Source of the DNA: Planctomycetota bacterium
GTDB lineage: Bacteria; Planctomycetota; UBA1135
Direction of reading: 5' to 3'
NCBI GenBank assembly: GCA_003696625.1
Contig: RFGR01000151.1
Location: forward strand, 929-64,928
Length of the DNA: 64,000 nt
Shown piece after piece: positions 1 through 64,000 of the stretch. How positions within the stretch are numbered: position 1 is the stretch's first letter; each line of letters begins with the position of its first letter. Made by a program: the position numbers and the translations under genes. Below the pieces are notes generated by a model, which was given only the letters and a program-made list of their open reading frames with translations, ran no database searches and had not been told where the DNA came from.

Positions 1-319
1 CCCGGGTCACCTCGGCGGCGAAGCGCTCGCGGTCGACCGCCAGGGCCTGGCCCGCCGGTACCGCCGTGGCCTCGGCGATGGCGAGGAGTCGCGAGCCGAG
101 CGCCCGCAGCTCGGCCTGGAGGACCCCTCCGGCCCGGTCGGGGAGGCACGACCCCAGGGAGTTGCTGCAGACCAGTTCGGCGCAGGCGTCGCTGCGGTGG
201 GCCGGCGTCGGCACCGTCGGCCGCATCTCGTAGAGCCGGACCGGGAAGCCGGCCTCGGCGATCTGCCAGGCGGCTTCCGAGCCTGCCAGGCCAGCGCCGA
301 CGACGGGGACGGGGTCCAT
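1..319 (-). CDS. trmFO: Methylenetetrahydrofolate--tRNA-(uracil-5-)-methyltransferase TrmFO, N-terminal fragment (gene continues past window start)
   Basis: My reverse-strand translation from ATG 319-317 reads [56 protein letters not shown]...[14 protein letters not shown]. This shows the FAD GxGxxG fold plus the YEMRP and ELVCSNSLG blocks typical of TrmFO/Gid. The 1194-aa track ORF ending at 319 is a different, spurious frame. Confidence 0.8.
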
Positions 320-368
320 CAGGGTCCGAGCAGGCCCACCGGGGCGGGGGCGGCCGGGGAAAGAGCCC

Positions 369-374
369 TAGAAT
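369..374 (+). promoter_or_regulatory. Candidate -10 element TAGAAT upstream of the DUF4139-like gene
   Basis: Exact TAGAAT in the 92-nt intergenic region, 37 nt upstream of ATG 412. The same word recurs at promoter-like positions across the window. Confidence 0.4.
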
Positions 375-411
375 AGCCCCTCCGTGCCGCCGCCGGCACC
401 CTCTTCGCGCC

Positions 412-2085
412 ATGTTCGCCCCCGCCTGGTTCCTTTCCCTCGCTCCGGCCTTCGCCTTTCCCCAGGAGCCCGCCGGGCCGGAGCCGACCGACTCGGTCCT
501 GGACCGGGTCACGGTCTATGCCGGCCGCGCCCTGGTCGAGCGCGCCTTCTCGATCGAGGCCGGCGAGCCGGGGCCGCTGTCGGTTGAGATCGGACCGCTG
601 CCGCTCGGCCTCGACCCGGGCTCCTTTCAGGTCCGGGTCGAGGAGGGCCGGGGGGTGATCCAGGGGGTGGAACCGCGGCTGGTCACGGGTGACGCTCTGG
701 AGGGAGGCGAGCGGGACCGTCTGCGGGGCGAACTCGCCGAGCTGCGCCGGAAGCGGCGGGATCTGGACGCGGACAAGGCCTCGATCGACGCCGGCCGGGC
801 CATGGTCGATTCCCTGGTCGCCGGCCTGGCCGGGGTGGACGCCGTCTCCTCCCTCGGCGAGGGCGCCGAGGCCGGCGGCCTGGAGGGCCTGTTCGCTTTC
901 GTCCGTGCCCGCAGCGCCGAGCTGGACCGGGAACTGGCCGCCTACGAGGCCGAGCGGGACCGCCTCGAGGCCCGGATCGAGGAAGTCGAACGCCGGCTCG
1001 GCGGCGGCGACGGCGAGCTGCGCCGCTACTACCTGGGCCGGGTTCAGGTCTGGGCCGAGGCCGCCGGCCCGATCCGGCTGCGGGCCACCTATCTGGTCAG
1101 CGGCGCGAGCTGGACGCCGGCCTACGACGTCCGCGTCGCCCCCGACCTGACCGGCGTGACCGTCGGCCTGGTCGCCGAGGTCGCCCAGCGCAGCGGCGAG
1201 GACTGGACGGACGCCGAGGTCCTTCTCAGCACCTCGACCCCCAGCGTCGGCCTGGATCCGCCGTCCCTGCCGCTGCGGGTGTTCGAGCCGCTGGCCGCCG
1301 GGACCCCGGCCGCGGCCTACGGTCGGGTCGAGGATTCCAGTCGCCGCGGTCTCGAGAGCGAAGGCCTCGCCCTGGCCGACCAGGCCCGCCTCGGCGAGGC
1401 GTTCCAGCCGGCCCCCGAGACCCAGGTCGAGGACCTCGGCATCACCGCTCTGTTCCGACTGCCGGACCGGAAGACGATCCGCAGCGACGGCGAGACCTAT
1501 CGCTTCCACCTGCGGGAAGTGCCGCTCGAGGTCCGGCCCGAGCGCTACGTCGTGCCCTCGCGCAGCGACAAGGCCTATCTTCGGGCCGAGGTTCGGTTGG
1601 CCGGGGACACCCCGCTGCTGCCTGGAACCGCCCGGATCTTCCTCGGCCCCGACTTCCTCGGCACCTCGCAGTTCCCGGTGCTTCGGCCCGGCGACAGCAC
1701 CCGGATCCACCTCGGCATCGATCCCAATCTCAGCGTCGCCCTCGAGGTGGTCCGCGACGAGCGCGACGACCCGGGCCTTCTCAGCTCGACGGTGACGATC
1801 TCCCGCGTCTTCCGGGCCCGCCTCAAGCTCAGCGCCGCCGCGCCGGCCCCGGTGACCGTCCTGGTCGAGGAGGCCCTGCCGGTGAGCCGAGGTGGTGGCA
1901 TCGAGGTCCGGCCGGTGGAACTGCGCCCGGCGCCGCTCCGCTCGGACGAGGACCTGCGGGACCAGAAGGAGCGCGGCCGCTACCGCTGGCGCTTGAGCCT
2001 CGCCCCGGGCCAGGGGATGAACGTCTACTGGGGCTACGAGGTCGACTTCGACGAGGATCTGGAGCCGGTGCTCGTCGAGCACTAG
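412..2085 (+). CDS. DUF4139/DUF4140-type protein (MuiA-like family), probably exported
   Basis: 557-aa ATG ORF with GC-rich third positions. It has a hydrophobic N-terminus (FAPAWFLSLAPAFAF) and a central coiled-coil (ELAELRRKRRDLDADK). The block YLVSGASWTPAYDVRV resembles the W-x-P-x-YD signature I associate with DUF4139 proteins. Confidence 0.7.
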   Translation: MFAPAWFLSLAPAFAFPQEPAGPEPTDSVLDRVTVYAGRALVERAFSIEAGEPGPLSVEIGPLPLGLDPGSFQVRVEEGRGVIQGVEPRLVTGDALEGGERDRLRGELAELRRKRRDLDADKASIDAGRAMVDSLVAGLAGVDAVSSLGEGAEAGGLEGLFAFVRARSAELDRELAAYEAERDRLEARIEEVERRLGGGDGELRRYYLGRVQVWAEAAGPIRLRATYLVSGASWTPAYDVRVAPDLTGVTVGLVAEVAQRSGEDWTDAEVLLSTSTPSVGLDPPSLPLRVFEPLAAGTPAAAYGRVEDSSRRGLESEGLALADQARLGEAFQPAPETQVEDLGITALFRLPDRKTIRSDGETYRFHLREVPLEVRPERYVVPSRSDKAYLRAEVRLAGDTPLLPGTARIFLGPDFLGTSQFPVLRPGDSTRIHLGIDPNLSVALEVVRDERDDPGLLSSTVTISRVFRARLKLSAAAPAPVTVLVEEALPVSRGGGIEVRPVELRPAPLRSDEDLRDQKERGRYRWRLSLAPGQGMNVYWGYEVDFDEDLEPVLVEH

Positions 2086-2232
2086 GCAGCGGTGTGGGGT
2101 GGGGGCCGGCCCAGCCGGCCGGTCCCGGACCCGGGCGGGGAGATGGGGGCCGAGACCGCCTCCGGGTCCGCCGCGGGGAGCGGCCCTGCCGCCCCCCCCC
2201 GACCGCCGCGCCCTCGGCTTCTCGTTTCGAGG

Positions 2233-2238
2233 TATTCT
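2233..2238 (+). promoter_or_regulatory. Candidate -10 element TATTCT, 6 nt upstream of ATG 2245 (leaderless-type arrangement)
   Basis: The sequence gaggTATTCTggggccATG has a TANNNT hexamer with no Shine-Dalgarno between it and the start codon. Confidence 0.4.
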
Positions 2239-2244
2239 GGGGCC

Positions 2245-3909
2245 ATGGTGTTCAGTCTCCTTCTTCCCCTCTGCGCTCCGGCGTTCCTGCCCCAGGTCGA
2301 GGTCCGCGAGCGGGTCGTGATCGGTCCCGAGGGCGACCGCGTGGTCGAGGAGGTGCGCGACGCCGGCGGCTGGGTCGTGGTCGGCTCGCCGAGCGCCGGC
2401 TTGCGGACCGTGAAGGCGCCGCGCTGGCGGGTGGACGACAACGGTCAGGCCTGGATCGCGGAGACCGTCGCCGTCGGCGATTCGGGCGCGGCCGTGATCG
2501 CCGGCAAGGGCCTGAACAACGAGGGGGTCGCCGCCTTCCCGGGCGTCGATCCGCAGCCCCTGTTCGACTTCTCCACCCTCGGCTCGGAGGCCCCGCAGGT
2601 GGCGCTGGCCGATCGGGCTCCGGTCGCGGCGGCCTTGGTCGCCACCGACATGGACCCGGGCAGCGGCTACGACTACGAGGGGGTGCTGCGGGTCTGGGAC
2701 ACGATGGCCGGCGGCGCCGTCGACTGGAGCTACACCTTCCCGCGCACCGCCAACTACTTCGGTGGCGGCGCGGCGGTGAGCGACGACGGCTCGATCGTGC
2801 TGGCCTGGAAGGCCGACCCGAACACCGGCAGCCTGCTCGTCCGCACCTTCGACCGGGCCGGCAATCTGCTGGCCAGCGGCGCCCTGGCCAGCGGCACCAG
2901 CTTCCACGCCCGCCAGGCCCGACTGAGCGACGACGGCCGCCGGGCCTACTTCAACATCGGCTCCGAGGCGGTGATCTACGACACCCTGAACGGGGTCGAG
3001 GAGTACCGCCACAACATCGGCGCCTCGTTCGACGCCCACGCCCTGTCCGGGGACGGCAAGCGCTTCGCCTACGGGCAGTTCGGCTACTTCCGGGTCTACG
3101 AGGAGACCTCGCCGGGGAACTGGACCCTGAAGGTCCACCGCTCCTTCGCCGGTTCGGTTTACGTCGGCGCGGTCGCCCTCGACCGCGACGGCAGCCACTG
3201 CGCCTTCCTGGTCCAGCGATACTCGCCGGCCATGGACCACATCGAGGTGGGGGTGCACGACGTCGACGCCGACGTCGGGGTGTTCCTCGAGGCCTGGGAC
3301 GCTCCGGGGACCGCCTATCAGCTCAGCGGCCGCGACGCCGCCCTCGACGACGCCGGCGAGCGGGCCGCCTTCTGCTCCTGGGGCGACTCCCTGAACGCCG
3401 TCCCCGAGGGTCTGGTCTACGACGTCGCCGCCGGCGTCCTGAGCTGCAGTCTGGACAGCCCCGGATCCGCCTACGACCTCGATCTCGACCCCGACGGCGA
3501 CGTGTTCGTGATGGGAACCAAGGCCGTGCACGCGAACGTCTTCGGCAACGGTGGCAGCATCTTCTGCGCCGACGCCGGCGACCAGAACCTGCACGTGCTC
3601 GGCTGGCCCGTCGCCGGCGGCGCCCTCACCCTGCAGGTGCCGGACGTGGGCGGTTCGGTGGTCTTCGGCGCCTCCCGCGGCCTGTTGCCGGCGCCGCTGC
3701 CGACCGCCTTCGGCCTGCTCGAGATCGACCGCAACGCCCTGGCCTGGCAGTCGCCGCCGATCCTGGTGCCGCCCGGAGGCCTGAGCTACCCGGTCAGTGT
3801 GCCGCCCGGCCCGGGAACCGCCGGCCGCGATTTCCACCTGCAGGCCCTGATCGTCCTGACGATCGGCAACCAGCTCACGAACAAGGTCAGCCTCCGGGTC
3901 CACCCCTAG
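2245..3909 (+). CDS. Secreted beta-propeller-like repeat protein (PD40/TolB-like blades) with a C-terminal beta-sandwich-like module; function unknown
   Basis: I place the start at ATG 2245 (signal-like MVFSLLLPLCAPAFLPQ) rather than the track GTG at 2092. Repeats VSDDGSIVLAW, LSDDGRRAYF, LSGDGKRFAY, LDRDGSHCAF and LDPDGDVFVM suggest propeller blades. The last ~105 aa resemble the C-terminus of the 10299-11195 protein. Confidence 0.6.
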   Translation: MVFSLLLPLCAPAFLPQVEVRERVVIGPEGDRVVEEVRDAGGWVVVGSPSAGLRTVKAPRWRVDDNGQAWIAETVAVGDSGAAVIAGKGLNNEGVAAFPGVDPQPLFDFSTLGSEAPQVALADRAPVAAALVATDMDPGSGYDYEGVLRVWDTMAGGAVDWSYTFPRTANYFGGGAAVSDDGSIVLAWKADPNTGSLLVRTFDRAGNLLASGALASGTSFHARQARLSDDGRRAYFNIGSEAVIYDTLNGVEEYRHNIGASFDAHALSGDGKRFAYGQFGYFRVYEETSPGNWTLKVHRSFAGSVYVGAVALDRDGSHCAFLVQRYSPAMDHIEVGVHDVDADVGVFLEAWDAPGTAYQLSGRDAALDDAGERAAFCSWGDSLNAVPEGLVYDVAAGVLSCSLDSPGSAYDLDLDPDGDVFVMGTKAVHANVFGNGGSIFCADAGDQNLHVLGWPVAGGALTLQVPDVGGSVVFGASRGLLPAPLPTAFGLLEIDRNALAWQSPPILVPPGGLSYPVSVPPGPGTAGRDFHLQALIVLTIGNQLTNKVSLRVHP

Positions 3910-3970
3910 GCCTCGGCCGGGCGCCGGCGGCGGCTGCCCCGGGCGGCGCGGCGGTTTGCCGCCGCCCGCC

Positions 3971-3976
3971 TAGAAT
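3971..3976 (+). promoter_or_regulatory. Candidate -10 element TAGAAT, 9 nt upstream of the gltX ATG
   Basis: The sequence gccTAGAATcccgccgccATG has no SD-like purine run between the hexamer and the start. Confidence 0.45.
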
Positions 3977-3985
3977 CCCGCCGCC

Positions 3986-5461
3986 ATGTCGCCCGGCTCC
4001 CCGCCCCGCGTCCGCTTCGCCCCGTCCCCGACCGGCCGGCTCCACGTCGGCGGCGCCCGCACCGCGCTCTTCAACTGGGCCTTCGCGCGCCGGCACGGTG
4101 GGGTCTTCGTGCTGCGGATCGAGGACACCGACCAGGAGCGGAACTCCGCGGCCTCCCTGCGCTCGATCCTGGACAGCCTGCGCTGGCTCGGGCTGGACTG
4201 GGACGAGGGTCCGGAGAAGGGCGGGGACGCCGGCCCCTACTTCCAGTCCCAGCGCCAAGACCGCTACCGGGAGGCGGCCCGGCGCGGCCTGGAGGAGGGC
4301 TGGCTCTATCGCTGCTTCTGCCCGCCGGCGCGGGTGGCGGCCCTGAAGGAGGAACAGCGGGCGGCCAGGAGTTCGGCGATCGGCTACGACCGCCGCTGCC
4401 GCGGCCTCGACCGGGCCGAGGCCGAGCGGCGGGCCGCCGCCGGCGAGGCCCACGTCCTGCGCTTCGCGGTTCCGGCCGGCGAAGAGATCGTCGTCCGCGA
4501 CCACATCCGCGGTCGGGTCCGCTTCCGCAGCGAGGAGGTCGAGGACTGGGTCGCCGTTCGGAGCGGCGGCATGCCGACCTACAACTTCGTCTGCGCCTTG
4601 GACGACGCGGCGATGGCGATCAGCCACGTCATCCGCGGCGAGGAGCACCTGGCGAACACGCCGAAGCAGCTCCTGCTCTGCCGCGCCCTCGGTCTGCCCG
4701 AGCCGGAGTTCGCCCACGTGCCGCTGATCCTCGGCGCCGACGGGCGCAAGCTGAGCAAGCGGACCGGTGACACGGCGATCGAGGACTACCGGGCCAAGGG
4801 CTACCCGGCCCCGGCGATGTTCAACTTCCTCGGCCTGCTCGGCTTTGCGATCGACGACCGCACCGACCGGTTCACGCCCGAGGAGTTCGTGGCCGCCTTC
4901 GACCTCGGGCGGATCAACAAGGCCGGCGCCGTCTTCGATCTCGACCGGCTGCACTGGCTCTGCGGCGAGTACCTGCGGGCGACGCCGCCGGCCGAACTGG
5001 CGCCCCGGCTCCGGCCCTGGCTGGCGGAGGCCGGGATCGTCGGCCCGGCGACGTCGGAGGAGTGGTTGGAGCGCTTCGCCGCCGCCTTCCGCGAGCGCCT
5101 GCGGCTCTACGGCGATGCCGCCGTCCAGGGCGCCTTCCTGCGGCCCGGCGGCGCCGACCGGCCGGACGCCAAGGCGACCGCCGCCTTGGCCGCCCCCGAG
5201 ACCGGTCGGGTCCTGGCGGCGGCGGCCGAGCGTTTGGAGCAGGCCGAGGTCTTTCCACCGGCCGACTTCGACTCCTGGGCGCGGGAGCTGGCGTCCGCGC
5301 TCGGTCTCGGCATGGGCAAGGTGATGAAGCCGCTGCGGGCCGCCCTCAGCGGCACCCTCGGCGGTCCTCCGGTCGGGGAGATCCTCGGCCTGCTCGGCCG
5401 GGAGCGGGCCCTCGGCCGGCTGCGGCGGGCGGCCGGTCGGCTCAGTCCGCCTTCGCCTTGA
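3986..5461 (+). CDS. gltX: Glutamate--tRNA ligase
   Basis: 491 aa. RVRFAPSPTGRLHVGGARTALFNW is a HIGH-type motif. RIEDTDQERN and a KLSKR (KMSKS-type) motif are also present, consistent with a class I GluRS. Confidence 0.95.
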   Translation: MSPGSPPRVRFAPSPTGRLHVGGARTALFNWAFARRHGGVFVLRIEDTDQERNSAASLRSILDSLRWLGLDWDEGPEKGGDAGPYFQSQRQDRYREAARRGLEEGWLYRCFCPPARVAALKEEQRAARSSAIGYDRRCRGLDRAEAERRAAAGEAHVLRFAVPAGEEIVVRDHIRGRVRFRSEEVEDWVAVRSGGMPTYNFVCALDDAAMAISHVIRGEEHLANTPKQLLLCRALGLPEPEFAHVPLILGADGRKLSKRTGDTAIEDYRAKGYPAPAMFNFLGLLGFAIDDRTDRFTPEEFVAAFDLGRINKAGAVFDLDRLHWLCGEYLRATPPAELAPRLRPWLAEAGIVGPATSEEWLERFAAAFRERLRLYGDAAVQGAFLRPGGADRPDAKATAALAAPETGRVLAAAAERLEQAEVFPPADFDSWARELASALGLGMGKVMKPLRAALSGTLGGPPVGEILGLLGRERALGRLRRAAGRLSPPSP

Positions 5462-6533
5462 GGGCGGCCTCGACCGCGGCCCGGAGCCGACGGCCGTGGA
5501 GATTGCGGCCGACGATGCGTCCGTCCCGCCCGATCAGATAGGCGCCGGGCGGCGCCTTGACCGTGAACAACCGGGGCAGCGGCCCTTCCATGCCCTTGCC
5601 GTCCCAGATCACCGGCCAGGTCACGCCGTGGCGGGCGATCGCCTTCTTGAGGTCGTCGGCCGAGAACAGGCGGGGCAGGAAGTGCTGGCCCTGGGCCTTG
5701 AGGCGCTCCTGGTCCTCCCGGGTGACGTGCGGGTCCACGTTCACCGAGAGCACCCGGAGACCGGACGCGGCGTAGGCGGCGACCAGCTCCTTGACCTGCG
5801 GGATCAGGGACAAGCTCGGCCCGTTGATCGCGGACCAGAAGAACACGAGGACGACCTGGCCGCGGTAGGCGGACAGCGACTGGGTCCGGCCGGAGAAGTC
5901 GACGGCTTCGAACTCGGGCGCCGGGGTGCCTGGAACCAGGCGTCGGAGTTCCGGCAGCTCCCGCAGCCGCTCGAGGATCCGGGTTCGCTCCGGCAGCTCG
6001 GTGCCGGCCACCTCGCGCAGGACCGCTTCGGCCTCGTCGAGCCGGTCGAGCCGGATCAGGGCCTCGGCGTAGCGCAGGCCGACCCGCGGCACGTTCAGGA
6101 ACACCCCCGGGATCGGCTGGTCGGTGCGGCCGCGGACCCCCTGCCAGACCCGCCCGTAGGTCTCCACTCCCTCCTCGGGACGGTCGAGCACCCGGGACTG
6201 GATCTGGCCGACGGTCATCAGCGCCTGCCAGCCGGCCCAGGTGCCGTGGTGTTTCCGCTCCAGCTCGAGGAGGTCGTCCCGGTACTGTTCGAACCAGGCC
6301 CGGGCTTCGTCCGGATCCTTCGGCGTCCGGCCTTTGCGACCGGCGACGTAGGCGTCGATCTCGGCCAGAGCGGCCTTCTCCCGCTCCAAGTCCACCTCGC
6401 TCTCCTGGTTCGAAGGCGCCGGCGCCACCGAGGTCCGGTCGAGCGGTTCTTCGGTCACTTGGCCGGCGAGGGGCGGCAGGGCGAGCACGGCGGCGAGCAG
6501 CGACAAGCCGCGGCGGTGGAGAGGTCCGGACAT
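5442..6533 (-). CDS. TlpA/ResA-like thioredoxin-fold protein lacking the CxxC active site, with an N-terminal helical (TPR-like) region; exported
   Basis: 363 aa with a signal-like N-terminus. The C-terminal segment PEFEAVDFSGRTQSLSAYRGQVVLVFFWSAINGPSL aligns to the FWATWCGPC region of TlpA-type proteins, but here it reads INGPS. I see no Cys anywhere in the translation. The 3' end overlaps gltX by 20 nt (convergent). Confidence 0.75.
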   Translation of the reverse strand: MSGPLHRRGLSLLAAVLALPPLAGQVTEEPLDRTSVAPAPSNQESEVDLEREKAALAEIDAYVAGRKGRTPKDPDEARAWFEQYRDDLLELERKHHGTWAGWQALMTVGQIQSRVLDRPEEGVETYGRVWQGVRGRTDQPIPGVFLNVPRVGLRYAEALIRLDRLDEAEAVLREVAGTELPERTRILERLRELPELRRLVPGTPAPEFEAVDFSGRTQSLSAYRGQVVLVFFWSAINGPSLSLIPQVKELVAAYAASGLRVLSVNVDPHVTREDQERLKAQGQHFLPRLFSADDLKKAIARHGVTWPVIWDGKGMEGPLPRLFTVKAPPGAYLIGRDGRIVGRNLHGRRLRAAVEAALKAKAD

Positions 6534-6540
6534 GACCAGG

Positions 6541-6546
6541 ATTCTA
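6541..6546 (-). promoter_or_regulatory. Candidate -10 element TAGAAT (minus strand), 7 nt upstream of ATG 6533
   Basis: The minus strand reads ccgTAGAATcctggtcATG. Confidence 0.45.
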
Positions 6547-6623
6547 CGGCCGGTCCGGTCTTCCGCTTGAGCCGCTCTCAGATGGAAGCCGGTCCGGCTC
6601 TGGCTTCCGCGGCGGCACCCCGC

Positions 6624-6629
6624 TAGAAT
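6624..6629 (+). promoter_or_regulatory. Candidate -10 element TAGAAT for tRNA-Met
   Basis: Exact TAGAAT 33 nt upstream of the tRNA 5' end. I see no convincing -35 element. Confidence 0.4.
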
Positions 6630-6662
6630 CCTGCCCCTCGCCGACGGCGATCGCCGGTGAGC

Positions 6663-6739
6663 GGCGGAGTAGCTCAGTTGGTTAGAGCAGCGGAATCATA
6701 ATCCGCGTGTCGGGGGTTCGAGTCCCTCCTCCGCTACCA
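6663..6739 (+). tRNA. tRNA-Met (anticodon CAT), elongator type; could alternatively be lysidine-modified tRNA-Ile2
   Basis: Cloverleaf read by eye. Acceptor stem GGCGGAG/CTCCGCT (G1-U72). D arm GCTC-AGTTGGTTA-GAGC. Anticodon arm GCGGA-ATCATAA-TCCGC. T arm GGGGG-TTCGAGT-CCCTC. CCA is encoded. It lacks the GGG:CCC anticodon stem of initiator tRNAs. Confidence 0.85.
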
Positions 6740-6745
6740 GACGAA

Positions 6746-6778
6746 CGGCCCCGGTGCCTCGCTCCGGCCCCGGGGCCG
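6746..6778. terminator. Possible bidirectional hairpin between tRNA-Met and the convergent 97-aa ORF
   Basis: CGGCCCCGG (6746-6754) is complementary to CCGGGGCCG (6770-6778), with a 15-nt loop. There is no U tract. Confidence 0.3.
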
Positions 6779-6793
6779 CTTCGCTGCCCGCCC

Positions 6794-7087
6794 TCAGGAC
6801 TTCACGATCTCGGTCTCGAGGTCGGCGACGCCGGCGACCGAGTCCCAATTCGGCACAGGGGTGACCTGGATCCGACAAGCGCTGTCGCCGCAGTCCACCG
6901 GGTTGGAGACGGCCGGGGTGTTGCTCAGGTTCGGCTGCTGGGAGGTGCCGGCGGCCCCGTCGTGGAAGGTGATCGTGGCCGAACCGGACTCTCCCTGCGG
7001 CGGCCGGGCGAGGCGGAGGGAGAAGGTGACGGAGCAGCCCTGGCCGTCGGCGGTGAGTTCGGTGTAGTCGTCGAGTCGGTTCGGCAT
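6794..7087 (-). CDS. Hypothetical 97-aa protein
   Basis: ATG ORF MPNRLDDYTELTADGQGCSV...CGDSACRIQVTPVPNWDSVAGVADLETEIVKS with GC-rich third positions, three Cys and no signal peptide. It has its own upstream TAGAAT (7141-7136). I recognise no family. Confidence 0.5.
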   Translation of the reverse strand: MPNRLDDYTELTADGQGCSVTFSLRLARPPQGESGSATITFHDGAAGTSQQPNLSNTPAVSNPVDCGDSACRIQVTPVPNWDSVAGVADLETEIVKS

Positions 7088-7135
7088 GATGAGAGTCCTG
7101 GATTGGGAATCGCCCCGCCCGGGGCGGGCGAACCG

Positions 7136-7141
7136 ATTCTA
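7136..7141 (-). promoter_or_regulatory. Candidate -10 element TAGAAT (minus strand) upstream of the 97-aa ORF
   Basis: The minus strand reads ctcggcTAGAATcggtt, 13 nt after the stop of the sigma-fusion gene and 48 nt before ATG 7087. A GC hairpin (~7102-7121) lies in between. Confidence 0.4.
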
Positions 7142-7154
7142 GCCGAGCGACGGT

Positions 7155-10145
7155 TCAGGGACCGAGCTGGATCGGCGGCCAGATCCGCCGGCCGGAGGCG
7201 TCCTGGATCTCGAGCTGGACCGGCCCCGGCGGGACGTCCTCGAGCAGGAACTCGCCGGCGAAGAGGCGTCGACGGGAGGAGCGCCAGGCGAAGCCGCCGG
7301 GATCGTCGGTGCTGTAGACGAGACGAAACCCCTCCGGAAGCTGGAGGCCGGGCGGCACCGGAACCCGACAGCGGGCGCGGGCGGGCCGGGCATGGATCGG
7401 CGCGGCCTCGGCCAGGTCGAGAGGACCGGTCCAGGTGACCCAGCCGGCCGCGGCCAGGACGAGGCGGAGATCCGGTCGGTCCGGAACGTCCAGGAAGACG
7501 ATCCGGTCGACCTCGGACGGCCTCGTCCACGCCCGGCGAAGGAGCCGGCCGTCGGCGGCGAGGAGCAGGCCCTCGACCGGGCGGTCGGGGGTCGGCTCGC
7601 CGTTCGCGCCGGCGACCTCGACCGTGACGATCCGCCTCGGCGGCAGGTCCACGCGCACCTCGACCGCTTCCGCCGGGCAGGGCTGGCGGTGGATCGGGAC
7701 GCCGGCGGCATCGAGGACCCGAAGCTCGAGGGGCCCCTCCATCAAGTCGCCGAGGAGGAAGCGGCCGTCGGCTTCGATCGGTTCGGTGGCGAGACACTCG
7801 AGCCCGGCCGCCACGGTGCCGGCCGGTGCCCAGGCCTCGATCAGGTAGCGGCCGCGGACCGGGGGCCGCCCGTCGGGTTCGAGGACCTGGCCGGAGATCG
7901 AACGGTCGCCGAATCCGGTCGCGATCTCCAGGGAGAAGAGCCCCGCGGCCGGCGCGGTCCATTCCTGTTCGGTGACCGGTTCCGGCCGGATCGGGTCCTG
8001 GACCGAGTGCGGCGGGACGATCCGGAGCCGGAACCGGGAGCCGCCGGGCAGGGCGAGGGAGACCCGTCCGTCGGCGCCCGAAGTGCCGTGCAGGGCAGGC
8101 GGCCCCCACATCGTCCGGGCCTGAGCGAGGTCGTCCAGCGGCGGGGCGTCCACCACGATCGCGTGGACCTCGGCTCCCGCGAGCGGGTCGCCGCGTGCGT
8201 CCCGCAGGCCGACCTCGAGAGTGGCCGTCGGCGGCGGGGCGGTGTTCCAGATCGCCGGTCGACCGGCAGGAAGAGCGGCGAGCCGGAAGGGCAAGCGGCT
8301 TGCATCCGGATCCTGGTCCCGGCACAGCGTCGCCGTCAGGTCGCCCGGCCCCTCGTGCGGCAGCGGCAGATCGTAGATTCCGTCGGCGTCGGCGGAGAGT
8401 TCGAGGACGGGCGTCGGCCGCGTCTCCTCCGTGGGCTGGATCCCGCCGACGGCCGGGCGGTGGACCGGAAGGTGGAGTCGGAGGAAGGCCCGACTGCCGG
8501 GAGGATGCGGTGTGGAACCCTCCAGGCCTTGGATGAGCTGGACGTCCGCGAGGGCAAGCGGCACTCGCACCGGCGAACCGCTCGCGGTGGTCAGGTCGAG
8601 AAGGAGGGGGAACCGGCCAGGAGCCTGGATCAGGAGGAGGGGACGGTGGCTCGGATCGGGATTCGGGCAGTCCACGGCGCCGTTCGCTCCGACCGGAAGA
8701 TCGACCTGCCGCTCCTTCGGCCCGAGCCAGGTGACCGAGGCCGAGGGGAGCGGGGTCGAGCCGCCGGCCTCGACCAGCTCGAGCCGGAACCGGTCCGGGC
8801 CCGGCAGCACCGGGATCGAGGCGAAGAGGGGCGCCGTCGGGTCGAGGATCAGCCGGGGCTGCTCCTGGTTGGGCGGCTGTGGGATCCCGTGCAGGTCGGC
8901 GTCGAACACCTGGGGGAACCAGGGGGAGTCGGAGGGGAGCCAGATCGCCCCTCGCCCGGTGCGGTCGAGCGGCGCCGCGGCCCTGCGTTCGGAGGCTTCG
9001 AAGAACACCACCCAGCCGCCGGCGGCCGCCGGGGCGCCGGTCGGATCCAGGACCTGGAAGTCGAGCCGCGCGTCGCCGTGCCGGAACCGGAGATCGACCG
9101 CGGTGCCGGGAGTCTGCTCGCCGAGGTCGACCTGGAGGCCGCAGCCCCCGGGGGCGACCGCGTAGAGCTGGGTCTCGGCGGGGGGCCAGTGCCGAGGCAG
9201 CGTGATCGAGTAGCTCCCGCCCGAGGAGGCGGCTTCGATCCAGATCTCCTCGCCGTGGGTCGCCAGGACCGAGGCGTCCGGCACCGGGGCGCCGGCCTCG
9301 TCCAGGATCCGTCCGCTCCATCGCCACGGGTCCTCGCTCCGGCTGGAGCGAGGCGCGGCGGCGAAGGGCGCCTCGAGGAGCGCCCGGCCCTCCGGAGCGG
9401 CCGCGGACGCCGTGGGCTCCGGGGCGGGCGCGGCGGCGTCGATCGCCGCGGCCTCCTCCGGAGCCGGGGCGGGCTGGTCGGCGGCGGGCCGGAGGAGGGT
9501 CCAGGTCATCCCGAGCACCAGGACCGCGGCGGCGATCACCTCCGGCAGGGCCAGGAGCGGCAACGGACGCGGGAGCCGGAGACGGAAGGCGAACGCCAGT
9601 GCCGTCGGGTAGTCCGAACCGAGGTCTTCGTGGAGGAGCCGCCGCAGGCGGGCGAGCGCCCGCAGGATCTGCTTCCGAACCGTGCTGCGAGCGACGCCGA
9701 GGCTGGCGGCGATCGCCTCGAGGGAGCGGCGCTGGATGAACCGCTGGTCGAGGATTTGCTGGTCCTTTCGGGGGAGGCGCTCCATCGCCTCGGCCAGTCG
9801 CCGGATGGTCTCGATCCGCTGGGCCGTGGCGGCCGGGTCGGCCGACCGGGCGCGATCGGTGACCGCGGCTTCAAGCCGGCGGATCCGGCGGCGGGAGGCG
9901 CCCCGCCGGCGGAGCTGGTCGATCGCCAAGCTCACGACCGCCCGATAGAGGTAGGCGCGCGGCCGATCGCCCCGGGCGGGGGGCCTCTCGGCGAAGCGGG
10001 TGATGGCTTCCTGGGCGCAGTCTTCCGCCTCCGCCCAATCCCGGAGGATGGCGTGGGCGAGGCGGCACAATCCGTCGAAGAGGTCCGGAAAGTCCGCGAA
10101 ATCCGGGTGGGAGAAGACCGGGGCGGGCAAGGGCTCGGACGCCAT
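7155..10145 (-). CDS. ECF-type sigma-70 family domain fused to a transmembrane helix and a large CarboxypepD_reg-like repeat ectodomain
   Basis: 996 aa. The N-terminal ~180 aa carry sigma region 2 (DCAQEAITRF...YLYRAVVSLAIDQLRRR) and a region 4 HTH (RSLEAIAASLGVARSTVRKQILRALARLRRLL). A hydrophobic helix follows (LLALPEVIAAAVLVLGMTWTLL), then an Ala/Pro linker. The remaining ~750 aa contain repeated units such as ISGQVLEPDGRPPVRGRYLIEA...DGRFLLGDLMEGPLELRV. The start is uncertain, because a TAGAAT overlaps the annotated ATG. Confidence 0.8.
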   Translation of the reverse strand: MASEPLPAPVFSHPDFADFPDLFDGLCRLAHAILRDWAEAEDCAQEAITRFAERPPARGDRPRAYLYRAVVSLAIDQLRRRGASRRRIRRLEAAVTDRARSADPAATAQRIETIRRLAEAMERLPRKDQQILDQRFIQRRSLEAIAASLGVARSTVRKQILRALARLRRLLHEDLGSDYPTALAFAFRLRLPRPLPLLALPEVIAAAVLVLGMTWTLLRPAADQPAPAPEEAAAIDAAAPAPEPTASAAAPEGRALLEAPFAAAPRSSRSEDPWRWSGRILDEAGAPVPDASVLATHGEEIWIEAASSGGSYSITLPRHWPPAETQLYAVAPGGCGLQVDLGEQTPGTAVDLRFRHGDARLDFQVLDPTGAPAAAGGWVVFFEASERRAAAPLDRTGRGAIWLPSDSPWFPQVFDADLHGIPQPPNQEQPRLILDPTAPLFASIPVLPGPDRFRLELVEAGGSTPLPSASVTWLGPKERQVDLPVGANGAVDCPNPDPSHRPLLLIQAPGRFPLLLDLTTASGSPVRVPLALADVQLIQGLEGSTPHPPGSRAFLRLHLPVHRPAVGGIQPTEETRPTPVLELSADADGIYDLPLPHEGPGDLTATLCRDQDPDASRLPFRLAALPAGRPAIWNTAPPPTATLEVGLRDARGDPLAGAEVHAIVVDAPPLDDLAQARTMWGPPALHGTSGADGRVSLALPGGSRFRLRIVPPHSVQDPIRPEPVTEQEWTAPAAGLFSLEIATGFGDRSISGQVLEPDGRPPVRGRYLIEAWAPAGTVAAGLECLATEPIEADGRFLLGDLMEGPLELRVLDAAGVPIHRQPCPAEAVEVRVDLPPRRIVTVEVAGANGEPTPDRPVEGLLLAADGRLLRRAWTRPSEVDRIVFLDVPDRPDLRLVLAAAGWVTWTGPLDLAEAAPIHARPARARCRVPVPPGLQLPEGFRLVYSTDDPGGFAWRSSRRRLFAGEFLLEDVPPGPVQLEIQDASGRRIWPPIQLGP

Positions 10146-10250
10146 TCTAGGGGTGGAAGAGGGAAGCCGGAGACCTCAACGGAAGAGCGATGCCCCGCCG
10201 GGTTCGGGACAGAGATTTTTTCGGAGAACCTCGGTCGTTCCTGAAGAAAC

Positions 10251-10277
10251 CGGCCGCCCGGGAGGACCGGGCGGCCG
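10251..10277 (-). terminator. Rho-independent terminator of the 298-aa secreted-protein gene
   Basis: The minus strand reads CGGCCGCCCGG-tcctc-CCGGGCGGCCG (11-bp stem) followed by GTTTCTTC, about 20 nt after the stop codon. Confidence 0.7.
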
Positions 10278-10298
10278 AAAGCGGGGGGGGCGGGGACC

Positions 10299-11195
10299 TC
10301 AGCCGATGACGTTCGAGATCCCGTTCGTGAAGGTCAGCGAGCCGAGGTCGAAGGCGTGCTGCCAGACCATGATGCCGGTGGTTCCGGCCGGCACCCTCGC
10401 CGTCATGCTGCCGTTGCCGGCGGCGTCACAGGTGATCGCCGGCAATTCGCGGTACGGCGGGCTGAGCAGGAGCTGGCCGTAGGGGGTGTTCACCGGGCCG
10501 CCGCCGAACAGCGAGTAGCCGTGCCGGACGATGCCGTTCGGGGTGCAGTTCGAGACCGAGATCGTGGCGGTCTGCCCGGCGACCAGGTTGGACACCGAGA
10601 GGGTCGGACCGACCACCGTCTGTTCGACGTAGAGCTCCATCAGCACCCAGTTGCCGGCGGAGGTCGAGACGTCGATGTCGACCCGGTCGAAGGTGCCGCC
10701 GCTCATCTGGTAGAACTGCGCCCCGCACTGGGTGAAGGTCGAAGAAGTGTGGGTGTAGATCAGCGAGCCGCCGGAATAGAAGTTCAGGACGGCCGGGCCG
10801 ATCCAGTCGCCCAGCATCATGCCGAACTCGGTGCAGGGGCCGCCGAAGTCGATCGACACCAGCATGGCGTCGAAGGTGGCGAAGCCGGAATTGTCGATGA
10901 TGTAGGGGGTGGAGCCGCCGGTTCCCGGACCGGCCGCGAGCGCGTAGCCGCAGACCTGGGTGTTGTAGACGCCGGGGGCGCTGGTCGTCTTCGGGGACAT
11001 GGTCAGGGCCGCCATCGTGGCGCCGCCGTTGGTGCCGGCAGCGTTCAGCGCGGCGGTGTTGGTCGGACCGAGCGGCAGCAGGTCCATGTCGATGAACGAG
11101 TGCTGGACGGTCATGCCCGGAACCTCGGTCACCACCTGGGCGGTGGCGGGAGCGGCGAGGGCCAGGATCGGCAGAGCGAGGAGGAGGGATGTCAT
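10299..11195 (-). CDS. Secreted hypothetical protein (Thr/Ser/Gly/Asn-rich) with a C-terminal beta-sandwich-like module
   Basis: 298 aa with a clear signal peptide, MTSLLLALPILALAAPATAQ. It is noticeably less GC-rich than its neighbours (two lines I hand-counted gave 60% and 67%). The C-terminal ~100 aa (PTLSVSNLVAGQTATISV...TPYGQLLL...VPAGTTGIMVWQHAF...TNGISNVIG) resemble the C-terminus of the 2245-3909 protein. Confidence 0.7.
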   Translation of the reverse strand: MTSLLLALPILALAAPATAQVVTEVPGMTVQHSFIDMDLLPLGPTNTAALNAAGTNGGATMAALTMSPKTTSAPGVYNTQVCGYALAAGPGTGGSTPYIIDNSGFATFDAMLVSIDFGGPCTEFGMMLGDWIGPAVLNFYSGGSLIYTHTSSTFTQCGAQFYQMSGGTFDRVDIDVSTSAGNWVLMELYVEQTVVGPTLSVSNLVAGQTATISVSNCTPNGIVRHGYSLFGGGPVNTPYGQLLLSPPYRELPAITCDAAGNGSMTARVPAGTTGIMVWQHAFDLGSLTFTNGISNVIG

Positions 11196-11308
11196 CGGAG
11201 AGGTTCTCCAGTCAGGGTTGAAGGGAAGGCCGGGGCGTCGCCGGCGGCCGGAATGTCCGACTCCACTCTAGAACGGAGGCTCCGGATCCGGCAAGATCCG
11301 GGGCGGAG

Positions 11309-11692
11309 ATGATCGAGGTCTTCCCGAATCCGCATCCGGACCGGACCTATCTGGTCGAGTCGGTCGCCCCGGAGTTCACCTGCCTCTGTCCCCGTACGGG
11401 CCAGCCGGATTTCGCCACGATCCGGGTCCGCTACGCCCCGGGAAAATCCTGTTTCGAGTTGAAATCCTTCAAGCTTTTCCTCGGTTCCTTCCGGAACGAG
11501 GGGCACTTTCATGAAGACGTGACGAACCGGATCCTGGCCGAGCTGGTCGCGGCGGTGGACCCGGTCTGGATGGAGGTCCGCGGCGAGTTCCACGTCCGGG
11601 GCGGGATCGCCACCACCGTCACGGTCCGGCACGGGACCCTTCCCGCCGCCCTCGCGGGGGTGGAGCCGGCGGTCTGGCCCGGCCCGTCCTAG
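11309..11692 (+). CDS. queF: NADPH-dependent 7-cyano-7-deazaguanine (preQ0) reductase, type I
   Basis: 127 aa. The blocks EFTCLCPRTGQPDFATIRVRY, ELKSFKLFLGSFRNEGHFHE match the QueF catalytic Cys and QueF motif regions. Confidence 0.9.
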   Translation: MIEVFPNPHPDRTYLVESVAPEFTCLCPRTGQPDFATIRVRYAPGKSCFELKSFKLFLGSFRNEGHFHEDVTNRILAELVAAVDPVWMEVRGEFHVRGGIATTVTVRHGTLPAALAGVEPAVWPGPS

Positions 11693-12333
11693 CGGCGTTC
11701 GGCCAGGACCAGGCGGTGGCCGCTGCCGATCCGGAACAGCATCGGATCGGCCCGCAGCACGAAACCGGCCTCCTCGGCCAGCTCCCGCACCTCCGCCCGG
11801 CGCAGCGTGCTCTTCAGCCGGCGGCGGCTGCCCAGCCGCCGGCGGAGCCGGCGGATGCGGTTTTTCAGGGAGTCGTGGTCGAAGTAGCTGAAGATCGCCC
11901 ACCGGGCCGCCACCCGGAAGACCTCGCGCAGGTGCTGGCGGCGCACCTCCGGTTCGACCAGGTGGTGGTTCAGGCGCATCGAAAAGACCAGATCGACCGA
12001 CCGGTCGGCCAGCGGAATGCGATGGCCGAGGGCGCGCAGGAACCCGGCCGGCGGGTGCTCCTGGAACAACGAGCGCCCGAGTCGGAGCATCTCGCCGCTG
12101 TAGTCCGCCTCGATCACCCGGGCGCCCCGCGCCTGGAGGAAGCGCAGGTACCGGCCCCAGCCGCTCGGCAGGTCGAGGGCGGTGGCGATCGGGCCGGTCC
12201 GGCGCAGGAAGCCCTCGAGCAGGCGGCGCTCGCGCCGATCCGAGAGCTTCCGGTGGAGCTTCTCGTACTCCTCGAGGTACTCGCGGGCGCCCTCGGGAGA
12301 ATCGTATTCGGCCAGACGGCGGGGCAGGGTCAC
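11689..12333 (-). CDS. Class I SAM-dependent methyltransferase
   Basis: I place the start at GTG 12333, which overlaps the upstream stop as GTGA. The product is 214 aa, beginning VTLPRRLAEYDSPEGAREYLEEY. ALDLPSGWGRY is a motif I-like segment. The longer 422-aa track ORF upstream is Arg/Pro junk. Confidence 0.75.
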   Translation of the reverse strand: MTLPRRLAEYDSPEGAREYLEEYEKLHRKLSDRRERRLLEGFLRRTGPIATALDLPSGWGRYLRFLQARGARVIEADYSGEMLRLGRSLFQEHPPAGFLRALGHRIPLADRSVDLVFSMRLNHHLVEPEVRRQHLREVFRVAARWAIFSYFDHDSLKNRIRRLRRRLGSRRRLKSTLRRAEVRELAEEAGFVLRADPMLFRIGSGHRLVLAERR

Positions 12334-13124
12334 GGGCTGAGGGGGATTCGGCGGCCGCCGTTCACGGCCAGCAGGTACCAGGCGACGCGGCGGACCTTGC
12401 GGCCGAGTCGGCCGCGGCGCCGCAGCCGGTCCAGGTCGGGCGCCCGGCCGGCGACGGCGGCGTAGGCTAGCAGGCAGGCCTCGGCCTCGGCCAGGGCGAA
12501 TGGGGAGTCGGCTCCGGCCAGGTCGGCCAGGTCGACGGCGCGGATCCGGTCGGGGACCGGCCCCGGCCAGCGGCAGGCGAACGGGGCGTCCAGCCAGTGG
12601 ATCCGGCCGCCGGCCTCGACCAGGTTCCGGAGCTGCATCCGGAAGTGTCCGAAGCCGACCTCGTGGAGCCGGGCGGCGGCCCGGCCGGCGGCCGCGGCCA
12701 GCCGCAGGCGCTCCTCGGCGTCGGTGGCGGGATCGCGCCAGCGTGCGGCCAGGTCGCCGGTCGCCGCGAGGCCCCCGGTGACCAGGAGCGAGGAGACCAG
12801 CAGCGGGCCGCGCCGCTCCTCCGCCCAGGCCAGGGCCGGCGCGGCCGGCAGGCCGGCCGCGGCCAGGGCGCGGAGGGCGGCGAACTCGCGCCGGGCCCGG
12901 CTGCGGCCCAGCCAGGCGAAGGCGCGCCGGCGGCTCGGCACCCGGTAGAGCTTCCACCAGCGCCGGCCGACCTCGGGGTGGTCCTCGCGCAGGAGGAGGG
13001 TCTCCTCCTCGTCCTTGACGGTCTCGCCGCGGGCGGCGGCCCGGCGCAGGGCCGCGGCGAGGTCGCCGGCGGTCGCGAGTTCCCCGCCGGCGCGTCGAAA
13101 CCGTTCCGGCAGGCCCTCAGGCAC
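12330..13124 (-). CDS. Lipopolysaccharide kinase (Kdo/WaaP/InaA) family-like protein, possibly catalytically degenerate
   Basis: 264 aa. WWKLYRVPSRRRAFAWLGRSRARREFAALRAL and LHEVGFGHFRMQLRNLV...IHWLDAPFA align to the lipid-kinase-like fold. By my eye alignment, HFR replaces the usual HxD catalytic loop. Confidence 0.6.
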   Translation of the reverse strand: MPEGLPERFRRAGGELATAGDLAAALRRAAARGETVKDEEETLLLREDHPEVGRRWWKLYRVPSRRRAFAWLGRSRARREFAALRALAAAGLPAAPALAWAEERRGPLLVSSLLVTGGLAATGDLAARWRDPATDAEERLRLAAAAGRAAARLHEVGFGHFRMQLRNLVEAGGRIHWLDAPFACRWPGPVPDRIRAVDLADLAGADSPFALAEAEACLLAYAAVAGRAPDLDRLRRRGRLGRKVRRVAWYLLAVNGGRRIPLSP

Positions 13125-13437
13125 CGGATGCCGGCCGGTCCCGACCGCTGCGCCGGATCAGGACCAGGTTGCGGGTGTAGATGATGAAGCCGAGGGACTG
13201 GCCGACGATGAACACCGGGTCGGCGATGGCCACGGCGTAGGCGAAGAGCAGCCCGGCGCCGGCCAGGGAGAGCCACCAGAAGGCGACCGGCATCACGCTC
13301 CGTCCGGCCCGTTCGGAGGCGATCCATTGGACGACGAAGCGCATCATGAACACCGCCTGGCCGACCAGGCCGAGGACCACCAGCCAGCTCAGGTTGGCGG
13401 CGAAGCGTTCCCACCAGGCGGCGATGATCTCGCTCAT
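13117..13437 (-). CDS. Lipid-A-disaccharide synthase N-terminal domain (LAB_N) membrane protein
   Basis: Start at ATG 13437 (ATGA overlap with the upstream stop). The 106-aa product reads LVGQAVFMMRFVVQWIASERAGRSVMPVAFWWLSLAGAGLLFAYAV...IIYTRNL, typical of the small membrane protein usually paired with a GT2. Confidence 0.8.
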   Translation of the reverse strand: MSEIIAAWWERFAANLSWLVVLGLVGQAVFMMRFVVQWIASERAGRSVMPVAFWWLSLAGAGLLFAYAVAIADPVFIVGQSLGFIIYTRNLVLIRRSGRDRPASGA

Positions 13438-14183
13438 GCCTCGTCCGCTCCGCCGCCGGTGCGCTCGGCGATCTCGTAGCCGAGGCACCGTCGCTGCATC
13501 CAGCGGACCGCCCGGACGTCGGCCAAACCGACCCAGAGCCGGTTCCAGACCCCGTACTTGGAGACGCCGCGGGTGCGCGGCCGATGGTTCACGGGCACCT
13601 GCTCGATCCGGCGGGCGCCCGCCATCCGGGCCAGAGTGGGCAGGAATCGGTGCATGCCGGTGAACAGCGGCAGGTCGCGTAAGAACCGGGCCCGGAAGAC
13701 CTTGAGCGAGCAGCCGGTGTCGATCGTGTCGTCCCGGGTCCGCCAGCGACGGTAGGCGTTGGCGATCCGTGAGGAGAGGCGCCGGAGCCAGTTGTCGTTC
13801 CGCCGGCTGCGGTAGCCGAGGACCACGTCGGCGTCGCGCTCGGCCTGGACCGCGAGCAGCCGCGGAATGTCGGCCGGGTCGTTCTGGAGGTCGGCGTCCA
13901 GGGTGACGATCAGCTCGCCGCGGGCGGCGCGGAAGCCGGCGGCGAAGGCGGCGGTCTGGCCCCGGTTGGCGGCGAAGCGGAGCCCGACGATGCGGGGGTC
14001 GGCGGCCGCCTCGGCCTGGATCACCGCCCACGAGCCGTCGCGGGAGCCGTCGTCGACCAGGATCGCCTCCCAGGGTCGATCGAGGTCGGCCAGGGCGGCC
14101 CGGATCTCGGCCGCCAGCTCGGGCAGGTTCTCCTCCTCGTCGAAGACGGGCACGACGAGGCTGACGGCGGGGCGCTCGGCCAT
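13434..14183 (-). CDS. Family 2 glycosyltransferase (polyprenyl-phosphate sugar transferase, ArnC/DPM1-like)
   Basis: MAERPAVSLVVPVFDEEENLPEL...ILVDDGSRDGS...TLDADLQNDP...CSLKVFR are the GT2 DxD-type motifs. An alternative ATG four codons upstream (14195) is possible. Confidence 0.85.
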   Translation of the reverse strand: MAERPAVSLVVPVFDEEENLPELAAEIRAALADLDRPWEAILVDDGSRDGSWAVIQAEAAADPRIVGLRFAANRGQTAAFAAGFRAARGELIVTLDADLQNDPADIPRLLAVQAERDADVVLGYRSRRNDNWLRRLSSRIANAYRRWRTRDDTIDTGCSLKVFRARFLRDLPLFTGMHRFLPTLARMAGARRIEQVPVNHRPRTRGVSKYGVWNRLWVGLADVRAVRWMQRRCLGYEIAERTGGGADEA

Positions 14184-14194
14184 GGCGCCGGGCA

Positions 14195-14788
14195 TTGTCC
14201 CGACCGCCCGGCCCCGGTCGCAAGCGGCGACCGGAGGCCTCAAGGACGGCGCCTCCGGCGGCCGAAGAGGGGACAGTGCCTGATTCTCCGTGCGGCCGCC
14301 CGTCCGGTGGAAGCTCCGGTCTCCTCCACCTCGCCCGCCGGGCGGGCGGCCGTTTTCTCCTCCTCTGCCTGCCGCTCCTCCTGGCCACCTACCGGGTGGC
14401 CCCGGTCCAGGGCGCGAGCATGGAGCCGACCCTCCACGACGGGCAGACGGTCTGCTTCCAGGCCCTGCCGGCCGGCCTCGTCCGACCGCGGCGCGGCGAC
14501 CTGGTCGTCTTCCGCTCGCCGGTGGACCCCGCCCACCGCTACGTGAAGCGTTTGGTCGGACTGCCCGGAGACGAGCTGCGATTCGAGGGCGGGAGGCTGC
14601 GGGTGAACGGCCAGCCGCTGCCGCTGCCGCCGGGGGCGGTGCCCGGCGACCTGGTGTTGAGTACGCGGGTCCCTGCGGGCTGTTTCTACGCCCTCGGTGA
14701 TCACGGGGCGGTGAGCTTCGACTCCCGACTCTTCGGTGCCGTGCCCTTCTCGCTCCTGGTCGGCCGCTTGATCTACCCGCTCCCCTGA
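14195..14788 (+). CDS. lepB: Signal peptidase I
   Basis: A TM anchor RFLLLCLPLLLATY is followed by VQGASMEPTL (SMxPT catalytic Ser box), then VVFRSP, YVKRLVGLPGD and GDHGAVSFDSR. The start is uncertain: TTG 14195 in the track, with GTG 14276 (preceded by GAGGGG) as a plausible alternative. Confidence 0.85.
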   Translation: MSRPPGPGRKRRPEASRTAPPAAEEGTVPDSPCGRPSGGSSGLLHLARRAGGRFLLLCLPLLLATYRVAPVQGASMEPTLHDGQTVCFQALPAGLVRPRRGDLVVFRSPVDPAHRYVKRLVGLPGDELRFEGGRLRVNGQPLPLPPGAVPGDLVLSTRVPAGCFYALGDHGAVSFDSRLFGAVPFSLLVGRLIYPLP

Positions 14789-15636
14789 GGAGGGGAGGTC
14801 CGGCGGACCACCGGATTCTCCAGCCGACCGAGGCCGTCGGCCTCCACCGCGAGCAGGTCCCCGGCGGTGATCGGGGCGACCCCGGCCGGCGTGCCGAGGA
14901 AGACCAGGTCCCCCGGGACGAGCGGGCACCAGCGGGAGATCTCGGCCAGGACCTCGGCCGGGGAGCGGAGCAGGTCGGCCAGCGGAGCCTGCTGCCGGAC
15001 CTCGCCCCCGACCAGCCCACGGAGGGTGATGTCGGCCAGCGGGGGCAAGTCCGCCGGTCGGATCCACTCCGGCCCGATCGGCCCGAATCCGGCCAGGTTC
15101 TTGCTGCGCAGCCAAGGCCAACCCCGCTCCTTGTCGGCGGCCTGGAGGGAGCGGGCGGTGAGATCGTTGCCGAGCGTGTAGGCCGCGATCGCTGGTTCGG
15201 CTTCGGCCGGGTCGGCGTCGTCGAGGCGTCGGCCGACCAGGAGGACGACCTCGGCCTCGGGATCCACCCGGCCCTCCAGCCAATCCGGCAGCGGCACCGG
15301 CTCTCCCGGCCCGATCAGGACCTCCGGCAGCTTGGCGAACCAGACCAACTCCGGCGGCACCGGGTTGCCGAGTTCGCGGGCGTGGTCGGCGAAGTTGCGG
15401 CCGACGGCGAGGGCCTTGCCGGGCCGGCCCGGCCGCAACAGCGGCCAGGCCGCCGCCTCGACCTTGGGCGCGGCCGCGAGCAGGGCCGCCCAGGCGGCCG
15501 GGTCGAGCAAGAGGGCCGCGGCCTCGGCCAAGTCGTCGGCCAGGCCGGCGGCGCCGAGATCCAGGAAGGAACCGTCCCGGCGCCAGAGCCAGGTCGGAGC
15601 GCCGTCCGGCCGGCGGGCGCGGCGGAGGGCGCTCAC
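14773..15636 (-). CDS. Fumarylacetoacetate hydrolase (FAH) family protein
   Basis: I place the start at GTG 15636 (GTGA overlap with the upstream stop), giving 287 aa. The blocks GRNFADHARELG, DPEAEVVLLVG, YTLGNDLTARSLQ and PGDLVFLGTPAGV are typical FAH-family blocks. Confidence 0.85.
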   Translation of the reverse strand: MSALRRARRPDGAPTWLWRRDGSFLDLGAAGLADDLAEAAALLLDPAAWAALLAAAPKVEAAAWPLLRPGRPGKALAVGRNFADHARELGNPVPPELVWFAKLPEVLIGPGEPVPLPDWLEGRVDPEAEVVLLVGRRLDDADPAEAEPAIAAYTLGNDLTARSLQAADKERGWPWLRSKNLAGFGPIGPEWIRPADLPPLADITLRGLVGGEVRQQAPLADLLRSPAEVLAEISRWCPLVPGDLVFLGTPAGVAPITAGDLLAVEADGLGRLENPVVRRTSPPQGSG

Positions 15637-17285
15637 CCGCGGGCGACGGCCAGCGCGGCCAGGGCGTAGGAGGTGCAGAGCACCGGATTGCCCTCCCACC
15701 AGCGCTCGGCCTGGTCGTTGACCCAGGAGCCGTCCTCGCGTTGGAGGGCGGCCAGGCGGGCGGCCAGCTCCAGCCGCCAGGGATGGCGGGAACCGTCGGC
15801 CGCCACCACCTCCTCGATGCCGGCCGCGCTCAGGGCCTCGGCCAGGGACAGGAAGTAGTAGTAGAGGCCCTGGAAGCCGGCCCGTGGGTCGCGGAGCATG
15901 TCGAAGCCGGGGTTCACCTCGAGGGTCCAGTGGCGCTGGATCCAGTCCACCGCCGCCTCGACCCGCGGGTCGTCGGCCGGCAGCCCGGCGAAGACGTAGC
16001 ACTTCAGCAGGGCGTAGGTCATCGAGCCGTAGCTGCGGGCGACCAGGGTGCCGTCCGGCATCCGGTCGTAGCCGGCCGGGGAGTCGCCGGGCATATAGGC
16101 GGCGCCGCCGTCGTCGCCGGCCCGGACCGGCTCGCCGGTGCCGATCCGCTGGTAGGTCTCGGGGTTCGACTCGCTCCGGTTCTGGGTGCGCTGGAGGAAG
16201 CGGAGGGCCTTTTGGAAGGCGGGATCGTCGGCGTCGGCGCCGGCGTCGTGGAGGGCCTGAAGCGCGTACTGGAGGTTGGAAAGATCCGGCCGCAGGTCGC
16301 CGCCGTAGCCGATGCCGCCGTAGTAGCGATCCGATTCGGAGTAGCCCTCGCCCTCGTCGGCCTGCATCGCCCGCAGGAAGTCGGCGGCGCGGGCGATCGC
16401 CTCGCGGTCCTCCTCGCGGCCGCCGGCGGCCAGGGCCATGATCGCCACCGAGGTGACGTAGACCGGCAGGCCGCGGGTGAAGATCGATCCGTCCTCTTTC
16501 TGCAGCGATTTCAGCCAATCGAGCACCGGCCAGGCCGCGGCCCGGGCCTCGGGTCGGGAGGAACCGAGCAGGGCTCGGGCGGCGAGGGCCGAGATGCCGG
16601 GTTCGGGCTGGCCGAACACCTCCCACAGGCCGGAGTCGGCCCGGGCGGCCAGCAGGAAGTCGACCCCGCGTTCGTAGACCTCGGCCGGCGGCGGGGTCGG
16701 GGGGCGGGCGGCCGACTCCCGGCGGAGGGCGACCCCGGCCCGGGCCGCGGCCTCGGCCCGCATCGCAAAGCCGGCGTAGTCCGGTAGGCCGGACAGAATG
16801 TCGGCGGCGCTTTCTTCCCCGGGAACCGGCAGGCCTTCCGGCGCCGGCCCGGACCAGCTGCCGCTGGCCGCCAGGTCGCGCAGGCGCTCGGACTCGACCC
16901 CGGCCCGGCCGGCCAGTTCCTCGATGCGGGCGGCGTAGCGGGCGGCGTCGACGCACTGGAGGGCGAAGGCCGTGGCGAGGTCGGCGGCCGGGTCGCCCGC
17001 TGCCGCCGCTTGCGCGATCAGCCAGGCGACGGCGTCGCGGATGAACGGGCCGTCGTCCTCCCGGTAGGCCCGGGGCGACAGGGCCATGGCCGTCACGACC
17101 CAGGCCGTCTCGAGGCGGCCGCCGTAGGAGCCGTCCTCGGCCTGGCGGGCGCGCATCGGGCCGAGTTCGGCGTCGAATAGACTCTTGACCGAGGGGCCGC
17201 CCTGGGGCACGGCCGGCAGGGCCGGGACCGGGGCGGCGGCGAGGAGCAGGCAGGCGAGGGCGATCATGATCGGCGGACCGCCCAA
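15633..17285 (-). CDS. Exported prenyltransferase/squalene-oxidase repeat-containing protein (terpenoid-cyclase-like alpha/alpha toroid)
   Basis: 550 aa with signal-like IMIALACLLLAAAPVPALPA. It has repeated xDGSW/xDGGxxY units (QAEDGSYGG, KEDGSIFT, GDDGGAAY, REDGSWVN) and aromatic-rich repeats. Confidence 0.7.
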   Translation of the reverse strand: MGGPPIMIALACLLLAAAPVPALPAVPQGGPSVKSLFDAELGPMRARQAEDGSYGGRLETAWVVTAMALSPRAYREDDGPFIRDAVAWLIAQAAAAGDPAADLATAFALQCVDAARYAARIEELAGRAGVESERLRDLAASGSWSGPAPEGLPVPGEESAADILSGLPDYAGFAMRAEAAARAGVALRRESAARPPTPPPAEVYERGVDFLLAARADSGLWEVFGQPEPGISALAARALLGSSRPEARAAAWPVLDWLKSLQKEDGSIFTRGLPVYVTSVAIMALAAGGREEDREAIARAADFLRAMQADEGEGYSESDRYYGGIGYGGDLRPDLSNLQYALQALHDAGADADDPAFQKALRFLQRTQNRSESNPETYQRIGTGEPVRAGDDGGAAYMPGDSPAGYDRMPDGTLVARSYGSMTYALLKCYVFAGLPADDPRVEAAVDWIQRHWTLEVNPGFDMLRDPRAGFQGLYYYFLSLAEALSAAGIEEVVAADGSRHPWRLELAARLAALQREDGSWVNDQAERWWEGNPVLCTSYALAALAVARG

Positions 17286-17310
17286 TCTAACGGCCGAGAG
17301 CCGCCGACGT

Positions 17311-17640
17311 TCAGTCCTTCCCGGCCGGGGCCAGCCGGACGGCGGTGCCGTAGGCGATCACCTCGGCGGCGTTGCGCATGACCTCGGCCGAGCTGAATCG
17401 GACCATGAGCACGGCGTCGGCGCCGAGGGCGACGGCCTGCTCGGTCATCCGATCGAGGGCCTGTTCCCGGGCCTCGGCCATGACCTTGGTGTACTCCTCG
17501 ATCTCGCCGCCGACCAGGTGGCGCAGGCCGGCGGTGATGTCGCGGCCGACGTGGCGGGCCCGCACGGTGTTGCCTCGGACCAACCCGAGCACCTCGACGA
17601 CCTGCCGGCCGGGGACGAAGTCGGTGGTGGAGAGAATCAT
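17311..17640 (-). CDS. YbjQ/UPF0145 family protein
   Basis: Start at ATG 17640 (ATGA overlap). The 109-aa product reads MILSTTDFVPGRQVVEVLGLVRGNTVRARHVGRDITAGLRHLVGGEIEEYT...GADAVLMVRF, a close match to the YbjQ family pattern. Confidence 0.85.
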   Translation of the reverse strand: MILSTTDFVPGRQVVEVLGLVRGNTVRARHVGRDITAGLRHLVGGEIEEYTKVMAEAREQALDRMTEQAVALGADAVLMVRFSSAEVMRNAAEVIAYGTAVRLAPAGKD

Positions 17641-18104
17641 CGGCGCACTTCGCGGTAGGGGTCGTGGCGGCGGACGCGGAGGCGTTCGAGCAGGATGCGC
17701 AGGAACAGCAGGCCGAGGCCGCCGAGCAGCGCCGCCACCGCCAGATGTTGCAGCAGCGGCCCTTCGTCGTCGAACATCTCCATCGCCGCGAAGACGGCCA
17801 GGATCAGGGCGCCGCCGACGAAGAGGGACCAGCCGGCGGTCTCGAGCAGGCGGGGGCCGAGGGCGCGACGCAGGGCTTCGCGCTCGAAGTCGGCCGGCTC
17901 GCGCAGCCGGGCGCAGGCGAAGGCCAGGCGCAGCCGCTCGAGTTCGGCCCATTCGCGGCTGCAGCGGGCGCAGCCCTGCAGGTGCTCGGCCAGCCAGCCC
18001 TCCTGGGCCGGGGTGCATTCCCCGTCGCTGCGGGCGTTCAGCCACAGGGAGACCTCTTCGCAGTTGCCGGGAGGCCAGGTCGGAAGGTCGGCGGGAGCAG
18101 TCAT
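17637..18104 (-). CDS. Membrane anti-sigma factor (zf-HC2 type)
   Basis: 155 aa. The HLQGCARC (H-x3-C-x2-C) zinc motif is followed by two hydrophobic helices. It is translationally coupled (ATGA) to the upstream ECF sigma gene. Confidence 0.75.
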   Translation of the reverse strand: MTAPADLPTWPPGNCEEVSLWLNARSDGECTPAQEGWLAEHLQGCARCSREWAELERLRLAFACARLREPADFEREALRRALGPRLLETAGWSLFVGGALILAVFAAMEMFDDEGPLLQHLAVAALLGGLGLLFLRILLERLRVRRHDPYREVRR

Positions 18105-18730
18105 GAGGCGGTGAGGTCGGGCAGCAGCTTGCGCAGCCGCCGGCGGGCGGTGCTGATCCGGGACATGACGGTGCCGACCGGGATGCCGAGGGCGTCGGCG
18201 ATCTCCCGGTAGCTCAGGCCGTCGAAGTGCTTGAGAAGGAGGATCTCGCGGTCTCCGGCCGGCAGGCGGGCGAGGGCGTCGCCGACCAGGCGGCTGCGCT
18301 CGTCGCGGGCGACGATCTCCTCCGGGGCCGGGGCCTGCGGGTCGGCCGGCTCCGGCAGCGGTTCGTCGTCCTGGTCCCGGGCCTGGAGCGAGCGGGAACG
18401 CCGGACCTTGCGCCGCCGGAGCTGCTGGATGCAGGCGTTGCGGAGGATGCGGTAGTACCAGGGGAAGAACGGGCGGCCGGGGACGAAGGTGTCGAGCGCC
18501 TGCCAGGCCTTGAGGCAGCTCTCCTGGACCAGGTCCTGGGCCTCGGTTCGGTTGCCGAGGATGCCGGTGGCCACCGCCAGCGCCCGCGGCTGGTGAAGCA
18601 GGGCCAGCTCGCCGAACGCCTCCCGGCTGCCCCGCAGGGCCGCCGCGAGGAGTTCCTGTTCGCGATCGCGCGCCGGCGCTTCGACGCTCATGGCGGCGGC
18701 TACGCCCGGGTCCGGCCGGGATTCAGCCAT
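18101..18730 (-). CDS. ECF (RpoE-like) RNA polymerase sigma factor
   Basis: 209 aa. Region 2 reads DLVQESCLKAWQAL...WYYRILRNACIQQLRRRK. Region 4 reads LLKHFDGLSYREIADALGIPVGTVMSRISTARRRL. Confidence 0.9.
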   Translation of the reverse strand: MAESRPDPGVAAAMSVEAPARDREQELLAAALRGSREAFGELALLHQPRALAVATGILGNRTEAQDLVQESCLKAWQALDTFVPGRPFFPWYYRILRNACIQQLRRRKVRRSRSLQARDQDDEPLPEPADPQAPAPEEIVARDERSRLVGDALARLPAGDREILLLKHFDGLSYREIADALGIPVGTVMSRISTARRRLRKLLPDLTAS

Positions 18731-20036
18731 TTCCCCCTCCGGCGGCCGCCTCGACTTCCCGCGCCGCCCGGGCGGCGGCTCCGCCGGCGGCGAATCGCGG
18801 CAGCAGCGGCTCCAAGTCGGCCAAGAAGCGCTCCCGGACCGGGCCCTCCAGCCTGGCCTCGAGGTCGGCCGCCAAGGTCGCCGGGTCGAGCGAGCGGCCG
18901 ACGTGCTCCGGGACCAGAGGGCGGCCGGCGATCAGGTTCAGGGAGCCGACCCAAGGAACGGATAGGGCCCGGCGGTGGAGGAAGGCGGCCAGCCGGGAGG
19001 AGAGCCCATAGACCAGGACCGGGGGCACCCGGTGGGCGGCGACCTCGAGCAGGGCGGTGCCGCTCGCCACCCAGGCGGCGCGCAGCGCGGGCAGGACCGC
19101 GTGGAAGCAGCCCGGGGCGCGGACCACCTCCACCGGCGAGGCGGCCAGCAGGGCATCGATCCGGGGCCAGAGTTCGGCTCGCAGGTGGGGGAGGACGAAG
19201 CCGAGGTCGGGCCGGCGCCGGGCCAGCCGGCCGGCGGCCGTCAGCAGGACCGGCAGGTTCTCGGCCACCTCCCGACGCCGGCTGCCGGGCAGGATCCCGA
19301 CCCAGGTCCGGGTCGGATCCAGCTCGGGCGGGGGGGCCTCGGCCGCCGCCGCCTCGGCCAGTCCGTCGCCGAGCGGGTGGCCGACGTAGGTCGCGCGGGC
19401 GCCGCGGGCCCGGTACCAGGGGCCCTCGAAGGGGAGGATGGTCAGCAGCCGGTCGGCCCGGCGGAAGTCCCGGATCCGCCACGGGGCCCAGGCCCAGAGT
19501 TGGGGGGCGATGTAGTCGACCACCGGCACCCCGGCCCGGCCGGCGATCCGAAGCAGGTGCCGGTTCAGGCCCGGATAGTCGATCAGGACCACCGCGTCGG
19601 GCGGCTCGGCGGCCAGGTCGGCGGCAAAGCGGCCGACGGCGCGCAGGAACAACGGCAGCCGGGCGGCGACGTCCCGGAAGCCCATCACGTTCAGGTCGGC
19701 CAGCGGTTCCCAGACCTCCATGCCGGCGGCGGCCAGCCGGCGGCCGCCGAAGCCGGCCGTCTCGAGGCCGGGGTGGCGGCGGCGGAGCGCGGCCAGGAGC
19801 CGAAGCGCATGGCTCTCGCCGCTGAGGTCGCCGCAGGAGAGCACCAGACGGCGCAGCCGGCGACCGGGCGGCGCCGCCGGGTCGGGCGGCGGCGGCAGCT
19901 CGTCCCGGCCCAAGGCGAGGAAGGCCCGGCGGCGGCGGCCGGCGCCGACCAGCGCGGCGGCGTGGCGGGCCGGCGCCAGGACCAGCCCGGCGGCGGCGGC
20001 GGCGAGTTCGCGGGCGACGCTGCCGATTCCGTTCAC
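18723..20036 (-). CDS. lpxB: Lipid-A-disaccharide synthase
   Basis: The blocks LSCGDLSGESHALRLL, LNVMGFRDV, VLIDYPGLN, YIAPQLWAWAPWR, LPFEGPWY, ILPGSRRREV and ASGTALLE align along E. coli LpxB. I place the start at GTG 20036 (GTGA overlap), which gives a ~50-aa N-terminal extension, so the start is uncertain. Confidence 0.85.
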   Translation of the reverse strand: MNGIGSVARELAAAAAGLVLAPARHAAALVGAGRRRRAFLALGRDELPPPPDPAAPPGRRLRRLVLSCGDLSGESHALRLLAALRRRHPGLETAGFGGRRLAAAGMEVWEPLADLNVMGFRDVAARLPLFLRAVGRFAADLAAEPPDAVVLIDYPGLNRHLLRIAGRAGVPVVDYIAPQLWAWAPWRIRDFRRADRLLTILPFEGPWYRARGARATYVGHPLGDGLAEAAAAEAPPPELDPTRTWVGILPGSRRREVAENLPVLLTAAGRLARRRPDLGFVLPHLRAELWPRIDALLAASPVEVVRAPGCFHAVLPALRAAWVASGTALLEVAAHRVPPVLVYGLSSRLAAFLHRRALSVPWVGSLNLIAGRPLVPEHVGRSLDPATLAADLEARLEGPVRERFLADLEPLLPRFAAGGAAARAAREVEAAAGGGNG

Positions 20037-21220
20037 GGGACGTCCATCGCGTAGCGGAAGCCGACCGTCGGCAGGCGGGTGCCCAGGGCCGGATAGAGCC
20101 AGCGGAAGGTGCTGGCGCAGGCCTCGGCGCGGTCTTGGAAGCTGCCGCCCCGGACGACCGCCACGGTCTCCGGACCGACCTCGGTCGCCCGGCGCGCCGG
20201 CTCGTCGCCGGCACCGGCCTGGAAGAGATCCGCGCACCATTCGCGGACGTTGCCGGAAAGGCCGACCACGCCCTGGGGCGTGCTGTCCTCGGGGATCTCG
20301 GCGGCGGCCAGCGGCCGGCCGGCGCCGAAGGCGAGGCAGTTCACCTTCGCCGCGTCGAAGCGGTCGCCGATCGGCCAGGCGCGGGCGCCGAAGCCGGCGG
20401 CGGCGGCCTGCCACTCGTCCTCGGTCGGCAGCCGCTTGCCGGCCCACTCGGCGTAGGAGGCGGCCGAGGCCCAGCTCACGCCGGTGACGGGAACGGCGGC
20501 GTGTCCGTCGGGGAACATCGGCGAGCCGTCGGGGGCCCAACTCCAGTCGGCCGGCAGGTGCTCCTCGCGCAGACCGGCCGGCAGGGAGAGCAGGAAGCGG
20601 GCGTAGTCGGCGCAGGTCACCTCGTTCCGATCGAGGTAGAACCCGGCCAGCCGGACCTCGCGCGGCTCCTGGAGGTCGGGGTGCCCGATCAGGTAGCCGG
20701 TGGCCGGAGCCAGGGTGTAGGTGCCGGCCGGGATCAGGGTCATCCCGGGCGGGGTCTCGGCGAAGCCGCGTTGGTAGCGCTCGGGATGGCGCAGCTTCTC
20801 AAGGGCGTGGAAGGCGCGTTCGAGCTGCTGCTGGGCCTCCCGATACCGCCGGGCCGCCCGCGATCGTTTATAGAGTTCTCCGTTCCAGAGTTCGTGGAAA
20901 GGACCGGCGGCGGCGAGGCGCGCCCGCTCCTCGCCCCAGGCGGCCTCGGCCAGGTCCCGCTGGCGGAACCAGCGGGCCAGGGTGTCGGGCGGCGGCGGCG
21001 GCCGCAGCTCGTCGCCGGCGATCCAGGCGGCGCAGGCCTCGTAGTCCCGGCGCAGGTCCCGGTAGGCGGCGTCCCGTTCCTCCTGGGCCTGAGCGAAGCG
21101 ACGCTCGGCCCGTTCGAGCCGGCGGTCGCGGACCTCGTCCTGGGCGGCGGCCGGCGCGACCGCCAGCAGGGCGAGCGCGGCGAGGAGGGCGGAACGGACG
21201 GCGGAACGGCCTGCTAGCAT
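20033..21220 (-). CDS. Formylglycine-generating enzyme (SUMF1/EgtB/PvdO) family protein with N-terminal signal and coiled-coil
   Basis: Start at ATG 21220 (MLAGRSAVRSALLAALALLAVAPAAAQ). The C-terminal domain contains FYLDRNEVTCADYARF, PVTGVSWASAASYAEWAGKRLPTEDEWQ, NVREWCAD and VRGGSF. Confidence 0.8.
   Translation of the reverse strand: MLAGRSAVRSALLAALALLAVAPAAAQDEVRDRRLERAERRFAQAQEERDAAYRDLRRDYEACAAWIAGDELRPPPPPDTLARWFRQRDLAEAAWGEERARLAAAGPFHELWNGELYKRSRAARRYREAQQQLERAFHALEKLRHPERYQRGFAETPPGMTLIPAGTYTLAPATGYLIGHPDLQEPREVRLAGFYLDRNEVTCADYARFLLSLPAGLREEHLPADWSWAPDGSPMFPDGHAAVPVTGVSWASAASYAEWAGKRLPTEDEWQAAAAGFGARAWPIGDRFDAAKVNCLAFGAGRPLAAAEIPEDSTPQGVVGLSGNVREWCADLFQAGAGDEPARRATEVGPETVAVVRGGSFQDRAEACASTFRWLYPALGTRLPTVGFRYAMDVP
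21215..21220 (+). promoter_or_regulatory. Candidate -10 element TAGCAT, 7 nt upstream of ATG 21228; overlaps the complement of the minus-strand start codon at 21220
   Basis: The sequence ctgcTAGCATcgcgccgATG contains CAT at 21218-21220, which is the ATG of the divergent FGE-like gene. Confidence 0.4.
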
Positions 21221-21227
21221 CGCGCCG

Positions 21228-21932
21228 ATGGCGGCGACCACGCGACGACAGGCGGCCGTCGAAGCCGAGCGGGTGCAGGTGGAAACCCTGCTCAAGGCCG
21301 ACCTTTTCGGCCGCGTGGAGCGCGGGCATTCTAGCCGGCTCGGCCCCGTCGTCCGCCGCGACACTCGGGCCGCCCGCTGGTGGCTGCGGCCGCTGGCCCG
21401 TCGGCTGGCCCGGCGCGAGGCGGCGGCCCTGGCGGCGCTCGAAGGGTTGCCCGGGGTGCCGCGGCTGCTTTCCTGGGACGGCCGGGTCCTGCTCCGGACC
21501 TGGCTCGAGGGCCGGCCGCTGCACCGCGGCGGACCGCCGGACCCGGACTGGTTCGAGGCGGCCCGCCGGCTGGTCTGCCGGCTCCATCGACGCGGGGTCT
21601 GCCACAACGACCTGGCCAAGGAACCGAACCTGCTCGTGGCGGCGGACGGCCGTCCGGCCCTGATCGATTTCCAGCTCGCGCGGGTGACCCGGCGGCGGAG
21701 TCGCTGGTTCCGGCTCCAGGCGCGGGAGGACCTGCGCCACCTCCTGAAGCACAAGCGGAGCTACGCGCCGGCCCGGCTGCGGCCGCGGGAGCGGCGGATC
21801 CTGGCCCGGCCGTCCTGGCCGGCGCGGCTCTGGCGGCGCAGCGGCAAGCGCCTCTACTTGGCCGTGACCCGCGGACTCCTGGGCTGGGCCGACCGCGAGG
21901 GCGCCGGCGACCGGGGCGGGACCGGCGCCTGA
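21228..21932 (+). CDS. Small protein-kinase-like fold protein (RIO/Kdo-kinase-like)
   Basis: 234 aa. LHRRGVCHNDLAKEPNLLV is an HxDLxxxN catalytic loop, and ALIDFQLA occupies the DFG position. The C-terminal tail is basic. Confidence 0.65.
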   Translation: MAATTRRQAAVEAERVQVETLLKADLFGRVERGHSSRLGPVVRRDTRAARWWLRPLARRLARREAAALAALEGLPGVPRLLSWDGRVLLRTWLEGRPLHRGGPPDPDWFEAARRLVCRLHRRGVCHNDLAKEPNLLVAADGRPALIDFQLARVTRRRSRWFRLQAREDLRHLLKHKRSYAPARLRPRERRILARPSWPARLWRRSGKRLYLAVTRGLLGWADREGAGDRGGTGA

Positions 21933-21933
21933 G

Positions 21934-23571
21934 TCAGTCCTTCAGGTAGCGATCGACGTACTCGGCCCAGTCCCGTTCGAACTGCTCGATGTCCACCTGG
22001 CCCCAGGAGGCGTCGAGCGCGTCTTTCCAGATCTTCTCCTTGTACTGCTCGACCCGCCAGCGGCGCTGTTCCTTGAAGGCGGCCTCGTCGAACTCCTTGC
22101 CCTCGGCCTTGGCCTCCTGCTCCATCTGCTGGCGGATCTCGGCGTAGGCCTGGCGGAAGCCTTCGTTCAGGGTGCGGACGTAGTTCGGGATGATCTGACC
22201 GTATTCGGGCCGCCACAGCTTCTTCGGCACCTCGCCGAGCATGCCCATGCGGAGGAAGTAGATGATCGCCCACGACTCGGAGTAGGAGGCGATCCCCTTG
22301 CTCTGCCAGGTCTGGTGGTCGTAGCGGATGTGCTCGCCGATCGGCACCCAGTTCTTCTTGCGGACCATCTCCCGGATCACCGACAGCCGGTCGAGGCCGC
22401 CGGCCATCTTGGCGTGCGGGATGGCCTTCTTGCCCTTGAACTCGAAGGCGCCGTAGTAGTCGCCGTGGCCCTCGTCGAACCAGCGGTGGGCCTCGGACTG
22501 GTCGAACAGGAAGTGGCAGTACTGGTGGAACGCCTCGTGGCTGATCACCCCGAAGGTCATCTTGCGGTCGTAGTTCTTGAAGTCGACGATCACCAGCTCC
22601 TCGCTGGCCGGGTTGAACCAGCCGGCGACGCCGCCGCCGGTCTTGCCGTACTTGTGGAACTCTTCCAGGGTGGAGCAGACGCGGACGACTGAGATGTTCC
22701 GGATCGGCTCGGAGGGCGGGAAGTCCCGCTCGTAGAGGTCGCGCGACTTCTCGAGCCGGTCGATGACCTCCTGGAGGAACTTCTTGTCCTTGGACGAGGT
22801 CTTGATCAGGTAGCGCTTGGAGGGAACCTCGAGCAGCTCCCAGCCCGGGGTCCGGCTGACCTCGTCCCGGTGGTAGGCGAGGAGGTCTTCATAACTGCCG
22901 GAGGAATCGACGAAGGAGGCCGCCTCCTCTCGGTCGATGAGCTGGAAGGTCTTGGCGCAGCCCGCGAAGACCTTCTTCCACTTCTTGAAGTGCTGGTCGG
23001 GAATCGCGAAGACCAGGACGATGTCGTGGTCGTCGAGGTGGAAGGTCCAGCAGTCGAAGTCGATCTCGACCGTGCCGTTGTCGCCCTTCCAGACCTGGTG
23101 CTCGGCGACCAGGTCGCGGATCTTCTTCTCCTCCTCGTCCTCCAGGGCCGGCGGCACCCGCCAGTCGTCGCCGATCGTGATGTGGGGGAGCAGGTCGCCG
23201 ATCTTCTGCCGGCCGCTGTCCTCGGAGCCGAGTCGACCGCGCAGGCCGCCGGTGCCCTCGTCATCGTCGCGGGTGACGGCGGCCTTCTGACCGAAAGCGT
23301 AGACCTGGAGCAGAGTGGCGTAGGGAACGACCTTGTTGCCCGGCAGCTTGGTCGAGAGGTCGGGGCCGCTGAACTGGGCGACCAGGCCGAGGCGGCGCTC
23401 GCTCGGCTGGACCGGAGCCACCATCCAGTCCTGGGGATACTTGAAACGATAGCCGTACTGCGGGTCGGGGAACCACTCCTTGCCGACCCGGGCCTTCTGG
23501 GCGCCGGCGGCCGGAGCGAGGGCGAGCAGGAAGAGGAGGGCGGGGAAGAGCGGTCGGAGGAATCGCGGCAT
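21934..23571 (-). CDS. Secreted DUF1570-like putative zinc metallopeptidase (HExxH)
   Basis: Start at ATG 23571 (MPRFLRPLFPALLFLLALAPAAGAQ). VISHEAFHQYCH contains HExxH, followed by WFDEGHGDYYG. The composition is Lys/Glu/Trp/Tyr-rich and less GC-rich (two hand-counted lines ~63%). The longer 818-aa track ORF upstream is junk. Confidence 0.65.
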   Translation of the reverse strand: MPRFLRPLFPALLFLLALAPAAGAQKARVGKEWFPDPQYGYRFKYPQDWMVAPVQPSERRLGLVAQFSGPDLSTKLPGNKVVPYATLLQVYAFGQKAAVTRDDDEGTGGLRGRLGSEDSGRQKIGDLLPHITIGDDWRVPPALEDEEEKKIRDLVAEHQVWKGDNGTVEIDFDCWTFHLDDHDIVLVFAIPDQHFKKWKKVFAGCAKTFQLIDREEAASFVDSSGSYEDLLAYHRDEVSRTPGWELLEVPSKRYLIKTSSKDKKFLQEVIDRLEKSRDLYERDFPPSEPIRNISVVRVCSTLEEFHKYGKTGGGVAGWFNPASEELVIVDFKNYDRKMTFGVISHEAFHQYCHFLFDQSEAHRWFDEGHGDYYGAFEFKGKKAIPHAKMAGGLDRLSVIREMVRKKNWVPIGEHIRYDHQTWQSKGIASYSESWAIIYFLRMGMLGEVPKKLWRPEYGQIIPNYVRTLNEGFRQAYAEIRQQMEQEAKAEGKEFDEAAFKEQRRWRVEQYKEKIWKDALDASWGQVDIEQFERDWAEYVDRYLKD

Positions 23572-23678
23572 GCCGGAGCCCGACGGACCGGGCTCTTCCC
23601 AGGATAGCAGCCCGGATCGCCGGCCGGGGCGGCGGCGATCCGCGCGGGCGGCCGGACCGGCCGCCGTCAGGAGACGGC

Positions 23679-23927
23679 TCAGCCGCCGCCGGCGGCCGGC
23701 TTCGCCGCCGGGCAGTCGCCGCCGGACGGGCAGGGAGGCGAACTCTGCTTGTAGTCGGTTTGGTAGAAGCCGCTGCCGCGGAAGAGCAGGCCGCCGCCGG
23801 TTCCGAGCAGGCGGCGCAGGCGCCGGCGGCCGCAGGCCGGGCAGCGCTGGAGGGGTTCCTCGCTCATCTGCTGGAAGACCTCGAACTCGTGTTCGCAGGC
23901 GTCGCATCGGTAGTCGTAGTGGGGCAT
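23679..23927 (-). CDS. FmdB-family zinc-ribbon protein
   Basis: 82 aa. MPHYDYRCDACEHEFEVFQQMSEEPLQRCPACG is the CxxC...CxxC ribbon typical of the FmdB/CxxC_CxxC_SSSS family. Confidence 0.8.
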   Translation of the reverse strand: MPHYDYRCDACEHEFEVFQQMSEEPLQRCPACGRRRLRRLLGTGGGLLFRGSGFYQTDYKQSSPPCPSGGDCPAAKPAAGGG

Positions 23928-23936
23928 GGCTCGCTC

Positions 23937-24551
23937 CTATTCCTGCTCGGGGGCCGCCGGTTCGGCCGGCCGCAGCACCCGCACCTGGGCCGGGCGGAGG
24001 ATGCGCCGGCCGATCTGGTAGCCGCGGCGGACCAGTTCCAGGCGCGGGGCCTCGAGCCCTTCCCGCTCCTCGGTCTGGACCGCCTCGTGCCGGTCGGGAT
24101 CGAACTCCTGGTCGTCGGCCGGCTGGATGGCCTCGAGGCCGAAGCGCCGCAGGAGGTCGTCGAAGGAGGCGGCGATGGCCTTGATCCCGGCCAGGAAGCC
24201 GGCCGCCGCCTGGTTCTGCTCGAGTTCGTCCGGCAGCGCCGCCAGGGCCAGTTCCAGGTGATCGTTGAGGGTGATCAGCTCCTGGAACAGGGCCTCCATC
24301 CGCATCCGGGTGCGCTCCTCGACTTCGCTCTCGAGCCGTTTGCGCATGTTCTGCATTTCGGCGTGGGCCCGGAGGGCGCGGTCGCGCCACTCCGGCTCGG
24401 CCGTCTCCGCCCCGGCCGCGGCCGGCCGCTCGCCGGCCGCGGGGTCGGCGGCGGCCGCTTCGGCCTCGGTGCGGGCCTCGGTCTGCCGCCGGGAGTCCTG
24501 GCTGGTCTCGGTCGCGGTCGTCTTCTTGCGCTTCTTCTTGCCCGGGCTCAT
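23937..24551 (-). CDS. grpE: Nucleotide exchange factor GrpE
   Basis: Start at ATG 24551 (ATGA overlap with the dnaJ stop), giving 204 aa. A Lys-rich N-terminus is followed by [25 protein letters not shown] and [16 protein letters not shown]. Confidence 0.9.
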
Positions 24552-25633
24552 CGCTGCTTGCGTTCGAGTTCGCGGAGCTGCTTGATCAACTGCTTCTCCT
24601 CCCGCCCGAGCCGCTCCGGCACCCGGACGTAGACGCGGACATAGAGATCGCCGCGATGGCCGCCGTGCAGGCGCGGCAGGCCCTTGCCGCGGACCCGGAA
24701 GACCTTGCCGGTCGGCGTTCCGGCCGGGACCGAGATCCGGACCGCGCCGTCGAGGCCGGCGACCTCGATCTTGTCGCCCAGGGCGGCCTGGGCGTAGCTG
24801 ATCGGCACTTCGACGTAGAGGTCCCGCCCCTCGCGGTGGAAGCCCGGCTTCTCGACCACCCGGACCTCGACGAAGAGGTCGCCGTTCTCGCCGCCGCGCG
24901 GGGCGGCCTCGCCCTGGCCGCCGAGCCGGATCTGGGCTCCGTCCTCGATGCCGGGCGGGATCCGCACCAGGATCTCCCGCCGGCGCGGGGCCAGGCCGCT
25001 GCCGCCGCAGCCCCGGCAGGGGTCGGCGATCACCTCGCCCTCGCCGCGGCACTGCGGGCAGGTGGTGCGGACGGCGAAGAAACCCTGCTGCTGGTGGACC
25101 TGGCCGCGGCCGCGGCAGGTCGGGCAGACCGCCGGTCGACTGCCGCGGGAGGCGCCGGAGCCGCCGCAGTCCAGGCAGGCCTCCTCGCGCTGGATGGCCA
25201 GGGTCCGCTCGGTGCCAGTCAGGACCTCCTCGAGGCCGATCTCGACCGTCGCCCGCAGGCTGCGGCCCCGCCGGACCGAGCGGCCGCGGCCGCGGCCGCC
25301 GAAGCCGAACAGGTTCTCGAACAGGCCGCCGCCGCCGCCGAAGATGTCGCCGAACTGGGCGAAGATGTCCTCGATGTTCTCGAAGTGGACGCCGCCGCCG
25401 CCGCCGTTGCCGAGGCCGGCATGGCCGAAGCGGTCGTAGCGGGCCCGCTTCTCGGGGTCGGAGAGAACCGCGTAGGCCTCCGACGCCTCCTTGAACTTCT
25501 CGGCCGCCTCGGAGTCGCCCTCGTTGCGGTCCGGGTGGTACTTGAGCGCCAGCCGACGGTAGGCCTTCTTGATCGCCTCCGCGTCGGCGTCCCGGGGGAC
25601 GCCGAGGACCTCGTAGTAGTCGCGCTGGCTCAT
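24548..25633 (-). CDS. dnaJ: Molecular chaperone DnaJ
   Basis: J domain [33 protein letters not shown], a Gly-rich linker, and four CxxCxGxG zinc-finger repeats ([32 protein letters not shown]). Confidence 0.95.
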
Positions 25634-25644
25634 GGTGGTGACCA

Positions 25645-25675
25645 GGGGCGGGGCGGCGTGGGGCCGCCCCGCCCC
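25645..25675 (-). terminator. Perfect 13-bp GC hairpin between groEL1 and dnaJ (terminator/attenuator or processing site)
   Basis: GGGGCGGGGCGGC (25645-25657) and GCCGCCCCGCCCC (25663-25675) are exact reverse complements with a 5-nt loop. There is no U tract. The hairpin ends 11 nt from the dnaJ ATG. Confidence 0.55.
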
Positions 25676-25694
25676 GCGGCCGGATTCCGGCGGA

Positions 25695-27305
<1,611 letters not shown>

Positions 27306-27317
27306 GGTTCTCTTTCC

Positions 27318-27641
27318 TCAGTCCTCGATCCTGGCCAGGATCTCCTCGGCCCGCAGGACCTTGTACTCGGTACCGTCGATCTCGACCTTGTTGCCGGCGT
27401 ACTTGCCGAAGATGACCTCGTCGCCGGGGGCGACGGGCATCTCAAGCCGCTTGCCGTCCTGGCCCAGGCGGCCGGGGCCGGCGGCGACGACGGTGCCGCG
27501 GTTCGGCTTCTCCTGGGCGCTGTCCGGCAGGACGATGCCGCTGGCGGTGACTTCCTCACCGGCGGCCGGGGCGATGAGGACGCGGTCCTCGATGGGGGTG
27601 AAGGCGATCCTGGCTGCCTTCTTCTTGGCGGTCTTGGCCAT
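27318..27641 (-). CDS. groS: Co-chaperonin GroES with a basic ~12-aa N-terminal extension
   Basis: 107 aa. FTPIEDRVLIAP...ASGIVLPDSAQEKPNRGTVVAAGPG...GDEVIFGKYAGNKVEIDGTEYKVL matches GroES. MAKTAKKKAARIA precedes the usual start of the fold. Confidence 0.9.
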   Translation of the reverse strand: MAKTAKKKAARIAFTPIEDRVLIAPAAGEEVTASGIVLPDSAQEKPNRGTVVAAGPGRLGQDGKRLEMPVAPGDEVIFGKYAGNKVEIDGTEYKVLRAEEILARIED

Positions 27642-27664
27642 CTCTCGGGTCGGGCTGGGGGTTA

Positions 27665-29281
<1,617 letters not shown>

Positions 29282-29378
29282 GGGTGATCTCGGCTCAGCG
29301 GTCGTCGGGGAAGACGTGACCGGAGGGGCCGGCGGGCGCAAGATGGACCCGCCGGCCGGGGGTCCTGCCCGTACTCCT

Positions 29379-29394
29379 GGCAACTCTGGTGCCA
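29379..29394 (-). promoter_or_regulatory. Candidate sigma-54 (-24/-12) promoter directed at groEL2-groES-groEL1
   Basis: The minus strand reads gtTGGCACcagagTTGCCagg. This is an exact TGGCAC-N5-TTGC core with the GG and GC correctly spaced. It lies ~98 nt upstream of ATG 29281, inside the 117-nt divergent intergenic region. Confidence 0.5.
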
Positions 29395-29398
29395 ACCT

Positions 29399-30637
29399 GT
29401 GTCCCGCTTCCGACCGCCTCTTCCCCGCTCTGGGCCTGCCGTTTTGGCACCCGGCCGCGGCGGCCGCCGCCGGCCGGCCTGCCACCTTGTCCTGCTGGTC
29501 GGCCTGGCGGCCCTCGGCGGTTCTTCCGTTCCCGCCCAGCAGCCGGTCCGCCTCCTCCTCCCCGACGGCCCGGTCGAAGCCCGCCTCGCCGGCTGGGGGG
29601 AGGACGGTCCGCTCCTGGCCGATCGGGAGACGCCGCCGGACTGGCTGGGGCTGGAACTGCCCCCGGCCGGGCCGCAGCCCCCGCCGGCCCCGGCTCCCTG
29701 GCAGCTCGAACTGAACGACGGTTCCTGGCTGCCTGGCTCGCCCGGTCTCGGCGACGGCGGCACCGGTTCGTGGCGGCTGCCGAACGGACTCTCGGTGGAT
29801 TTCGACACCCTCCTCCTGCGGCGGGTCGGCCGGAGCCCGGGGCCCTTCGAGGCCGAGGATCGGGATCTTCTCTGGCTTCGTTCGGCCGCCGGAGGGCTCG
29901 ACCGGCTCCGCGGCTGGCTGCTCGACTGGCGGCCGGCCGGCCTGGTCTTCGAGGGGCCGGCCGGCGAGGTGGAATACCCCTGGGATCGGATCGAGGCGCT
30001 GGAGGTCGTGCCGGAGGAGCCGGAGCCGGCCGGCGCCGGCTGGGTCTGGCTGGTGCTGGCCGACGGCGGGTTCCTCCGCTGCCGCCCGGAGCCGGGCGGA
30101 GCCGAGGCGGCGCTGCGGGTGGTGCTGCCCGGCGGCGGCCGGTTGGAGGTGTCCTGGTCCAGCCTCCGCGCGCTGCACCCGATCGCCGGCGACGGCTTGG
30201 TCGACGCGGCCTGGCGGGTCCGGGAACGGCCGGATCTGCGGCGGCTCGAGCCCGGGCCTTGTCTCGGCCGTTCGGTCGAGGGGCGGCCGCTGCGGGCCGG
30301 CGGGCGCGAATACCCGGACGGGCTCGGCCTGCGCGCCCCCTCGATCCTGACCAGGCCGCTGGATCGTGGGGGCACCTTCGTCGCCTGGGCGGCGATCGAC
30401 CAGGAGGCCGCCCTCTGCCGGGCGCCGCAGGCGTTCCGCTTCCTGGTTCGGTTCGACGGCCGTGAGCTGGCGGTCACGCCGCCCCTCCGGGCGGGGGACC
30501 GGCCGGTCCTGGTCCGGGCGGAGCTGCCGGGGCCGGGGGAACTGGGGCTCGAGGTGCGGCCGGAGGGCCCGCTCCCGTTCGGCGGCCACGCCGATTGGCT
30601 CCTGCCGCGGCTGCTGGCCCCGCCGGCAGGATCCTAG
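29399..30637 (+). CDS. Exported protein with C-terminal NPCBM/NEW2-like domain
   Basis: 412 aa with a GTG start and a signal/anchor segment (HLVLLVGLAALGGSSVPAQQ). The C-terminus (GRPLRAGGREYPDGLGLRAPSILTRPLDRGGTFVAWAAIDQEA...FRFLVRFDGRELA...GELGLEVRPEG...GHADWLLPRLL) fits the NPCBM pattern G-x-Y-x-GLG...F-x-V-x-DG...HADW. Confidence 0.6.
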   Translation: MSRFRPPLPRSGPAVLAPGRGGRRRPACHLVLLVGLAALGGSSVPAQQPVRLLLPDGPVEARLAGWGEDGPLLADRETPPDWLGLELPPAGPQPPPAPAPWQLELNDGSWLPGSPGLGDGGTGSWRLPNGLSVDFDTLLLRRVGRSPGPFEAEDRDLLWLRSAAGGLDRLRGWLLDWRPAGLVFEGPAGEVEYPWDRIEALEVVPEEPEPAGAGWVWLVLADGGFLRCRPEPGGAEAALRVVLPGGGRLEVSWSSLRALHPIAGDGLVDAAWRVRERPDLRRLEPGPCLGRSVEGRPLRAGGREYPDGLGLRAPSILTRPLDRGGTFVAWAAIDQEAALCRAPQAFRFLVRFDGRELAVTPPLRAGDRPVLVRAELPGPGELGLEVRPEGPLPFGGHADWLLPRLLAPPAGS

Positions 30638-31623
30638 GTCTCGGCGCCCCGGCTCCGGCTTCGGCGCCGGCGGGGATCCGAGAACCGGACCTTGCCCTTG
30701 CCGGAGCGTTTGGCCTCCTCCAGGGCCTCGTTGGCCCGGAGGAAGAGTTCGCGCGGTTGCTCGAGACCGTGGCCGGTGAAGCCGGCGACCCCCAGCGAGA
30801 GCCGGAGGTCGGCGGCGTGCGGCCCCTCCTCGACCCGGCTTCGGCCGGCCGCGGCCAGGATCCGCTCGGCCACTCCGACCGCCTCCTCGAGCGTGGTGTT
30901 CGGCAGCAGGACGGCAAACTCGTCGCCGCCGATCCGGGCCGGGATGTCGATCGCCCGCACGGAGCGGCGTAGGATCCGCCCGACCGCGCGCAGGGCGAGG
31001 TCCCCGAACTCGTAACTGGCCTCGTCGTTCAGGCGCTTGAAGTCGTCCAGGTCGAGCAGGATCAGGCCGAGCGGGCTGCCGTGGCGACGGGTCCGCTCGA
31101 ACTCCTGCTCCAGCCGGTCGCGGAAATGGCGGTCGTTGGCCAGCCCGGTCTTGTGGTCGGTGATCAGCTGCCCTTCGAGTTCGGCCGAACGCGCCCGTTC
31201 GGCCGCCACCAGGCCCTGGAGCCGGAGCAGGTTGCCGAGTCGGGCCGCGGCCTCGGCCGGCGAGACCGGCAGGCTCAGCCAATCCGCGAGGGTGCCGCTG
31301 GGCCGGAAGAGCCCGCCGAGGGCGTGGATCGGGGCGGCCGGCCAGGGCAGGACCAGCCAGGGAACGGGCCGGGTGGGGGAGAGGCCGGCGGTCAGCAGTT
31401 CCCACTCCAGGGTGCCGGGGTCGAGGGTGAGCGGGGCGACCACCGCCGCGTCCGGGTCCTCTTCGGCCAGGAGCCGGGCGCTCCGATCGAGCCGCTCCGA
31501 GGACAGGACGGTCCATCCCCGTTCCTGGAAGCCGCTGCGGAGGGCGTCCAGGGCTTCGCCGCGGTGATTCAGGAGGGCGAGTCGGCGGGGGCGGTCCGCG
31601 AAGCCCGGTTCGGGCTGGAACAT
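30634..31623 (-). CDS. Diguanylate cyclase (GGDEF) with degenerate N-terminal receiver-like domain
   Basis: Start at ATG 31623, giving 329 aa. The GGDEF domain reads TGLANDRHFRDRLEQEF...LILLDLDDFKRLND...RAIDIPARIGGDEFAVLL, with an intact GGDEF and an RxxD I-site 5 aa upstream. The N-terminal REC-like fold lacks the acidic pocket, phospho-Asp and Lys by eye alignment. Confidence 0.85.
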   Translation of the reverse strand: MFQPEPGFADRPRRLALLNHRGEALDALRSGFQERGWTVLSSERLDRSARLLAEEDPDAAVVAPLTLDPGTLEWELLTAGLSPTRPVPWLVLPWPAAPIHALGGLFRPSGTLADWLSLPVSPAEAAARLGNLLRLQGLVAAERARSAELEGQLITDHKTGLANDRHFRDRLEQEFERTRRHGSPLGLILLDLDDFKRLNDEASYEFGDLALRAVGRILRRSVRAIDIPARIGGDEFAVLLPNTTLEEAVGVAERILAAAGRSRVEEGPHAADLRLSLGVAGFTGHGLEQPRELFLRANEALEEAKRSGKGKVRFSDPRRRRSRSRGAET

Positions 31624-31705
31624 CTTCCGTGAAAAGCCTATCACCGGATCAAATAGGAAGTTGGTATTTCGGCGGCGGCTTCCTCCGGCGGGATCGGGGC
31701 CGGCG

Positions 31706-31733
31706 TTGACGGCGGGGCCCGGCAGGCTAAGAT
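31706..31733 (+). promoter_or_regulatory. Candidate sigma-70 promoter of the rpsB-tsf operon
   Basis: TTGACG (31706-31711), a 16-nt spacer, then TAAGAT (31728-31733), about 80 nt upstream of the rpsB TTG start. An 8-bp hairpin, GCCCGGCC/GGCCGGGC (31752-31775), lies in the leader. Confidence 0.55.
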
Positions 31734-31814
31734 ATTCGACCCGAAAAACGTGCCCGGCCTCTTTCGTGGCCGGGCCGAATCCACCGGAATCCCACCTCAC
31801 CCCGCTCGAGAGCC

Positions 31815-32774
31815 TTGTCCGACCTCTCCGTCCAGGAGTTCGTGGACGCCGGAGCCCACATCGGCTGCCGCGTCAGCCGCTGGAACCCGAAGATGGAACC
31901 CTACATCTACGGGAGCCGGAACCGGATCCACATCATCGACCTGCGGCTGACCATCCGCGGCATCCTGCGCGCCCGCCACTTCCTGCGCGAGGTCGTCGCC
32001 AGCGGCCAGGACGTCCTTTTCGTCGGGACCAAGCCCCAGATCCGGCCCGAGATCCGGAAGGTCCACGAACTCACCGGGATGCACTACGTGGACGACCGCT
32101 GGATCGGCGGCACCCTGACCAACTACGAGGTGATCGGCAGCCGCATCGGCTACCTGGAGGAGCTCGAGAAGAAGGAAGCCGAGGGTTACGTCGAGCAGCT
32201 CTCGAGCAAGGAGGCGGCCCGATTCGCGCGCGAGAAGCGCAAGATCTGGCGCAACCTGCACGGCATCCGCGACATGTTCCGGCTGCCCGGGGCGCTGGTG
32301 GTGGTCGATCCGAAGACCGAGGTCAACGCGGTCCGGGAGGCTCAGCGCATGGGCATCCCGGTCGTCGGCATTGTCGACACCGACGGCGACCCGGACGTCT
32401 GCGACATCGTCATCCCGGCCAACGACGACGCCATCCGCTCGGTCGCCCTGGTCCTCGGCAAGCTGGCCGACGCGGTGGTCGAGGGCAAGCGGCTCCGCGA
32501 GGAGCGGGGCATCTCGGCCCCGGCCCGGGTCGAGCTGGTGGATCCGAGCGCTCCGGTGCCGAGGCCGCGGTCCAGCCGGCGGCGGCCGCCCCGGATGCCC
32601 GGCGGCCTGAACCGGCAGGTCGAGATTCAGGCCGTGGACGGCGGTCCCGCGGCGGCGCCGGCCGGCGAGGCCGCGGCCGAGGCCGCCCCGAAGCCGGCCC
32701 CGGAACCCGCGCCCGAACCCGCGCCCGAGTCGGACGGCCCGGCGGCCCCCGAAGGCGGCGAAGCGGCTTCCTGA
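31815..32774 (+). CDS. rpsB: 30S ribosomal protein S2 with Ala/Pro-rich C-terminal extension
   Basis: TTG start. LSVQEFVDAGAHIGCRVSRWNPKMEPYIYGSRNRIHIIDL aligns to the E. coli S2 N-terminus. PGALVVVDPKTEVNAVREAQRMGIPVVGIVDTDGDP is also present. Confidence 0.93.
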   Translation: MSDLSVQEFVDAGAHIGCRVSRWNPKMEPYIYGSRNRIHIIDLRLTIRGILRARHFLREVVASGQDVLFVGTKPQIRPEIRKVHELTGMHYVDDRWIGGTLTNYEVIGSRIGYLEELEKKEAEGYVEQLSSKEAARFAREKRKIWRNLHGIRDMFRLPGALVVVDPKTEVNAVREAQRMGIPVVGIVDTDGDPDVCDIVIPANDDAIRSVALVLGKLADAVVEGKRLREERGISAPARVELVDPSAPVPRPRSSRRRPPRMPGGLNRQVEIQAVDGGPAAAPAGEAAAEAAPKPAPEPAPEPAPESDGPAAPEGGEAAS

Positions 32775-32843
32775 GCGCGGCCCGATTCCCCTACTTCGAC
32801 TGGAACCCCCCGGCGCGCCTGCGCCCGAGAACCGCACGAACCG

Positions 32844-33446
32844 ATGACCACGATCAGCGCCAAGGCCGTCGCCGCCCTCCGCGCCCGTTCCGGAGCCGGC
32901 ATGATGGACTGCAAGAAGGCCCTCGTCGAGACCGGAGGCGACGAGGAGAAGGCCATGGAGTGGCTTCGGGCCAAGGGCCTGAAGACCGCCGACAAGAAGG
33001 CCGGCCGCAGCACCGGCGAGGGCCGGGTCCACGCCTACATCCACCACAACCAGAAGGTCGGCGTCCTGCTCGAGGTCGCTTGTGAGACCGACTTCGTCGC
33101 CCGCGGCGAGGTCTTCACGCAGCTCCTCGACGACCTCTGCATGCACATCGCCGCCATCCGGCCGACCCCGGTGGCGGTGACCGAGGACGAGGTGCCGGAG
33201 GAAATGATCGCCGAGGAGAAGCGGCAGCTCCTCCTGGCCGAGGATCTGCAGGGCAAGCCGGACGAGATCAAGGAGAAGATCGTCAGCGGCCGCCTGCGCA
33301 AGTTCGTCACCGAGCGCGCCCTCTACTCGCAGGAGTTCGTCAAGGATCCGGACCTGACGGTCGAGGACGTGGTCAAGAAGGCGATCGCCGCGGTCGGCGA
33401 GAACATCAAGGTCAACCGCTTCGTCCGCTTCGAACTCGGGGCCTGA
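32844..33446 (+). CDS. tsf: Elongation factor Ts (short ~200-aa form)
   Basis: ISAKAVAALRARSGAGMMDCKKALVETGGDEEKAMEWLRAKG is the UBA-like N-terminus. HHNQKVGVLLEVACETDFVAR is the EF-Ts core. Confidence 0.93.
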   Translation: MTTISAKAVAALRARSGAGMMDCKKALVETGGDEEKAMEWLRAKGLKTADKKAGRSTGEGRVHAYIHHNQKVGVLLEVACETDFVARGEVFTQLLDDLCMHIAAIRPTPVAVTEDEVPEEMIAEEKRQLLLAEDLQGKPDEIKEKIVSGRLRKFVTERALYSQEFVKDPDLTVEDVVKKAIAAVGENIKVNRFVRFELGA

Positions 33447-33464
33447 GGCGGCTATCCTGCCGGC

Positions 33465-34178
33465 ATGGCCACCCGCTACCGGCGCCTCCTGCTCAAGGTC
33501 AGCGGCGAGGGCTTCGCCCGGCCGGGCGAGACCGGGCTCGACGGAGAGCGGGTGCGCGGTCTGGCCGAGCAGCTCAAGGTCCTCACCGCCGAGGGCGTCC
33601 AGGTCGCCTGCGTGATCGGCGGCGGCAACATTCTCCGCGGCGCCCGCTCGGCCGAACTCGGCCTCGACCGGGCCACCGCCGACTACATGGGGATGCTGGC
33701 GACGGTGATCAACGGCTTGGCCCTGTGCGACGCCCTCGAGTCGCACGGCGTGCCGACCCGGGTCCTGTCGGCGGTCGAGGTGCACAAGGTTTGCGAGCCC
33801 TTCATCCGCCGCCGGGCCCTGCGTCACCTCGAGAAGGGGCGGGTGGTGGTTCTCGCCGGCGGCCTCGGCAGCCCCTACTTCACTACCGACACCGCCGCCG
33901 CCCAGCGGGCGGTCGAACTCGGCTGCGACGTGCTCCTCAAGGCCACCCAGGTCGATGGGGTGTACGACGGCGACCCGCGCCAGGTGCCGGACGCCCGCCT
34001 GCTGCCCCGACTCGGCTTCGCCGAGGTCCTCGAGCGGCGGCTGCGGGTGATGGATCAGACCGCCTTCGCCCTCTGCCGAGAGAACGGCCTGCCCCTGGTC
34101 GTCTTCGGCCTCGACGAGCCCGACGGCATCGTTCGCGCCGCCCGCGGCGAGCACGTCGGCACGATCATCCACGACTGA
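33465..34178 (+). CDS. pyrH: UMP kinase
   Basis: YRRLLLKVSGE, GGGNILRG, ADYMGMLATVINGLAL, VVVLAGGLGSPYFTTDTAAAQRA and LKATQVDGVYDGDP are all present. Confidence 0.95.
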   Translation: MATRYRRLLLKVSGEGFARPGETGLDGERVRGLAEQLKVLTAEGVQVACVIGGGNILRGARSAELGLDRATADYMGMLATVINGLALCDALESHGVPTRVLSAVEVHKVCEPFIRRRALRHLEKGRVVVLAGGLGSPYFTTDTAAAQRAVELGCDVLLKATQVDGVYDGDPRQVPDARLLPRLGFAEVLERRLRVMDQTAFALCRENGLPLVVFGLDEPDGIVRAARGEHVGTIIHD

Positions 34179-34181
34179 ACC

Positions 34182-34760
34182 ATGGCCAGACCCATCCAGC
34201 CTTTTCTCGACGACGCCCGCGCCCGCATGGCCAAGTCGGTCGAGCACTTCCAGGGCGAAACCCGCGGCCTCCGCACCGGCCGCGCCAACAGCGCCCTGGT
34301 CGACCACATCCGGGTCGACTACTACGGCTCGAAGACTCCGCTCAGCCAGCTGGCGACGGTCTCGGTGCCCGACCCGCGGTCGATCGTCGTCAAGCCCTTC
34401 GACGCCAGCTGCCTGAAGGACGTCGAGCGCGCCATCCTCGCCTCCGACCTCGGCTTCAACCCCTCGATCGAGGGCAAGATGCTGCGGATCACGATCCCGC
34501 CGCTGTCGCAGGAGCAGCGCCAGAAGCTGGCCGGACGGGTCAAGTCGCTGGCCGAGGAGGCCCGGGTCAGCATGCGCAACGTCCGCCGCGACGTGCTCAA
34601 GGAGGTTGAGACCGCCTGGCGCGAGAAGAAGGGCGAAGTCCTCCTGACCGACGACGACGTCCGCGAGGCCAAGGACGCCGTCCAGGACCTGCTCAAGGAG
34701 CACGAGAAGAAGGTCGACGAGATCCTCGAGGCCAAGACCAAGGAGATCCTGGAGGGCTGA
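34182..34760 (+). CDS. frr: Ribosome recycling factor
   Basis: 192 aa. FQGETRGLRTGRANSALVDHIRVDYYGSKTPLSQLATVSVPDPRSIVVKPFD and IPPLSQEQRQKLA are present. Confidence 0.95.
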   Translation: MARPIQPFLDDARARMAKSVEHFQGETRGLRTGRANSALVDHIRVDYYGSKTPLSQLATVSVPDPRSIVVKPFDASCLKDVERAILASDLGFNPSIEGKMLRITIPPLSQEQRQKLAGRVKSLAEEARVSMRNVRRDVLKEVETAWREKKGEVLLTDDDVREAKDAVQDLLKEHEKKVDEILEAKTKEILEG

Positions 34761-34786
34761 ACGCGACCGGCGGTCCGCCGCCGGAC

Positions 34787-34862
34787 GGGGGCATAACTCA
34801 GTTGGTAGAGTAGTTGGCTTTTAACCAATGAGTCCCAGGTTCGAGTCCTGGTGCCCTCACCA
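34787..34862 (+). tRNA. tRNA-Lys (anticodon TTT)
   Basis: 76 nt. Acceptor stem GGGGGCA/TGCCCTC (G2-U71). D arm ACTC-AGTTGGTA-GAGT. Anticodon arm GTTGG-CTTTTAA-CCAAT. T arm CCAGG-TTCGAGT-CCTGG. CCA is encoded. It lies 26 nt after frr. Confidence 0.9.
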
Positions 34863-34867
34863 AACCG

Positions 34868-34887
34868 CCCGCGGCTTCGGCCGCGGG
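34868..34887. terminator. Bidirectional hairpin between tRNA-Lys and the convergent radical SAM gene
   Basis: CCCGCGGC-ttcg-GCCGCGGG, an 8-bp stem with a TTCG loop. Confidence 0.5.
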
Positions 34888-34894
34888 TCGGTCT

Positions 34895-35830
34895 CTATTC
34901 CAGCCGGCCGGCGCGGCAGCCCTGGACCGCGCCGCGCCGGCGCAGCTCGGCCTCGATCGCGGCGTGGACCCGGGCCCGCGGCGGCCAACCGAGAGGGGCC
35001 AGGTAGCGCTCGGGCGGGTTCTCGGCCACCAGGCGGTGGACGACCACCGCCGCCGGCAGCCGCTCGAGGGCGTCGGCGACCCTGCCGATGTACTCCTCCG
35101 GCCGCAGCAACTCGACCTCACCCCGTCGCCACATCACCTCCAGCCGGGTCCGGCGCAGGACCATGAGCTGGTGGAACTTGATCCCGGTCACGCCGGCCGC
35201 GGCCGCCTCCTCCACCTGGCGCAGCAGCCCGTCCGGGCGATCGCCGGGCAGACCGGCGATGGTATGGGCGACGACGCCGAGTCCGTGTCGCCGGGCCAGG
35301 GCGCAGGCGCGGTGAAAGTTCTCCAGCCGGTCGTGGCGGCCGATGATCTCCTGCACCCGATCGTCGGCCGTCTCGAGACCGAGTTCGAGCCAGACTTCGC
35401 GGAAGTGGTTGCGGGCGCCGGCCAACAGCTCGGCCGCGGCCGGCGAGAAGCAGTCCGGGCGGGTGCCGACGGCCAGGATCGGGGCGTCGGCGGCCTGGCC
35501 GGCCAGGAACTCGACCGCCCGCGCCAGCGGTCCGAGATCCGGCCAGGTGTTGGAGTAGGACTGGAGGTAGGCGATGGCCGCCGGCCCCTCCGGCTGGGAC
35601 CGCCGGACCCGCGCGAGCCCGCGCCGCCATTGCTCGGCCAGGTCCAGGCTCGGCGCCGCCCCGGTGCCGCTGCCGTGGACGTCGCAGTAGATGCAGCCGC
35701 CCCGGCCGCTGACGCCGTCCCGGTTCGGGCAGCTCAGGCCGAGGTCGAGCATGACCCGGCGCAGCCGGCGGCCGTAGCGGCGCCGGAGGTGCCTCCCGAG
35801 GGTGTGGACCGGCGCCTCGGCCGTTAGCAT
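34895..35830 (-). CDS. TIGR01212-family radical SAM protein (YhcC-like)
   Basis: 311 aa. LGLSCPNRDGVSGRGGCIYCD is the unusual Cys cluster of this family. YLQSYSNTW, ELGLETADD and TGIKFHQLMVLRRT are also present. Confidence 0.85.
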   Translation of the reverse strand: MLTAEAPVHTLGRHLRRRYGRRLRRVMLDLGLSCPNRDGVSGRGGCIYCDVHGSGTGAAPSLDLAEQWRRGLARVRRSQPEGPAAIAYLQSYSNTWPDLGPLARAVEFLAGQAADAPILAVGTRPDCFSPAAAELLAGARNHFREVWLELGLETADDRVQEIIGRHDRLENFHRACALARRHGLGVVAHTIAGLPGDRPDGLLRQVEEAAAAGVTGIKFHQLMVLRRTRLEVMWRRGEVELLRPEEYIGRVADALERLPAAVVVHRLVAENPPERYLAPLGWPPRARVHAAIEAELRRRGAVQGCRAGRLE

Positions 35831-35839
35831 GACCGGCCG

Positions 35840-35845
35840 ATTCTA
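35840..35845 (-). promoter_or_regulatory. Candidate -10 element TAGAAT (minus strand), 9 nt upstream of ATG 35830
   Basis: The minus strand reads atggcTAGAATcggccggtcATG. It lies in the 18-nt gap between two divergent start codons. Confidence 0.45.
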
Positions 35846-35848
35846 GCC

Positions 35849-37771
35849 ATGAGCGAAGTCCAGCCCCTGCCGGTGGTGGTCGGCACCGCCGGCCACATCG
35901 ACCACGGCAAGAGCGCCCTGGTCGAGGCCCTGACCGGCACACATCCCGATCGCTGGGAGGAAGAACGCCGGCGCGGCATCACCCTCGACCTCGGCTACGC
36001 CCAGCTCTCCTGGCCGGACGGGCTGGAGATCGGTTTCGTCGACGTGCCCGGGCACGAGCGGCTGGTGCGGAAGATGGTCGCCGGCGCCACCGGCATGGGG
36101 GCGGCGCTGCTGGTCGTGGCCTGCGACGACGGGGTCATGCCTCAGACCCGCGAGCACTTCGAGGTCCTGCGGCTGCTCGGGATCGACCACGGCCTGGTCG
36201 CGCTCAGCAAGTGCGATCTGGCCGACGCCGAGACCCGCGAACTGGTCCGGGCGGAGGTCGAGGAGCTCTTGGCGGACACGCCCTGGGAGGGGCGGCCGAT
36301 GATCGAGGTCAGCGCCCTGACCGGGGAGGGGATCGAGGAGCTGCGGTCGGCCCTGCGCGAGACCGCCCTCGCCGCCCGCCGCGAAGCCGACCCGCACCCG
36401 GCCTTCCGGCTGCCGGTGCAGCGGGTCTTCGCCCTGCACGGAGCCGGAACCGTGGTCACCGGCGTGACCGCCGCCGGAGTGCTGCGCGAAGGCGAGGCGG
36501 TCGAGGTCCTCCCGGCCGGGGTCCGCAGTCGGGTCCGGCGAGTCCAGGTCCACGGCCGCCAGGCCGGCCTCGCCCGGCCTGGGCTGCGCACCGCCCTGAA
36601 CCTGCCCGACCTGGATCCGGACCTGGCCGGGCGCGGCAGCGTCGTCGCGGCGCCGGGCAGCCTCCGCTGCGGCCGCCTCCTGCGGGCGATCGTGTCGCCC
36701 CTGCCGGCGGCCCCCGAACTCGAGCACGGGGCCGGGATCCAGCTCTTGGCCGGGACGGCCGCCATCCCGGGGCGGGTTTTCCTGGCTCCCGAGCGCCCGG
36801 CCGCCGACCTGCTCCTGGTCGACCTCCTGCTGGCCGAACCGGCGGCCCTGGCGCCGGGCGAGCGCCTGATCTTGCGCCGGCCGTCGCCGGCCCGGAACCT
36901 GGCCTCCGGCCGCTTCCTCGCCTTCGCCGACCGCCGTCTGCGAAGGCGCGACCAGGACGAACGGCAGGCCCTGCTCGCCCTGGCCGAAGCCCTCGACCGG
37001 CCGGCCGAGTTGGCGGTGCGGGCGCTCGAACGGCTCGGCGGCGCCCAAGAACCGGCCGCCGTGGCCGCCTTCCTCGGCTGGACCCGCGACGCCGCCCTGC
37101 GGGAACTCGAGGCCGCCGCCGCCCGCGGCGAGGTGCGGGAGGTTTCCGGCGGTCGGTACCTCGCCGCCGGCCGCGCCGGGGAGTTGGCGCGCGAGATCTT
37201 GGCCGCGGTTGCCGCCTGGCGGCAGCGGGCGCCGCACCGGGCCAGGATCCCGATCACCGAGCTGCGCGAACGGCTCGGTCGGAAGCGGGCCCGGATCCTG
37301 AACGAGCTGACCGACGCCGAACTCGAACTGGTCGGCCTGCGGCGGCGCCCGGGCACCGCCTGGGATCTGCTCGAGGCCGAACCGCCGCCGCCGGTGGCCG
37401 CCGCCGCCGAGCTGGTGCTCGGCCGGCTGGCCGAGGCCGGCCTGTCCGCCCCGTCCGCCGCCGAACTGGCCGAGGAGCTGGAGCTCCAACCCGCCCGGGT
37501 CGAGCAGGCGCTGGAGTACCTCGCCGATCGCGGCCGCGTGATCCGGCCGGCCGGCGGCCGGGCCTACGCGACCGCAGCGGTCGAGGAACTGCGCGCCGCC
37601 CTGGTCGAGCAGTTCGGCGCCGGCGGACCGGACATCCCGGCCCTGCGCGACCGCTTCCGGACCTCGCGCAAGTATTTGATGCCGTTGCTCGAGTTCCTGG
37701 ACGAACGCGGGGTCACCGCCCGGCGCGGGCCGAACCGGATCTTGGTCGATCCGCGAGCGCCGCTCGTCTGA
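35849..37771 (+). CDS. selB: Selenocysteine-specific translation elongation factor SelB
   Basis: 640 aa. [42 protein letters not shown] is the G domain with the SelB-type DRxxEE block. It also has [13 protein letters not shown] and a long winged-helix C-terminal region. Confidence 0.9.
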
Positions 37772-37777
37772 ACGGGT

Positions 37778-38494
37778 TCAAGACTCCCGGCCGGCGAGCC
37801 CGGCCATCTCCGCCCGCGCTCGGGCCAGCCGCTCCGGGGTGCTGATCTCCCGCCACCAGCCGGCGTGGAGGACGGCCCGCGGCCGCCGGCCGGCTGCCAG
37901 GGCCGGCAGCAGGCCGTGCCGGACCAGGCAGCGCAGGCCGCCGGCCGGCCGGGCGGCCGTGAGGTGGGGGAGCCAGGCCGGGTCGGGCCGGGCGATGCCG
38001 GTGTAGACGGCGGCCCGGGCCGGATCCTCGTCCCGCCCGGCGAGGCCGACGATCCGGCCCCGGGCGTGCCGGAGGCCGCCGAACTCGCGCAGCGGACTGG
38101 CCGGATGGAGGACCAGGGCCGGCTCGGGATCCGCCAGCAGGGATCCGAACGGAAAATCGGTGAAGACCTTGGCGTTGACGACCAGGTCGGGCAGGGCGCC
38201 GTCGGCCTCGGCCACGGCGGCCAGGGTGCCGCCGGTGCCGAGCAGGTGCTTCTCCTCGAGGAATCGAAGCTCCAGGCCGGGCGGCGCCGCCGCCCGCGCC
38301 TGCGCGCGGACCTGTTCGGGCCGGTGGTGGAGGTTGATCCAGACCCGGTCGACGCCGGCCGCGGCCAACCGGGGCAGCAGGAAGGCGAGCGGACTCGTGC
38401 CGGCCACCGGCACGCAGGCCTTGGCCCACCGCCGCCGCAGCGAACCGAGGCGGGTGGCGAGCCCCGCGGCAAGCAGCAGGGCGGTGGCGGTCAT
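37778..38494 (-). CDS. murU: Nucleotidyltransferase, MurU-like (N-acetylmuramate alpha-1-phosphate uridylyltransferase family)
   Basis: Start at ATG 38494 (ATGA overlap), giving 238 aa. LLLAAGLATRLGSL...PVAGTSPLAFLLPRLAAAGVDRVWINLHH...LLGTGGTL is an NTP-transferase fold. It is coupled to an upstream APH-type kinase, as in AmgK-MurU pairs. Confidence 0.6.
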   Translation of the reverse strand: MTATALLLAAGLATRLGSLRRRWAKACVPVAGTSPLAFLLPRLAAAGVDRVWINLHHRPEQVRAQARAAAPPGLELRFLEEKHLLGTGGTLAAVAEADGALPDLVVNAKVFTDFPFGSLLADPEPALVLHPASPLREFGGLRHARGRIVGLAGRDEDPARAAVYTGIARPDPAWLPHLTAARPAGGLRCLVRHGLLPALAAGRRPRAVLHAGWWREISTPERLARARAEMAGLAGRES

Positions 38495-39390
38495 CCCAGC
38501 CACTCCCGGAACTCCGGGTAGGCCTCGTCGGCCGCCAGCAACCGGCGGGCGTGGACGAGGGCGCGGGCCTCGGCGGCGGCATAGTCGCGGCGGCCGGCCG
38601 CCAGGAGCCGGGCGAAGGTGCCGAGCGCCTTGAGCACCCGCTGCAGGCAGGTCCGATGCCAGCGCAGGCGGGTCTCGGCCGGGGTCAGCCCGGCCTCTTC
38701 GCCGGCGAGAAGGGCCTCGGACTCGATCAGGGCGGCGACGGTGGGGGGCAGATCGAGGTAGGCGTCGGTCCGGAGCGAGGCGAGGTCGTAGAGGAAGGGG
38801 CCGGGCCGGAGGTCCTGATGGTCGATCAGGGCGACGCCGCCGTCCGGGGGCAGCAGGACGTTGCGGGAGTGGAGGTCGCGGTGCTGCGTGCTCCAGGGCA
38901 GCGCCGCGGCTTCGCGGGCCAGCCGGGCGCAGGCGCGTTCGGCCGCCCGGCGCGCCGCCGGGCCGTTCAGCCGTCCACGGCGGCCGAGCTGGAGTTCGGC
39001 GAAGAGTTCGAGTTCGCGCCGGAACAGCGCCTGGTCGAGAGCGCGGTTTCGGCACGGATGGCCGACTGGGAGCGGCCGGGCCGCCAGCCGCCGGCGGGCC
39101 GCCAGGACCTGCAGGTAGCGCTCCGGAGTGGGATCGTGGGCGAGGTGTCGGTCGCCGAGGTCCTCGACCAGATAGCCGCCGCCGGCGGCCGGCCGCAGGC
39201 GGGGGACGCGGATCCCGCAGCCTTCCAGCCAGGCCGAGCTGGTGACCGGAGCGGGGGTCGAGGTCCGGACGACCAGCCAGCCGCGCAGCCCGCCGGAGCG
39301 GGGGCGGAAGTAGCGACGTTCGCCGGCCTCGGGGGTGAGCGGCTCCAGATCGGGGCTCCCGGCCGGCGGCAGTTCGGGCGGCGCCTTCAT
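38491..39390 (-). CDS. amgK: Aminoglycoside-phosphotransferase-fold kinase, AmgK-like (anomeric MurNAc/GlcNAc kinase family)
   Basis: 299 aa. RRYFRP, YLVEDLGD and HRDLHSRNVLLPPDGGVALIDHQD form the Brenner HxDxxxxN motif plus a metal-binding D. It sits immediately upstream of the MurU-like gene. Confidence 0.6.
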   Translation of the reverse strand: MKAPPELPPAGSPDLEPLTPEAGERRYFRPRSGGLRGWLVVRTSTPAPVTSSAWLEGCGIRVPRLRPAAGGGYLVEDLGDRHLAHDPTPERYLQVLAARRRLAARPLPVGHPCRNRALDQALFRRELELFAELQLGRRGRLNGPAARRAAERACARLAREAAALPWSTQHRDLHSRNVLLPPDGGVALIDHQDLRPGPFLYDLASLRTDAYLDLPPTVAALIESEALLAGEEAGLTPAETRLRWHRTCLQRVLKALGTFARLLAAGRRDYAAAEARALVHARRLLAADEAYPEFREWLG

Positions 39391-40262
39391 CCGCGGTGGG
39401 CCGCCGTCAGGCCGTGTTCGCGGCGGAAGGCGTCGACCGCCGGCCGGACTCGGGCCAGGGTGGCGGCCGGGCCGCCGGCGCCCCGGTCGGGGTCGCGGAT
39501 CTCGAGGGCGGCGAGGCCGTGGAATCCGGCCTCGCCCAACCGATCCAGGACCCGCCGCCAGGGAATCGTGCCCCGGCCGGGCGGGAGGTGCTGATCGGAA
39601 CCGGCGTCGTTGTCGTGGAGGTGGAGGTGGGCCAAACGGGGCAGGGCGGCCTCGAGCTGCTCAAGCAGGCCGTCGCCGCCGCCGCCCTCGACGTGGGCGT
39701 GACCGAGATCGAGGCAGAGGCCGACCTCGCCGTCCGGGTCGAGTTCGTCGAGCAGCTCGACCAGGCGGGCCGAGCGGGTGCCGACCGACAGGATGTTCTC
39801 GAGCAGTAGGCGGACGCCACAAGCGCGGGCCCGCTCGCGGAGGCGCCCGACCGCTTCCCGGGCGAGGCGCGGGGCGTCGCCGCGCCAGTCGTCCTCCGGC
39901 CAGCCGAGGTGGAGGACGGCGCCGGCGGCGCCGAGGACGGCGGCCGCCTCGAGGCCGCGTTCCATCCCGGCCAGCGACTCGGCGCGATGGTTCGGGTCCG
40001 GGTCGATCACGGACCAGCGCCGGCCCTGCTCGAGCAGTTCCGGAACCGAGGGGTAGAACGGGAGATGGACGCTGCCGGCGCGCAGGCCGTGGGCGGCGAG
40101 GCGCCGACGGACGGCCTGGAGCCGATCCGGATGCCGCCAGGGCAGGTGAGGCTCGGCCAGCCAGGCCTCCACCGCCCGGTAGCCGGCATCGGCCACCGCC
40201 GCCAGGGTCTCGTCGTCCAGACGCGAATGGACCAGCAGGTGGGTGGACAGGGTCAGCTCCAT
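39387..40262 (-). CDS. Sugar phosphate isomerase/epimerase (xylose isomerase-like TIM barrel)
   Basis: I place the start at ATG 40262 (MELTLSTHLLV), giving 291 aa. VEAW, VLHLG, LLLENI, LDLGHAH and HLHLHDN are the typical metal-ligand pattern of the AP-endonuclease-2/TIM family. Confidence 0.75.
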   Translation of the reverse strand: MELTLSTHLLVHSRLDDETLAAVADAGYRAVEAWLAEPHLPWRHPDRLQAVRRRLAAHGLRAGSVHLPFYPSVPELLEQGRRWSVIDPDPNHRAESLAGMERGLEAAAVLGAAGAVLHLGWPEDDWRGDAPRLAREAVGRLRERARACGVRLLLENILSVGTRSARLVELLDELDPDGEVGLCLDLGHAHVEGGGGDGLLEQLEAALPRLAHLHLHDNDAGSDQHLPPGRGTIPWRRVLDRLGEAGFHGLAALEIRDPDRGAGGPAATLARVRPAVDAFRREHGLTAAHRG

Positions 40263-40271
40263 GCCGGCCGG

Positions 40272-40278
40272 TATCCTA
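40272..40278. promoter_or_regulatory. Overlapping divergent -10 candidates: TATCCT (plus strand, 7 nt before ATG 40285) and TAGGAT (minus strand, 10 nt before ATG 40262)
   Basis: The sequence gGTATCCTAgggcccATG reads as a TANNNT hexamer on both strands, inside a 22-nt gap between two divergent start codons. Confidence 0.4.
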
Positions 40279-40284
40279 GGGCCC

Positions 40285-41829
40285 ATGGCGGCCTCCGTCT
40301 CGTGGCTCCTGGCCTTGGTTCTGCTGGCTTTGCCGCAGCAGGACGAGACCATCCGCGATTTCAAGAAGTTCTTCCGCAAGGCCAAGGATCCGGCCGAGCG
40401 GGCCGAGCACGTGCACGCCCTGGAGGGGATCGACGATCCCGGCGTCGCTCAGGTGCTCCTGCCGGTCCTCACCGACGACGATCCGATGGTGGCGGCCGCC
40501 GCCCTCGAGGTGGTGGCGCAGCTGCCCTCCGAGCGCGCCCGGGCTCCCTTCGCTCCCGTCTTCGAGAAGGGCAAGCCGGCCGACGTCCTGCCGATCCTGG
40601 TCCGGGCCGCCGGTGAGGGCGGCTGGCGCGAATTCCTGGAGCCGATCCGGGAACTGCTCGGCAGCCGCGACGACGAGATCCGGCTGTGGGCGACCGTGGC
40701 GGTCGGGCGGCTCGGCGACGAAGCCTCGCTGCCGACCCTGGCCCGGCTGGCGACCGAGGACAAACGGACCGCGGTCCGGGTGGCGGCGGTGGACTCCCTC
40801 AAGACCCTCGGCAAGGGCCACGAGGACGTCGCCGGGCCGGCCCTGGTCGCCGCCCTGGACGACGCCGAGCTGTCGGTTCAGACCGCCGCCTGCCTCGCCC
40901 TGAGGGTGGTCCGGGTCAAGGAGGCGATCCCGGTCCTGATCCGGCTCATGGAGGAAGCCGAGGGGCGGATCCACGAGCATCTCTATCCCACCCTGGTGGA
41001 GATCACCGACCTGCCGTTCCGGGAGGACCCGGGGCAGTGGCGCAACTGGTGGGAGCGGGCCAAGGACCGCTACGAGCTGCTGAGCGACGAGGAGATCGCC
41101 GCCCGGCGGGCGGCCCGGGAGAAGACCAACCTCGAGTACCGGCCGGCCCGCAAGGAGGCCTCCTTCCTCGGCGTGGACACCCCGAGCGAGCGGGTGATCT
41201 TCGTCATCGACGTCTCGGGCTCGATGGAGGAGAGCGTGGTCGACCGGGAGCTGTTCCGCGAGCGCGGCTTCCACTCCTTCGGCAAGCTCGACATCGTCCG
41301 CGAGGAGCTGCTGCGGACGATCGAGGGGCTGGGCTCGAACGTCCGCTTCAACATCCTCGCCTTCGCCTCCGAGGTGATGCCCTGGCGGCGGGACCTGGCC
41401 CCGGCCAATGCCCTCAACAAGCGCAGCGCCGCCGACTTCGTCCGCAAGCTCAAGCCGATCGGCGGCACCGCGGCCGGGGAGCTGGCCGGCGCCGGTCTGG
41501 TCGGCTCCTCGGGCCTGGCCAAGGGGCGGACGAACACCTACGCCGCTCTCTGCGCCGCGCTCGGCGTCGCCGAGGAGGAGGCCCTCGGCCCGGCCACCGA
41601 GTCGGCGCGGGAGGTCCGATCCTCGGTGGACACGGTCTTCTTCCTTTCCGACGGCCGCCCCAGCGTCGGCCGGCTGGTCGACCCGGACGACATCCTGGAG
41701 GCGGTCGAGAAGATCAACCGCTTCCGCCGGGTGACGATCCACACCATCGCCATCGGCGAGTTCCAGAAGGATTTCATGGAGTACCTGGCCGAAAAGAACG
41801 GCGGCGTCTTCGTCGATCTCGGCCGCTGA
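40285..41829 (+). CDS. Exported HEAT-repeat / von Willebrand factor A domain protein
   Basis: I place the start at ATG 40285 (MAASVSWLLALVLLALPQQ). HEAT-like repeats are present (DDDPMVAAAALEVVAQL, DDEIRLWATVAVGRLG, RTAVRVAAVDSL, ELSVQTAACLAL). The VWA MIDAS reads VIFVIDVSGSMEE, with VFFLSDGRPS. Confidence 0.75.
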   Translation: MAASVSWLLALVLLALPQQDETIRDFKKFFRKAKDPAERAEHVHALEGIDDPGVAQVLLPVLTDDDPMVAAAALEVVAQLPSERARAPFAPVFEKGKPADVLPILVRAAGEGGWREFLEPIRELLGSRDDEIRLWATVAVGRLGDEASLPTLARLATEDKRTAVRVAAVDSLKTLGKGHEDVAGPALVAALDDAELSVQTAACLALRVVRVKEAIPVLIRLMEEAEGRIHEHLYPTLVEITDLPFREDPGQWRNWWERAKDRYELLSDEEIAARRAAREKTNLEYRPARKEASFLGVDTPSERVIFVIDVSGSMEESVVDRELFRERGFHSFGKLDIVREELLRTIEGLGSNVRFNILAFASEVMPWRRDLAPANALNKRSAADFVRKLKPIGGTAAGELAGAGLVGSSGLAKGRTNTYAALCAALGVAEEEALGPATESAREVRSSVDTVFFLSDGRPSVGRLVDPDDILEAVEKINRFRRVTIHTIAIGEFQKDFMEYLAEKNGGVFVDLGR

Positions 41830-41853
41830 GGTCCGGATCCGCGGCTCCGGACC
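41830..41853 (+). terminator. Hairpin after the HEAT/VWA gene
   Basis: GGTCCGGA-tccgcggc-TCCGGACC, an 8-bp perfect stem starting 1 nt after the stop. There is no U tract. Confidence 0.45.
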
Positions 41854-41870
41854 ATTCCCGGCCGGAGACC

Positions 41871-41899
41871 TTGACCGGACGGCCCGCCGGCCCGACAAT
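41871..41899 (+). promoter_or_regulatory. Candidate sigma-70 promoter of tRNA-Pro
   Basis: TTGACC (41871-41876), a 17-nt spacer, then GACAAT (41894-41899). The tRNA 5' end is 12 nt downstream. Confidence 0.6.
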
Positions 41900-41911
41900 G
41901 GGCGGCCGAAT

Positions 41912-41989
41912 CGGGGCGTGGCTCAGCTTGGCTAGAGCGCTGCGTTCGGGACGCAGAGGCCGGAGGTTCGAATCCTCTCGCCCCGACCA
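41912..41989 (+). tRNA. tRNA-Pro (anticodon CGG)
   Basis: 78 nt. Acceptor stem CGGGGCG/CGCCCCG. D arm GCTC-AGCTTGGCTA-GAGC. Anticodon arm CTGCG-TTCGGGA-CGCAG. T arm CGGAG-GTTCGAATC-CTCTCG region. Discriminator A and an encoded CCA. Confidence 0.9.
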
Positions 41990-42132
41990 TCCTTCCCGTC
42001 TCCCGGCCGACGAGCGTCCGCAGGACCCCGGCCCCCAGGGAGACCTTTCCCCGGCTGCTGCCGGTCCGGCGCCAGGCGCCGGCGGTCGACTGCCGGGACC
42101 GCATTTCGACCCCTCCAGGCAAGGAGGATCCC

Positions 42133-43506
42133 TTGACCGACGAGAAGAGCCCGGAACGGGGCCAGGCCGCCCGCCGCCGTCGGCGCCGGCGGCGCCGGAA
42201 GCCCGCCCTGCTCGTCCCGCCCGAGGAGGAGCTGGACGAGATCGAGGCCCCGGCCGAAGTCCCGGCCGAGGCGCCGACCGGTCCGGAGGCGCCGGCCTCC
42301 GGCGGTTCCCGGCGCCGCCGCCGGCGCGGCGGGACGCCCGCCGGCGGCGAGGAGACCGTGCCCGGCGGCGGGGCCGGCCCGGATCGCGGCCTCGAGGTCC
42401 GGGGAGTGCTCGAGCTGCGGAAGGACGGCACCGGGTTCCTGCGCGACTCGGCCCGCAACCTGGAGGAACGCAAGGACGATCCGGTCGTGCCCAAGGAGAT
42501 GGTCCGGCGGTTCCAGCTCAAGGCCGGCAGCGAGATCTTGGCCCGGGCGGTGCCGACCTCGCCGGCGCCCCGGGTCCGCTTCGTCGAGAGCGTCGACGGC
42601 CTGCGGATCGAGGAACATCGGCGGCGGCGGAGCTTCCGCAAGCTCACCGTGATCGATCCGGACTTCCACTACGAACTCGGCCCGTTCGAGCAGGAAGGCC
42701 AGATCTCGATGCGGATCCTCGACGTCCTGGCGCCGCTCGGGCGCGGCCAGCGGGCCCTGCTCGTCGCCCCGCCCCGCGCCGGCAAGACCATGCTCATGCA
42801 GCAGGTGGCGCGGGCGATGGAGGCGCTCTACCCGGACGTCCACCTGATCGTGCTGCTGATCGACGAGCGGCCGGAGGAGGCGACCTACTGGCGCCGAAAC
42901 GTCGAGCGCGGCGAGGTCTTCGTCAGCACCATGGACGAGAAGCCGCAGCACCACGTGCGGCTGGCCGAGCTGGTCCAAGCCCGGGCCGAGCGCCTGGTCG
43001 AGGCCGGCAAGGAGGTCATGATCCTGCTCGACTCGATCACCCGGCTGGCGCGGGCCTACAACCACGTGGCCGGCAACTCGGGCAAGACGATGTCCGGCGG
43101 CCTCGACGCCCGCACCATGGCCCGGCCGAAGGCCTTCTTCGGCGCCGCCCGCAACACCGAGGACGCCGGCTCCCTGACCATCCTCGCCACCACCTTGGTC
43201 GAGACCGGCTCGCGCATGGACCAGGTGATCTTCGAGGAGTTCAAGGGCACCGGCAACATGGAGCTGGTCCTCGACCGCCGGCTCGCCGACCGTCGGATCT
43301 TCCCGGCCATCGCCGTCGACCGCAGCGGCACCCGCAAGGAGGAGAAGCTGCTCAGCCGCTCGGTCCTGCGCCGGACGAACATCCTGCGCCGGGTCTTGAG
43401 CCGGATGCGGCCGCTCGAGGCCATGGAGCTGCTGGTCGGCCGGCTCGGCAGCTACCCGACGAACCGGGACTTCCTCGACGCGTTCTCCCTCGAGGATGTC
43501 GAGTAG
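42133..43506 (+). CDS. rho: Transcription termination factor Rho with Arg-rich N-terminal region
   Basis: TTG start, 5 nt after AAGGAGG. RGVLELRKDGTGFLRD is the RNA-binding domain. LAPLGRGQRALLVAPPRAGKT is the Walker A motif. LIDERPEE, LLDSITRLARAYN and TGSRMD are also present. Confidence 0.93.
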   Translation: MTDEKSPERGQAARRRRRRRRRKPALLVPPEEELDEIEAPAEVPAEAPTGPEAPASGGSRRRRRRGGTPAGGEETVPGGGAGPDRGLEVRGVLELRKDGTGFLRDSARNLEERKDDPVVPKEMVRRFQLKAGSEILARAVPTSPAPRVRFVESVDGLRIEEHRRRRSFRKLTVIDPDFHYELGPFEQEGQISMRILDVLAPLGRGQRALLVAPPRAGKTMLMQQVARAMEALYPDVHLIVLLIDERPEEATYWRRNVERGEVFVSTMDEKPQHHVRLAELVQARAERLVEAGKEVMILLDSITRLARAYNHVAGNSGKTMSGGLDARTMARPKAFFGAARNTEDAGSLTILATTLVETGSRMDQVIFEEFKGTGNMELVLDRRLADRRIFPAIAVDRSGTRKEEKLLSRSVLRRTNILRRVLSRMRPLEAMELLVGRLGSYPTNRDFLDAFSLEDVE

Positions 43507-44464
43507 CGATCCGCTGGTTCGCGCCGAGGGCCTGAGCAAGTCCTACGGCCCGGTCCGGGCCCTGGCCGAGGCCTCGTTCACCATCCCGGCGGGCCAGGTG
43601 GTCGGTCTGCTCGGGCCGAACGGGGCCGGCAAGACCACGGCGATGAAGATCCTCACCGGCTACCTGGCGGCCGACGCCGGCCGGGCCTGGGTCGCCGGCC
43701 ACGAGGTGGCGGCGGAGCCGTTGGCGGCCAAGCGCTGCCTCGGCTACCTGCCGGAGAACAACCCGCTCTACCTCGAGATGCGGGTGGCCGACTTCCTGGC
43801 CTTCGCTCACGCCGCCCGCGGCCTGCCGCGCTCCCGGCGGCGGCGGGACATCGACCGGGTGGTCGTGCGGACCGGCCTCGAGCCGGTCTTCCGACGGCCG
43901 CTCGGCGAGTGCTCCAAGGGCTATCGCCAGCGCGCCGGCCTGGCCCAGGCTCTGCTTCACGATCCGCCGCTGCTCGTGCTCGACGAGCCGACCAACGGCC
44001 TCGACCCGAACCAGGTCGTCGAGATGCGGCGCTTGATCCGCGAGCTGGGCGAGACCAAGACCGTCATCCTGACCAGCCACGTCCTACCCGAGGTCGAGCA
44101 GCTCGCCGGCCGGGTGATCCTGATCCACCGCGGGCGCATCGTCGCCGACGGGCCGCTCGAGGGGCTGCGCGGCGGCCTCGGCGACCGCCTGATCGTCCGG
44201 GTGGCGGTGCGCGGCCCGAGCGGGCGGCTGCGCCGGTTGCTGGCCGCGGCCGGGGCGCGGGCGGTGCGGGAACGGCCTCGCCCCTTCGGCGACCCCGGCC
44301 TGGCCGCGGCCGAAGCCGAGCTGGACGGCGGCGCCGAGGCGCTCGAGGCCCTGGCCGCCGCCGCCGCCGCCGCCGGCCTACCGCTGGTCGAGCTGGCGCC
44401 GCAGGGCCACGACCTGGAGAGCACCTTCCGCCGACTGACCGCCGGCGAGGAGGCGGCGGCGTGA
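43496..44464 (+). CDS. ABC transporter ATP-binding protein (GldA-like)
   Basis: GLLGPNGAGKTT is the Walker A motif. SKGYRQRAGLAQAL is signature-like. LLVLDEPTNGLD is the Walker B motif. It overlaps the rho 3' end by 11 nt. Confidence 0.9.
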   Translation: MSSSDPLVRAEGLSKSYGPVRALAEASFTIPAGQVVGLLGPNGAGKTTAMKILTGYLAADAGRAWVAGHEVAAEPLAAKRCLGYLPENNPLYLEMRVADFLAFAHAARGLPRSRRRRDIDRVVVRTGLEPVFRRPLGECSKGYRQRAGLAQALLHDPPLLVLDEPTNGLDPNQVVEMRRLIRELGETKTVILTSHVLPEVEQLAGRVILIHRGRIVADGPLEGLRGGLGDRLIVRVAVRGPSGRLRRLLAAAGARAVRERPRPFGDPGLAAAEAELDGGAEALEALAAAAAAAGLPLVELAPQGHDLESTFRRLTAGEEAAA

Positions 44465-45183
44465 GCCGAGCCCTGGTCGTCGCCCGGCGGGAACTGATGG
44501 CGGCCTTCGACTCGCCGGCCGCCTGGCTGGTCCTGGCCCTGGTCCCGGCCCTGACCGCCGTCCTGTTCTTCGTCCTCGGCGGGTTCTTCGCCGCCGGCGC
44601 CGCCAGCCTGCGCGACTGGTTCGCCGCGGTGCCGCTGCTGCTCGTGCCGGTCGCGCCGGCTTTGACCATGCGCCTGTGGGCGGAAGAGTTCCGCTCCGGC
44701 ACCGAGGAGCTGCTCTTCACCTATCCGCTCCGCACCAGCGAGCTGGTCCTGGGCAAGTTCCTCGGCGCCCTCGGCCTGCTGGCGATCGCTCTCTTCTTCA
44801 CCCTCGGCGCCCCGCTGACCGTGGCCGCCCTCGGCCCGCTCGACTGGGGGCCGGTGATCGGCGGCTACCTCGGCTCCTTGCTCTTGGGCGCGGCTTGTCT
44901 GGCGGTCGGAGCCTTCTTCTCCTCCTGCACCCGGAACCAGATCGTCGCCTGGCTGCTGGGGGCGGTCGCGCTGCTCGTCTTCAACCTGCTGGCCGTCGCC
45001 GCCACCTCGGCGGCGATGCCGGAGTGGCTCGGCGGCATCCTCTGGCGACTGGATTTCGGCCAGCGCTTCGCCGGCATCGCCCGCGGCGTGGTCGCGGTCG
45101 ACGACGTCCTCTTCTATCTGCTGATGACCTTCCTGTTCCTGGCCTGGAACGGCCTGCGCCTGGAGGCGCGGAGGTGGCCGTGA
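44461..45183 (+). CDS. ABC-2 type permease (GldF-like)
   Basis: GTG start in a GTGA overlap, giving 240 aa with about six hydrophobic segments. The EEFRSGTEELLFTYPL block is typical of this permease family. Confidence 0.75.
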   Translation: MSRALVVARRELMAAFDSPAAWLVLALVPALTAVLFFVLGGFFAAGAASLRDWFAAVPLLLVPVAPALTMRLWAEEFRSGTEELLFTYPLRTSELVLGKFLGALGLLAIALFFTLGAPLTVAALGPLDWGPVIGGYLGSLLLGAACLAVGAFFSSCTRNQIVAWLLGAVALLVFNLLAVAATSAAMPEWLGGILWRLDFGQRFAGIARGVVAVDDVLFYLLMTFLFLAWNGLRLEARRWP

Positions 45184-46967
45184 TCGCGCCCGCCCGCCGG
45201 CAGCGCCGCGAGCGGCTGATCAGCGGCCTGCTCCTGGCCGGCGTCGTCGCCTCGCTCCTGGTCGTCGCCGGCCACGTCAGGCCGCGCCTCGACCTGACCC
45301 AGGACCGTCTCTTCTCGCTGGCGCCGGTGACCCGGGAGGTGCTCGGTCGGCTGGAGGACCGGCTGCAGGTGAAGTTCTACTTCAATCGGCGGCTGGAAGG
45401 CGCCGAGGCCCTGCTGCCGGCGCGGCTGGTGCTGCGCGACTTCCTGGACGAGGTGGAAGCGGCCGGCGGCGGCCGGGTGCGGGTCGAGACCGTCGATCCG
45501 ACGGAGTCGGTCGCGGCCCGGTCGGCGGCCGAGGCGGCCGGCATCACCGCCATTCCGATGCCGACCAGCGACGCCGCCGGCGCCCGCATCGTCAACGTCT
45601 ATCAAGGCCTCGAGCTGCGCTACCAGGACCGGACCGAGGTCCTGCCGGTGCTGGTCCCGGGCGAGGTCGAGTTCGCCTTCGTCGCCGCCGTCGACTCCCT
45701 GCTGCGCGACCGGCGGCCGGTGGTCGGCCTGGTCTCGCGGGAACCGCCGATGCCCCCGGCCTTACCCGGGGTGGCCGAGGCGGTGCCGCCCGGCCGGGAG
45801 TTCGAATCCCTGCGGATCCGGCTCGGCCGTCGCTACGCCGTCCGCGACCTCGACCTGGCCGAGGACGCTCCGGACCGGCTGTCCGACCTGGCTGCCTTGA
45901 TCGTCGCCCGGCCGGAGCGCCTGAGCCCGCGCGAGGTGTTCGAGATCGACCAGTACCTGGCCGGCGGCGGCCGCGTCCTGGTCCTCTGGGACGGCGAACG
46001 GATCGACGTCGAGACGAATCGTCCGCAGCCGACCGAGACCGGTCTCGACGACTGGCTGGCGGCGATGGGGGTGCGGCCGGAGAAGGCGATGGTCTGGGAC
46101 CAGGCCGGCTTCCCCTTCCCGATCCCGGGGGCGCCGGTCCGGCTGCCGGACGGCACCGAAGTGCGCGGGCCGGGGCGGACCGTCAACTACGGCCTGTGGC
46201 CGATCGTCCAGGCCTCCGGCCTGGCGGCCGACCACATCGCCTGTCAGGGATTGGCCAACCTCTGCTTCCTCTGGGCCCACGGCCTCGCGCTCGGGCCGTT
46301 GCCCGCGGGCGTGACCGCGGAGGTCCTGGTCCGGACCTCGCCGGCCACGGGCGCGCTCGCCGGCGACTTCGACCTCGAACCTTACCTCGAGAACGTCGAG
46401 CGGCTGGCGCGCCGGGCCCGCAGCGGCCAGGAACAGCGTTCCCGGGCCCTGGTCGTCGCCCTGCGCGGCGCCTTCCCGTCGTTCTTCGCCGATCGGGAAC
46501 CGCCGGTGGCGGGCCGTCCGATCCGCTCGGCCGCCGAGCCCGGCCTGCTCGTCGTGGTCGGCGACGCCGACGCCTTCAGCAACCGGGGGATCGAGGTCGC
46601 CGCCCCGTCCCTCGGGCCGTCCGGCAATCCCCAGCTCGCGGCCAATCTGGTCGACTGGCTCTGCCAGGAGGAAGGGCTGGTCGATCTCCGGGTGCGCGGC
46701 GGCCGTCCGCGGCGGATCCGCAACTTCCGCCAGGAGGCCCTGGCCGCGGTCGGCGCCCTCGACCCGGACTTGGATCCGGACCGGCGCGAAGAGCTGGTCG
46801 CCGAGGCCGAACGGCGCGAGCGCCGGATCCGACGGCTGATCTCCTGGGGCAACGTCCTGGTGCCTCCCTTCCTGGTCCTGCTCCTGGCCCTCGGGCACTT
46901 CGCCTTCCACCGCGCCCGCGCCCGTCGGCCCTGGCGCCCGGCCGGCGGCGGGGAGGGAACGACGTGA
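45180..46967 (+). CDS. GldG-like ABC-transporter auxiliary protein
   Basis: GTG start in a GTGA overlap, giving 595 aa. It has N- and C-terminal TM anchors. RLDLTQDRLFSLAPVTREVL, VKFYFNR, IVNVYQGLELRY and VVVGDADAFSN fit GldG family proteins. Confidence 0.7.
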   Translation: MIAPARRQRRERLISGLLLAGVVASLLVVAGHVRPRLDLTQDRLFSLAPVTREVLGRLEDRLQVKFYFNRRLEGAEALLPARLVLRDFLDEVEAAGGGRVRVETVDPTESVAARSAAEAAGITAIPMPTSDAAGARIVNVYQGLELRYQDRTEVLPVLVPGEVEFAFVAAVDSLLRDRRPVVGLVSREPPMPPALPGVAEAVPPGREFESLRIRLGRRYAVRDLDLAEDAPDRLSDLAALIVARPERLSPREVFEIDQYLAGGGRVLVLWDGERIDVETNRPQPTETGLDDWLAAMGVRPEKAMVWDQAGFPFPIPGAPVRLPDGTEVRGPGRTVNYGLWPIVQASGLAADHIACQGLANLCFLWAHGLALGPLPAGVTAEVLVRTSPATGALAGDFDLEPYLENVERLARRARSGQEQRSRALVVALRGAFPSFFADREPPVAGRPIRSAAEPGLLVVVGDADAFSNRGIEVAAPSLGPSGNPQLAANLVDWLCQEEGLVDLRVRGGRPRRIRNFRQEALAAVGALDPDLDPDRREELVAEAERRERRIRRLISWGNVLVPPFLVLLLALGHFAFHRARARRPWRPAGGGEGTT

Positions 46968-47992
46968 GCCGGCGCAACCGGATCCTCCTGCTCGTCCTGG
47001 CCGCCTCGGCCGCCCTGGCGCTGGCGGTGGAGCAACCCTGGCGGGGGGACGCCTTCGCCCGCACCGCCGCCGCGGCGTCGGAACGGTTGTTCCCGCGCCT
47101 CGAACGGGAACGGGGGCGGGTCGAGCGGATCGAGATCCGGGATCCGGCCGGCCGGGGGGCCACCCTGGTCCGCTCGGGGGCCGGCTTCGTGGTCGAGGAG
47201 AAGCTCTCCCACCCGGCCGACCGGCTGCGGGTCGACCGCCTGCTCGCCGCCCTGGCCGCGCTGACCAGGAGTGACGTCGTCTCGACCAACCCCACCAAGC
47301 AGGGGGTGTACGGCGTCGACGACGCCACCGGCACCCGGCTCCGGGTCCTCGACGAGAACGGCGGCGTTCTGGCCGATCTGGTCGCCGGCAAGCTGCGCAG
47401 CCAGGATCCCCGGAAACTGGCCGGGGTGCGGCTCGAGTTCTACGTCCGCCCGGCCGGCCGGACCGAGGTCCTGCTGGTCGAGGAGCTGGCCACACCGTCG
47501 ACCGACCCGGCCGCCTGGCTGGCCCGGCGCTTCTTCCCGGTCGCCGACGAGGACCTGATCGAGATCGAGCGGCGCGACCTGGCCGAGGGCGGCGCCGACT
47601 CCTGGCGGATCGTCCGGGTCGCGGCCGAGGACGATCCGGCCACCGAGGAGGTCGAGGACCACGCCTGGCGGATGGTCGAGCCGCGGGAGGAGCCGGCCAC
47701 CCTCTACGCCGGCGATTCCTGGGTCTTCACCTTCGCCGGCCTCGGCCCGGCCGACGTCGCCGCCCGCTTGGAAGCGGGCCGGCAGCCCGAGGATCCGAAG
47801 TGGGGCTTCACCACCAACGCCTACCGGGCCCGGACCGCCGACGGCCGCGAGCTGGTCGTCTACCTCGGCCGACCGGCCGGCGCCGACCAGCGCTACGCCT
47901 GGATCCCGGGCCTGCCCTGGATCTATACGATCACCGAGCACGAAGCGATCGAGCTGAGGATGCCGGTGGAGCGGATGCTCCGCGACGACTGA
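46964..47992 (+). CDS. DUF4340-like membrane-anchored protein
   Basis: GTG start in a GTGA overlap, giving 342 aa with an N-terminal anchor RILLLVLAASAALALAV. Its position directly after a GldG-like gene is typical for DUF4340. The call rests on context and general pattern, not on a strong motif. Confidence 0.55.
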   Translation: MSRRNRILLLVLAASAALALAVEQPWRGDAFARTAAAASERLFPRLERERGRVERIEIRDPAGRGATLVRSGAGFVVEEKLSHPADRLRVDRLLAALAALTRSDVVSTNPTKQGVYGVDDATGTRLRVLDENGGVLADLVAGKLRSQDPRKLAGVRLEFYVRPAGRTEVLLVEELATPSTDPAAWLARRFFPVADEDLIEIERRDLAEGGADSWRIVRVAAEDDPATEEVEDHAWRMVEPREEPATLYAGDSWVFTFAGLGPADVAARLEAGRQPEDPKWGFTTNAYRARTADGRELVVYLGRPAGADQRYAWIPGLPWIYTITEHEAIELRMPVERMLRDD

Positions 47993-48000
47993 GGGCGGGC

Positions 48001-48987
48001 TCAGAAGCGGGCCACGGCGCCGGCCCAGTGGAAGCCGGCCCCGAAGGCGGTCATCAGGACGATCCCTCCGGGCGGGATCCGGCCGGCTTGGCGCGCTTCC
48101 CAGAGCGCCAGCGGCACCGAGGCCGACCCGGTGTTGCCATACTCCTGGACGTTCACGAACACCCGGTCGAGGGGCAGGCCGAGGGCCTTGCCGGTGGCCT
48201 CGATGATGCGGAGGTTGGCCTGGTGGGGGACGAAGAGGTCGACCTGATCGAGGCTGAGCCCGGCCAGCTCGAGCGCCGCCCGGCCGGCCTCGGCCATCCG
48301 GGTCACGGCTTCCTTGAACACCTCGCGGCCCTTCATCACCACGGCCGACCAGTGCTCCTGCTTCAGCACCTCCGCGCTGAACGGAATCCGGTTGCCGCCG
48401 ATCATGCGGCCGAGGATCGGCGCCCGGCTGCCGTCGGTGCCGGCCGTGACCGCCAGCACCTCCGGTCGGTTGGGCTGCGGCCGGCCGAGGACCACCGCCG
48501 CGGCGGCGTCGCCGAACAGGACGCAAGTATCGCGGCAGGTCCAGTCCATCTGGCGGGAGATCGCCTCCACCCCGATCAGCAGCACCCGGCGTCGGCCGGT
48601 GGCGAGGCGGGAGCAGCAGAGGTCGAGGGCTTGGAGGAAGCCGGCGCAGCCGGATCCGGCCAGGTCGAAGGTCGGCACCGGGCGGGCGCCGAGGCGGTGC
48701 TGGAGGAAGGCGGCGGTGTCCGGACAGTCCGCCTCCGGAGTGTCGGTGGCGACGACGATCTCGTCGATCTCCTCGATCGGACAGTCGGCGTCGGCCAGGG
48801 CGGCGCGGGCGGCGGCCTCGGCCAGGTCGGCGCTGGACTCGTCCGGACCGCAGATCCGCCGCCGTTCGATCCCGGTCCGCTCGCGGATCCACTGGTCCGA
48901 GGTGTCGACCCAACGGGTCCACTCTTCGTTCTCCATCACCCGCTCGGGCAGGCAGGCGCCCAGCCCTAGGATCGCGGCTCCGGCCAT
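48001..48987 (-). CDS. fabH: 3-oxoacyl-ACP synthase III
   Basis: ILGLGACLPERVMENEEW...TSDQWIRERTGIERRRI matches the FabH N-terminus. SGCAGFLQAL carries the active-site Cys. HQANLRI and NTGSASVPLAL are present. I place the start at ATG 48987 (TACAAT 6 nt upstream); the track start at 49017 is possible. Confidence 0.9.
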   Translation of the reverse strand: MAGAAILGLGACLPERVMENEEWTRWVDTSDQWIRERTGIERRRICGPDESSADLAEAAARAALADADCPIEEIDEIVVATDTPEADCPDTAAFLQHRLGARPVPTFDLAGSGCAGFLQALDLCCSRLATGRRRVLLIGVEAISRQMDWTCRDTCVLFGDAAAAVVLGRPQPNRPEVLAVTAGTDGSRAPILGRMIGGNRIPFSAEVLKQEHWSAVVMKGREVFKEAVTRMAEAGRAALELAGLSLDQVDLFVPHQANLRIIEATGKALGLPLDRVFVNVQEYGNTGSASVPLALWEARQAGRIPPGGIVLMTAFGAGFHWAGAVARF

Positions 48988-48993
48988 GGTCGG

Positions 48994-48999
48994 ATTGTA
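48994..48999 (-). promoter_or_regulatory. Candidate -10 element TACAAT (minus strand), 6 nt upstream of the fabH ATG 48987
   Basis: The minus strand reads gcgctcTACAATccgaccATG. Confidence 0.45.
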
Positions 49000-49044
49000 G
49001 AGCGCCGGCGGCGGCACCGCCGCCGGCGGGCGGAGGGGGCGGCG

Positions 49045-50622
49045 TCAGCGCAGCCCGGCCAGCTCCTGGAGCTGCCGCCAGTTCTGCAGCCGCTGCGCCA
49101 TGCAGTCGAGCAGGCTCTGGTCCGGGTTGCCGTCCTGGTCGAAGTGCTTGCGGAATCGGCCCTCGGTGCGGGCGAAGTCGACGAAGGTGAGGGGCTGGCC
49201 GGTCCGGGGGTCGGTGGCCCAGTCTTCCTTCAGAGCCGGGTTGCCCTTGAGGCTGATCCGCTCGGCCAGGCTCTCGCCGGCCCGCGGATCGTGGATCAGG
49301 AGCGGGAAGGCCCGCGTCTCGACCGCCAGTTTGGCCTGGTGGGAGGACATGTTGTCGCCGACGCCGTGCTCGGGCTGGCAGGTGTTGTAGACCACGATCA
49401 CCGCCGGCCCCGGGTACTCGTTGGCGCCCATGACCGCCCGGTAGAAGTGGTTCGGGTGGGCGCAGGTGGTCTGGGCGACGTAGACGTCCGGGTGCATCAT
49501 CGCGATCTGCGCCGCTTCCTTGCGCTTCTCGACCTTGCCCGGGCGAGCCTTGCCGAAGGCGGAGAGCTTGGCCTCCTGGCCGAAGAAGGAGGCGGTGGAG
49601 GTCTGGCCGCCGGTGTTCGAGTAGACCTGGGTGTCGAGAATCAGGACGTTGACGTCGAGCCCGGAGGCGAGCAGACGCGACAGCGCCTGGAAGCCGATAT
49701 CGAACATGCCGCCGTCGCCGCCCAAGGCCCAGAGCTTCTTCTGGTTCCAACCCATCTGGTTCCAGCGCAGGCGGACGCCGGCGGCGGTGGTGGCCGCGTT
49801 CTCGAACAGCGAGTTCATCCACGGCACCGTGTACGGGTTGTAGGGGTAGGTCGAGGCGTAGACGGTGTTGCAGCCGGTGGCGGCGACCAAGCCGATGTTG
49901 TCCTTGCCGTGCACGAAGGCGGTGGCGGCCAGCATCATGCGCAGGGCGGTGGCCTCGCCGCAGCCCATGCAGGAGCCGGCGCCGCCGACGTAGGTGCCGA
50001 CCGCCTCGGCCGACAGCATCATGTCGGTCAGGACCCGTTCGCTGATGTACTCGTCGGGGGTGTCGGGAAGCTCGCGGAAGTGGCGCCAGCCGGTCCGGAA
50101 CCAGTCGAGACCGCGCTGGTCCTTCGGCTCCATGTGCAGGGCCTGGTGGTCGCCGCAGACCTCGACGCACTCGGCGCAGCCCTTGCACTTGGTCGGGTCG
50201 ATGAAGATGCCGAACATGCCCGGCTCGCCGCCCTTCTTCTCGACCGCGTCCCAATACTTGCGGGTGCGGTTGAAGTGGCCGGCGAACTGCTCCTTCTCGG
50301 CCGGATCGTCGATCGCGGCCAGGCGCCGCTCGTACTCGCCGGCCGGCACCACCTTGGCCAGGATGGCGGTGTCCGGACATTCGGTCACGCACTCCATGCA
50401 GCCGACGCAGTTCTCGTGGTCGAGGACCGGGATGTCGGGGGCGATGTAGCTGAAATCGCGCAGCGCCGCGGTGCCCGGGGCGATGAGCGACCGGGCCACG
50501 CTGAGGTCGGCCGGCAGTTCCTCCTCGGCGGTGCCGGCGTTGTAGCAGCCGACGATCCGCTCGCGGAAGTCCTCGGCGTCGAGAAGGTCGAACAGGTCCT
50601 GCTGTTGCTGGGTGGTGGTCAT
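49045..50622 (-). CDS. Pyruvate/2-oxoacid:ferredoxin oxidoreductase, ferredoxin-domain + TPP-binding (delta-beta) subunit
   Basis: Start at ATG 50622 (MTTTQQQQDLF), giving 525 aa. It has two 4Fe-4S motifs, CVGCMECVTECP and CKGCAECVEVCG. The TPP motif reads GGDGGMFDIGFQALSRLLASGLDVNVLILDTQVYSNTGGQ. The sequence is colinear with the C-terminal half of single-chain PFOR. Confidence 0.85.
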   Translation of the reverse strand: MTTTQQQQDLFDLLDAEDFRERIVGCYNAGTAEEELPADLSVARSLIAPGTAALRDFSYIAPDIPVLDHENCVGCMECVTECPDTAILAKVVPAGEYERRLAAIDDPAEKEQFAGHFNRTRKYWDAVEKKGGEPGMFGIFIDPTKCKGCAECVEVCGDHQALHMEPKDQRGLDWFRTGWRHFRELPDTPDEYISERVLTDMMLSAEAVGTYVGGAGSCMGCGEATALRMMLAATAFVHGKDNIGLVAATGCNTVYASTYPYNPYTVPWMNSLFENAATTAAGVRLRWNQMGWNQKKLWALGGDGGMFDIGFQALSRLLASGLDVNVLILDTQVYSNTGGQTSTASFFGQEAKLSAFGKARPGKVEKRKEAAQIAMMHPDVYVAQTTCAHPNHFYRAVMGANEYPGPAVIVVYNTCQPEHGVGDNMSSHQAKLAVETRAFPLLIHDPRAGESLAERISLKGNPALKEDWATDPRTGQPLTFVDFARTEGRFRKHFDQDGNPDQSLLDCMAQRLQNWRQLQELAGLR

Positions 50623-50630
50623 GGCTGGCC

Positions 50631-52592
50631 TCAGACGCTGAGGGTGGTTTCGGCTTCGATGATCTCGCGCGGGACTTCGCGGACTTCCTCGAGGCCGCGG
50701 CGGACGCATTCCAGGTTCTCGGCCACCACCTGCTCGCCGCGACGGCCGAAGTACTTGCGGATCGAGCGCTCGACCCCGGCCAAGAGCTGGTCGTGGTCGA
50801 GGCCGGATTCCGCGGCGAAGGGCGTGACCTTGAGGAAGACGCCGAGCAGGACGATGCCCTGCATCCGCACGACCAGGTCCGGGCTGCTCGCCACTTCCCG
50901 CGCGACCCGCACCATGTCCAGGTAGTGGACGTGAATGTTCCGGTCGCGGATGGTCCGCCGGGCCTTCTCGGGGATGTTGCGCCAGACCTCTTCCGGATCC
51001 TCGAGGGGGGTCTGGACCAGGACCGAGCCGCCCTCGACCAGCCCGAACAAGGGATCGCCGTTCTGGAAGGCGTTGACGTCGTTCAGCGGCACGAACTCGA
51101 CGTGGTGCAGCTCGCAGTGGATTCGGATGTGTTCGGGGGCGATGGTCAGGAAGTAGGTGGTCGGCAGGCCCTTCTTCTCCGAGCCGTACTTCGGGTAGGC
51201 CTGGACCTGCTTGCCGAACAAATCGGCGACCAGGGTGGCGATGACCTTGTTGGTGGTCACCGAGCCGTAGCCGCCGACCGAGTGGCCGCGCATCGAGAAG
51301 CTGCCCGGCGGCCGCACGTCCGGGTCGTCCCGGCGACGGAGGGCGGTCGGGTGGTCGATGTTCAGCGAGAAGTAGCGACCGGCCGGGGTGGTGCCGCCGG
51401 CGGCCAGGAACTCGAACAGGGCCTTGATGTCGCCCGGGCGGACGTCGCGCGAACCGAGACCGCCGGAGCCGTCGTAGACCGCCGGCAGCGAGGTCAAGGG
51501 CTCGTAGCCGGGAGCGCCGGTGTTGGCGTCGTAGAGGGCGGCCTTGATCTCGGCCGCGAGCGGGTTGGACTGGGCGGCCGGAATATCGAGCCGCTCGATC
51601 GTCGCCACCGCCTTGGCCCGGCCGAGGACCCGGGCCAGCTCCGGGCCGGGGAAGGGCCGCCAAGCGATCACCGAGACGCAGCCGACTTTGAGGTCGCTGT
51701 TCTCCCGCAGCCAGTCGACCGTGGCCGCGGTCGTCTCCATCAGCGATCCCATGCCGACGACGATGTAGTCGGCGTCTTCGCAGCGGTAGGGGTCGATCAG
51801 GCCGTAGGTGCGGCCGGTCTTGGCCGCGAACTCGGCGAAGGCGCTCTCCAGCTCCGGCCGCAGCAGGTCGTAGAAGGCCCGCTGGGCGATCTTGCCCTTC
51901 ATGTAGGAGTCCTGGTTCTGGACCACCCCGCTCATCAGGGCGGTCTCGGTGTCCATCAGGTTGGGCACCTTGTCGCGCGGATCGCCGACGAACTCCTTCA
52001 TGAACTCCGGCTCGGGCAGGAGGACGTTCTCGACCGTGTGGGTGGTGAGGAAGCCGTCCTCGACGTTCAAGAAGGGGGTGGAGGTGGCCTCGGCCGCGCG
52101 GCGGGCGATCAGGGCGAAGTCGGCGCACTCTTGGGCGTTGCGGGCCATCAACACCCCCCAGCCGCAGTCCAGCACGGCGGCGATGTCGTCGTGGCCGGCG
52201 TGGACGTTGAGCGACTGGCTGGTCAACGCCCGGGCGCCGATGTGGAAGACGGCCGGCAGGCGCTTGCCGGAGATCGTGAACAGCACCTCCTTCATCAGCA
52301 CCAGGCCTTGGCCGGAGGTGAAGGTCGCCACCCGGCCGCCGGCGGCGGCGTAGCCCTCGCAGGCCGAGGCGGCGCTGTGCTCGCTCTCCGGCTCGAAGAA
52401 GACCAGAGGGGTTCCCCAGAGGTTGGTCTTGCCGGCGGCGACCGCGGCCTCGAAGGCCTGGCCCATCGTCGTCGAGGAGGTGATGGGGTAGCCGACCGCG
52501 CCCTCGCCGACGTGGGTCTCGACGTAGGCGACCATGGTCGCACCGTCGGCGGTCGCGGGCTGGCCCGGGTAGGGAATGGGGTCTTGGGGCAT
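50631..52592 (-). CDS. Pyruvate/2-oxoacid:ferredoxin oxidoreductase, domains I-II-III (alpha-gamma) subunit
   Basis: I place the start at ATG 52592, preceded by GAGAGGAAA, giving 653 aa. GYPITSSTTM, ESEHSAASACEGYAAAGGRVATFTSGQGL, YIVVGMGS and GHSVGGYGSVTTNK align with the N-terminal half of PFOR. Confidence 0.85.
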   Translation of the reverse strand: MPQDPIPYPGQPATADGATMVAYVETHVGEGAVGYPITSSTTMGQAFEAAVAAGKTNLWGTPLVFFEPESEHSAASACEGYAAAGGRVATFTSGQGLVLMKEVLFTISGKRLPAVFHIGARALTSQSLNVHAGHDDIAAVLDCGWGVLMARNAQECADFALIARRAAEATSTPFLNVEDGFLTTHTVENVLLPEPEFMKEFVGDPRDKVPNLMDTETALMSGVVQNQDSYMKGKIAQRAFYDLLRPELESAFAEFAAKTGRTYGLIDPYRCEDADYIVVGMGSLMETTAATVDWLRENSDLKVGCVSVIAWRPFPGPELARVLGRAKAVATIERLDIPAAQSNPLAAEIKAALYDANTGAPGYEPLTSLPAVYDGSGGLGSRDVRPGDIKALFEFLAAGGTTPAGRYFSLNIDHPTALRRRDDPDVRPPGSFSMRGHSVGGYGSVTTNKVIATLVADLFGKQVQAYPKYGSEKKGLPTTYFLTIAPEHIRIHCELHHVEFVPLNDVNAFQNGDPLFGLVEGGSVLVQTPLEDPEEVWRNIPEKARRTIRDRNIHVHYLDMVRVAREVASSPDLVVRMQGIVLLGVFLKVTPFAAESGLDHDQLLAGVERSIRKYFGRRGEQVVAENLECVRRGLEEVREVPREIIEAETTLSV

Positions 52593-52642
52593 GCGGTTTC
52601 CTCTCGTGGCACGGGGCGCCACCCCGGTACCTAACCCATCCC

Positions 52643-52648
52643 ATTCTA
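52643..52648 (-). promoter_or_regulatory. Candidate -10 element TAGAAT (minus strand) upstream of the PFOR genes
   Basis: The minus strand reads ttccccTAGAATgggatggg, 50 nt upstream of ATG 52592 and 10 nt after the stop of the AceE-like gene. Confidence 0.4.
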
Positions 52649-52658
52649 GGGGAAAGGC

Positions 52659-55415
52659 CTAGTCCGCCGGCCAGTAGCGCCGCCAGTTCCGCTCCGCCGG
52701 CCGCCCCGGGGCGGCCAGGCCGGCGGCCGCCGCCGGGGTCAGCCGCACCTCGCGCAGAGCGGCCCGGGCCAGCGCCTCGCCGGCCGCCTCGACCACCGCC
52801 TCGGCGTCGATTTCCTGGAAGCGGTAGACGTCGGCCGGACGGCCCGACTTGCTGAAGCGGCGGACGGCGCAGACCACCTGCGGCACGCCGAGGATCGAGC
52901 CGGCGTTGTCGAGCAGGCCTTCTTCACCGTCGGCGACCGAGACCAAGGGGACGAACCGGGCGGCCAGCAGCCGGGCGTCAGCCTGGGCCAGGGGTTCGGG
53001 GCCGGCGGCGGCCAGGTGGAGGTCGCCGCTCAGGCCGAGCCGGCGGAGCTGGGCCCAGTCGTCGCGGCGGGCGAAGCGGCCGAGCAACAGGTCGGGCGAG
53101 GTCACGACGACGACGTCGGCGTGGATTCCCTCCGCGAGCAGCCGGTCGCTGGCGGCCAGGGCCTGGTCGACCACCGCCCCCATGGCCAGGATCACGACCA
53201 CGTTCTCGCCCGGCTGGTGGTCCGGCTCGCCGGAGCGGTCGACCAGCTTGTAGCCGCCGGCGAGGACGTCCCGCCGGATCGCGGCCAGGATCTCCTCCTC
53301 CCCGCAGCCGGCGAAGCGGGGCTGGGCCCGCAGCCGGCGCAGGAACTCCTTCTGCGGCAGGCCCCGCGTGACCCCGCGCACGAGCACGCCCTCCCGGTCC
53401 TCGTTGTCGCCGGCCACGTGACGGCGGACGGCGTCGGCCAGGATCCACTCCATCTCGCGCGCGAAGGCCGGCTCCCAGGTGATCAGAGACGGCATCTGCA
53501 GGTCGTTCTTCCACGAGTGCTGGGCGCCCTCGGGCGAGAGCGTGACTCCGGATGGAGTGCCGACCAGGATGAAGCTCGAGCGCCAGTAGACGTCGTAGTA
53601 GAGCTGGTCGAGGGCCCGCTTGATGAAGAAGTCGTAGACGGTCATCATCGGCAGGAAGGGCACCCCGGCGAAGCGGCCCATCTTGCCGAAGGAACCCGCC
53701 GCCGACATGCAGTTGGCCTCGGCGATCTCGAAGCGGATGTGGCGGGTCCATGGATCGGAGCGGGCCCACAGCTCCGGCCGGCCGCGCTCGGCCAGCTCGA
53801 GTTCGGCCTCGAGGTTCTCGGTGTGCTCCGGCCCGTAGATCTTGGCGTCCATCGCCGGGTTGATGTTCGTGCTCGTGCCGACGTCGGGCGACAGGGTCAG
53901 GGTCAGATCGGCCACCGCCGCCCAGCGAGCCTCGTCCTGGTTCAGCTCGCGGCCGGGGTCGAGACCGGCCGCGGCCAGCTCGTCGTGGGTGCCGATCCGA
54001 ACCAGCCGGCCGGCGACCTGCCCCCACACCCATTGGGTGTGGGCCATCGGCACCAGGCCGAGATCGATGCCGAAGTCCTCGGGGAGGGGCAGGGTCGGGG
54101 CGAGGCGCTCCTCGATCCGGGCCCGGTTGGCGGCAATCCGTTCCTCGGCGGCCTCGACCCCGGCTCGGAGTTCGGCGCCTCGACGGTCGAGCAGGGCCAG
54201 CTCGGGGCCGTCCTCGGCCCAGACGCCGACCCGGCCGTAGGGCTCGGCGCGGTCCAGCCCTTCGGCGGCCAGGAGGGCGTCGATCTCCGCCTGCTCCGGC
54301 AGCGAGCTGTGGTTGCCGGGCCGGGCGGCGCACTCCAGACCCCAGCCCTTGATCGTGTGGGCGATGATCAGGGTCGGGACGCCCTCGTCGCGCCGGGCCG
54401 CGGCGTAGGCGGCCAAAACCTCGGTCATATCGTGGCCGCCGAGGTCGGCGAAGAGTTCCAACAGCCCGGGGTCGTCGATCCCTTCGAGGAGCGGCGCCAG
54501 GCCGGGCTCGCGTTCGCGCAGGGCGCTCCGGATCCGGGCGGCGTCCCGCTTCCACAACAGGGCCTGGTATTCGTAGTCGCCGAAGCCGGCCTCGAGCACG
54601 CGGCGGAGCGCCGCCCCCCCTTCGCGCCGGAAGACCTCCTGGCGGCGCCGACCGTGCCGGAGCTGGATCACCCGCCAGCCGTTGGCGGCGAAGCTGCGTT
54701 CGATCCGGTCGGCGTCGGTGCCGCGCAGGCCGCGCCGGTTCGGGATCCGGGTTCCGTCCAGGTTCTGTCGGTTGTAGTCGACGATCCAGGTGACGTTGCC
54801 GAGCTCGCGCTCGGCGATGTCCGGCGCCGCCTCCATCAGGGAGCCTTCGCGCAGTTCCGAGTCGCCGACGATCGACCAGAAGTGGTGGGGCGTCTGGGAA
54901 CAGAGGCCGTGGTCGGCCGCGTAACGGTAGGCCAGAGCCAGGTAGGCCGAACAGACCGGCGGGATGCCGACGGTACCCGACGGCAGGATCCGCCAGGAGT
55001 CGGGATCCCCCTCGGCGTGGTAGCTCTGGAAGACCGGCTCGCCCTGCCGCGAGAAGGAACGCAGGCGGTGCATGACCGCCTCCGCCTCGGCCTCGTCGAA
55101 CCAGCGCCCGTCCGGGTGGCGGAAGAAGCCGAGCCCGTAGTGCAGGGCGTGGTCCATCGGCGCCAGGTGGGGCTTGGCGCAGTAGAAATCGGCCGCGTCG
55201 CGGGCGACCAGATGGAGCCCGGCCGCCAAGTGGAGCGAGGACGCACAGGAGGCCGGGTGGCCGCCGACCTTGGGGTCTCCGGGGTGCTTGTCGTCCCGGT
55301 GGTTGGCCTCCCAGATCATGTGGGTGCACCAGGCCAGGGCTCGCCGGCAGATCCGCTCCAGGACGGCGGGGTCCACGGCGGTGGGGGAAGGGGTCTCGGT
55401 GGTGGCGGGGTTCAC
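52659..55415 (-). CDS. Pyruvate dehydrogenase E1 component, homodimeric (AceE) type family protein
   Basis: 918 aa with a GTG start. HMIWEANHRDDKHPGDPKVGGHPASCASS parallels the AceE GGHxxSxxSS block. The TPP motif is GDSELREGSL...VDYNRQNLDG. Length and colinearity fit AceE-type E1. No E2 or E3 gene is adjacent. Confidence 0.75.
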   Translation of the reverse strand: MNPATTETPSPTAVDPAVLERICRRALAWCTHMIWEANHRDDKHPGDPKVGGHPASCASSLHLAAGLHLVARDAADFYCAKPHLAPMDHALHYGLGFFRHPDGRWFDEAEAEAVMHRLRSFSRQGEPVFQSYHAEGDPDSWRILPSGTVGIPPVCSAYLALAYRYAADHGLCSQTPHHFWSIVGDSELREGSLMEAAPDIAERELGNVTWIVDYNRQNLDGTRIPNRRGLRGTDADRIERSFAANGWRVIQLRHGRRRQEVFRREGGAALRRVLEAGFGDYEYQALLWKRDAARIRSALREREPGLAPLLEGIDDPGLLELFADLGGHDMTEVLAAYAAARRDEGVPTLIIAHTIKGWGLECAARPGNHSSLPEQAEIDALLAAEGLDRAEPYGRVGVWAEDGPELALLDRRGAELRAGVEAAEERIAANRARIEERLAPTLPLPEDFGIDLGLVPMAHTQWVWGQVAGRLVRIGTHDELAAAGLDPGRELNQDEARWAAVADLTLTLSPDVGTSTNINPAMDAKIYGPEHTENLEAELELAERGRPELWARSDPWTRHIRFEIAEANCMSAAGSFGKMGRFAGVPFLPMMTVYDFFIKRALDQLYYDVYWRSSFILVGTPSGVTLSPEGAQHSWKNDLQMPSLITWEPAFAREMEWILADAVRRHVAGDNEDREGVLVRGVTRGLPQKEFLRRLRAQPRFAGCGEEEILAAIRRDVLAGGYKLVDRSGEPDHQPGENVVVILAMGAVVDQALAASDRLLAEGIHADVVVVTSPDLLLGRFARRDDWAQLRRLGLSGDLHLAAAGPEPLAQADARLLAARFVPLVSVADGEEGLLDNAGSILGVPQVVCAVRRFSKSGRPADVYRFQEIDAEAVVEAAGEALARAALREVRLTPAAAAGLAAPGRPAERNWRRYWPAD

Positions 55416-55736
55416 GGGGACCTCGATCAGAAGGGGACTCTTAGGACAGAGCCGAGGCGGATTCAGGGAATCCGATCCGCACCCTCGCCCCCCCGGCCTT
55501 GCCCCCGATCCGCTGGGCGCAGCCGGTCGCCCCAGGAAACCCGGCAGCCAAGGCCCGTGGATCCTTCCTCCCGGCGATCGAGGCCCACCGAACCGGACCT
55601 GCTGCCCCGACTCCGCCGGAACGGGGGAGCGGACGGGCCGGCCGCGCCCCCCGGACGCGGAACTCGACCGAAGGCCGGCCGGAGCGTCCGGCGGGTGCGC
55701 CCGGTCGGCGCCGCCCCGCCCCGCTCCGACCGATTC

Positions 55737-57875
55737 CTACAGCGCGTCGATCTCCGCCTGCCGGAATCCGGCCAGTTCCTCCTGGAGGGCCTCCAGATCG
55801 ATGCGGCCGAACAGAGCCTGCCAGGCTTCGGCCCGGGTGCGGCCGTCGAACAGGGCCTCGGCGTAGGCCTGGAGCAGGGCCTGCTGCTCCTTGGGGGCGT
55901 GGGCCCAGAGGTAGCGGAGCAGCAGATAGGACTCGCACTCCGCCCAGTAGGCGTGCTTGTCCCATTCGGCCTCGGGCAGGGTGACGAGCTGACGCGGAGT
56001 GAAGAAGAAGCCGGCCTCGTTCTCGGCGCTGCGAGCGATCAGCGGCACGTTGGCCCGCAGTTCGAGGCCGGCGCCCATCGAGGTACAGCCGCCCAGAACT
56101 CCGGCGAAGCCATGCAGGAACCAGCGGGGGATCCGTTCGACGTCGAGGGTCGAGTCGAGGTGCTGGAACCAGAGGGCCGAGAACAAGGGCCCCGGGGCCG
56201 AGGGATCGGTCTTCTCGGGGTCCAGCACGACCAGGCTGAGCCTCAACCCGGGCAGATAGCCGGAGGCGTCCTGGTCGATCCCGGCCCGGGAGCAGAAGCG
56301 GACCCGGCTCTCTTCGGAGTTGAACTGGAGGACGACCAGAGGCTCCCGCGGCTGGCGGATGCGGGACCAGTAGCGGTTGATGAAGCGGATCGCCGACACC
56401 GCCGCCCGGCCGGCCTCGTTCGTGAAGTCGGGGTCGGCCTCGGCGAACAGGTGGAGGACGGTGCCGGAGAAGCGGGTGACTCCCTCTTCCTCGGCTCGGG
56501 CCAGGGCCGCCCGCAGGGTCCGGCGGGTGTCGGCGATCCGCGGCGACAGGCCGCCGGCGGCCACCGCCTCGTCCAGGACCTCGAGCATCCGGCGGGGGCC
56601 GTGCACCCGCCCCTCGAGGCGGGCCAGGGCGTAGCCGGCGTCGTCCGGCCAGGCCGGCAGCAGGCGGCGGAGGGCGTCGATCGCCGGCTGCCGTTTGCCG
56701 AGGAAGAAGAGAGCGGTCTGCTCAATCTCGTGCAGCGGCCCGAAGTCCTCGAGCCCGCCTTCGCGGGCCTCGCGGGCCAGCCGGGCGCAGAGGGCCCACT
56801 CGCCGTGCGCCCGTGCGCGCAGCGCGCCGGCGTAGGCGAGGGCGGCCGGGGCGAGGCCGCCGTGGTCCTCCGCCCATTCCTCCGGGGCCTGGGCCAGGTC
56901 GGGATCGAGCAGCTCGGCCCAGGCCGCGGCCGCCGCCGCGGGGACGCCGGCCGGCGGCCGGAAGGGCGGCCGGGCGGCGGAGGCGGTCTGCAGCTCGCCG
57001 TACCAGGCCGGCATGTCCTCTTCGAAGCGGTACTCCTCGTTCAGGAAGCGCTGCCGGCGACGCTCGAGCAGCGCGTCCCGCAGCGCGCCCCAGGCCGCCG
57101 GGTCGAGCTGACCGCTCAGCTCGAGCCGCCGCAGCCCGGGGCCCTCGAAGCCGGCGTAGCCATCGGTCCGGTCCGGGTAGGCGGTCTTCCAGCTGCCGAG
57201 CTTCCGGCTGCCCTTCTTGAAGCTGAAGCTGCCGCGGCGGAGCTCCACCGTCCAGGCCCAGTCGCCGGACGGCTCGACCAGGTCCTCGGTGGCGGTGGCC
57301 AGGATCTCGAACGGAGAGCCGATCCGCTCCAGCCGTCGCGGCAGGGTGAGGACCGGCTTGATCTTCTCGCGCTTGAACCCGGGGCAGAACGACCAGCCGC
57401 TCTCGCCGCCCCGGTCGAAGCCGCAGAGCAGGGCGATCCGTTGCGGCGGATCGGTCCAGGTTCCCTCCGCGGTCAGCTTCAGGTCGCCGGTCAGGGGCAC
57501 CCGGAACAGCCAGCGGTCGCCGAGGTGGAGGAAATCCTGGTTGGGTTCGGCCGGGCTGAGGCTCTCCCAGTCCCAGGCCAGGCGCACCTTGAGCCCCTTC
57601 TCCTTGAAGCTCCGGACCTCGGCCGCCAGCAGTTCTTCCGGCCCGGGGGAGGGGATGGATGCCTGGAAGGCCCAGGCGCCCAGGCGGCCTCGGATCTCGT
57701 CGAGCCGGCCCAGGATCTCGCCGCGGTCCTCGGCCCGGGCCAGGGCGGCCGTGAGCCGCCGCCGGGCGGCGGCGGGATCCCCCGCTTCTGCCAGCGCGTC
57801 GGCGGCCGCCAGGGCCTCGTCCAGACCCTGAATCGAGGCGAGGGGGAGGGCGAGGAGAAGGCCGGCGAGGACCAT
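55737..57875 (-). CDS. Secreted hypothetical protein; C-terminal half resembles a DUF1570-like fold lacking HExxH
   Basis: 712 aa with signal MVLAGLLLALPLASIQG. The middle region is beta-rich (LKVRLAWDWESL...WAWTVELRRGSFSFKKGSRKLG). The C-terminus has FSALWFQHLDS and IPRWFLHGFAGVLGG, where the 21934-23571 protein has SHEAFHQYCH and HRWFDEGHGDYYG. Confidence 0.6.
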   Translation of the reverse strand: MVLAGLLLALPLASIQGLDEALAAADALAEAGDPAAARRRLTAALARAEDRGEILGRLDEIRGRLGAWAFQASIPSPGPEELLAAEVRSFKEKGLKVRLAWDWESLSPAEPNQDFLHLGDRWLFRVPLTGDLKLTAEGTWTDPPQRIALLCGFDRGGESGWSFCPGFKREKIKPVLTLPRRLERIGSPFEILATATEDLVEPSGDWAWTVELRRGSFSFKKGSRKLGSWKTAYPDRTDGYAGFEGPGLRRLELSGQLDPAAWGALRDALLERRRQRFLNEEYRFEEDMPAWYGELQTASAARPPFRPPAGVPAAAAAAWAELLDPDLAQAPEEWAEDHGGLAPAALAYAGALRARAHGEWALCARLAREAREGGLEDFGPLHEIEQTALFFLGKRQPAIDALRRLLPAWPDDAGYALARLEGRVHGPRRMLEVLDEAVAAGGLSPRIADTRRTLRAALARAEEEGVTRFSGTVLHLFAEADPDFTNEAGRAAVSAIRFINRYWSRIRQPREPLVVLQFNSEESRVRFCSRAGIDQDASGYLPGLRLSLVVLDPEKTDPSAPGPLFSALWFQHLDSTLDVERIPRWFLHGFAGVLGGCTSMGAGLELRANVPLIARSAENEAGFFFTPRQLVTLPEAEWDKHAYWAECESYLLLRYLWAHAPKEQQALLQAYAEALFDGRTRAEAWQALFGRIDLEALQEELAGFRQAEIDAL

Positions 57876-57943
57876 AGGATGGACAGCCTAGCAGTCGCGT
57901 CCCCCCCTGCTCCCTGGGCTGTCGGCGCGGCCCCGGAATGCGA

Positions 57944-57949
57944 TAGACT
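57944..57949 (+). promoter_or_regulatory. Candidate -10 element TAGACT, 5 nt upstream of the guaB ATG
   Basis: The sequence gcgaTAGACTgtcccATG has no SD-like sequence. Confidence 0.35.
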
Positions 57950-57954
57950 GTCCC

Positions 57955-59403
57955 ATGGACCTGCCGCTGGCGCTGACCTTCGACGACGTCCTTCTGGTCC
58001 CGCAGGAATCCGACGTCCTGCCCACCGACGTCCGCACCCAGACACGGTTCTCGCGTCAGGTGGGCTTGAACATCCCGGTCGCCTCCGCGGCGATGGACAC
58101 GGTGACCGAGTCCGGGCTGGCCATCGCCCTGGCGCAGCAGGGCGGCATCGGGGTCATCCATCGCAACCTGACGATCGCCGAGCAGGTCCGCGAGGTGGAC
58201 ATCGTCAAGCGCTCGGCGCACGGCGTGATCCACGATCCGCTGACCCTGGCCCCGGACGAGCGCCTGGCCGACGCCCGTCGGCTCATGGCCGAGCACAACA
58301 TCTCCGGCTTCCCCGTGGTCGACGGCGATCGCTTGGTCGGCATCCTCACCCGCCGCGACCTCAAGTTCCAGGGCGGCGACGACACCAAGGTCTCCGACGT
58401 GATGACGGCCGAGAACCTGGTTACGGCGCCGCCCGGCACCTCGCTCGAGCAGGCCCGTTCGATCCTCCACCAGGCCAAGGTCGAGAAGCTGCTGCTGGTG
58501 GACGACCAGGGCAACCTCGAGGGTCTGATCACGATGCGCGACATCCGCCTGACCGAGACCTTCCCGGACGCGGCCAAGGACAAGGACGGTTGCCTGGTGG
58601 TCGGGGCGGCGATCGGGGTCAAGGACTTCGAGCGGGCCGAGGCCCTGGTCGAGGCCGGGGTCGACGTCCTCGTCGTCGACACCGCCCACGGCCACAGCAG
58701 CAACGTCATCGAGACGATCCGGGAACTGAAGCACCGGGACCTGGTCGATGTCGTCGCCGGCAACGTCGCCACCGCCGAGGGCGCCGAGGCGCTGGTCGAG
58801 GCCGGCGCCGACGGGGTCAAGGTCGGGATCGGCCCGGGGTCGATCTGCACCACCCGGGTCGTGGCCGGGGTCGGGGTGCCGCAGTTCACCGCCGTCTACC
58901 GCGTGGCCCAGGTCTGCGCCGCCGAGGACGTCCCGGTGATCGCCGACGGCGGCATCCGCCATTCCGGCGACGCGGTCAAGGCACTCGGCGCCGGCGCCTC
59001 CTGTGTGATGCTCGGCAGCCTGCTGGCCGGGGTCGACGAGAGCCCGGGCGAATCCTTCCTCTACCAGGGGCGGACCTATAAGGCGGTCCGCGGCATGGGG
59101 TCGCTGGCGGCGATGATCGAGGGCGGCAAGGCCCGCTACGGCCAGGCCGGCGTCCAGGACTCGCAGAAGCTGGTGCCGGAGGGAATCGAGGGCATGGTGC
59201 CCAGCCGGGGACCGCTGGCGCCGTTCGTCTACCAGTTCGTCGGCGGTATCCGGGCCGGCATGGGCTACGTCGGCGCCGAGGACTTGGACATCTTCCGGGC
59301 CAAGGCCCGGTTCGTGCGGATCACCGGCGCCGGCGTCAAGGAGAACCATCCGCACGACGTGCGGATCACCAAGGAGGCGCCGAACTACCAGGTCGGCCTC
59401 TGA
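57955..59403 (+). CDS. guaB: IMP dehydrogenase
   Basis: [24 protein letters not shown] and a CBS pair are present. [20 protein letters not shown] carries the catalytic Cys loop. [10 protein letters not shown] and EGIEG are also present. Confidence 0.97.
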
Positions 59404-59429
59404 GGCCGAAGCGGAGGCCGCGGCGCGCG

Positions 59430-60971
59430 ATGCACGAACGGATCCTGATCGTCGACTTCGGCTCCCAGTACACCCAGCTCATCGCCCGCCGGGTCCGGGA
59501 GCACCGGGTCTTTTCGGAGGTGACGCCGCCGGCTCAGGCCCTGGCCCGGTCGGCCGGCGGGGATCTGCGCGGGATCATCCTCAGCGGCGGTCCGGCCAGC
59601 GCCTACGCCGCTGACGCGCCTCGGCTGCCGCCGGAGATCCTCGACCGCGGCGTTCCGGTGCTCGGGATCTGCTACGGCATGCAGTGGCTGTGCGAGGCCC
59701 TGGGCGGCGCGGTGGCTCCGGGCGAGCGTCGGGAATTCGGCGCCACCGACCTGGAGGTGGTCGAGGCCGGCGGCCTGTTCGCCGGGGTGCCGCCCCGGAC
59801 GCGGGTCTGGATGAGCCACGGCGACCGGGTCGAGCGGCTGCCGACCGGCTTCCGCCGGCTGGCCAGGAGCGCCTCCTGCCCGGAGGCCGCGATCGGCGAT
59901 CCGGAGCGGCGGCTCTACGGCCTCCAGTTCCATCCCGAGGTCGCCCACACCCCCGAGGGCGCCACCGTGCTCGGCAACTTTCTGCACGGGATCTGCGGCT
60001 GCAACCACGACTGGACCCCGGGCGACCTGGCCGACGAGCTGGTCCGGCAGGTGGCCGAGCAGGTCGGCCAGGACGGAGAGGTGGTCCTCGGCCTCTCCGG
60101 CGGCGTGGACAGCTCCGTGGTCGGAGCGGTCTGCGAACGGGCGATCGGCCGCCGCTGCCACGCGATCTTCGTCGACAACGGCCTGCTCCGGGCCGGTGAG
60201 CGGGAACTCGTCGAGAGCACCTTCCGCGACCACTTCCGGCTCGACCTGACCGTGGTCGACGCGGCCGACCGTTTCCTGGCTCGGCTGGCGGGGGTGACCG
60301 ATCCGGAGCGGAAGCGGAAGATCATCGGCCACGAGTTCGTCGAGGTCTTCCGCCGGCAGGCCGCCCGCTTCGCCGGCGCCCGCTTCCTGGCCCAGGGCAC
60401 CCTCTATCCCGACGTGATCGAGTCGGTCGCGGCCCACGGCGGACCGACCGCGGTGATCAAGTCGCACCACAACGTCGGCGGCCTGCCCGAGGACCTCGAG
60501 ATGGAACTGGTCGAGCCGCTGCGGCTGCTCTTCAAGGACGAGGTCCGGGAACTCGGCCGGCACCTCGGCCTGCCGGAGGCGATGGTCGCCCGGCAGCCCT
60601 TCCCGGGACCGGGCCTGGCGGTCCGCTGCGTCGGCGAGTGCACTCCGGAGCGGCTCGAGATCCTGCGCCGGGCCGACCGGATCGTCCGGGAGGAATTCGA
60701 GGCCCGCGGGGAGCAGGAAGGGGTCTGGCAGTACTTCGCGGTCCTCACCGGCGCCCGGTCGGTGGGGGTGATGGGAGATGGTCGAACCTACGAGGAGGCC
60801 TGCGCGATCCGGGCGGTCCAATCCCAGGACGGGATGACCGCGGACTGGGTCTATCCCAGCCGGGAGTGCCTGCAGGCGATCGCCAGCCGGGTGATCAACG
60901 AGATCCAGGGGATCAACCGCGTGGTCCTGGACATCACCTCGAAGCCGCCGGGCACGATCGAGTGGGAGTAG
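59430..60971 (+). CDS. guaA: GMP synthase (glutamine-hydrolysing)
   Basis: ILIVDFGSQYTQLIARRVRE and GICYGMQ mark the GATase Cys. LGLSGGVDSSV is the PP-loop. HHNVGGLP and ITSKPPGTIEWE form the C-terminus. Confidence 0.97.
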   Translation: MHERILIVDFGSQYTQLIARRVREHRVFSEVTPPAQALARSAGGDLRGIILSGGPASAYAADAPRLPPEILDRGVPVLGICYGMQWLCEALGGAVAPGERREFGATDLEVVEAGGLFAGVPPRTRVWMSHGDRVERLPTGFRRLARSASCPEAAIGDPERRLYGLQFHPEVAHTPEGATVLGNFLHGICGCNHDWTPGDLADELVRQVAEQVGQDGEVVLGLSGGVDSSVVGAVCERAIGRRCHAIFVDNGLLRAGERELVESTFRDHFRLDLTVVDAADRFLARLAGVTDPERKRKIIGHEFVEVFRRQAARFAGARFLAQGTLYPDVIESVAAHGGPTAVIKSHHNVGGLPEDLEMELVEPLRLLFKDEVRELGRHLGLPEAMVARQPFPGPGLAVRCVGECTPERLEILRRADRIVREEFEARGEQEGVWQYFAVLTGARSVGVMGDGRTYEEACAIRAVQSQDGMTADWVYPSRECLQAIASRVINEIQGINRVVLDITSKPPGTIEWE

Positions 60972-60989
60972 GGGAATAATATTTCCCTA
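60969..60989 (+). terminator. AT-rich hairpin overlapping the guaA stop codon
   Basis: TAGGGGAA-taata-TTTCCCTA, an 8-bp stem with one G-U pair. It opens a ~105-nt AT-rich spacer that is unusual for this window. Confidence 0.35.
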
Positions 60990-61076
60990 CCGGGTCGGAT
61001 TCCGGATTCGAAGCGTTTCCCCCTTGGCTTAGGCGAATCGAGGCTTATTCCGATTCAACGTCGTCACGGTTCGGTC

Positions 61077-62201
61077 ATGCGTCCCAGTCCCGCAGTCCTC
61101 CTCGGTCTCCTCCTCCTCGCTCCCGCCGCCTTGGCCCAGGGGCCGGGCGACCTCGAAGGTCTTCGGCAGCGGTTCCTCGAGGGGACCGGCCGCAGCCAGT
61201 TCCATCCGGCCGGTGGTAGTTCCCGCTCGACCTACGACGGCCAGGCGGTCTATCACTCGAACGAGCTGCTGATCTGCTCTGACTGCCACGTGATGCACGC
61301 GAGCATGCAGCACAACTACGCCGGGACCACCGACCCGGTGATGGGGATCAGCTCCTTCCCGTTCGAGCCGACGCCGAACCCCAATCTGCTCAAGTACAAC
61401 AAGCTCGACCTCTGCCTGTCCTGCCACGACAACGTCGCCGGCGTGCCGGACGTCATGGGGGCGGACGTGAACGGCCTCACCCAACGGGCGGGCGGCCACT
61501 TCGAGGCGCCGGAGAGCAACCCGGCCACCGGTCACAACCTGGGTTACAACGTCGGGCCCTCGACGGGCTTCGACATCTGCATGCGGTGCCACTTCGGCGG
61601 CACCTTCGCCACCGCCCAGGTCACCTGCGTCGACTGCCACACTCCGCACGGCTACGGCAACGCCCGCAACCTGCAGTGGGCCTCCGATCCGGGGGCCGAG
61701 CCGATCTTCGGCCTGTTCGTCAATCCGGCCGCTTCCGGGATGGCCCGCTACGAGGCCGCCAACGTCGGCTATGGCACGCTCGACAACAACACTCTGCGGG
61801 AGGTGACGTCGATCTGCATCGACTGCCACCACACCTTCAGCGGTTCCTACTACGTCGACCCGAACGGCAACGGCATCCACGAGCGGCACCCCGCCTACAA
61901 CAGCGAGTACAACTCGACGAACACGATCGCCCAGGGAGCGGCCAAGGGCAGCACCGATCCGGCCCACTGGAACGCCGGCACCGGCGCCGGCTTCGACGTG
62001 CCGCGGGTCCGCTTCATCGTCCAAGGCGCAGACACCTTCGCCGGCACCCAAGTGGTGGACGCGAACACGAACGGGGTCTTCTGCTTGAGCTGCCACTACG
62101 TCCACGGCAGCGACAACGCCTTCGGCCTGGTCTGGTCGAACGCCCAGTACGGCGCCGGCCCCTCGGCCTGCGACCAGTGCCACAACAAGAGCGGACTCTG
62201 A
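61077..62201 (+). CDS. Secreted multihaem c-type cytochrome (seven CxxCH sites)
   Basis: 374 aa with signal MRPSPAVLLGLLLLAPAALAQG. The seven haem sites are CSDCH, CLSCH, CMRCH, CVDCH, CIDCH, CLSCH and CDQCH, several in a CxxCHxxHG context. Two hand-counted lines gave ~58% GC. Confidence 0.85.
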   Translation: MRPSPAVLLGLLLLAPAALAQGPGDLEGLRQRFLEGTGRSQFHPAGGSSRSTYDGQAVYHSNELLICSDCHVMHASMQHNYAGTTDPVMGISSFPFEPTPNPNLLKYNKLDLCLSCHDNVAGVPDVMGADVNGLTQRAGGHFEAPESNPATGHNLGYNVGPSTGFDICMRCHFGGTFATAQVTCVDCHTPHGYGNARNLQWASDPGAEPIFGLFVNPAASGMARYEAANVGYGTLDNNTLREVTSICIDCHHTFSGSYYVDPNGNGIHERHPAYNSEYNSTNTIAQGAAKGSTDPAHWNAGTGAGFDVPRVRFIVQGADTFAGTQVVDANTNGVFCLSCHYVHGSDNAFGLVWSNAQYGAGPSACDQCHNKSGL

Positions 62202-62230
62202 GCCGATCGGATCCCGGTGGGGAATCGGAA

Positions 62231-62262
62231 CCGGCCGGGGCGGGCTTTCCCGCCCCGGCCGG
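62231..62262 (+). terminator. Strong hairpin terminator after the cytochrome gene
   Basis: CCGGCCGGGGCGGG-cttt-CCCGCCCCGGCCGG, a perfect 14-bp stem located 29 nt after the stop. Confidence 0.7.
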
Positions 62263-62268
62263 CCGCCT

Positions 62269-62274
62269 TAGAAT
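62269..62274 (+). promoter_or_regulatory. Candidate -10 element TAGAAT, 7 nt upstream of the trp leader ATG
   Basis: The sequence gccTTAGAATccccggcATG lies immediately after the cytochrome terminator. Confidence 0.5.
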
Positions 62275-62281
62275 CCCCGGC

Positions 62282-62359
62282 ATGACGTTCGACCGCGTTC
62301 CCCGCTGGTGGTGGCCCGGCCGGCCCGAGGCGATCCCGGGCCGGGCGGCGCGCGGCTGA
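62282..62359 (+). CDS. Candidate trp operon leader peptide (25 aa, three tandem Trp codons)
   Basis: ATG...TGA translates to MTFDRVPRWWWPGRPEAIPGRAARG, with TGG TGG TGG at 62306-62314. It sits 78 nt upstream of trpE. It is below the 60-aa cutoff of the ORF track, where it is visible only as the tail of the 61586..62359 frame. Confidence 0.6.
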   Translation: MTFDRVPRWWWPGRPEAIPGRAARG

Positions 62360-62384
62360 CGCGCCATCCCGGCTCCTCCCGCTT

Positions 62385-62410
62385 CGGGCCTCCGATTCGT
62401 CGGAGGCCCG
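62385..62410 (+). terminator. Candidate attenuator hairpin between the leader ORF and trpE
   Basis: CGGGCCTCCGA-ttcg-TCGGAGGCCCG, an 11-bp perfect stem with a TTCG loop, followed by CTCCCTTTTCGG. It ends 27 nt upstream of the trpE GTG. Confidence 0.55.
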
Positions 62411-62437
62411 CTCCCTTTTCGGCCGAAGAATCCCTAC

Positions 62438-63910
62438 GTGCCCACCTTCCTCGCCACCTCCACCGCCGCCGAGGCGGACCGCCACCGGCTCGCCTGGGCC
62501 GAGTTGCCGGCCGACCTCCTGACCCCGGTGCGGGCCTTCCTGGCCCTGCGCTCGGCCGGCCATAGGGTCTGCCTGCTCGAGTCGGCCGAGGGCCCGGAGC
62601 GCCTGGCTCGGTTCTCCTTCCTCGGCGTCGATCCCTCGGCCCGGCTGGTCGCCGACCGCGGCCGCGGTCGGATCGAGGCCGAGAACGGCGAGGAGCGGGA
62701 GCTGGTCGGCTCCTCCCTGGAGATCCTGCGGGCCGCCGCCGGCGAGCGTCCAGCGCCGCGGCCGCCGCGGCGGCTGCCGCCGTTCTGCGGCGGCTGGATC
62801 GGATCCTTCGCCTACGAATGGGTCCACGAGCTGGAGCCGCGGGTGCCGGCCCGGGACGGTCCGCAGGCTCGGCAGGCGGCGGAATTTCACTACTTCCCGA
62901 CCGTGATCGCCTTCGACCACGCCGGCCAGCGGATGATCCTGATCCGGGCCTGCCCGGACGGAGCCGAGTCCTTCCCGGCGGCGCTCGACGACCTGGGCCG
63001 GCTGGCGGCCGAGCTCGCCGGCCCGGCCGGAAAGGGCGGCGGCTTCCGCCTGCTGGAACCCGAACCGTGTCCGAGCCGAGGGCGCGCCGCCTTCGAGGCC
63101 GGGGTCGCCCGGCTGCAAGAGGCGGTCCGGGAAGGGGAGATCTTCCAGGCCGTCCTCGCCCAGCGCCACGACCTGCGGTTCTCCGGAGACCCCTTCCAGC
63201 TCTACCGGGTGCTGCGGCTGACCAACCCGTCGCCGCACATGTTCTTCTTCGACGGCGGGCGCGAGATCCTGATCGGCTCCTCGCCCGAACGGCTGGTCGC
63301 CGTGCGCGGCGGCCGGGTCCAGGTCCGGCCGATCGCCGGGACCCGGGCCCGGGCCGAGGATCCGGACGAGGACGACCGCCTCGGCGCCGAACTGCTCGGC
63401 GACGCCAAGGAACGGGCCGAACACGACATGCTGGTCGACCTGGCCCGGAACGACCTCGGTCGGATCGCCCGGATCGGAACGGTCTTGGTCCGCGAGCACG
63501 CCCGGCTGGAGAAGTTCGCTCGGGTCCAGCACCTGGTCAGCCGGGTCGAGTGCGAACTGGCCTCCGGCCGCGACGCCCTCGACGCCCTCGCCGCCTGCTT
63601 TCCGGCCGGCACGGTCAGCGGCGCCCCCAAGGTCCGGGCGATGGAGCTCCTGGCCGAGCTGGAGGGCGAGGCGCGGGGCTCCTACGCCGGCGCCTTCGGC
63701 TATCTCGACGGCGCCGGCAACCTGGACATGGCGATCATGATCCGCACCTTCGCGGTCCGCGACGGCGTCGCCTCGGTCGGCGCCGGCGCCGGGGTCGTCC
63801 ACGACTCACGCCCGGAGCGCGAGTACCGCGAGACCATCGAGAAGTCGGCCGCCTTGTTCGAAGCCGCCCGGCTGGCGGCCATCCCCGCCTTCCAGGAGGC
63901 GCCGCGATGA
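62438..63910 (+). CDS. trpE: Anthranilate synthase component I
   Basis: 490 aa with a GTG start. It contains VCLLESAEGPERLARFSFLG, SPHMFFFD, GSSPERLV, RPIAGTRAR, ERAEHDMLVDLARNDLGR and GAFGYLDGAGNLDMAIMIRT. Confidence 0.95.
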   Translation: MPTFLATSTAAEADRHRLAWAELPADLLTPVRAFLALRSAGHRVCLLESAEGPERLARFSFLGVDPSARLVADRGRGRIEAENGEERELVGSSLEILRAAAGERPAPRPPRRLPPFCGGWIGSFAYEWVHELEPRVPARDGPQARQAAEFHYFPTVIAFDHAGQRMILIRACPDGAESFPAALDDLGRLAAELAGPAGKGGGFRLLEPEPCPSRGRAAFEAGVARLQEAVREGEIFQAVLAQRHDLRFSGDPFQLYRVLRLTNPSPHMFFFDGGREILIGSSPERLVAVRGGRVQVRPIAGTRARAEDPDEDDRLGAELLGDAKERAEHDMLVDLARNDLGRIARIGTVLVREHARLEKFARVQHLVSRVECELASGRDALDALAACFPAGTVSGAPKVRAMELLAELEGEARGSYAGAFGYLDGAGNLDMAIMIRTFAVRDGVASVGAGAGVVHDSRPEREYRETIEKSAALFEAARLAAIPAFQEAPR

Positions 63911-64000
63911 TCCTGCTGCTCGACAACTACGACTCCTTCACCTTCAATCTCTATCAGGCGATGGCGGCGATGGGGGCGGAGGTGGAGGTGGTCCGGAACG
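63907..64000 (+). CDS. trpG: Anthranilate synthase component II (glutamine amidotransferase), N-terminal fragment running off the window
   Basis: ATG in an ATGA overlap with the trpE stop. MILLLDNYDSFTFNLYQAMAAMGAEVEVVRN is the typical TrpG/PabA N-terminus. Confidence 0.85.
   Translation, partial: MILLLDNYDSFTFNLYQAMAAMGAEVEVVRN

Follow-up and report, generated by a model that had tools for sequence, protein, structure and literature searches.

Among the genes in a 64,000-nt stretch of Planctomycetota DNA (the window), one encodes a 996-aa protein in which an ECF sigma factor, a single hydrophobic helix and a very long beta-sandwich region form one chain. We propose, at about even odds (probability roughly 0.5), that it is a one-component, membrane-tethered ECF sigma factor which is released after extracytoplasmic sensing; by analogy with known systems, activation would most likely occur by regulated proteolysis. 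The protein belongs to a known kind, one-protein transmembrane sigma signalling, here without an anti-sigma domain. Sigma signalling has its recognised one-component systems, namely ECF sigma factors that carry a regulatory extension of their own. To our knowledge, almost none of those that cross the membrane have been studied, and the planctomycetal ones are experimentally untouched. A direct membrane tether without an anti-sigma domain offers a clean case, since the tethering itself would then have to be the off-state.

Architecture of the 996-aa protein

The gene and its parts lie on the minus strand:
7155..10145, minus strand: whole sigma gene, 996 aa, ECF sigma / TM helix / beta-sandwich ectodomain (open reading frame, uniform GC3)
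9852..10088, minus strand: sigma region 2, aa ~20-98 (Pfam Sigma70_r2, AlphaFold2 helices, PDB similarity)
9630..9836, minus strand: sigma region 4 helix-turn-helix, aa ~104-172 (Pfam Sigma70_r4 and r4_2, TIGR02937)
9561..9629, minus strand: juxtamembrane motif LGxx(W/Y)xxxLxxAF(G/R)LxLP, aa ~173-195, conserved in an alignment of five syntenic homologues
9492..9560, minus strand: single TM helix, aa ~196-218 (Kyte-Doolittle, AlphaFold2, homologues)
9330..9491, minus strand: disordered Ala/Pro/Glu-rich linker, aa ~219-272, ~55 residues (pLDDT 30-36, no secondary structure)
7158..9329, minus strand: about eight beta-sandwich units forming the extracytoplasmic region, aa 273-996 (AlphaFold2, Foldseek, hhalign, motif counts)
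9195..9317, minus strand: CarboxypepD_reg match, aa 277-317 (Pfam, 36.6 bits versus a gathering cut-off of 32.3)

The three parts that a preliminary description had assigned to this reading frame, which ends with a stop codon at 7155-7157, were recovered by Pfam, Kyte-Doolittle analysis and AlphaFold2, and an identical protein is deposited at NCBI (P0001; [quoted passage not shown]). A frameshift or mis-assembly could in principle have fused a sigma gene to a separate surface-protein gene, and we found no point in favour of such an artefact. GC3 stays in frame along the whole ORF (0.82-0.95 for each 100-codon block), and the continuous architecture recurs in independent ENA, JGI and NCBI assemblies, with one exact protein (P0017) on 17 contigs. 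The codon bias, uniform from end to end, together with a fusion shared by four syntenic Planctomycetota lineages, thus excludes this explanation, whose probability we regard as negligible.

The sigma domain is complete, as described earlier, and both of its regions score above curated thresholds, which makes the protein an ECF (group 4) sigma-70 factor. Sigma70_r2 matches aa 26-82 with 40.2 bits (cut-off 24), aa 115-168 match Sigma70_r4 with 36.9 bits (cut-off 24.1) and Sigma70_r4_2 with 34.3 bits (cut-off 25.7), and the NCBIfam sigma70-ECF model TIGR02937 spans aa 26-170 with 75.7 bits versus a cut-off of 42.9. Region 2 carries the canonical motifs AEDCAQEA and YLYRAVVSLAIDQLRRR and resembles M. 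tuberculosis SigL and B. subtilis SigW in the PDB; regions 2.2, 2.4 and 4.2 show canonical motifs, and the five homologues all keep the Arg/Leu positions of region 4 unchanged. The linker between sigma2 and sigma4 is short (about 20-30 residues), and no match to Sigma70_r3 or r1 was found by Pfam in the 996-aa protein. NCBIfam sub-family models remain far under their cut-offs (Sig-70_plancto1, 38 versus 184; Sig-70_gvs1, 36 versus 125), and the nearest sigma cores found in a word-indexed search are ordinary ECF sigma factors of ~197 aa with 35-37% identity.

Only ~20 residues, without a Cys/His motif, separate region 4 from the helix, and the juxtamembrane motif has no zinc-finger pattern and is too short for an anti-sigma domain. 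Pfam gave no match to zf-HC2 or FecR within the protein, and no recognisable anti-sigma gene lies beside the sigma gene, so that the absence of a separate anti-sigma gene noted earlier extends to the protein itself. With no anti-sigma domain between region 4 and the helix, sigma is tethered directly. The helix, also recognised in the preliminary description, is the sole hydrophobic segment (aa 193-221; 19-residue Kyte-Doolittle mean 2.2, next best 1.18) and is modelled by AlphaFold2 at aa 197-217. It is rich in Ala, Gly and Pro, a composition kept in all homologues, and a dominant hydrophobic segment is co-located in 14 of 14 proteins of this architecture, three of which add one minor segment. 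Its flanks, Arg-rich before and acidic after, fit an N-in/C-out topology. The single N-in helix and its small or destabilising residues are sequence traits of intramembrane-proteolysis substrates.

Residues 274-996 are modelled as all-beta, mostly with pLDDT 70-90, and Foldseek matches this region to Ig/prealbumin-like domains arranged in strings, among them those of the B. anthracis TIE protein (4e-11), the MG domains of alpha-2-macroglobulin and CnaB pilins. The repeat structure proposed earlier holds for five units: D1, D2, D4, D5 and D6 are mutually homologous and CarboxypepD_reg-like (hhalign between units, E 6e-7 to 3e-4; probability 57-92% for most unit pairs and 39% for D5-D6), and the repeat motifs occur 2-4 times versus about 0.3-0.55 times in shuffles, with just one partial unit exceeding the gathering score of CarboxypepD_reg (PF13620). 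It does not extend to D3, D7 and D8, for which profile-profile comparison gave no link to other units. The ectodomain could reach roughly 30 nm. Gly, Pro, Leu and Asp make up its invariant positions, as is usual for this fold, and the homologue alignment shows no conserved ligand-site patch. No paper tying CarboxypepD_reg to a sigma factor was found in the literature searched, in line with the earlier remark that its author knew of no characterised member with this repeat ectodomain.

Neighbouring genes, promoters and divergence between lineages

The surroundings of the sigma gene comprise the following features:
6663..6739, plus strand: tRNA-Met(CAT), bounds the three-gene set here and in L007 and converges on the 97-aa gene
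6794..7087, minus strand: 97-aa partner gene, homologues of which adjoin the sigma gene in L001/L006, L003/L008 and L007
7136..7141, minus strand: TAGAAT -10-like box, 48 nt upstream of the 97-aa gene
10144..10149, minus strand: TAGAAT -10-like box, overlaps the annotated ATG of the sigma gene
10250..10278, minus strand: intrinsic terminator of the 298-aa gene, lying between this gene and the sigma gene
10299..11195, minus strand: 298-aa secreted partner gene with a signal peptide, 69-75% identity between lineages

Five collinear homologues of the sigma protein are distributed across four syntenic lineages. The conserved block contains SQHop-cyclase, FAA hydrolase, S26, GT2, LAB_N, Kdo, methyltransferase and QueF genes along with the 298-aa and sigma genes, and in two lineages the 298-aa, 97-aa and sigma genes sit between queF and tRNA-Met. 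The preliminary description had regarded the two neighbours as orphans and the locus as accessory. Neither view is upheld: homologues of both go with the sigma gene in all four related lineages, the composition of the sigma gene is native (G/C content 0.74-0.76 versus 0.728 for the window), and the block is syntenic across these lineages. A genomic island at the tRNA-Met gene, which does lie beside the locus as described, can likewise be dismissed given the native composition, the conserved synteny and the lack of an att-like repeat; no copy of the tRNA 3′ end was found, as had been remarked before. PADLOC assigned none of the sigma, 97-aa, 298-aa and C39-like proteins to a defence system.

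Between lineages, identity is 62-83% for flanking genes and the 298-aa protein, but only 27-33% for the sigma protein and about 30-33% for the 97-aa protein. Judged by these values, the sigma and 97-aa proteins are hypervariable amid conserved surroundings, a feature absent from the preliminary description. Gene order inside the three-gene set differs in every lineage: in L001, L003 and L007 the 97-aa gene directly precedes a sigma gene, and in the window it directly follows the sigma gene. The lineages all have homologous, collinear ectodomains, and divergence extends to the sigma core. Candidate pairs for dN/dS show identities of about 100% or else of no more than 43%. Four lineages that carry a receptor and a small partner of about 30% identity in the same slot, between neighbours of about 75%, represent a natural experiment in which the driver of signalling-receptor diversification can be asked.

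The unusually high divergence of the sigma domain (27-33% versus 62-83% for the relatives' flanking genes) and Foldseek matches to adhesins, pilins and surface proteins would also suit a protein whose sigma domain is no longer transcriptional and merely serves as a sigma-derived cytoplasmic anchor of a surface stalk or adhesin. This is very unlikely, however, in view of two sigma domains above curated cut-offs, canonical regions 2.2, 2.4 and 4.2, and region 4 Arg/Leu positions that are invariant in five homologues.

The 97-aa gene has a GC3 of 0.91, and its product keeps Cys18 and Cys66 in two of three relatives and has no family match in Pfam, NCBIfam or PADLOC; its all-beta AlphaFold2 model, built from a single sequence at pLDDT 50, indicates nothing beyond "probably beta". 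The 298-aa protein matches no Pfam family. One alternative to our proposal makes the 97-aa protein the real regulator, a novel non-helical cytoplasmic anti-sigma factor or co-factor in co-evolution with the sigma domain, and leaves the beta-sandwich string mainly as a stalk or adhesin. Its gene is strictly linked to the sigma gene on one side or the other, the lack of a signal peptide places it in the same compartment as the sigma domain, and its divergence (about 30% identity) matches that of the latter (27-33%). Yet a predicted all-beta protein, albeit from a low-confidence model, would be unlike every known anti-sigma domain, no family match supports such a role, and the gene is not beside the three distant proteins whose contigs were examined. 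We therefore give this alternative a minor share of the probability.

The hexamer that had been reported to overlap the annotated ATG is present and belongs to a common element: CTAGAAT occurs in 10 copies in the window versus 1.35 expected, including upstream of gltX and tRNA-Met, and TAGAAT is the organism's general -10 box, usually 7-9 nt before a leaderless ATG. As the box overlaps the ATG here, a start a few codons downstream, as suggested earlier, is plausible from the sequence, with TTG at codon 6 (10128-10130) as the candidate. The 298-aa gene is preceded by a TAGAGT variant, and the hairpin of its terminator is also found in L001 and L003. A shared ECF-type promoter near the 97-aa and 298-aa genes, which the preliminary description proposed to look for, did not emerge: no conserved -35/-10 pair was detected when the sequences preceding these two genes and the sigma gene were compared among the window, L001, L003 and L007, and CTAGAAT is rejected as a specific shared promoter because it also precedes gltX and tRNA-Met. 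The match of the TAGAAT/TAGAGT boxes to the hexamer before genes such as gltX suggests constitutive transcription.

Proposed release mechanism and its alternatives

The complete sigma2-sigma4 core is on the cytoplasmic side, anchored by the N-in/C-out helix, with the beta-sandwich string outside. In the mechanism that we favour, the housekeeping-type -10 box would give constitutive expression of the sigma gene, and control would be exerted post-translationally. Tethering would hold sigma from productive use until the string senses an extracytoplasmic event, which might be protein or glycan binding or envelope damage; the ectodomain would then be cleaved or shed (site 1), and an RseP-type site-2 protease would cut the small-residue-rich helix to yield a soluble ECF sigma, whose remaining short hydrophobic tail may shorten its lifetime. 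There is precedent in IutY, which Prc and RseP set free, and a similar route is predicted for ECF48/52/53 (PMC8999054). Among the further substrates of RseP are anti-sigma factors whose periplasmic domains are very large, e.g., DdvA (PMC11506125). The likeliest targets would be the linked 97-aa gene and possibly that of the conserved 298-aa secreted protein, although their housekeeping-type -10 boxes imply that these genes need not depend on the tethered sigma. The missing shared ECF-type promoter and the ectodomain's lack of a conserved ligand-site patch also weigh against this mechanism. The 97-aa protein, which diverges as fast as the sigma protein and is thus probably a specific partner, could be a sigma-binding regulator or the system's cognate output.

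Sigma might instead work while tethered, like ToxR, CadC and TcpP, with RNA polymerase recruited near the membrane without proteolysis and the ectodomain modulating activity via oligomerisation or conformational change. Such a mode would be consistent with a sigma core that is unmasked by any anti-sigma domain, with the conserved juxtamembrane motif, with a G/A/S-rich helix whose G-x-x-W could dimerise, and with likely targets that adjoin the sigma gene. It is nevertheless distinctly unlikely, as ~20 residues between region 4 and the bilayer leave scant room for the holoenzyme and a precedent for a membrane-integral active sigma is lacking: we know of no sigma factor that acts while integral to the membrane, and of none in ECF reviews.

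A more speculative reading, to which we give low odds, is that a fast co-diversifying specificity pair, made up of the tethered sigma and the 97-aa protein, occupies an otherwise conserved slot, with the hypervariable stalk sensing a fast-evolving external partner. If this were true, the partner could be a surface protein of a phage or a competitor, or a self signal specific to the strain, contact with which would release sigma, and the invariant 298-aa secreted protein would be a common output or co-receptor.

Relation to known systems and distribution

Compared with known systems, the 996-aa protein shares its phylum with ECF57 (formerly ECF01-Gob) and the clusters of Pinto & da Fonseca 2020 (PMC7671368), which likewise combine an ECF core with a very long, fast-diverging C-terminal extension and no anti-sigma factor. 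The planctomycetal extensions, found in duplicated clusters, were proposed to regulate sigma (PMC7671368); in ECF57, they are mostly WD40-like repeats, and two conserved cysteines link sigma2 and sigma4 (PMC8999054). No WD40 repeat was matched by Pfam in the 996-aa protein, AlphaFold2 gives beta-sandwich units and no propeller, and Cys27 and Cys43 both lie in sigma2 and are conserved in none of the four syntenic homologues. Lacking both the repeats and the sigma2-sigma4 cysteine pair, it is not a member of ECF57/ECF01-Gob. Moreover, sigma2 and sigma4 are highly conserved in the published clusters and the extensions are of different origins (PMC7671368), whereas here the extension is homologous in all lineages and the sigma core is divergent.

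IutY of Pseudomonas putida (ECF243) also joins a cytoplasmic ECF sigma, one TM helix and a periplasmic domain in one chain, but carries a FecR-type anti-sigma domain between sigma and helix and acts in TonB-dependent cell-surface signalling; the 996-aa protein has no anti-sigma domain, FecR domain or TonB receptor. ECF48/52/53 of Actinobacteria (e.g., SCO4117) likewise have an ECF core and a membrane helix, beyond which a Pro-rich linker leads to a binding domain outside the cytoplasm. They differ in that their helix is preceded by an anti-sigma domain of the zinc-finger (ZAS) type and their outer domain binds carbohydrate; the 996-aa protein has no ZAS, and its outer part is a beta-sandwich string. 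Membership in these sigma/anti-sigma fusions (IutY-type, ECF48/52/53) is excluded, as neither FecR nor a ZAS HxxxCxxC precedes the helix. RpoE/RseA, SigW/RsiW and DdvS/DdvA follow the same logic, in which a sensor across one helix sets sigma availability through RseP-dependent release, but consist of two proteins, with the anti-sigma factor masking sigma. The second ECF sigma of the window (18101-18730) has a zf-HC2 partner (17637-18104), as described earlier, and this pair (17637-18730) is of that type. In Pro-sigma-K of Bacillus subtilis, the sigma factor itself is cut by SpoIVFB, a site-2 protease that acts within the membrane; this sigma belongs to group 3, not to the ECF group, and in place of a C-terminal helix and ectodomain it has a short pro-sequence at its N-terminus.

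An exhaustive phmmer search with the ectodomain against 1.84 billion representatives returned only two true homologues, word-indexed searches added just distant proteins of the same architecture, and scans anchored on the 298-aa protein gave three genome loci and one metagenome locus, with no new lineage. The three contigs examined for distant proteins (P0002, P0021, P0023) show no adjoining anti-sigma gene and no 97-aa partner; the latter counts against the proposed mechanism. If the proteolysis model is true, synthetic biology could use the freed sigma as a compact orthogonal switch. At least nine more distant metagenomic proteins, none of them characterised, share sigma, one dominant helix and a long beta-sandwich ectodomain, and all but P0024 are CarboxypepD_reg-positive. 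These scattered sigma/helix/CarboxypepD_reg proteins represent a wider class that could be defined and classified, and some of them end in PDZ or thioredoxin-like domains.

Domain architecture of the sigma protein

The following features of the window make up the locus:

10299-11195, minus strand: gene of the 298-aa secreted protein
7155-10145, minus strand: gene of the 996-aa sigma protein
6794-7087, minus strand: gene of the 97-aa protein
6663-6739, plus strand: tRNA-Met

The sigma gene combines a sigma core, a membrane helix and a string of beta-sandwich units in one ORF, an architecture proposed in a preliminary description and borne out here by Pfam, TIGR02937, hydropathy, AlphaFold2 and Foldseek. 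The N-terminal region passes sigma-70 HMM thresholds both in Pfam, where Sigma70_r2 (aa 26-82) and Sigma70_r4/r4_2 (aa 115-168) all score over gathering, and in NCBIfam, where the ECF superfamily model TIGR02937 reaches 75.7 bits against a cut-off of 42.9; the NCBIfam ECF sub-family models all stay far under their cut-offs. A 19-residue hydropathy scan found a sole hydrophobic segment at aa 193-221 (mean 2.2, runner-up 1.18), preceded by Arg-rich and followed by acidic sequence. In the AlphaFold2 model (11-sequence alignment, mean pLDDT 69.8), a helical sigma core (aa 19-187) and a further helix (aa 197-217) are followed by an unstructured Ala/Pro-rich stretch (aa 218-272) and, from aa 274 to 996, by strands only, which form about eight units mostly at pLDDT 70-90. 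Foldseek matches of this ectodomain in the PDB are strings of Ig/prealbumin-like domains, namely the B. anthracis TIE protein, alpha-2-macroglobulin MG domains and CnaB-type pilins.

Pfam recognizes one CarboxypepD_reg unit (aa 277-317; 36.6 bits, cut-off 32.3), and the repeat motifs noted earlier occur in 2-4 copies, versus about 0.3-0.55 in shuffles. Profile-profile comparison of the eight units, D1-D8, linked D1, D2, D4, D5 and D6, most pairs at 57-92% probability, and did not link D3, D7 or D8 to other units. The idea of a repeat-built ectodomain thus holds with the caveat that a single repeat family can be demonstrated for about five of the eight units; the repeats are degenerate. GC3 remains at 0.82-0.95 across all 100-codon blocks of the ORF and therefore gives no sign of a frameshift. 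An artefactual join of sigma and ectodomain is excluded by independent assemblies, which agree, leaving it a negligible probability; this is a single genuine gene.

An identical protein in NCBI comes from a Planctomycetota MAG and received its name, sigma-70 family protein, by automatic annotation. When 1.84 billion representatives were searched exhaustively by phmmer for the ectodomain, only two true homologues came up, P0016 (1005 aa, E = 1e-31) and P0017 (1022 aa, E = 1e-28), both collinear with the window protein over their full length and identical in sigma / helix / ectodomain layout. Locus analysis added an 822-aa paralogue beside P0017 and a 974-aa protein in a fourth lineage. In addition, nine distant metagenomic or MAG proteins of 799-1269 aa (P0002, P0003, P0004, P0021, P0022, P0023, P0024, P0026 and P0027) combine a sigma core with a single dominant hydrophobic segment and an extended C-terminal region, with CarboxypepD_reg repeats in all except P0024. 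As the homologues and these nine proteins share it, the architecture is real and recurrent, and the close family is tiny. P0003 (799 aa) ends in a PDZ domain and P0026 (1269 aa) in an AhpC/TSA thioredoxin-like domain, suggesting that distal sensor modules of different kinds can be displayed on the beta-sandwich string. For the three distant proteins whose contigs were inspected, neither an anti-sigma gene alongside nor conserved neighbours were found.

The interval between the end of region 4 (near aa 172) and the beginning of the helix (near aa 196) carries the conserved motif LGxx(W/Y)xxxLxxAF(G/R)LxLP, and no Cys/His pattern, zf-HC2 or FecR was found in it. In contrast, IutY has a FecR-like anti-sigma domain and ECF48/52/53 have a ZAS domain (PMC8999054), so that the lack of such a domain before the helix sets the window protein apart from characterised and predicted fused systems. 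A classical pair is present elsewhere in the window, where the second ECF sigma (18101-18730) has, as previously described, a zf-HC2 partner (17637-18104). This pair (209 and 155 aa) adjoins a YbjQ_1 gene within 17311-18730 on the minus strand, and the YbjQ gene and the ensuing SQHop-cyclase to QueF block are syntenic between the window and L003, a contig of a related lineage.

Among the types of ECF regulation, C-terminal regulatory extensions rank second in frequency, with 19 groups (PMC7826278), and Planctomycetes are known for numerous ECF sigmas whose long extensions are poorly conserved (PMC7671368). They are also known to have several copies per genome of ECF57, whose hallmarks are WD40-like repeats and a conserved cysteine pair (PMC8999054); neither was found in the window protein. 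The membrane-spanning one-component ECF sigma is already an established concept, and none of the literature searched combines CarboxypepD_reg with sigma factors. What is new is the direct tethering of a sigma without an anti-sigma domain, the CarboxypepD_reg-type string as its ectodomain, and the rapid divergence that the sigma shares with its 97-aa partner while the secreted protein next to them stays invariant. The class-level idea would not surprise a specialist; the locus offers a well-defined, testable case with an unusual evolutionary pattern.

Fast-diverging genes in a fixed slot

Synteny with the window is seen on the contigs of P0016 and P0017, where the common order is SQHop-cyclase, FAA hydrolase, signal peptidase S26, GT2, LAB_N, Kdo, methyltransferase and QueF, followed by a 299-aa protein without Pfam matches, after which come one or more sigma genes and a ~97-aa protein. 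The 298-aa and 97-aa genes, earlier called orphans, are thus kept beside the sigma gene in syntenic loci. Gene order within the slot differs in each lineage.

Gene order in the slot of the window and of contigs from related Planctomycetota lineages (numbers are protein lengths in aa)
Window: 298 → sigma → 97 → tRNA-Met
L001 / L006: 299 → 97 → sigma
L003 / L008: 299 → sigma1 → 78 → 96 → sigma2 → secreted C39-like peptidase → HTH_17 → DndB
L007: tRNA-Met … 300 → ← sigma ← 97, then QueF

The three-gene set lies between queF and tRNA-Met in both the window and L007, and the tRNA-Met is near-identical (75/77 bases). Neither an integrase nor a repeat of the tRNA end was found at the locus, and the sigma gene is native in composition, the 298-aa gene being somewhat lower in GC (0.66-0.67) than the sequence around it. 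An accessory island, as first supposed, was rejected on these grounds, including the shared queF/tRNA-Met position; the locus is better described as a hypervariable module that rearranges within a fixed slot. The one-component tethered sigma of the original interpretation stands, while its orphan neighbours and accessory locus do not.

Amino acid identity between syntenic loci
Window vs L001 / L003: flanking 62-83%; 298-aa 73-75%; sigma 28-29%; 97-aa 33%
L001 vs L003: flanking 65-89%; 298-aa 83%; sigma 43%; 97-aa 29%

Divergence is evenly spread along the sigma protein: identity between the window and other lineages is 29% in sigma2, 30% in sigma4 and 22-35% in D1-D8. The homologues share 64 invariant positions, for the most part Gly, Pro, Leu, Asp and Arg. 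Paralogue replacement at the syntenic position was rejected because no closer paralogue was found in databases; the syntenic gene itself has undergone accelerated divergence. By far the most conserved of the set is the 298-aa protein (69-75% identity among lineages), which has no Pfam family and matches an exosortase-dependent surface-protein domain only weakly, below threshold.

The sigma gene is bracketed by a perfect 17-nt inverted repeat (6803-6819 and 10550-10566), whose arms fall in the 97-aa gene, at its 3' end, and in the interior of the 298-aa gene. The rough chance estimate for the 4.8-kb region is about 0.01-0.02. The repeat is intriguing given the lineage-varying gene order and orientation, yet it may be a coincidence.

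Transcription signals

A strong terminator (10278-10250) closes the 298-aa gene, and its hairpin recurs in L001 and L003. The hexamer TAGAAT occurs 10 times in the window versus 1.35 expected, with sites at 3971-3976, 6541-6546, 35840-35845 and 62269-62274 and also at 369-374, 6624-6629, 21328-21333 and 52643-52648. At least four copies sit 7-9 nt 5' of an ATG, and three such ATGs open long, high-GC3 ORFs; genes preceded in this way include gltX, one for a 363-aa thioredoxin-like protein and, at 35.8 kb, one for a 311-aa protein. The overrepresentation of the hexamer, these positions and its presence upstream of tRNA-Met imply that TAGAAT is the organism's general −10 element and that many of its mRNAs probably lack a leader. 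The copy at the sigma gene overlaps the ATG, and transcription from this copy would therefore begin past that codon; the first available start would then be TTG at codon 6, giving 991 aa. The earlier caution about the start codon is therefore supported, and the architecture is unaffected. A shared ECF-type motif, suggested for the neighbour genes, was looked for upstream of the sigma, 97-aa and 298-aa genes and not found; the upstream signals suggest housekeeping-type promoters for all three.

The predicted 5' leader of the 97-aa gene contains a GC-rich hairpin (CCCGCCCCGGGCGGGG; 7088-7135, minus strand), located after the TAGAAT box and before the ATG. It has no T-tract and is thus unlikely to be a terminator; it could be regulatory.

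Tethering and release

What the analysis shows is the inventory of parts, a probable topology, the lack of any anti-sigma domain, a sigma core that looks intact, and linkage to the 97-aa and 298-aa genes. That the core has decayed and serves just as the anchor of a surface stalk is a very unlikely reading. We prefer, at roughly even odds (about 0.5), a model in which membrane tethering would hold the sigma off, an extracytoplasmic event at the beta-sandwich string would lead to site-1 cleavage, and a site-2 protease would then cut the small-residue-rich helix to free the sigma. Precedents are IutY, which is released by Prc and RseP (PMC8999054), and DdvA, an anti-sigma factor with a very large periplasmic domain (PMC11506125). 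Activity of the sigma while still tethered is doubtful.

The 97-aa protein, which lacks a signal peptide and matches no family in Pfam, NCBIfam or PADLOC, keeps Cys18 and Cys66 in two of three relatives. It might be a novel cytoplasmic regulator co-evolving with the sigma core, a less likely alternative that is compatible with release by proteolysis; a low-confidence model suggests a beta-structured fold, whereas anti-sigma domains are helical.

One lineage (L003 11967-15259, and likewise L004, L005 and L008) carries a second, shorter sigma / helix / ectodomain paralogue of 822 aa, with a 96-aa gene of its own ahead of it. A 78-aa ORF that separates the two sigma genes (L003 11223-11459) and has 42% identity over 50 residues to aa 570-618 of the sigma1 ectodomain is probably a duplication remnant. 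The paralogue is followed by a 243-aa Peptidase_C39_2 / C70-like cysteine protease with an N-terminal signal or transmembrane segment, a candidate site-1 protease, and then by HTH_17 and DndB genes, which look like island or defence content.

Follow-up and report, generated by a model that had tools for sequence, protein, structure and literature searches.

In the trp leaders of Escherichia coli (trpL, RF00513) and Sinorhizobium meliloti (trpL, rnTrpL), a leader ORF with tandem Trp codons lies ahead of the first trp gene together with an intrinsic terminator; an antiterminator competes for the 5' arm of the terminator, and the ribosome on the Trp codons decides the outcome. Both leaders have a Shine-Dalgarno sequence, a stop codon 2-3 codons past the Trp codons, and a region 2 that lies beyond the ORF. 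The leader peptides of the enterobacterial leu and ilvGMEDA operons continue well beyond the regulatory codons, and there the ribosome crosses RNA that belongs to the alternative fold. Actinobacterial trp leaders (Corynebacterium glutamicum, Streptomyces) carry three tandem Trp codons. The classical attenuation mechanism has been summarised (PMC1183508). Deinococcus deserti is reported to make leaderless trp leader peptides, including that of trpEGD (PMC4007540), and C. glutamicum to have leader peptides for trp, leu and ilv (PMC3890552). In the latter two organisms the leader peptides are rich in the regulatory residue, and the transcript starts at the start codon or 1 nt before it (PMC4007540, PMC3890552).

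The window, that is the whole 64,000-nt stretch of planctomycete DNA analysed here, contains a leader of this kind in front of trpE. We consider it very likely, from comparison of related sequences and from folding models, that the element is a ribosome-mediated transcription attenuator that would set trpE-trpG(-trpD) expression by the supply of charged tRNA-Trp. The initial annotation of this DNA had proposed such an attenuator of trpEG; comparison with relatives strongly supports that proposal, and all of the coordinates it gave match the sequence. The class is a known one, and it is well supported, on the basis of the modelled folds, that the layout is unusual, with the ORF running into the antiterminator. 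The features are as follows, all on the + strand.

62269..62274, +: TAGAAT, a -10-like promoter hexamer read in the sequence, 7 nt before the ATG and implying a leaderless or nearly leaderless transcript
62282..62359, +: trpL-like leader ORF of 25 codons plus TGA, peptide MTFDRVPRWWWPGRPEAIPGRAARG, with homologous Trp-rich small ORFs (sORFs) in 63 loci
62306..62314, +: three tandem Trp codons (codons 9-11), the proposed regulatory codons
62316..62348, +: hairpin P1, a putative anti-antiterminator and possible pause hairpin (62320-27 and 62329-30 with 62335-44; 62316-18 with 62346-48)
62322..62332, +: segment A, GGCCCGAGGCG, the predicted antiterminator 5' strand, within the ORF and 7 nt past the last Trp codon; pairs with 62380-62390
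62338..62375, +: inner part of the predicted antiterminator (B:E, 62338-45 with 62368-75; P2, 62347-53 with 62358 and 62360-65)
62380..62390, +: predicted antiterminator 3' strand, CGCTTCGGGCC, overlapping the basal 6 nt of the terminator 5' arm
62385..62420, +: putative intrinsic terminator (attenuator), 11-bp stem (62385-95 with 62400-10), TTCG loop, tail CTCCCTTTTC
62438..63910, +: trpE (anthranilate synthase component I; Pfam and NCBIfam), GTG start, the predicted regulated gene

Several of these features depart from the described systems. Unlike in E. coli and S. meliloti, the ORF here crosses the antiterminator 5' strand and stops at the apex of a hairpin. Both strands of the first hairpin re-pair downstream (A with the terminator arm, B with the linker), and so do not form the E. 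coli chain of 1:2, 2:3 and 3:4 pairings that had been implied for this leader. In the models, a stalled ribosome would stand just outside the antiterminator strand, whereas in E. coli it masks that strand's competitor. The D. deserti and actinobacterial leaders belong to other phyla and have no detectable homology to this element from the Planctomycetota, for which a leaderless start is proposed solely from the conserved position of a -10-like hexamer. The enterobacterial leu and ilvGMEDA leaders differ in their regulatory amino acids and operons, share no sequence similarity with the element, and are not matched to it through Rfam.

The leader ORF and its relatives

Eighty related trpE loci were collected from Planctomycetota metagenome-assembled genomes (MAGs) and from Saltatorellus ferox; four lack upstream DNA, leaving 76 that are usable. 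A common module is present in 63 of the 76, one locus (L017) is cut within the element, and 12 are without it. The module consists of a TAnnnT hexamer, a Trp-codon ORF, P1, a stop codon at the tip of the alternative hairpin, and a GC-rich terminator with a U tract, such that all 63 loci have a strong GC hairpin, usually with a T-rich tail, between the sORF and trpE. The conservation sought when the leader was first described is seen, with the small ORF and its tandem Trp codons recurring; before trpE the Trp-codon ORF is conserved jointly with the terminator and with an antiterminator that overlaps the terminator 5' arm. The TrpE proteins of these loci are 47-77% identical and their leader sequences are very different, so that the loci are not assembly duplicates.

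In the window the ORF follows a cytochrome gene that has its own hairpin at 62232-62263. The TAGAAT hexamer, the 7-nt spacer and ATG 62282 were re-read in the sequence and agree with the original description, as do the three TGG codons at 62306-62314 and the TGA at 62357-62359; the start at ATG 62282 was picked from the promoter position and from the relatives. The ORF had been described as too short to be listed as an open reading frame, but its frame is open back to GTG 61586 and is listed as a spurious ORF of 257 aa. A simple sigma-70 scan found no full promoter, and the -35 region in the window is itself poor. In 51/63 loci a TAnnnT hexamer precedes the sORF ATG by 6-10 nt, compared with 2.9% of random ATGs (search range 5-12 nt upstream of the ATG), a count that is inflated because ORF frames and starts were picked partly by Trp content and proximity to a -10-like hexamer. 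Its recurrence supports the earlier suggestion that the transcript is probably leaderless. GAGG is present in the spacer between hexamer and ATG in a few loci, e.g. that of S. ferox (L062).

TGG occurs 197 times in frame in the leader ORFs and 25 times in each of the other two frames, a bias that is inflated and partly circular since the frames were Trp-chosen, and Trp makes up 10.8% of the leader-peptide residues. The clusters contain three Trp codons in 39 loci, four in 11, two in 10 and one in a single locus, and the runs take the forms WWW, WW, WWWW, WxWRW and WSWRWW; in variants such as WxWRW the codons are retained in frame and the nucleotide string is not. The ORF continues for 10-16 codons beyond the run. 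In the window, TGGTGGTGG has two occurrences in the 64 kb, where 0.22 would be expected; the second, at 32296, is unrelated and belongs to an rpsB-like gene that does not read it as Trp codons.

Another possibility is that the peptide itself is functional, either as an arrest peptide (WWW-P-x-G-P-[EG]) with TnaC-like sensing of free Trp, or with its RNA as a trans-acting product like rnTrpL/peTrpL. We regard this as very unlikely. The residues after the Trp run do look conserved (P, then G-P-E or G-P-G), and trans functions of attenuator-derived RNAs and peptides are described for Sinorhizobium (PMC6614838, PMC7298713). The conservation is at the nucleotide level, however, with GGCCCG almost unchanged down to the third base of its CCC codon; the GGCCC of segment A is at least 90% conserved, at a spacing of 7 nt from the Trp run to GGCCCG in 27 loci and 4 nt in 19. 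Base pairing, within P1 and to the terminator arm, accounts for this conservation, and the residue that follows WWW is variable (P, R, S, N, A, Q, H, F, C or L), so the peptides do not resemble arrest peptides of the TnaC type. Pfam and NCBIfam scans of three leader peptides gave no match, arrest on free Trp would have the wrong sign for a biosynthetic operon, and a role in trans would add to attenuation rather than replace it.

A covariance model of the attenuator (R1) built on 50 loci recovers the held-out loci L033, L037, L038, L075, L077, L052 and L063 with scores of 31-60 bits. On the leader strand outside the trpE leader, it matched nothing at full length with E <= 0.01, and by this model the element is present just once in the 64-kb window; the remaining hits either are weak ones on the reverse strand, across the terminator palindrome, or are at chance level (E >= 0.19), and a weak hit at 25621-25732 is unrelated. 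No leader, T-box or riboswitch family, including Trp_leader (RF00513), was matched in 61900-62700 by Rfam at E <= 10, where the hits near the leader are chance matches on the upstream cytochrome hairpin alone; at gathering thresholds the whole window yields three tRNAs only. A literature search, with most subscription journals outside its coverage, found no planctomycete trp attenuator.

Alternative folds of the leader RNA

RNAalifold on a MAFFT alignment recovers the terminator alone, since P1 and the linker are too loosely aligned, and P1, the terminator and the antiterminator helix (A:C) were therefore tested explicitly for pair changes. Compensatory changes are present in all three. The helices drawn originally fared differently. 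The pairing of 62322-30 with 62382-90 is the antiterminator, and compensatory changes maintain it. That of 62339-62352 with 62360-62374 is real but is not a separate structure, forming instead the inner part of one long antiterminator hairpin. The first helix (62314-21 with 62339-46) is off the conserved register, in which P1 pairs 62320-30 with 62335-44.

P1 in the window has a folding energy of -27.8 kcal/mol. Its core helix is conserved, with 5/6 pairs changed on both sides, and across the loci its medians are 11 bp and -17.6 kcal/mol, and it begins directly after the Trp codons. When a ribosome is set on the last of these codons, a median of 8 of the 11 pairs is predicted to be lost. The antiterminator A:C is paired in 81.6% of cells, compared with 73.8% after shuffling (0/500 shuffles reach the observed value, a statistic that overstates significance in related sequences) and 33-56% with a slid partner, and 8/10 of its pairs show compensatory changes; in L010, for example, A is GAGCCCGCUGG and is a perfect match to CCAGCGGGCUC.

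The long hairpin was tested in every locus over a span that begins 5 nt past the last Trp codon and closes with the terminator 5' arm. In the window it extends over 62315-62395 (-56 kcal/mol, z = -3.3; 0/200 shuffles fold as well), with the stop codon at 62357-59 at its apex. The 15-nt segments at its two ends pair with each other in 61/63 loci, the median z is -3.4 relative to dinucleotide shuffles, with z < -2 in 52/63, and the stop codon is in the apical loop or at most 3 nt from it in 45/63. The comparison of these sequences indicates that the long alternative hairpin is under selection. Pairing of the Trp codons (UGGUGGUGG) with the CCACC / CCUCC linker, considered as an anti-antiterminator, is no better than with shuffled linkers (median z = +0.24; 3/63 loci significant; present in 13 full-length MFEs).

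Many helices can be drawn in a leader of 75-78% GC, and the arrangement could be a coincidence, with the TGG run being a chance or RNA motif and the hairpin the terminator of the upstream unit. Folding of 62275-62440, suggested originally as a check, gives a whole-leader MFE no better than shuffles (z = -0.93), which is uninformative in GC-rich sequence, and it is the long antiterminator hairpin that stands out; P1 alone (z = -0.74) and the Trp codon-CCACC linker complementarity are likewise what coincidence would predict. The comparative data already contradict that explanation, which we consider extremely improbable: the arrangement is kept in 63 loci in spite of their divergence, in-frame Trp codons persist even where the TGGTGG string is lost, three helices covary, the antiterminator hairpin is more stable than shuffles both in the window and across the loci, and the cytochrome gene already has a hairpin of its own.

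The terminator hairpin, CGGGCCTCCGA-TTCG-TCGGAGGCCCG, was placed at 62385-62410 from the outset and is the sole terminator-like site in 61000-64000 (-23.2 kcal/mol, z = -5.6 against shuffles). Across the loci 97.6% of cells in this helix are paired and 9/10 pairs are changed on both sides. It ends 27 nt before trpE here and 13-95 nt before it across the loci, being within 13-35 nt in many, so that trpE there must be transcribed by read-through; the 27-nt gap leaves no room for a separate promoter. The product of trpE has the Pfam domains Anth_synt_I_N and Chorismate_bind, and its best NCBIfam model, trpE_most, scores 446.8 bits, under the curated cut-off of 517.7. The gene starts 78 nt past the leader ORF stop, the trpG ATG at 63907 overlaps its stop codon, and in the close relative L002 the operon goes on with trpG and then trpD.

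The tail CTCCCTTTTC in the window has just four consecutive T's, the U tracts of L048, L062 and L069 are weak, and imperfect intrinsic terminators are frequent in GC-rich organisms; control might then be exerted through translation or RNA stability, with the 62385-62410 hairpin acting on the trpE ribosome binding site or on decay, or through Rho-dependent termination on untranslated leader RNA. We judge this unlikely, given that the variable distance from hairpin to trpE makes consistent occlusion of the start region impossible, that most loci have at least 4 T's within 9 nt past the stem, and that the antiterminator hits the basal stem pairs, the ones that matter for intrinsic termination.

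Ribosome position and the predicted switch

Folded to equilibrium, the full-length leader makes the terminator regardless of ribosome position, be it on the Trp codons or the stop codon, and the terminator fold is the more stable one in 63/63 loci (median 19.6 kcal/mol). As the terminator wins in every case, the switch must be kinetic, and equilibrium models cannot show it; transcripts truncated before the terminator 3' arm were used instead, with the ribosome set on each codon and the RNA made up to that point folded. The switching logic, which the initial annotation had left open, can then be followed in silico, and the Trp codons are predicted to be the last ribosome positions that permit the antiterminator.

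In these models the formation of the antiterminator depends on the position of the ribosome. The modelled probability that the antiterminator occupies the base of the terminator has a median of ~0.8 for ribosome positions as far as the codon preceding the last Trp codon, drops to 0.32 with the ribosome on the last Trp codon and is ~0.05 one codon on. For the window the modelled values are 1.00, 1.00, 0.50 and 0.01 with the A site at 62306, 62309, 62312 and 62315. The permissive boundary falls on the Trp run or the first codon after it (median of 63 loci, ribosome edges of +9 to +15 nt), and the modelled boundary fits the control-region definition of Elf and Ehrenberg (PMC1183508). As the ribosome crosses the Trp codons, the estimated barrier from P1 to the antiterminator decreases from 11 kcal/mol to 4-7 kcal/mol, and that from antiterminator to terminator is low (median 5 kcal/mol). 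In ribosome-free RNA, before the terminator 3' arm is made, the antiterminator is likewise thermodynamically favoured.

From these patterns we infer a mechanism of leaderless initiation, stalling, strand displacement, pausing and termination. Transcription would most likely start at ATG 62282 or a few nt from it, giving a leaderless transcript, and a ribosome would translate the 25-codon leader behind the transcribing RNA polymerase. The leader RNA would adopt one of two mutually exclusive folds. The terminating fold would consist of P1 (62316-62348) and the terminator (62385-62410 plus the U tract). The read-through fold would be a single long hairpin, 62322-62390, with the leader stop codon at its tip, in which A (62322-32), by pairing with 62380-90, captures the base of the terminator 5' arm, and B (62338-45) is joined to 62368-75. 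Under Trp scarcity the ribosome would wait on 62306-14 and open the lower part of P1 while A stays free; the long hairpin would zip up during transcription, block the terminator and allow trpE to be transcribed. When Trp is plentiful the ribosome would advance, cover A and then occupy the stop codon inside the would-be hairpin; P1 would re-form behind it, the terminator would form, and transcription would end near 62411-62420.

Probable attenuation in a planctomycete clade

A further-reaching reading, which we hold tentatively and consider somewhat unlikely, is that this is a distinct attenuator design. The ribosome would act directly on the antiterminator, being outside it on the Trp codons for read-through and inside it for termination, and the first hairpin would be displaced co-transcriptionally on both strands. 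The element is conserved among planctomycetes of a largely uncultured clade; no regulatory RNA family would have been described from that clade before, and the element would be sequence-level evidence that leaderless translation is closely tied to transcription in the Planctomycetota. With the stop codon at the antiterminator apex and the Trp codons at the last permissive position, the leader may offer a clean natural case for kinetic strand-displacement switching. The predicted attenuator is directly testable in Saltatorellus ferox Poly30, a sequenced strain with a complete genome, whose leader is at L062 2746-2938 (NZ_CP036434).

The element adds a well-supported candidate cis-regulatory RNA family of ~130 nt, with 63 loci, that is missed by gene callers and by Rfam. 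Model R1 can be used to annotate trpE leaders in metagenome-assembled genomes, where the shared element flags probable mis-binned contigs. To our knowledge almost nothing has been known of gene regulation in the Planctomycetota, and a spatial separation of transcription and translation has been claimed for the phylum. Attenuation needs translating ribosomes within ~100 nt of RNA polymerase, and the conservation of this leader therefore argues for coupled transcription-translation in this planctomycete clade, probably on leaderless mRNA.

Organization of the trpE leader

The DNA immediately upstream of trpE carries a short open reading frame with three tandem Trp codons, preceded by a promoter-like hexamer and followed by a terminator hairpin, and on re-reading of the sequence all of the coordinates assigned to the element in the initial annotation are correct.

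Features of the trpE leader (window coordinates, forward strand; hexamer, ORF, Trp codons and terminator read directly in the sequence)
62269-74: TAGAAT, -10-like hexamer, then 7 nt to the ATG
62282: ATG, start of the leader ORF
62306-14: Trp codons TGG TGG TGG
62320-30 with 62335-44, plus 62316-18 with 62346-48: P1, hairpin after the Trp codons; -27.8 kcal/mol
62322-32 with 62380-90: A:C pairing
62338-45 with 62368-75: B:E pairing
62347-53 with 62358-65: P2, small capping hairpin
62357-59: TGA, stop of the leader ORF, at the tip of the long hairpin
62385-62410: terminator hairpin CGGGCCTCCGA/TTCG/TCGGAGGCCCG, then CTCCCTTTTC
62438: GTG, start of trpE (490-aa product; Pfam Anth_synt_I_N and Chorismate_bind)

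The terminator hairpin is the only candidate within 3 kb in a terminator scan and folds with -23.2 kcal/mol (z = -5.6). The top NCBIfam match of the TrpE product is trpE_most, at 446.8 bits and under the curated cut-off of 517.7. The trpG start at 63907 overlaps the trpE stop (ATGA, 63907-63910), which suggests that translation of both anthranilate synthase subunits may be coupled; in the closest relative the operon runs on into trpD.

The leader frame is open 5' as far as a GTG at 61586, across the cytochrome gene in another frame, and ATG 62282 was thus chosen as the start by promoter position and by comparison with relatives. The resulting spurious 257-aa ORF (61586-62359) shares the leader's stop codon and could be listed by a gene caller instead of the 25-codon ORF. 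Leader peptides have no match in Pfam or NCBIfam. The string TGGTGGTGG is present in 2 copies in the window against 0.22 expected; the sole other copy (32296-32304), within an rpsB-like gene and translated there as Leu-Val-Val-Val, is unrelated to the leader.

Relatives were collected with a TrpE search using one genome per species, which gave 80 loci with TrpE identities from 47% to 77%, nearly all from Planctomycetota metagenome-assembled genomes (MAGs) and including the cultured Saltatorellus ferox Poly30. Four loci (L060, L070, L076 and L079) are without upstream DNA and a fifth (L017) is cut within the element; among those left after these five were set aside, 63 have a Trp-codon-rich short ORF 60-170 nt 5' of trpE. 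In 51 of these 63 a TAnnnT hexamer ends 6-10 nt 5' of the ORF start codon, an arrangement shown by 2.9% of ATGs drawn at random from this DNA. With such a geometry, transcription would begin at the AUG or no more than about 3 nt from it, leaving no space for a Shine-Dalgarno sequence, and the leaderless transcript predicted in the initial annotation is well supported by this comparison. TAnnnT often has a run of G residues directly 5' of it (G at positions -4 to -2 in 31-36 of the 51 loci, e.g. L037 1290-1312) and a TTGCGN-like hexamer 16-17 nt upstream; this may be a lineage-specific extended -10 promoter motif. At the leader in the window the -35 region is weak, and a generic promoter scan reported no promoter. 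Precedents include leaderless trp leader peptides in Deinococcus deserti (PMC4007540) and the trp, leu and ilv leader peptides described for Corynebacterium glutamicum (PMC3890552).

The gene for a multihaem cytochrome (61077-62201; Pfam Paired_CXXCH_1) is followed at 62232-62263 by CCGGCCGGGGCGGG-CTTT-CCCGCCCCGGCCGG, a perfect GC-rich hairpin that lacks a U tract and overlaps the leader promoter's -35 zone. Weak Rfam matches at this hairpin (nhaA-II and Streptomyces sRNAs) were rejected as chance.

Conservation of the Trp codons and helices

All 63 loci have a strong GC-rich hairpin between the ORF stop and trpE, usually with a T-rich tail, and the Trp codons are kept throughout. The clusters are WWW (most frequent), WW, WWWW, W-x-W-R-W and WSWRWW; only L061 (2819-2890) has a single Trp codon, and in its relative L067 the cluster is WW. 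In the 63 ORFs TGG occurs 197 times in frame against 25 and 25 in the two other frames, a count that is partly circular as frames were picked by Trp content, and 10.8% of residues are Trp. Loci that have lost the TGGTGG string retain spaced in-frame Trp codons, a pattern that indicates selection for the codons themselves and not for an RNA motif.

The element is missing from 12 loci. In four of these (L014, L018, L024 and L025; upstream of 3001) trpE directly follows a short-chain-dehydrogenase-like gene with no leader, and in L043 (about 2870-2960) the terminator hairpin is kept and the Trp ORF lost. Two Red Sea MAGs, L022 (about 2700-2960) and L011 (about 2800-2980), have no Trp ORF and carry other strong hairpins with T tracts 5' of trpE (in L022, GGAGCCATCTCC...GGAGGTGGCTCC, then TCCTTTTTC), which may represent a different leader. 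Of the contigs with this trpE clade, those labelled Byssovorax, Candidatus Paceibacteria or Paracoccaceae (L017, L031, L040 and L056) have the same leader and L035, labelled Acidimicrobiia, lacks it; these five labels probably reflect mis-binning in the source MAGs.

An alignment of 50 leaders contains four near-invariant blocks: the Trp codons; segment A, GGCCC(G), 7 nt (or 4 nt) 3' of them; segment C, (C)GGGCC, at the base of the terminator 5' arm; and segment D, GGCCC(G), in the terminator 3' arm. Segments A and D are similar and each is complementary to C. Explicit pair counts show both-side changes in 9 of 10 pairs of the terminator helix (97.6% of cells paired) and in 5 of 6 pairs of P1, formed by A with the following segment B. 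The A:C helix is 81.6% paired versus 73.8% in shuffles (a value reached by 0/500) and 33-56% with a slid partner, although these controls overstate significance as the sequences are related. Eight of its 10 pairs are compensatory, and the slid controls together with cases such as L010, in which A is GAGCCCGCUGG against CCAGCGGGCUC, argue for a real pairing. The third of the three helices originally proposed corresponds to this A:C antiterminator, which is 2 bp longer; the first is in a register that has no comparative support, the conserved P1 having 62320-30 paired with 62335-44.

Folding of each leader, starting just past the Trp codons and including the whole terminator 5' arm, gives, locus after locus, a single long hairpin larger than A:C alone, in which segment A is paired to C plus the sequence flanking C upstream, B is paired to the C-rich linker, and P2 forms a cap. 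The second proposed helix belongs to the inner part of this read-through hairpin. The first 15 nt are paired with the last 15 nt in 61/63 loci, 51/63 have a single apex, and the leader stop codon is within the apical loop or no more than 3 nt from it in 45/63. Relative to dinucleotide shuffles the median z is -3.4, with 52/63 below -2; the window hairpin (62315-62395) folds with -56 kcal/mol (z = -3.3), not equalled by any shuffle.

A kinetic model for switching

In folding of the complete leader at equilibrium the terminator is always formed, whatever the ribosome position, and the terminator fold is the more stable one in 63/63 loci. The decision must therefore be kinetic and made before the terminator 3' arm emerges, as it is in classical attenuators. 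We modelled a ribosome at successive codons by blocking the A-site codon plus 12 nt downstream, removing all upstream RNA and folding the RNA then in existence, and recorded the probability, as a median over loci, that the ORF segment holds the basal 6 nt of the terminator arm. In this model the probability is about 0.8 at every position upstream of the last Trp codon, 0.32 at that codon, and about 0.05 one codon beyond; corresponding window values are 1.00, 1.00, 0.50 and 0.01 for A sites at 62306, 62309, 62312 and 62315. Varying the ribosome edge over its plausible range (+9 to +15 nt) leaves the boundary within the Trp run or the first codon after it. Stalling is thus predicted to favour the antiterminator as far as the Trp codons and no further, which is the very criterion by which Elf and Ehrenberg mark where the control region of an attenuator ends (PMC1183508). 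Pairing of the Trp codons with a CCACC motif in the linker was dropped, showing no enrichment over shuffles.

A ribosome stalled on the Trp codons would melt lower P1 (median 8 of 11 pairs), thereby lowering the estimated barrier to refolding of P1 into the long hairpin to 4-7 kcal/mol, against 11 kcal/mol for a ribosome far upstream, and the antiterminator would form. Past the Trp codons the ribosome would cover A. From the geometry, a ribosome at the stop codon would sit at the apex of the would-be hairpin, so that B:E and P2 could not form, P1 could re-form behind it, and the terminator, which begins 25 nt after the stop, would be free. Before the terminator 3' arm exists, folding favours the antiterminator even without a ribosome; an untranslated leader here may either terminate, as in E. 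coli super-attenuation, or allow read-through. A low barrier (estimated median 5 kcal/mol) separates the antiterminator from the terminator, such that timing relative to polymerase matters.

Relationship to known attenuators

The element is predicted to be a classical leader-peptide trp attenuator in function and principle. It differs from those of E. coli and Sinorhizobium in that the ORF extends 10-16 codons past the Trp run, across the antiterminator 5' strand to the antiterminator apex; both strands of the first hairpin re-pair with new partners; and the stalled ribosome would stop just short of the antiterminator strand instead of masking the competitor of that strand. Long tails also follow the regulatory codons in leu and ilvG leaders, and the element is therefore regarded as a variation on a theme and not a new kind.

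The element is outside every curated family: no Rfam model matches it at E = 10, and at gathering thresholds the whole window yields tRNAs only. A covariance model built here finds one leader-strand match per locus, just 5' of trpE, and recovers loci held out of the alignment; its remaining matches are weak reverse-strand ones over the terminator palindrome or at chance level (E >= 0.19). A literature search, with most subscription journals outside its reach, found no trp attenuator described in Planctomycetota.

The conserved module in 63 loci, the covariation and the position model support the Trp attenuation first proposed, and the element is very likely a ribosome-mediated Trp attenuator; for the detailed strand-displacement and wedge mechanism the case for and against is evenly balanced. 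It would represent a lineage-specific, probably leaderless family of Trp attenuators. Attenuation by a leader peptide is unsurprising in principle, and the element offers a clean and testable case of RNA regulation in a phylum that is poorly understood, as well as indirect evidence of coupled transcription and translation in Planctomycetota.
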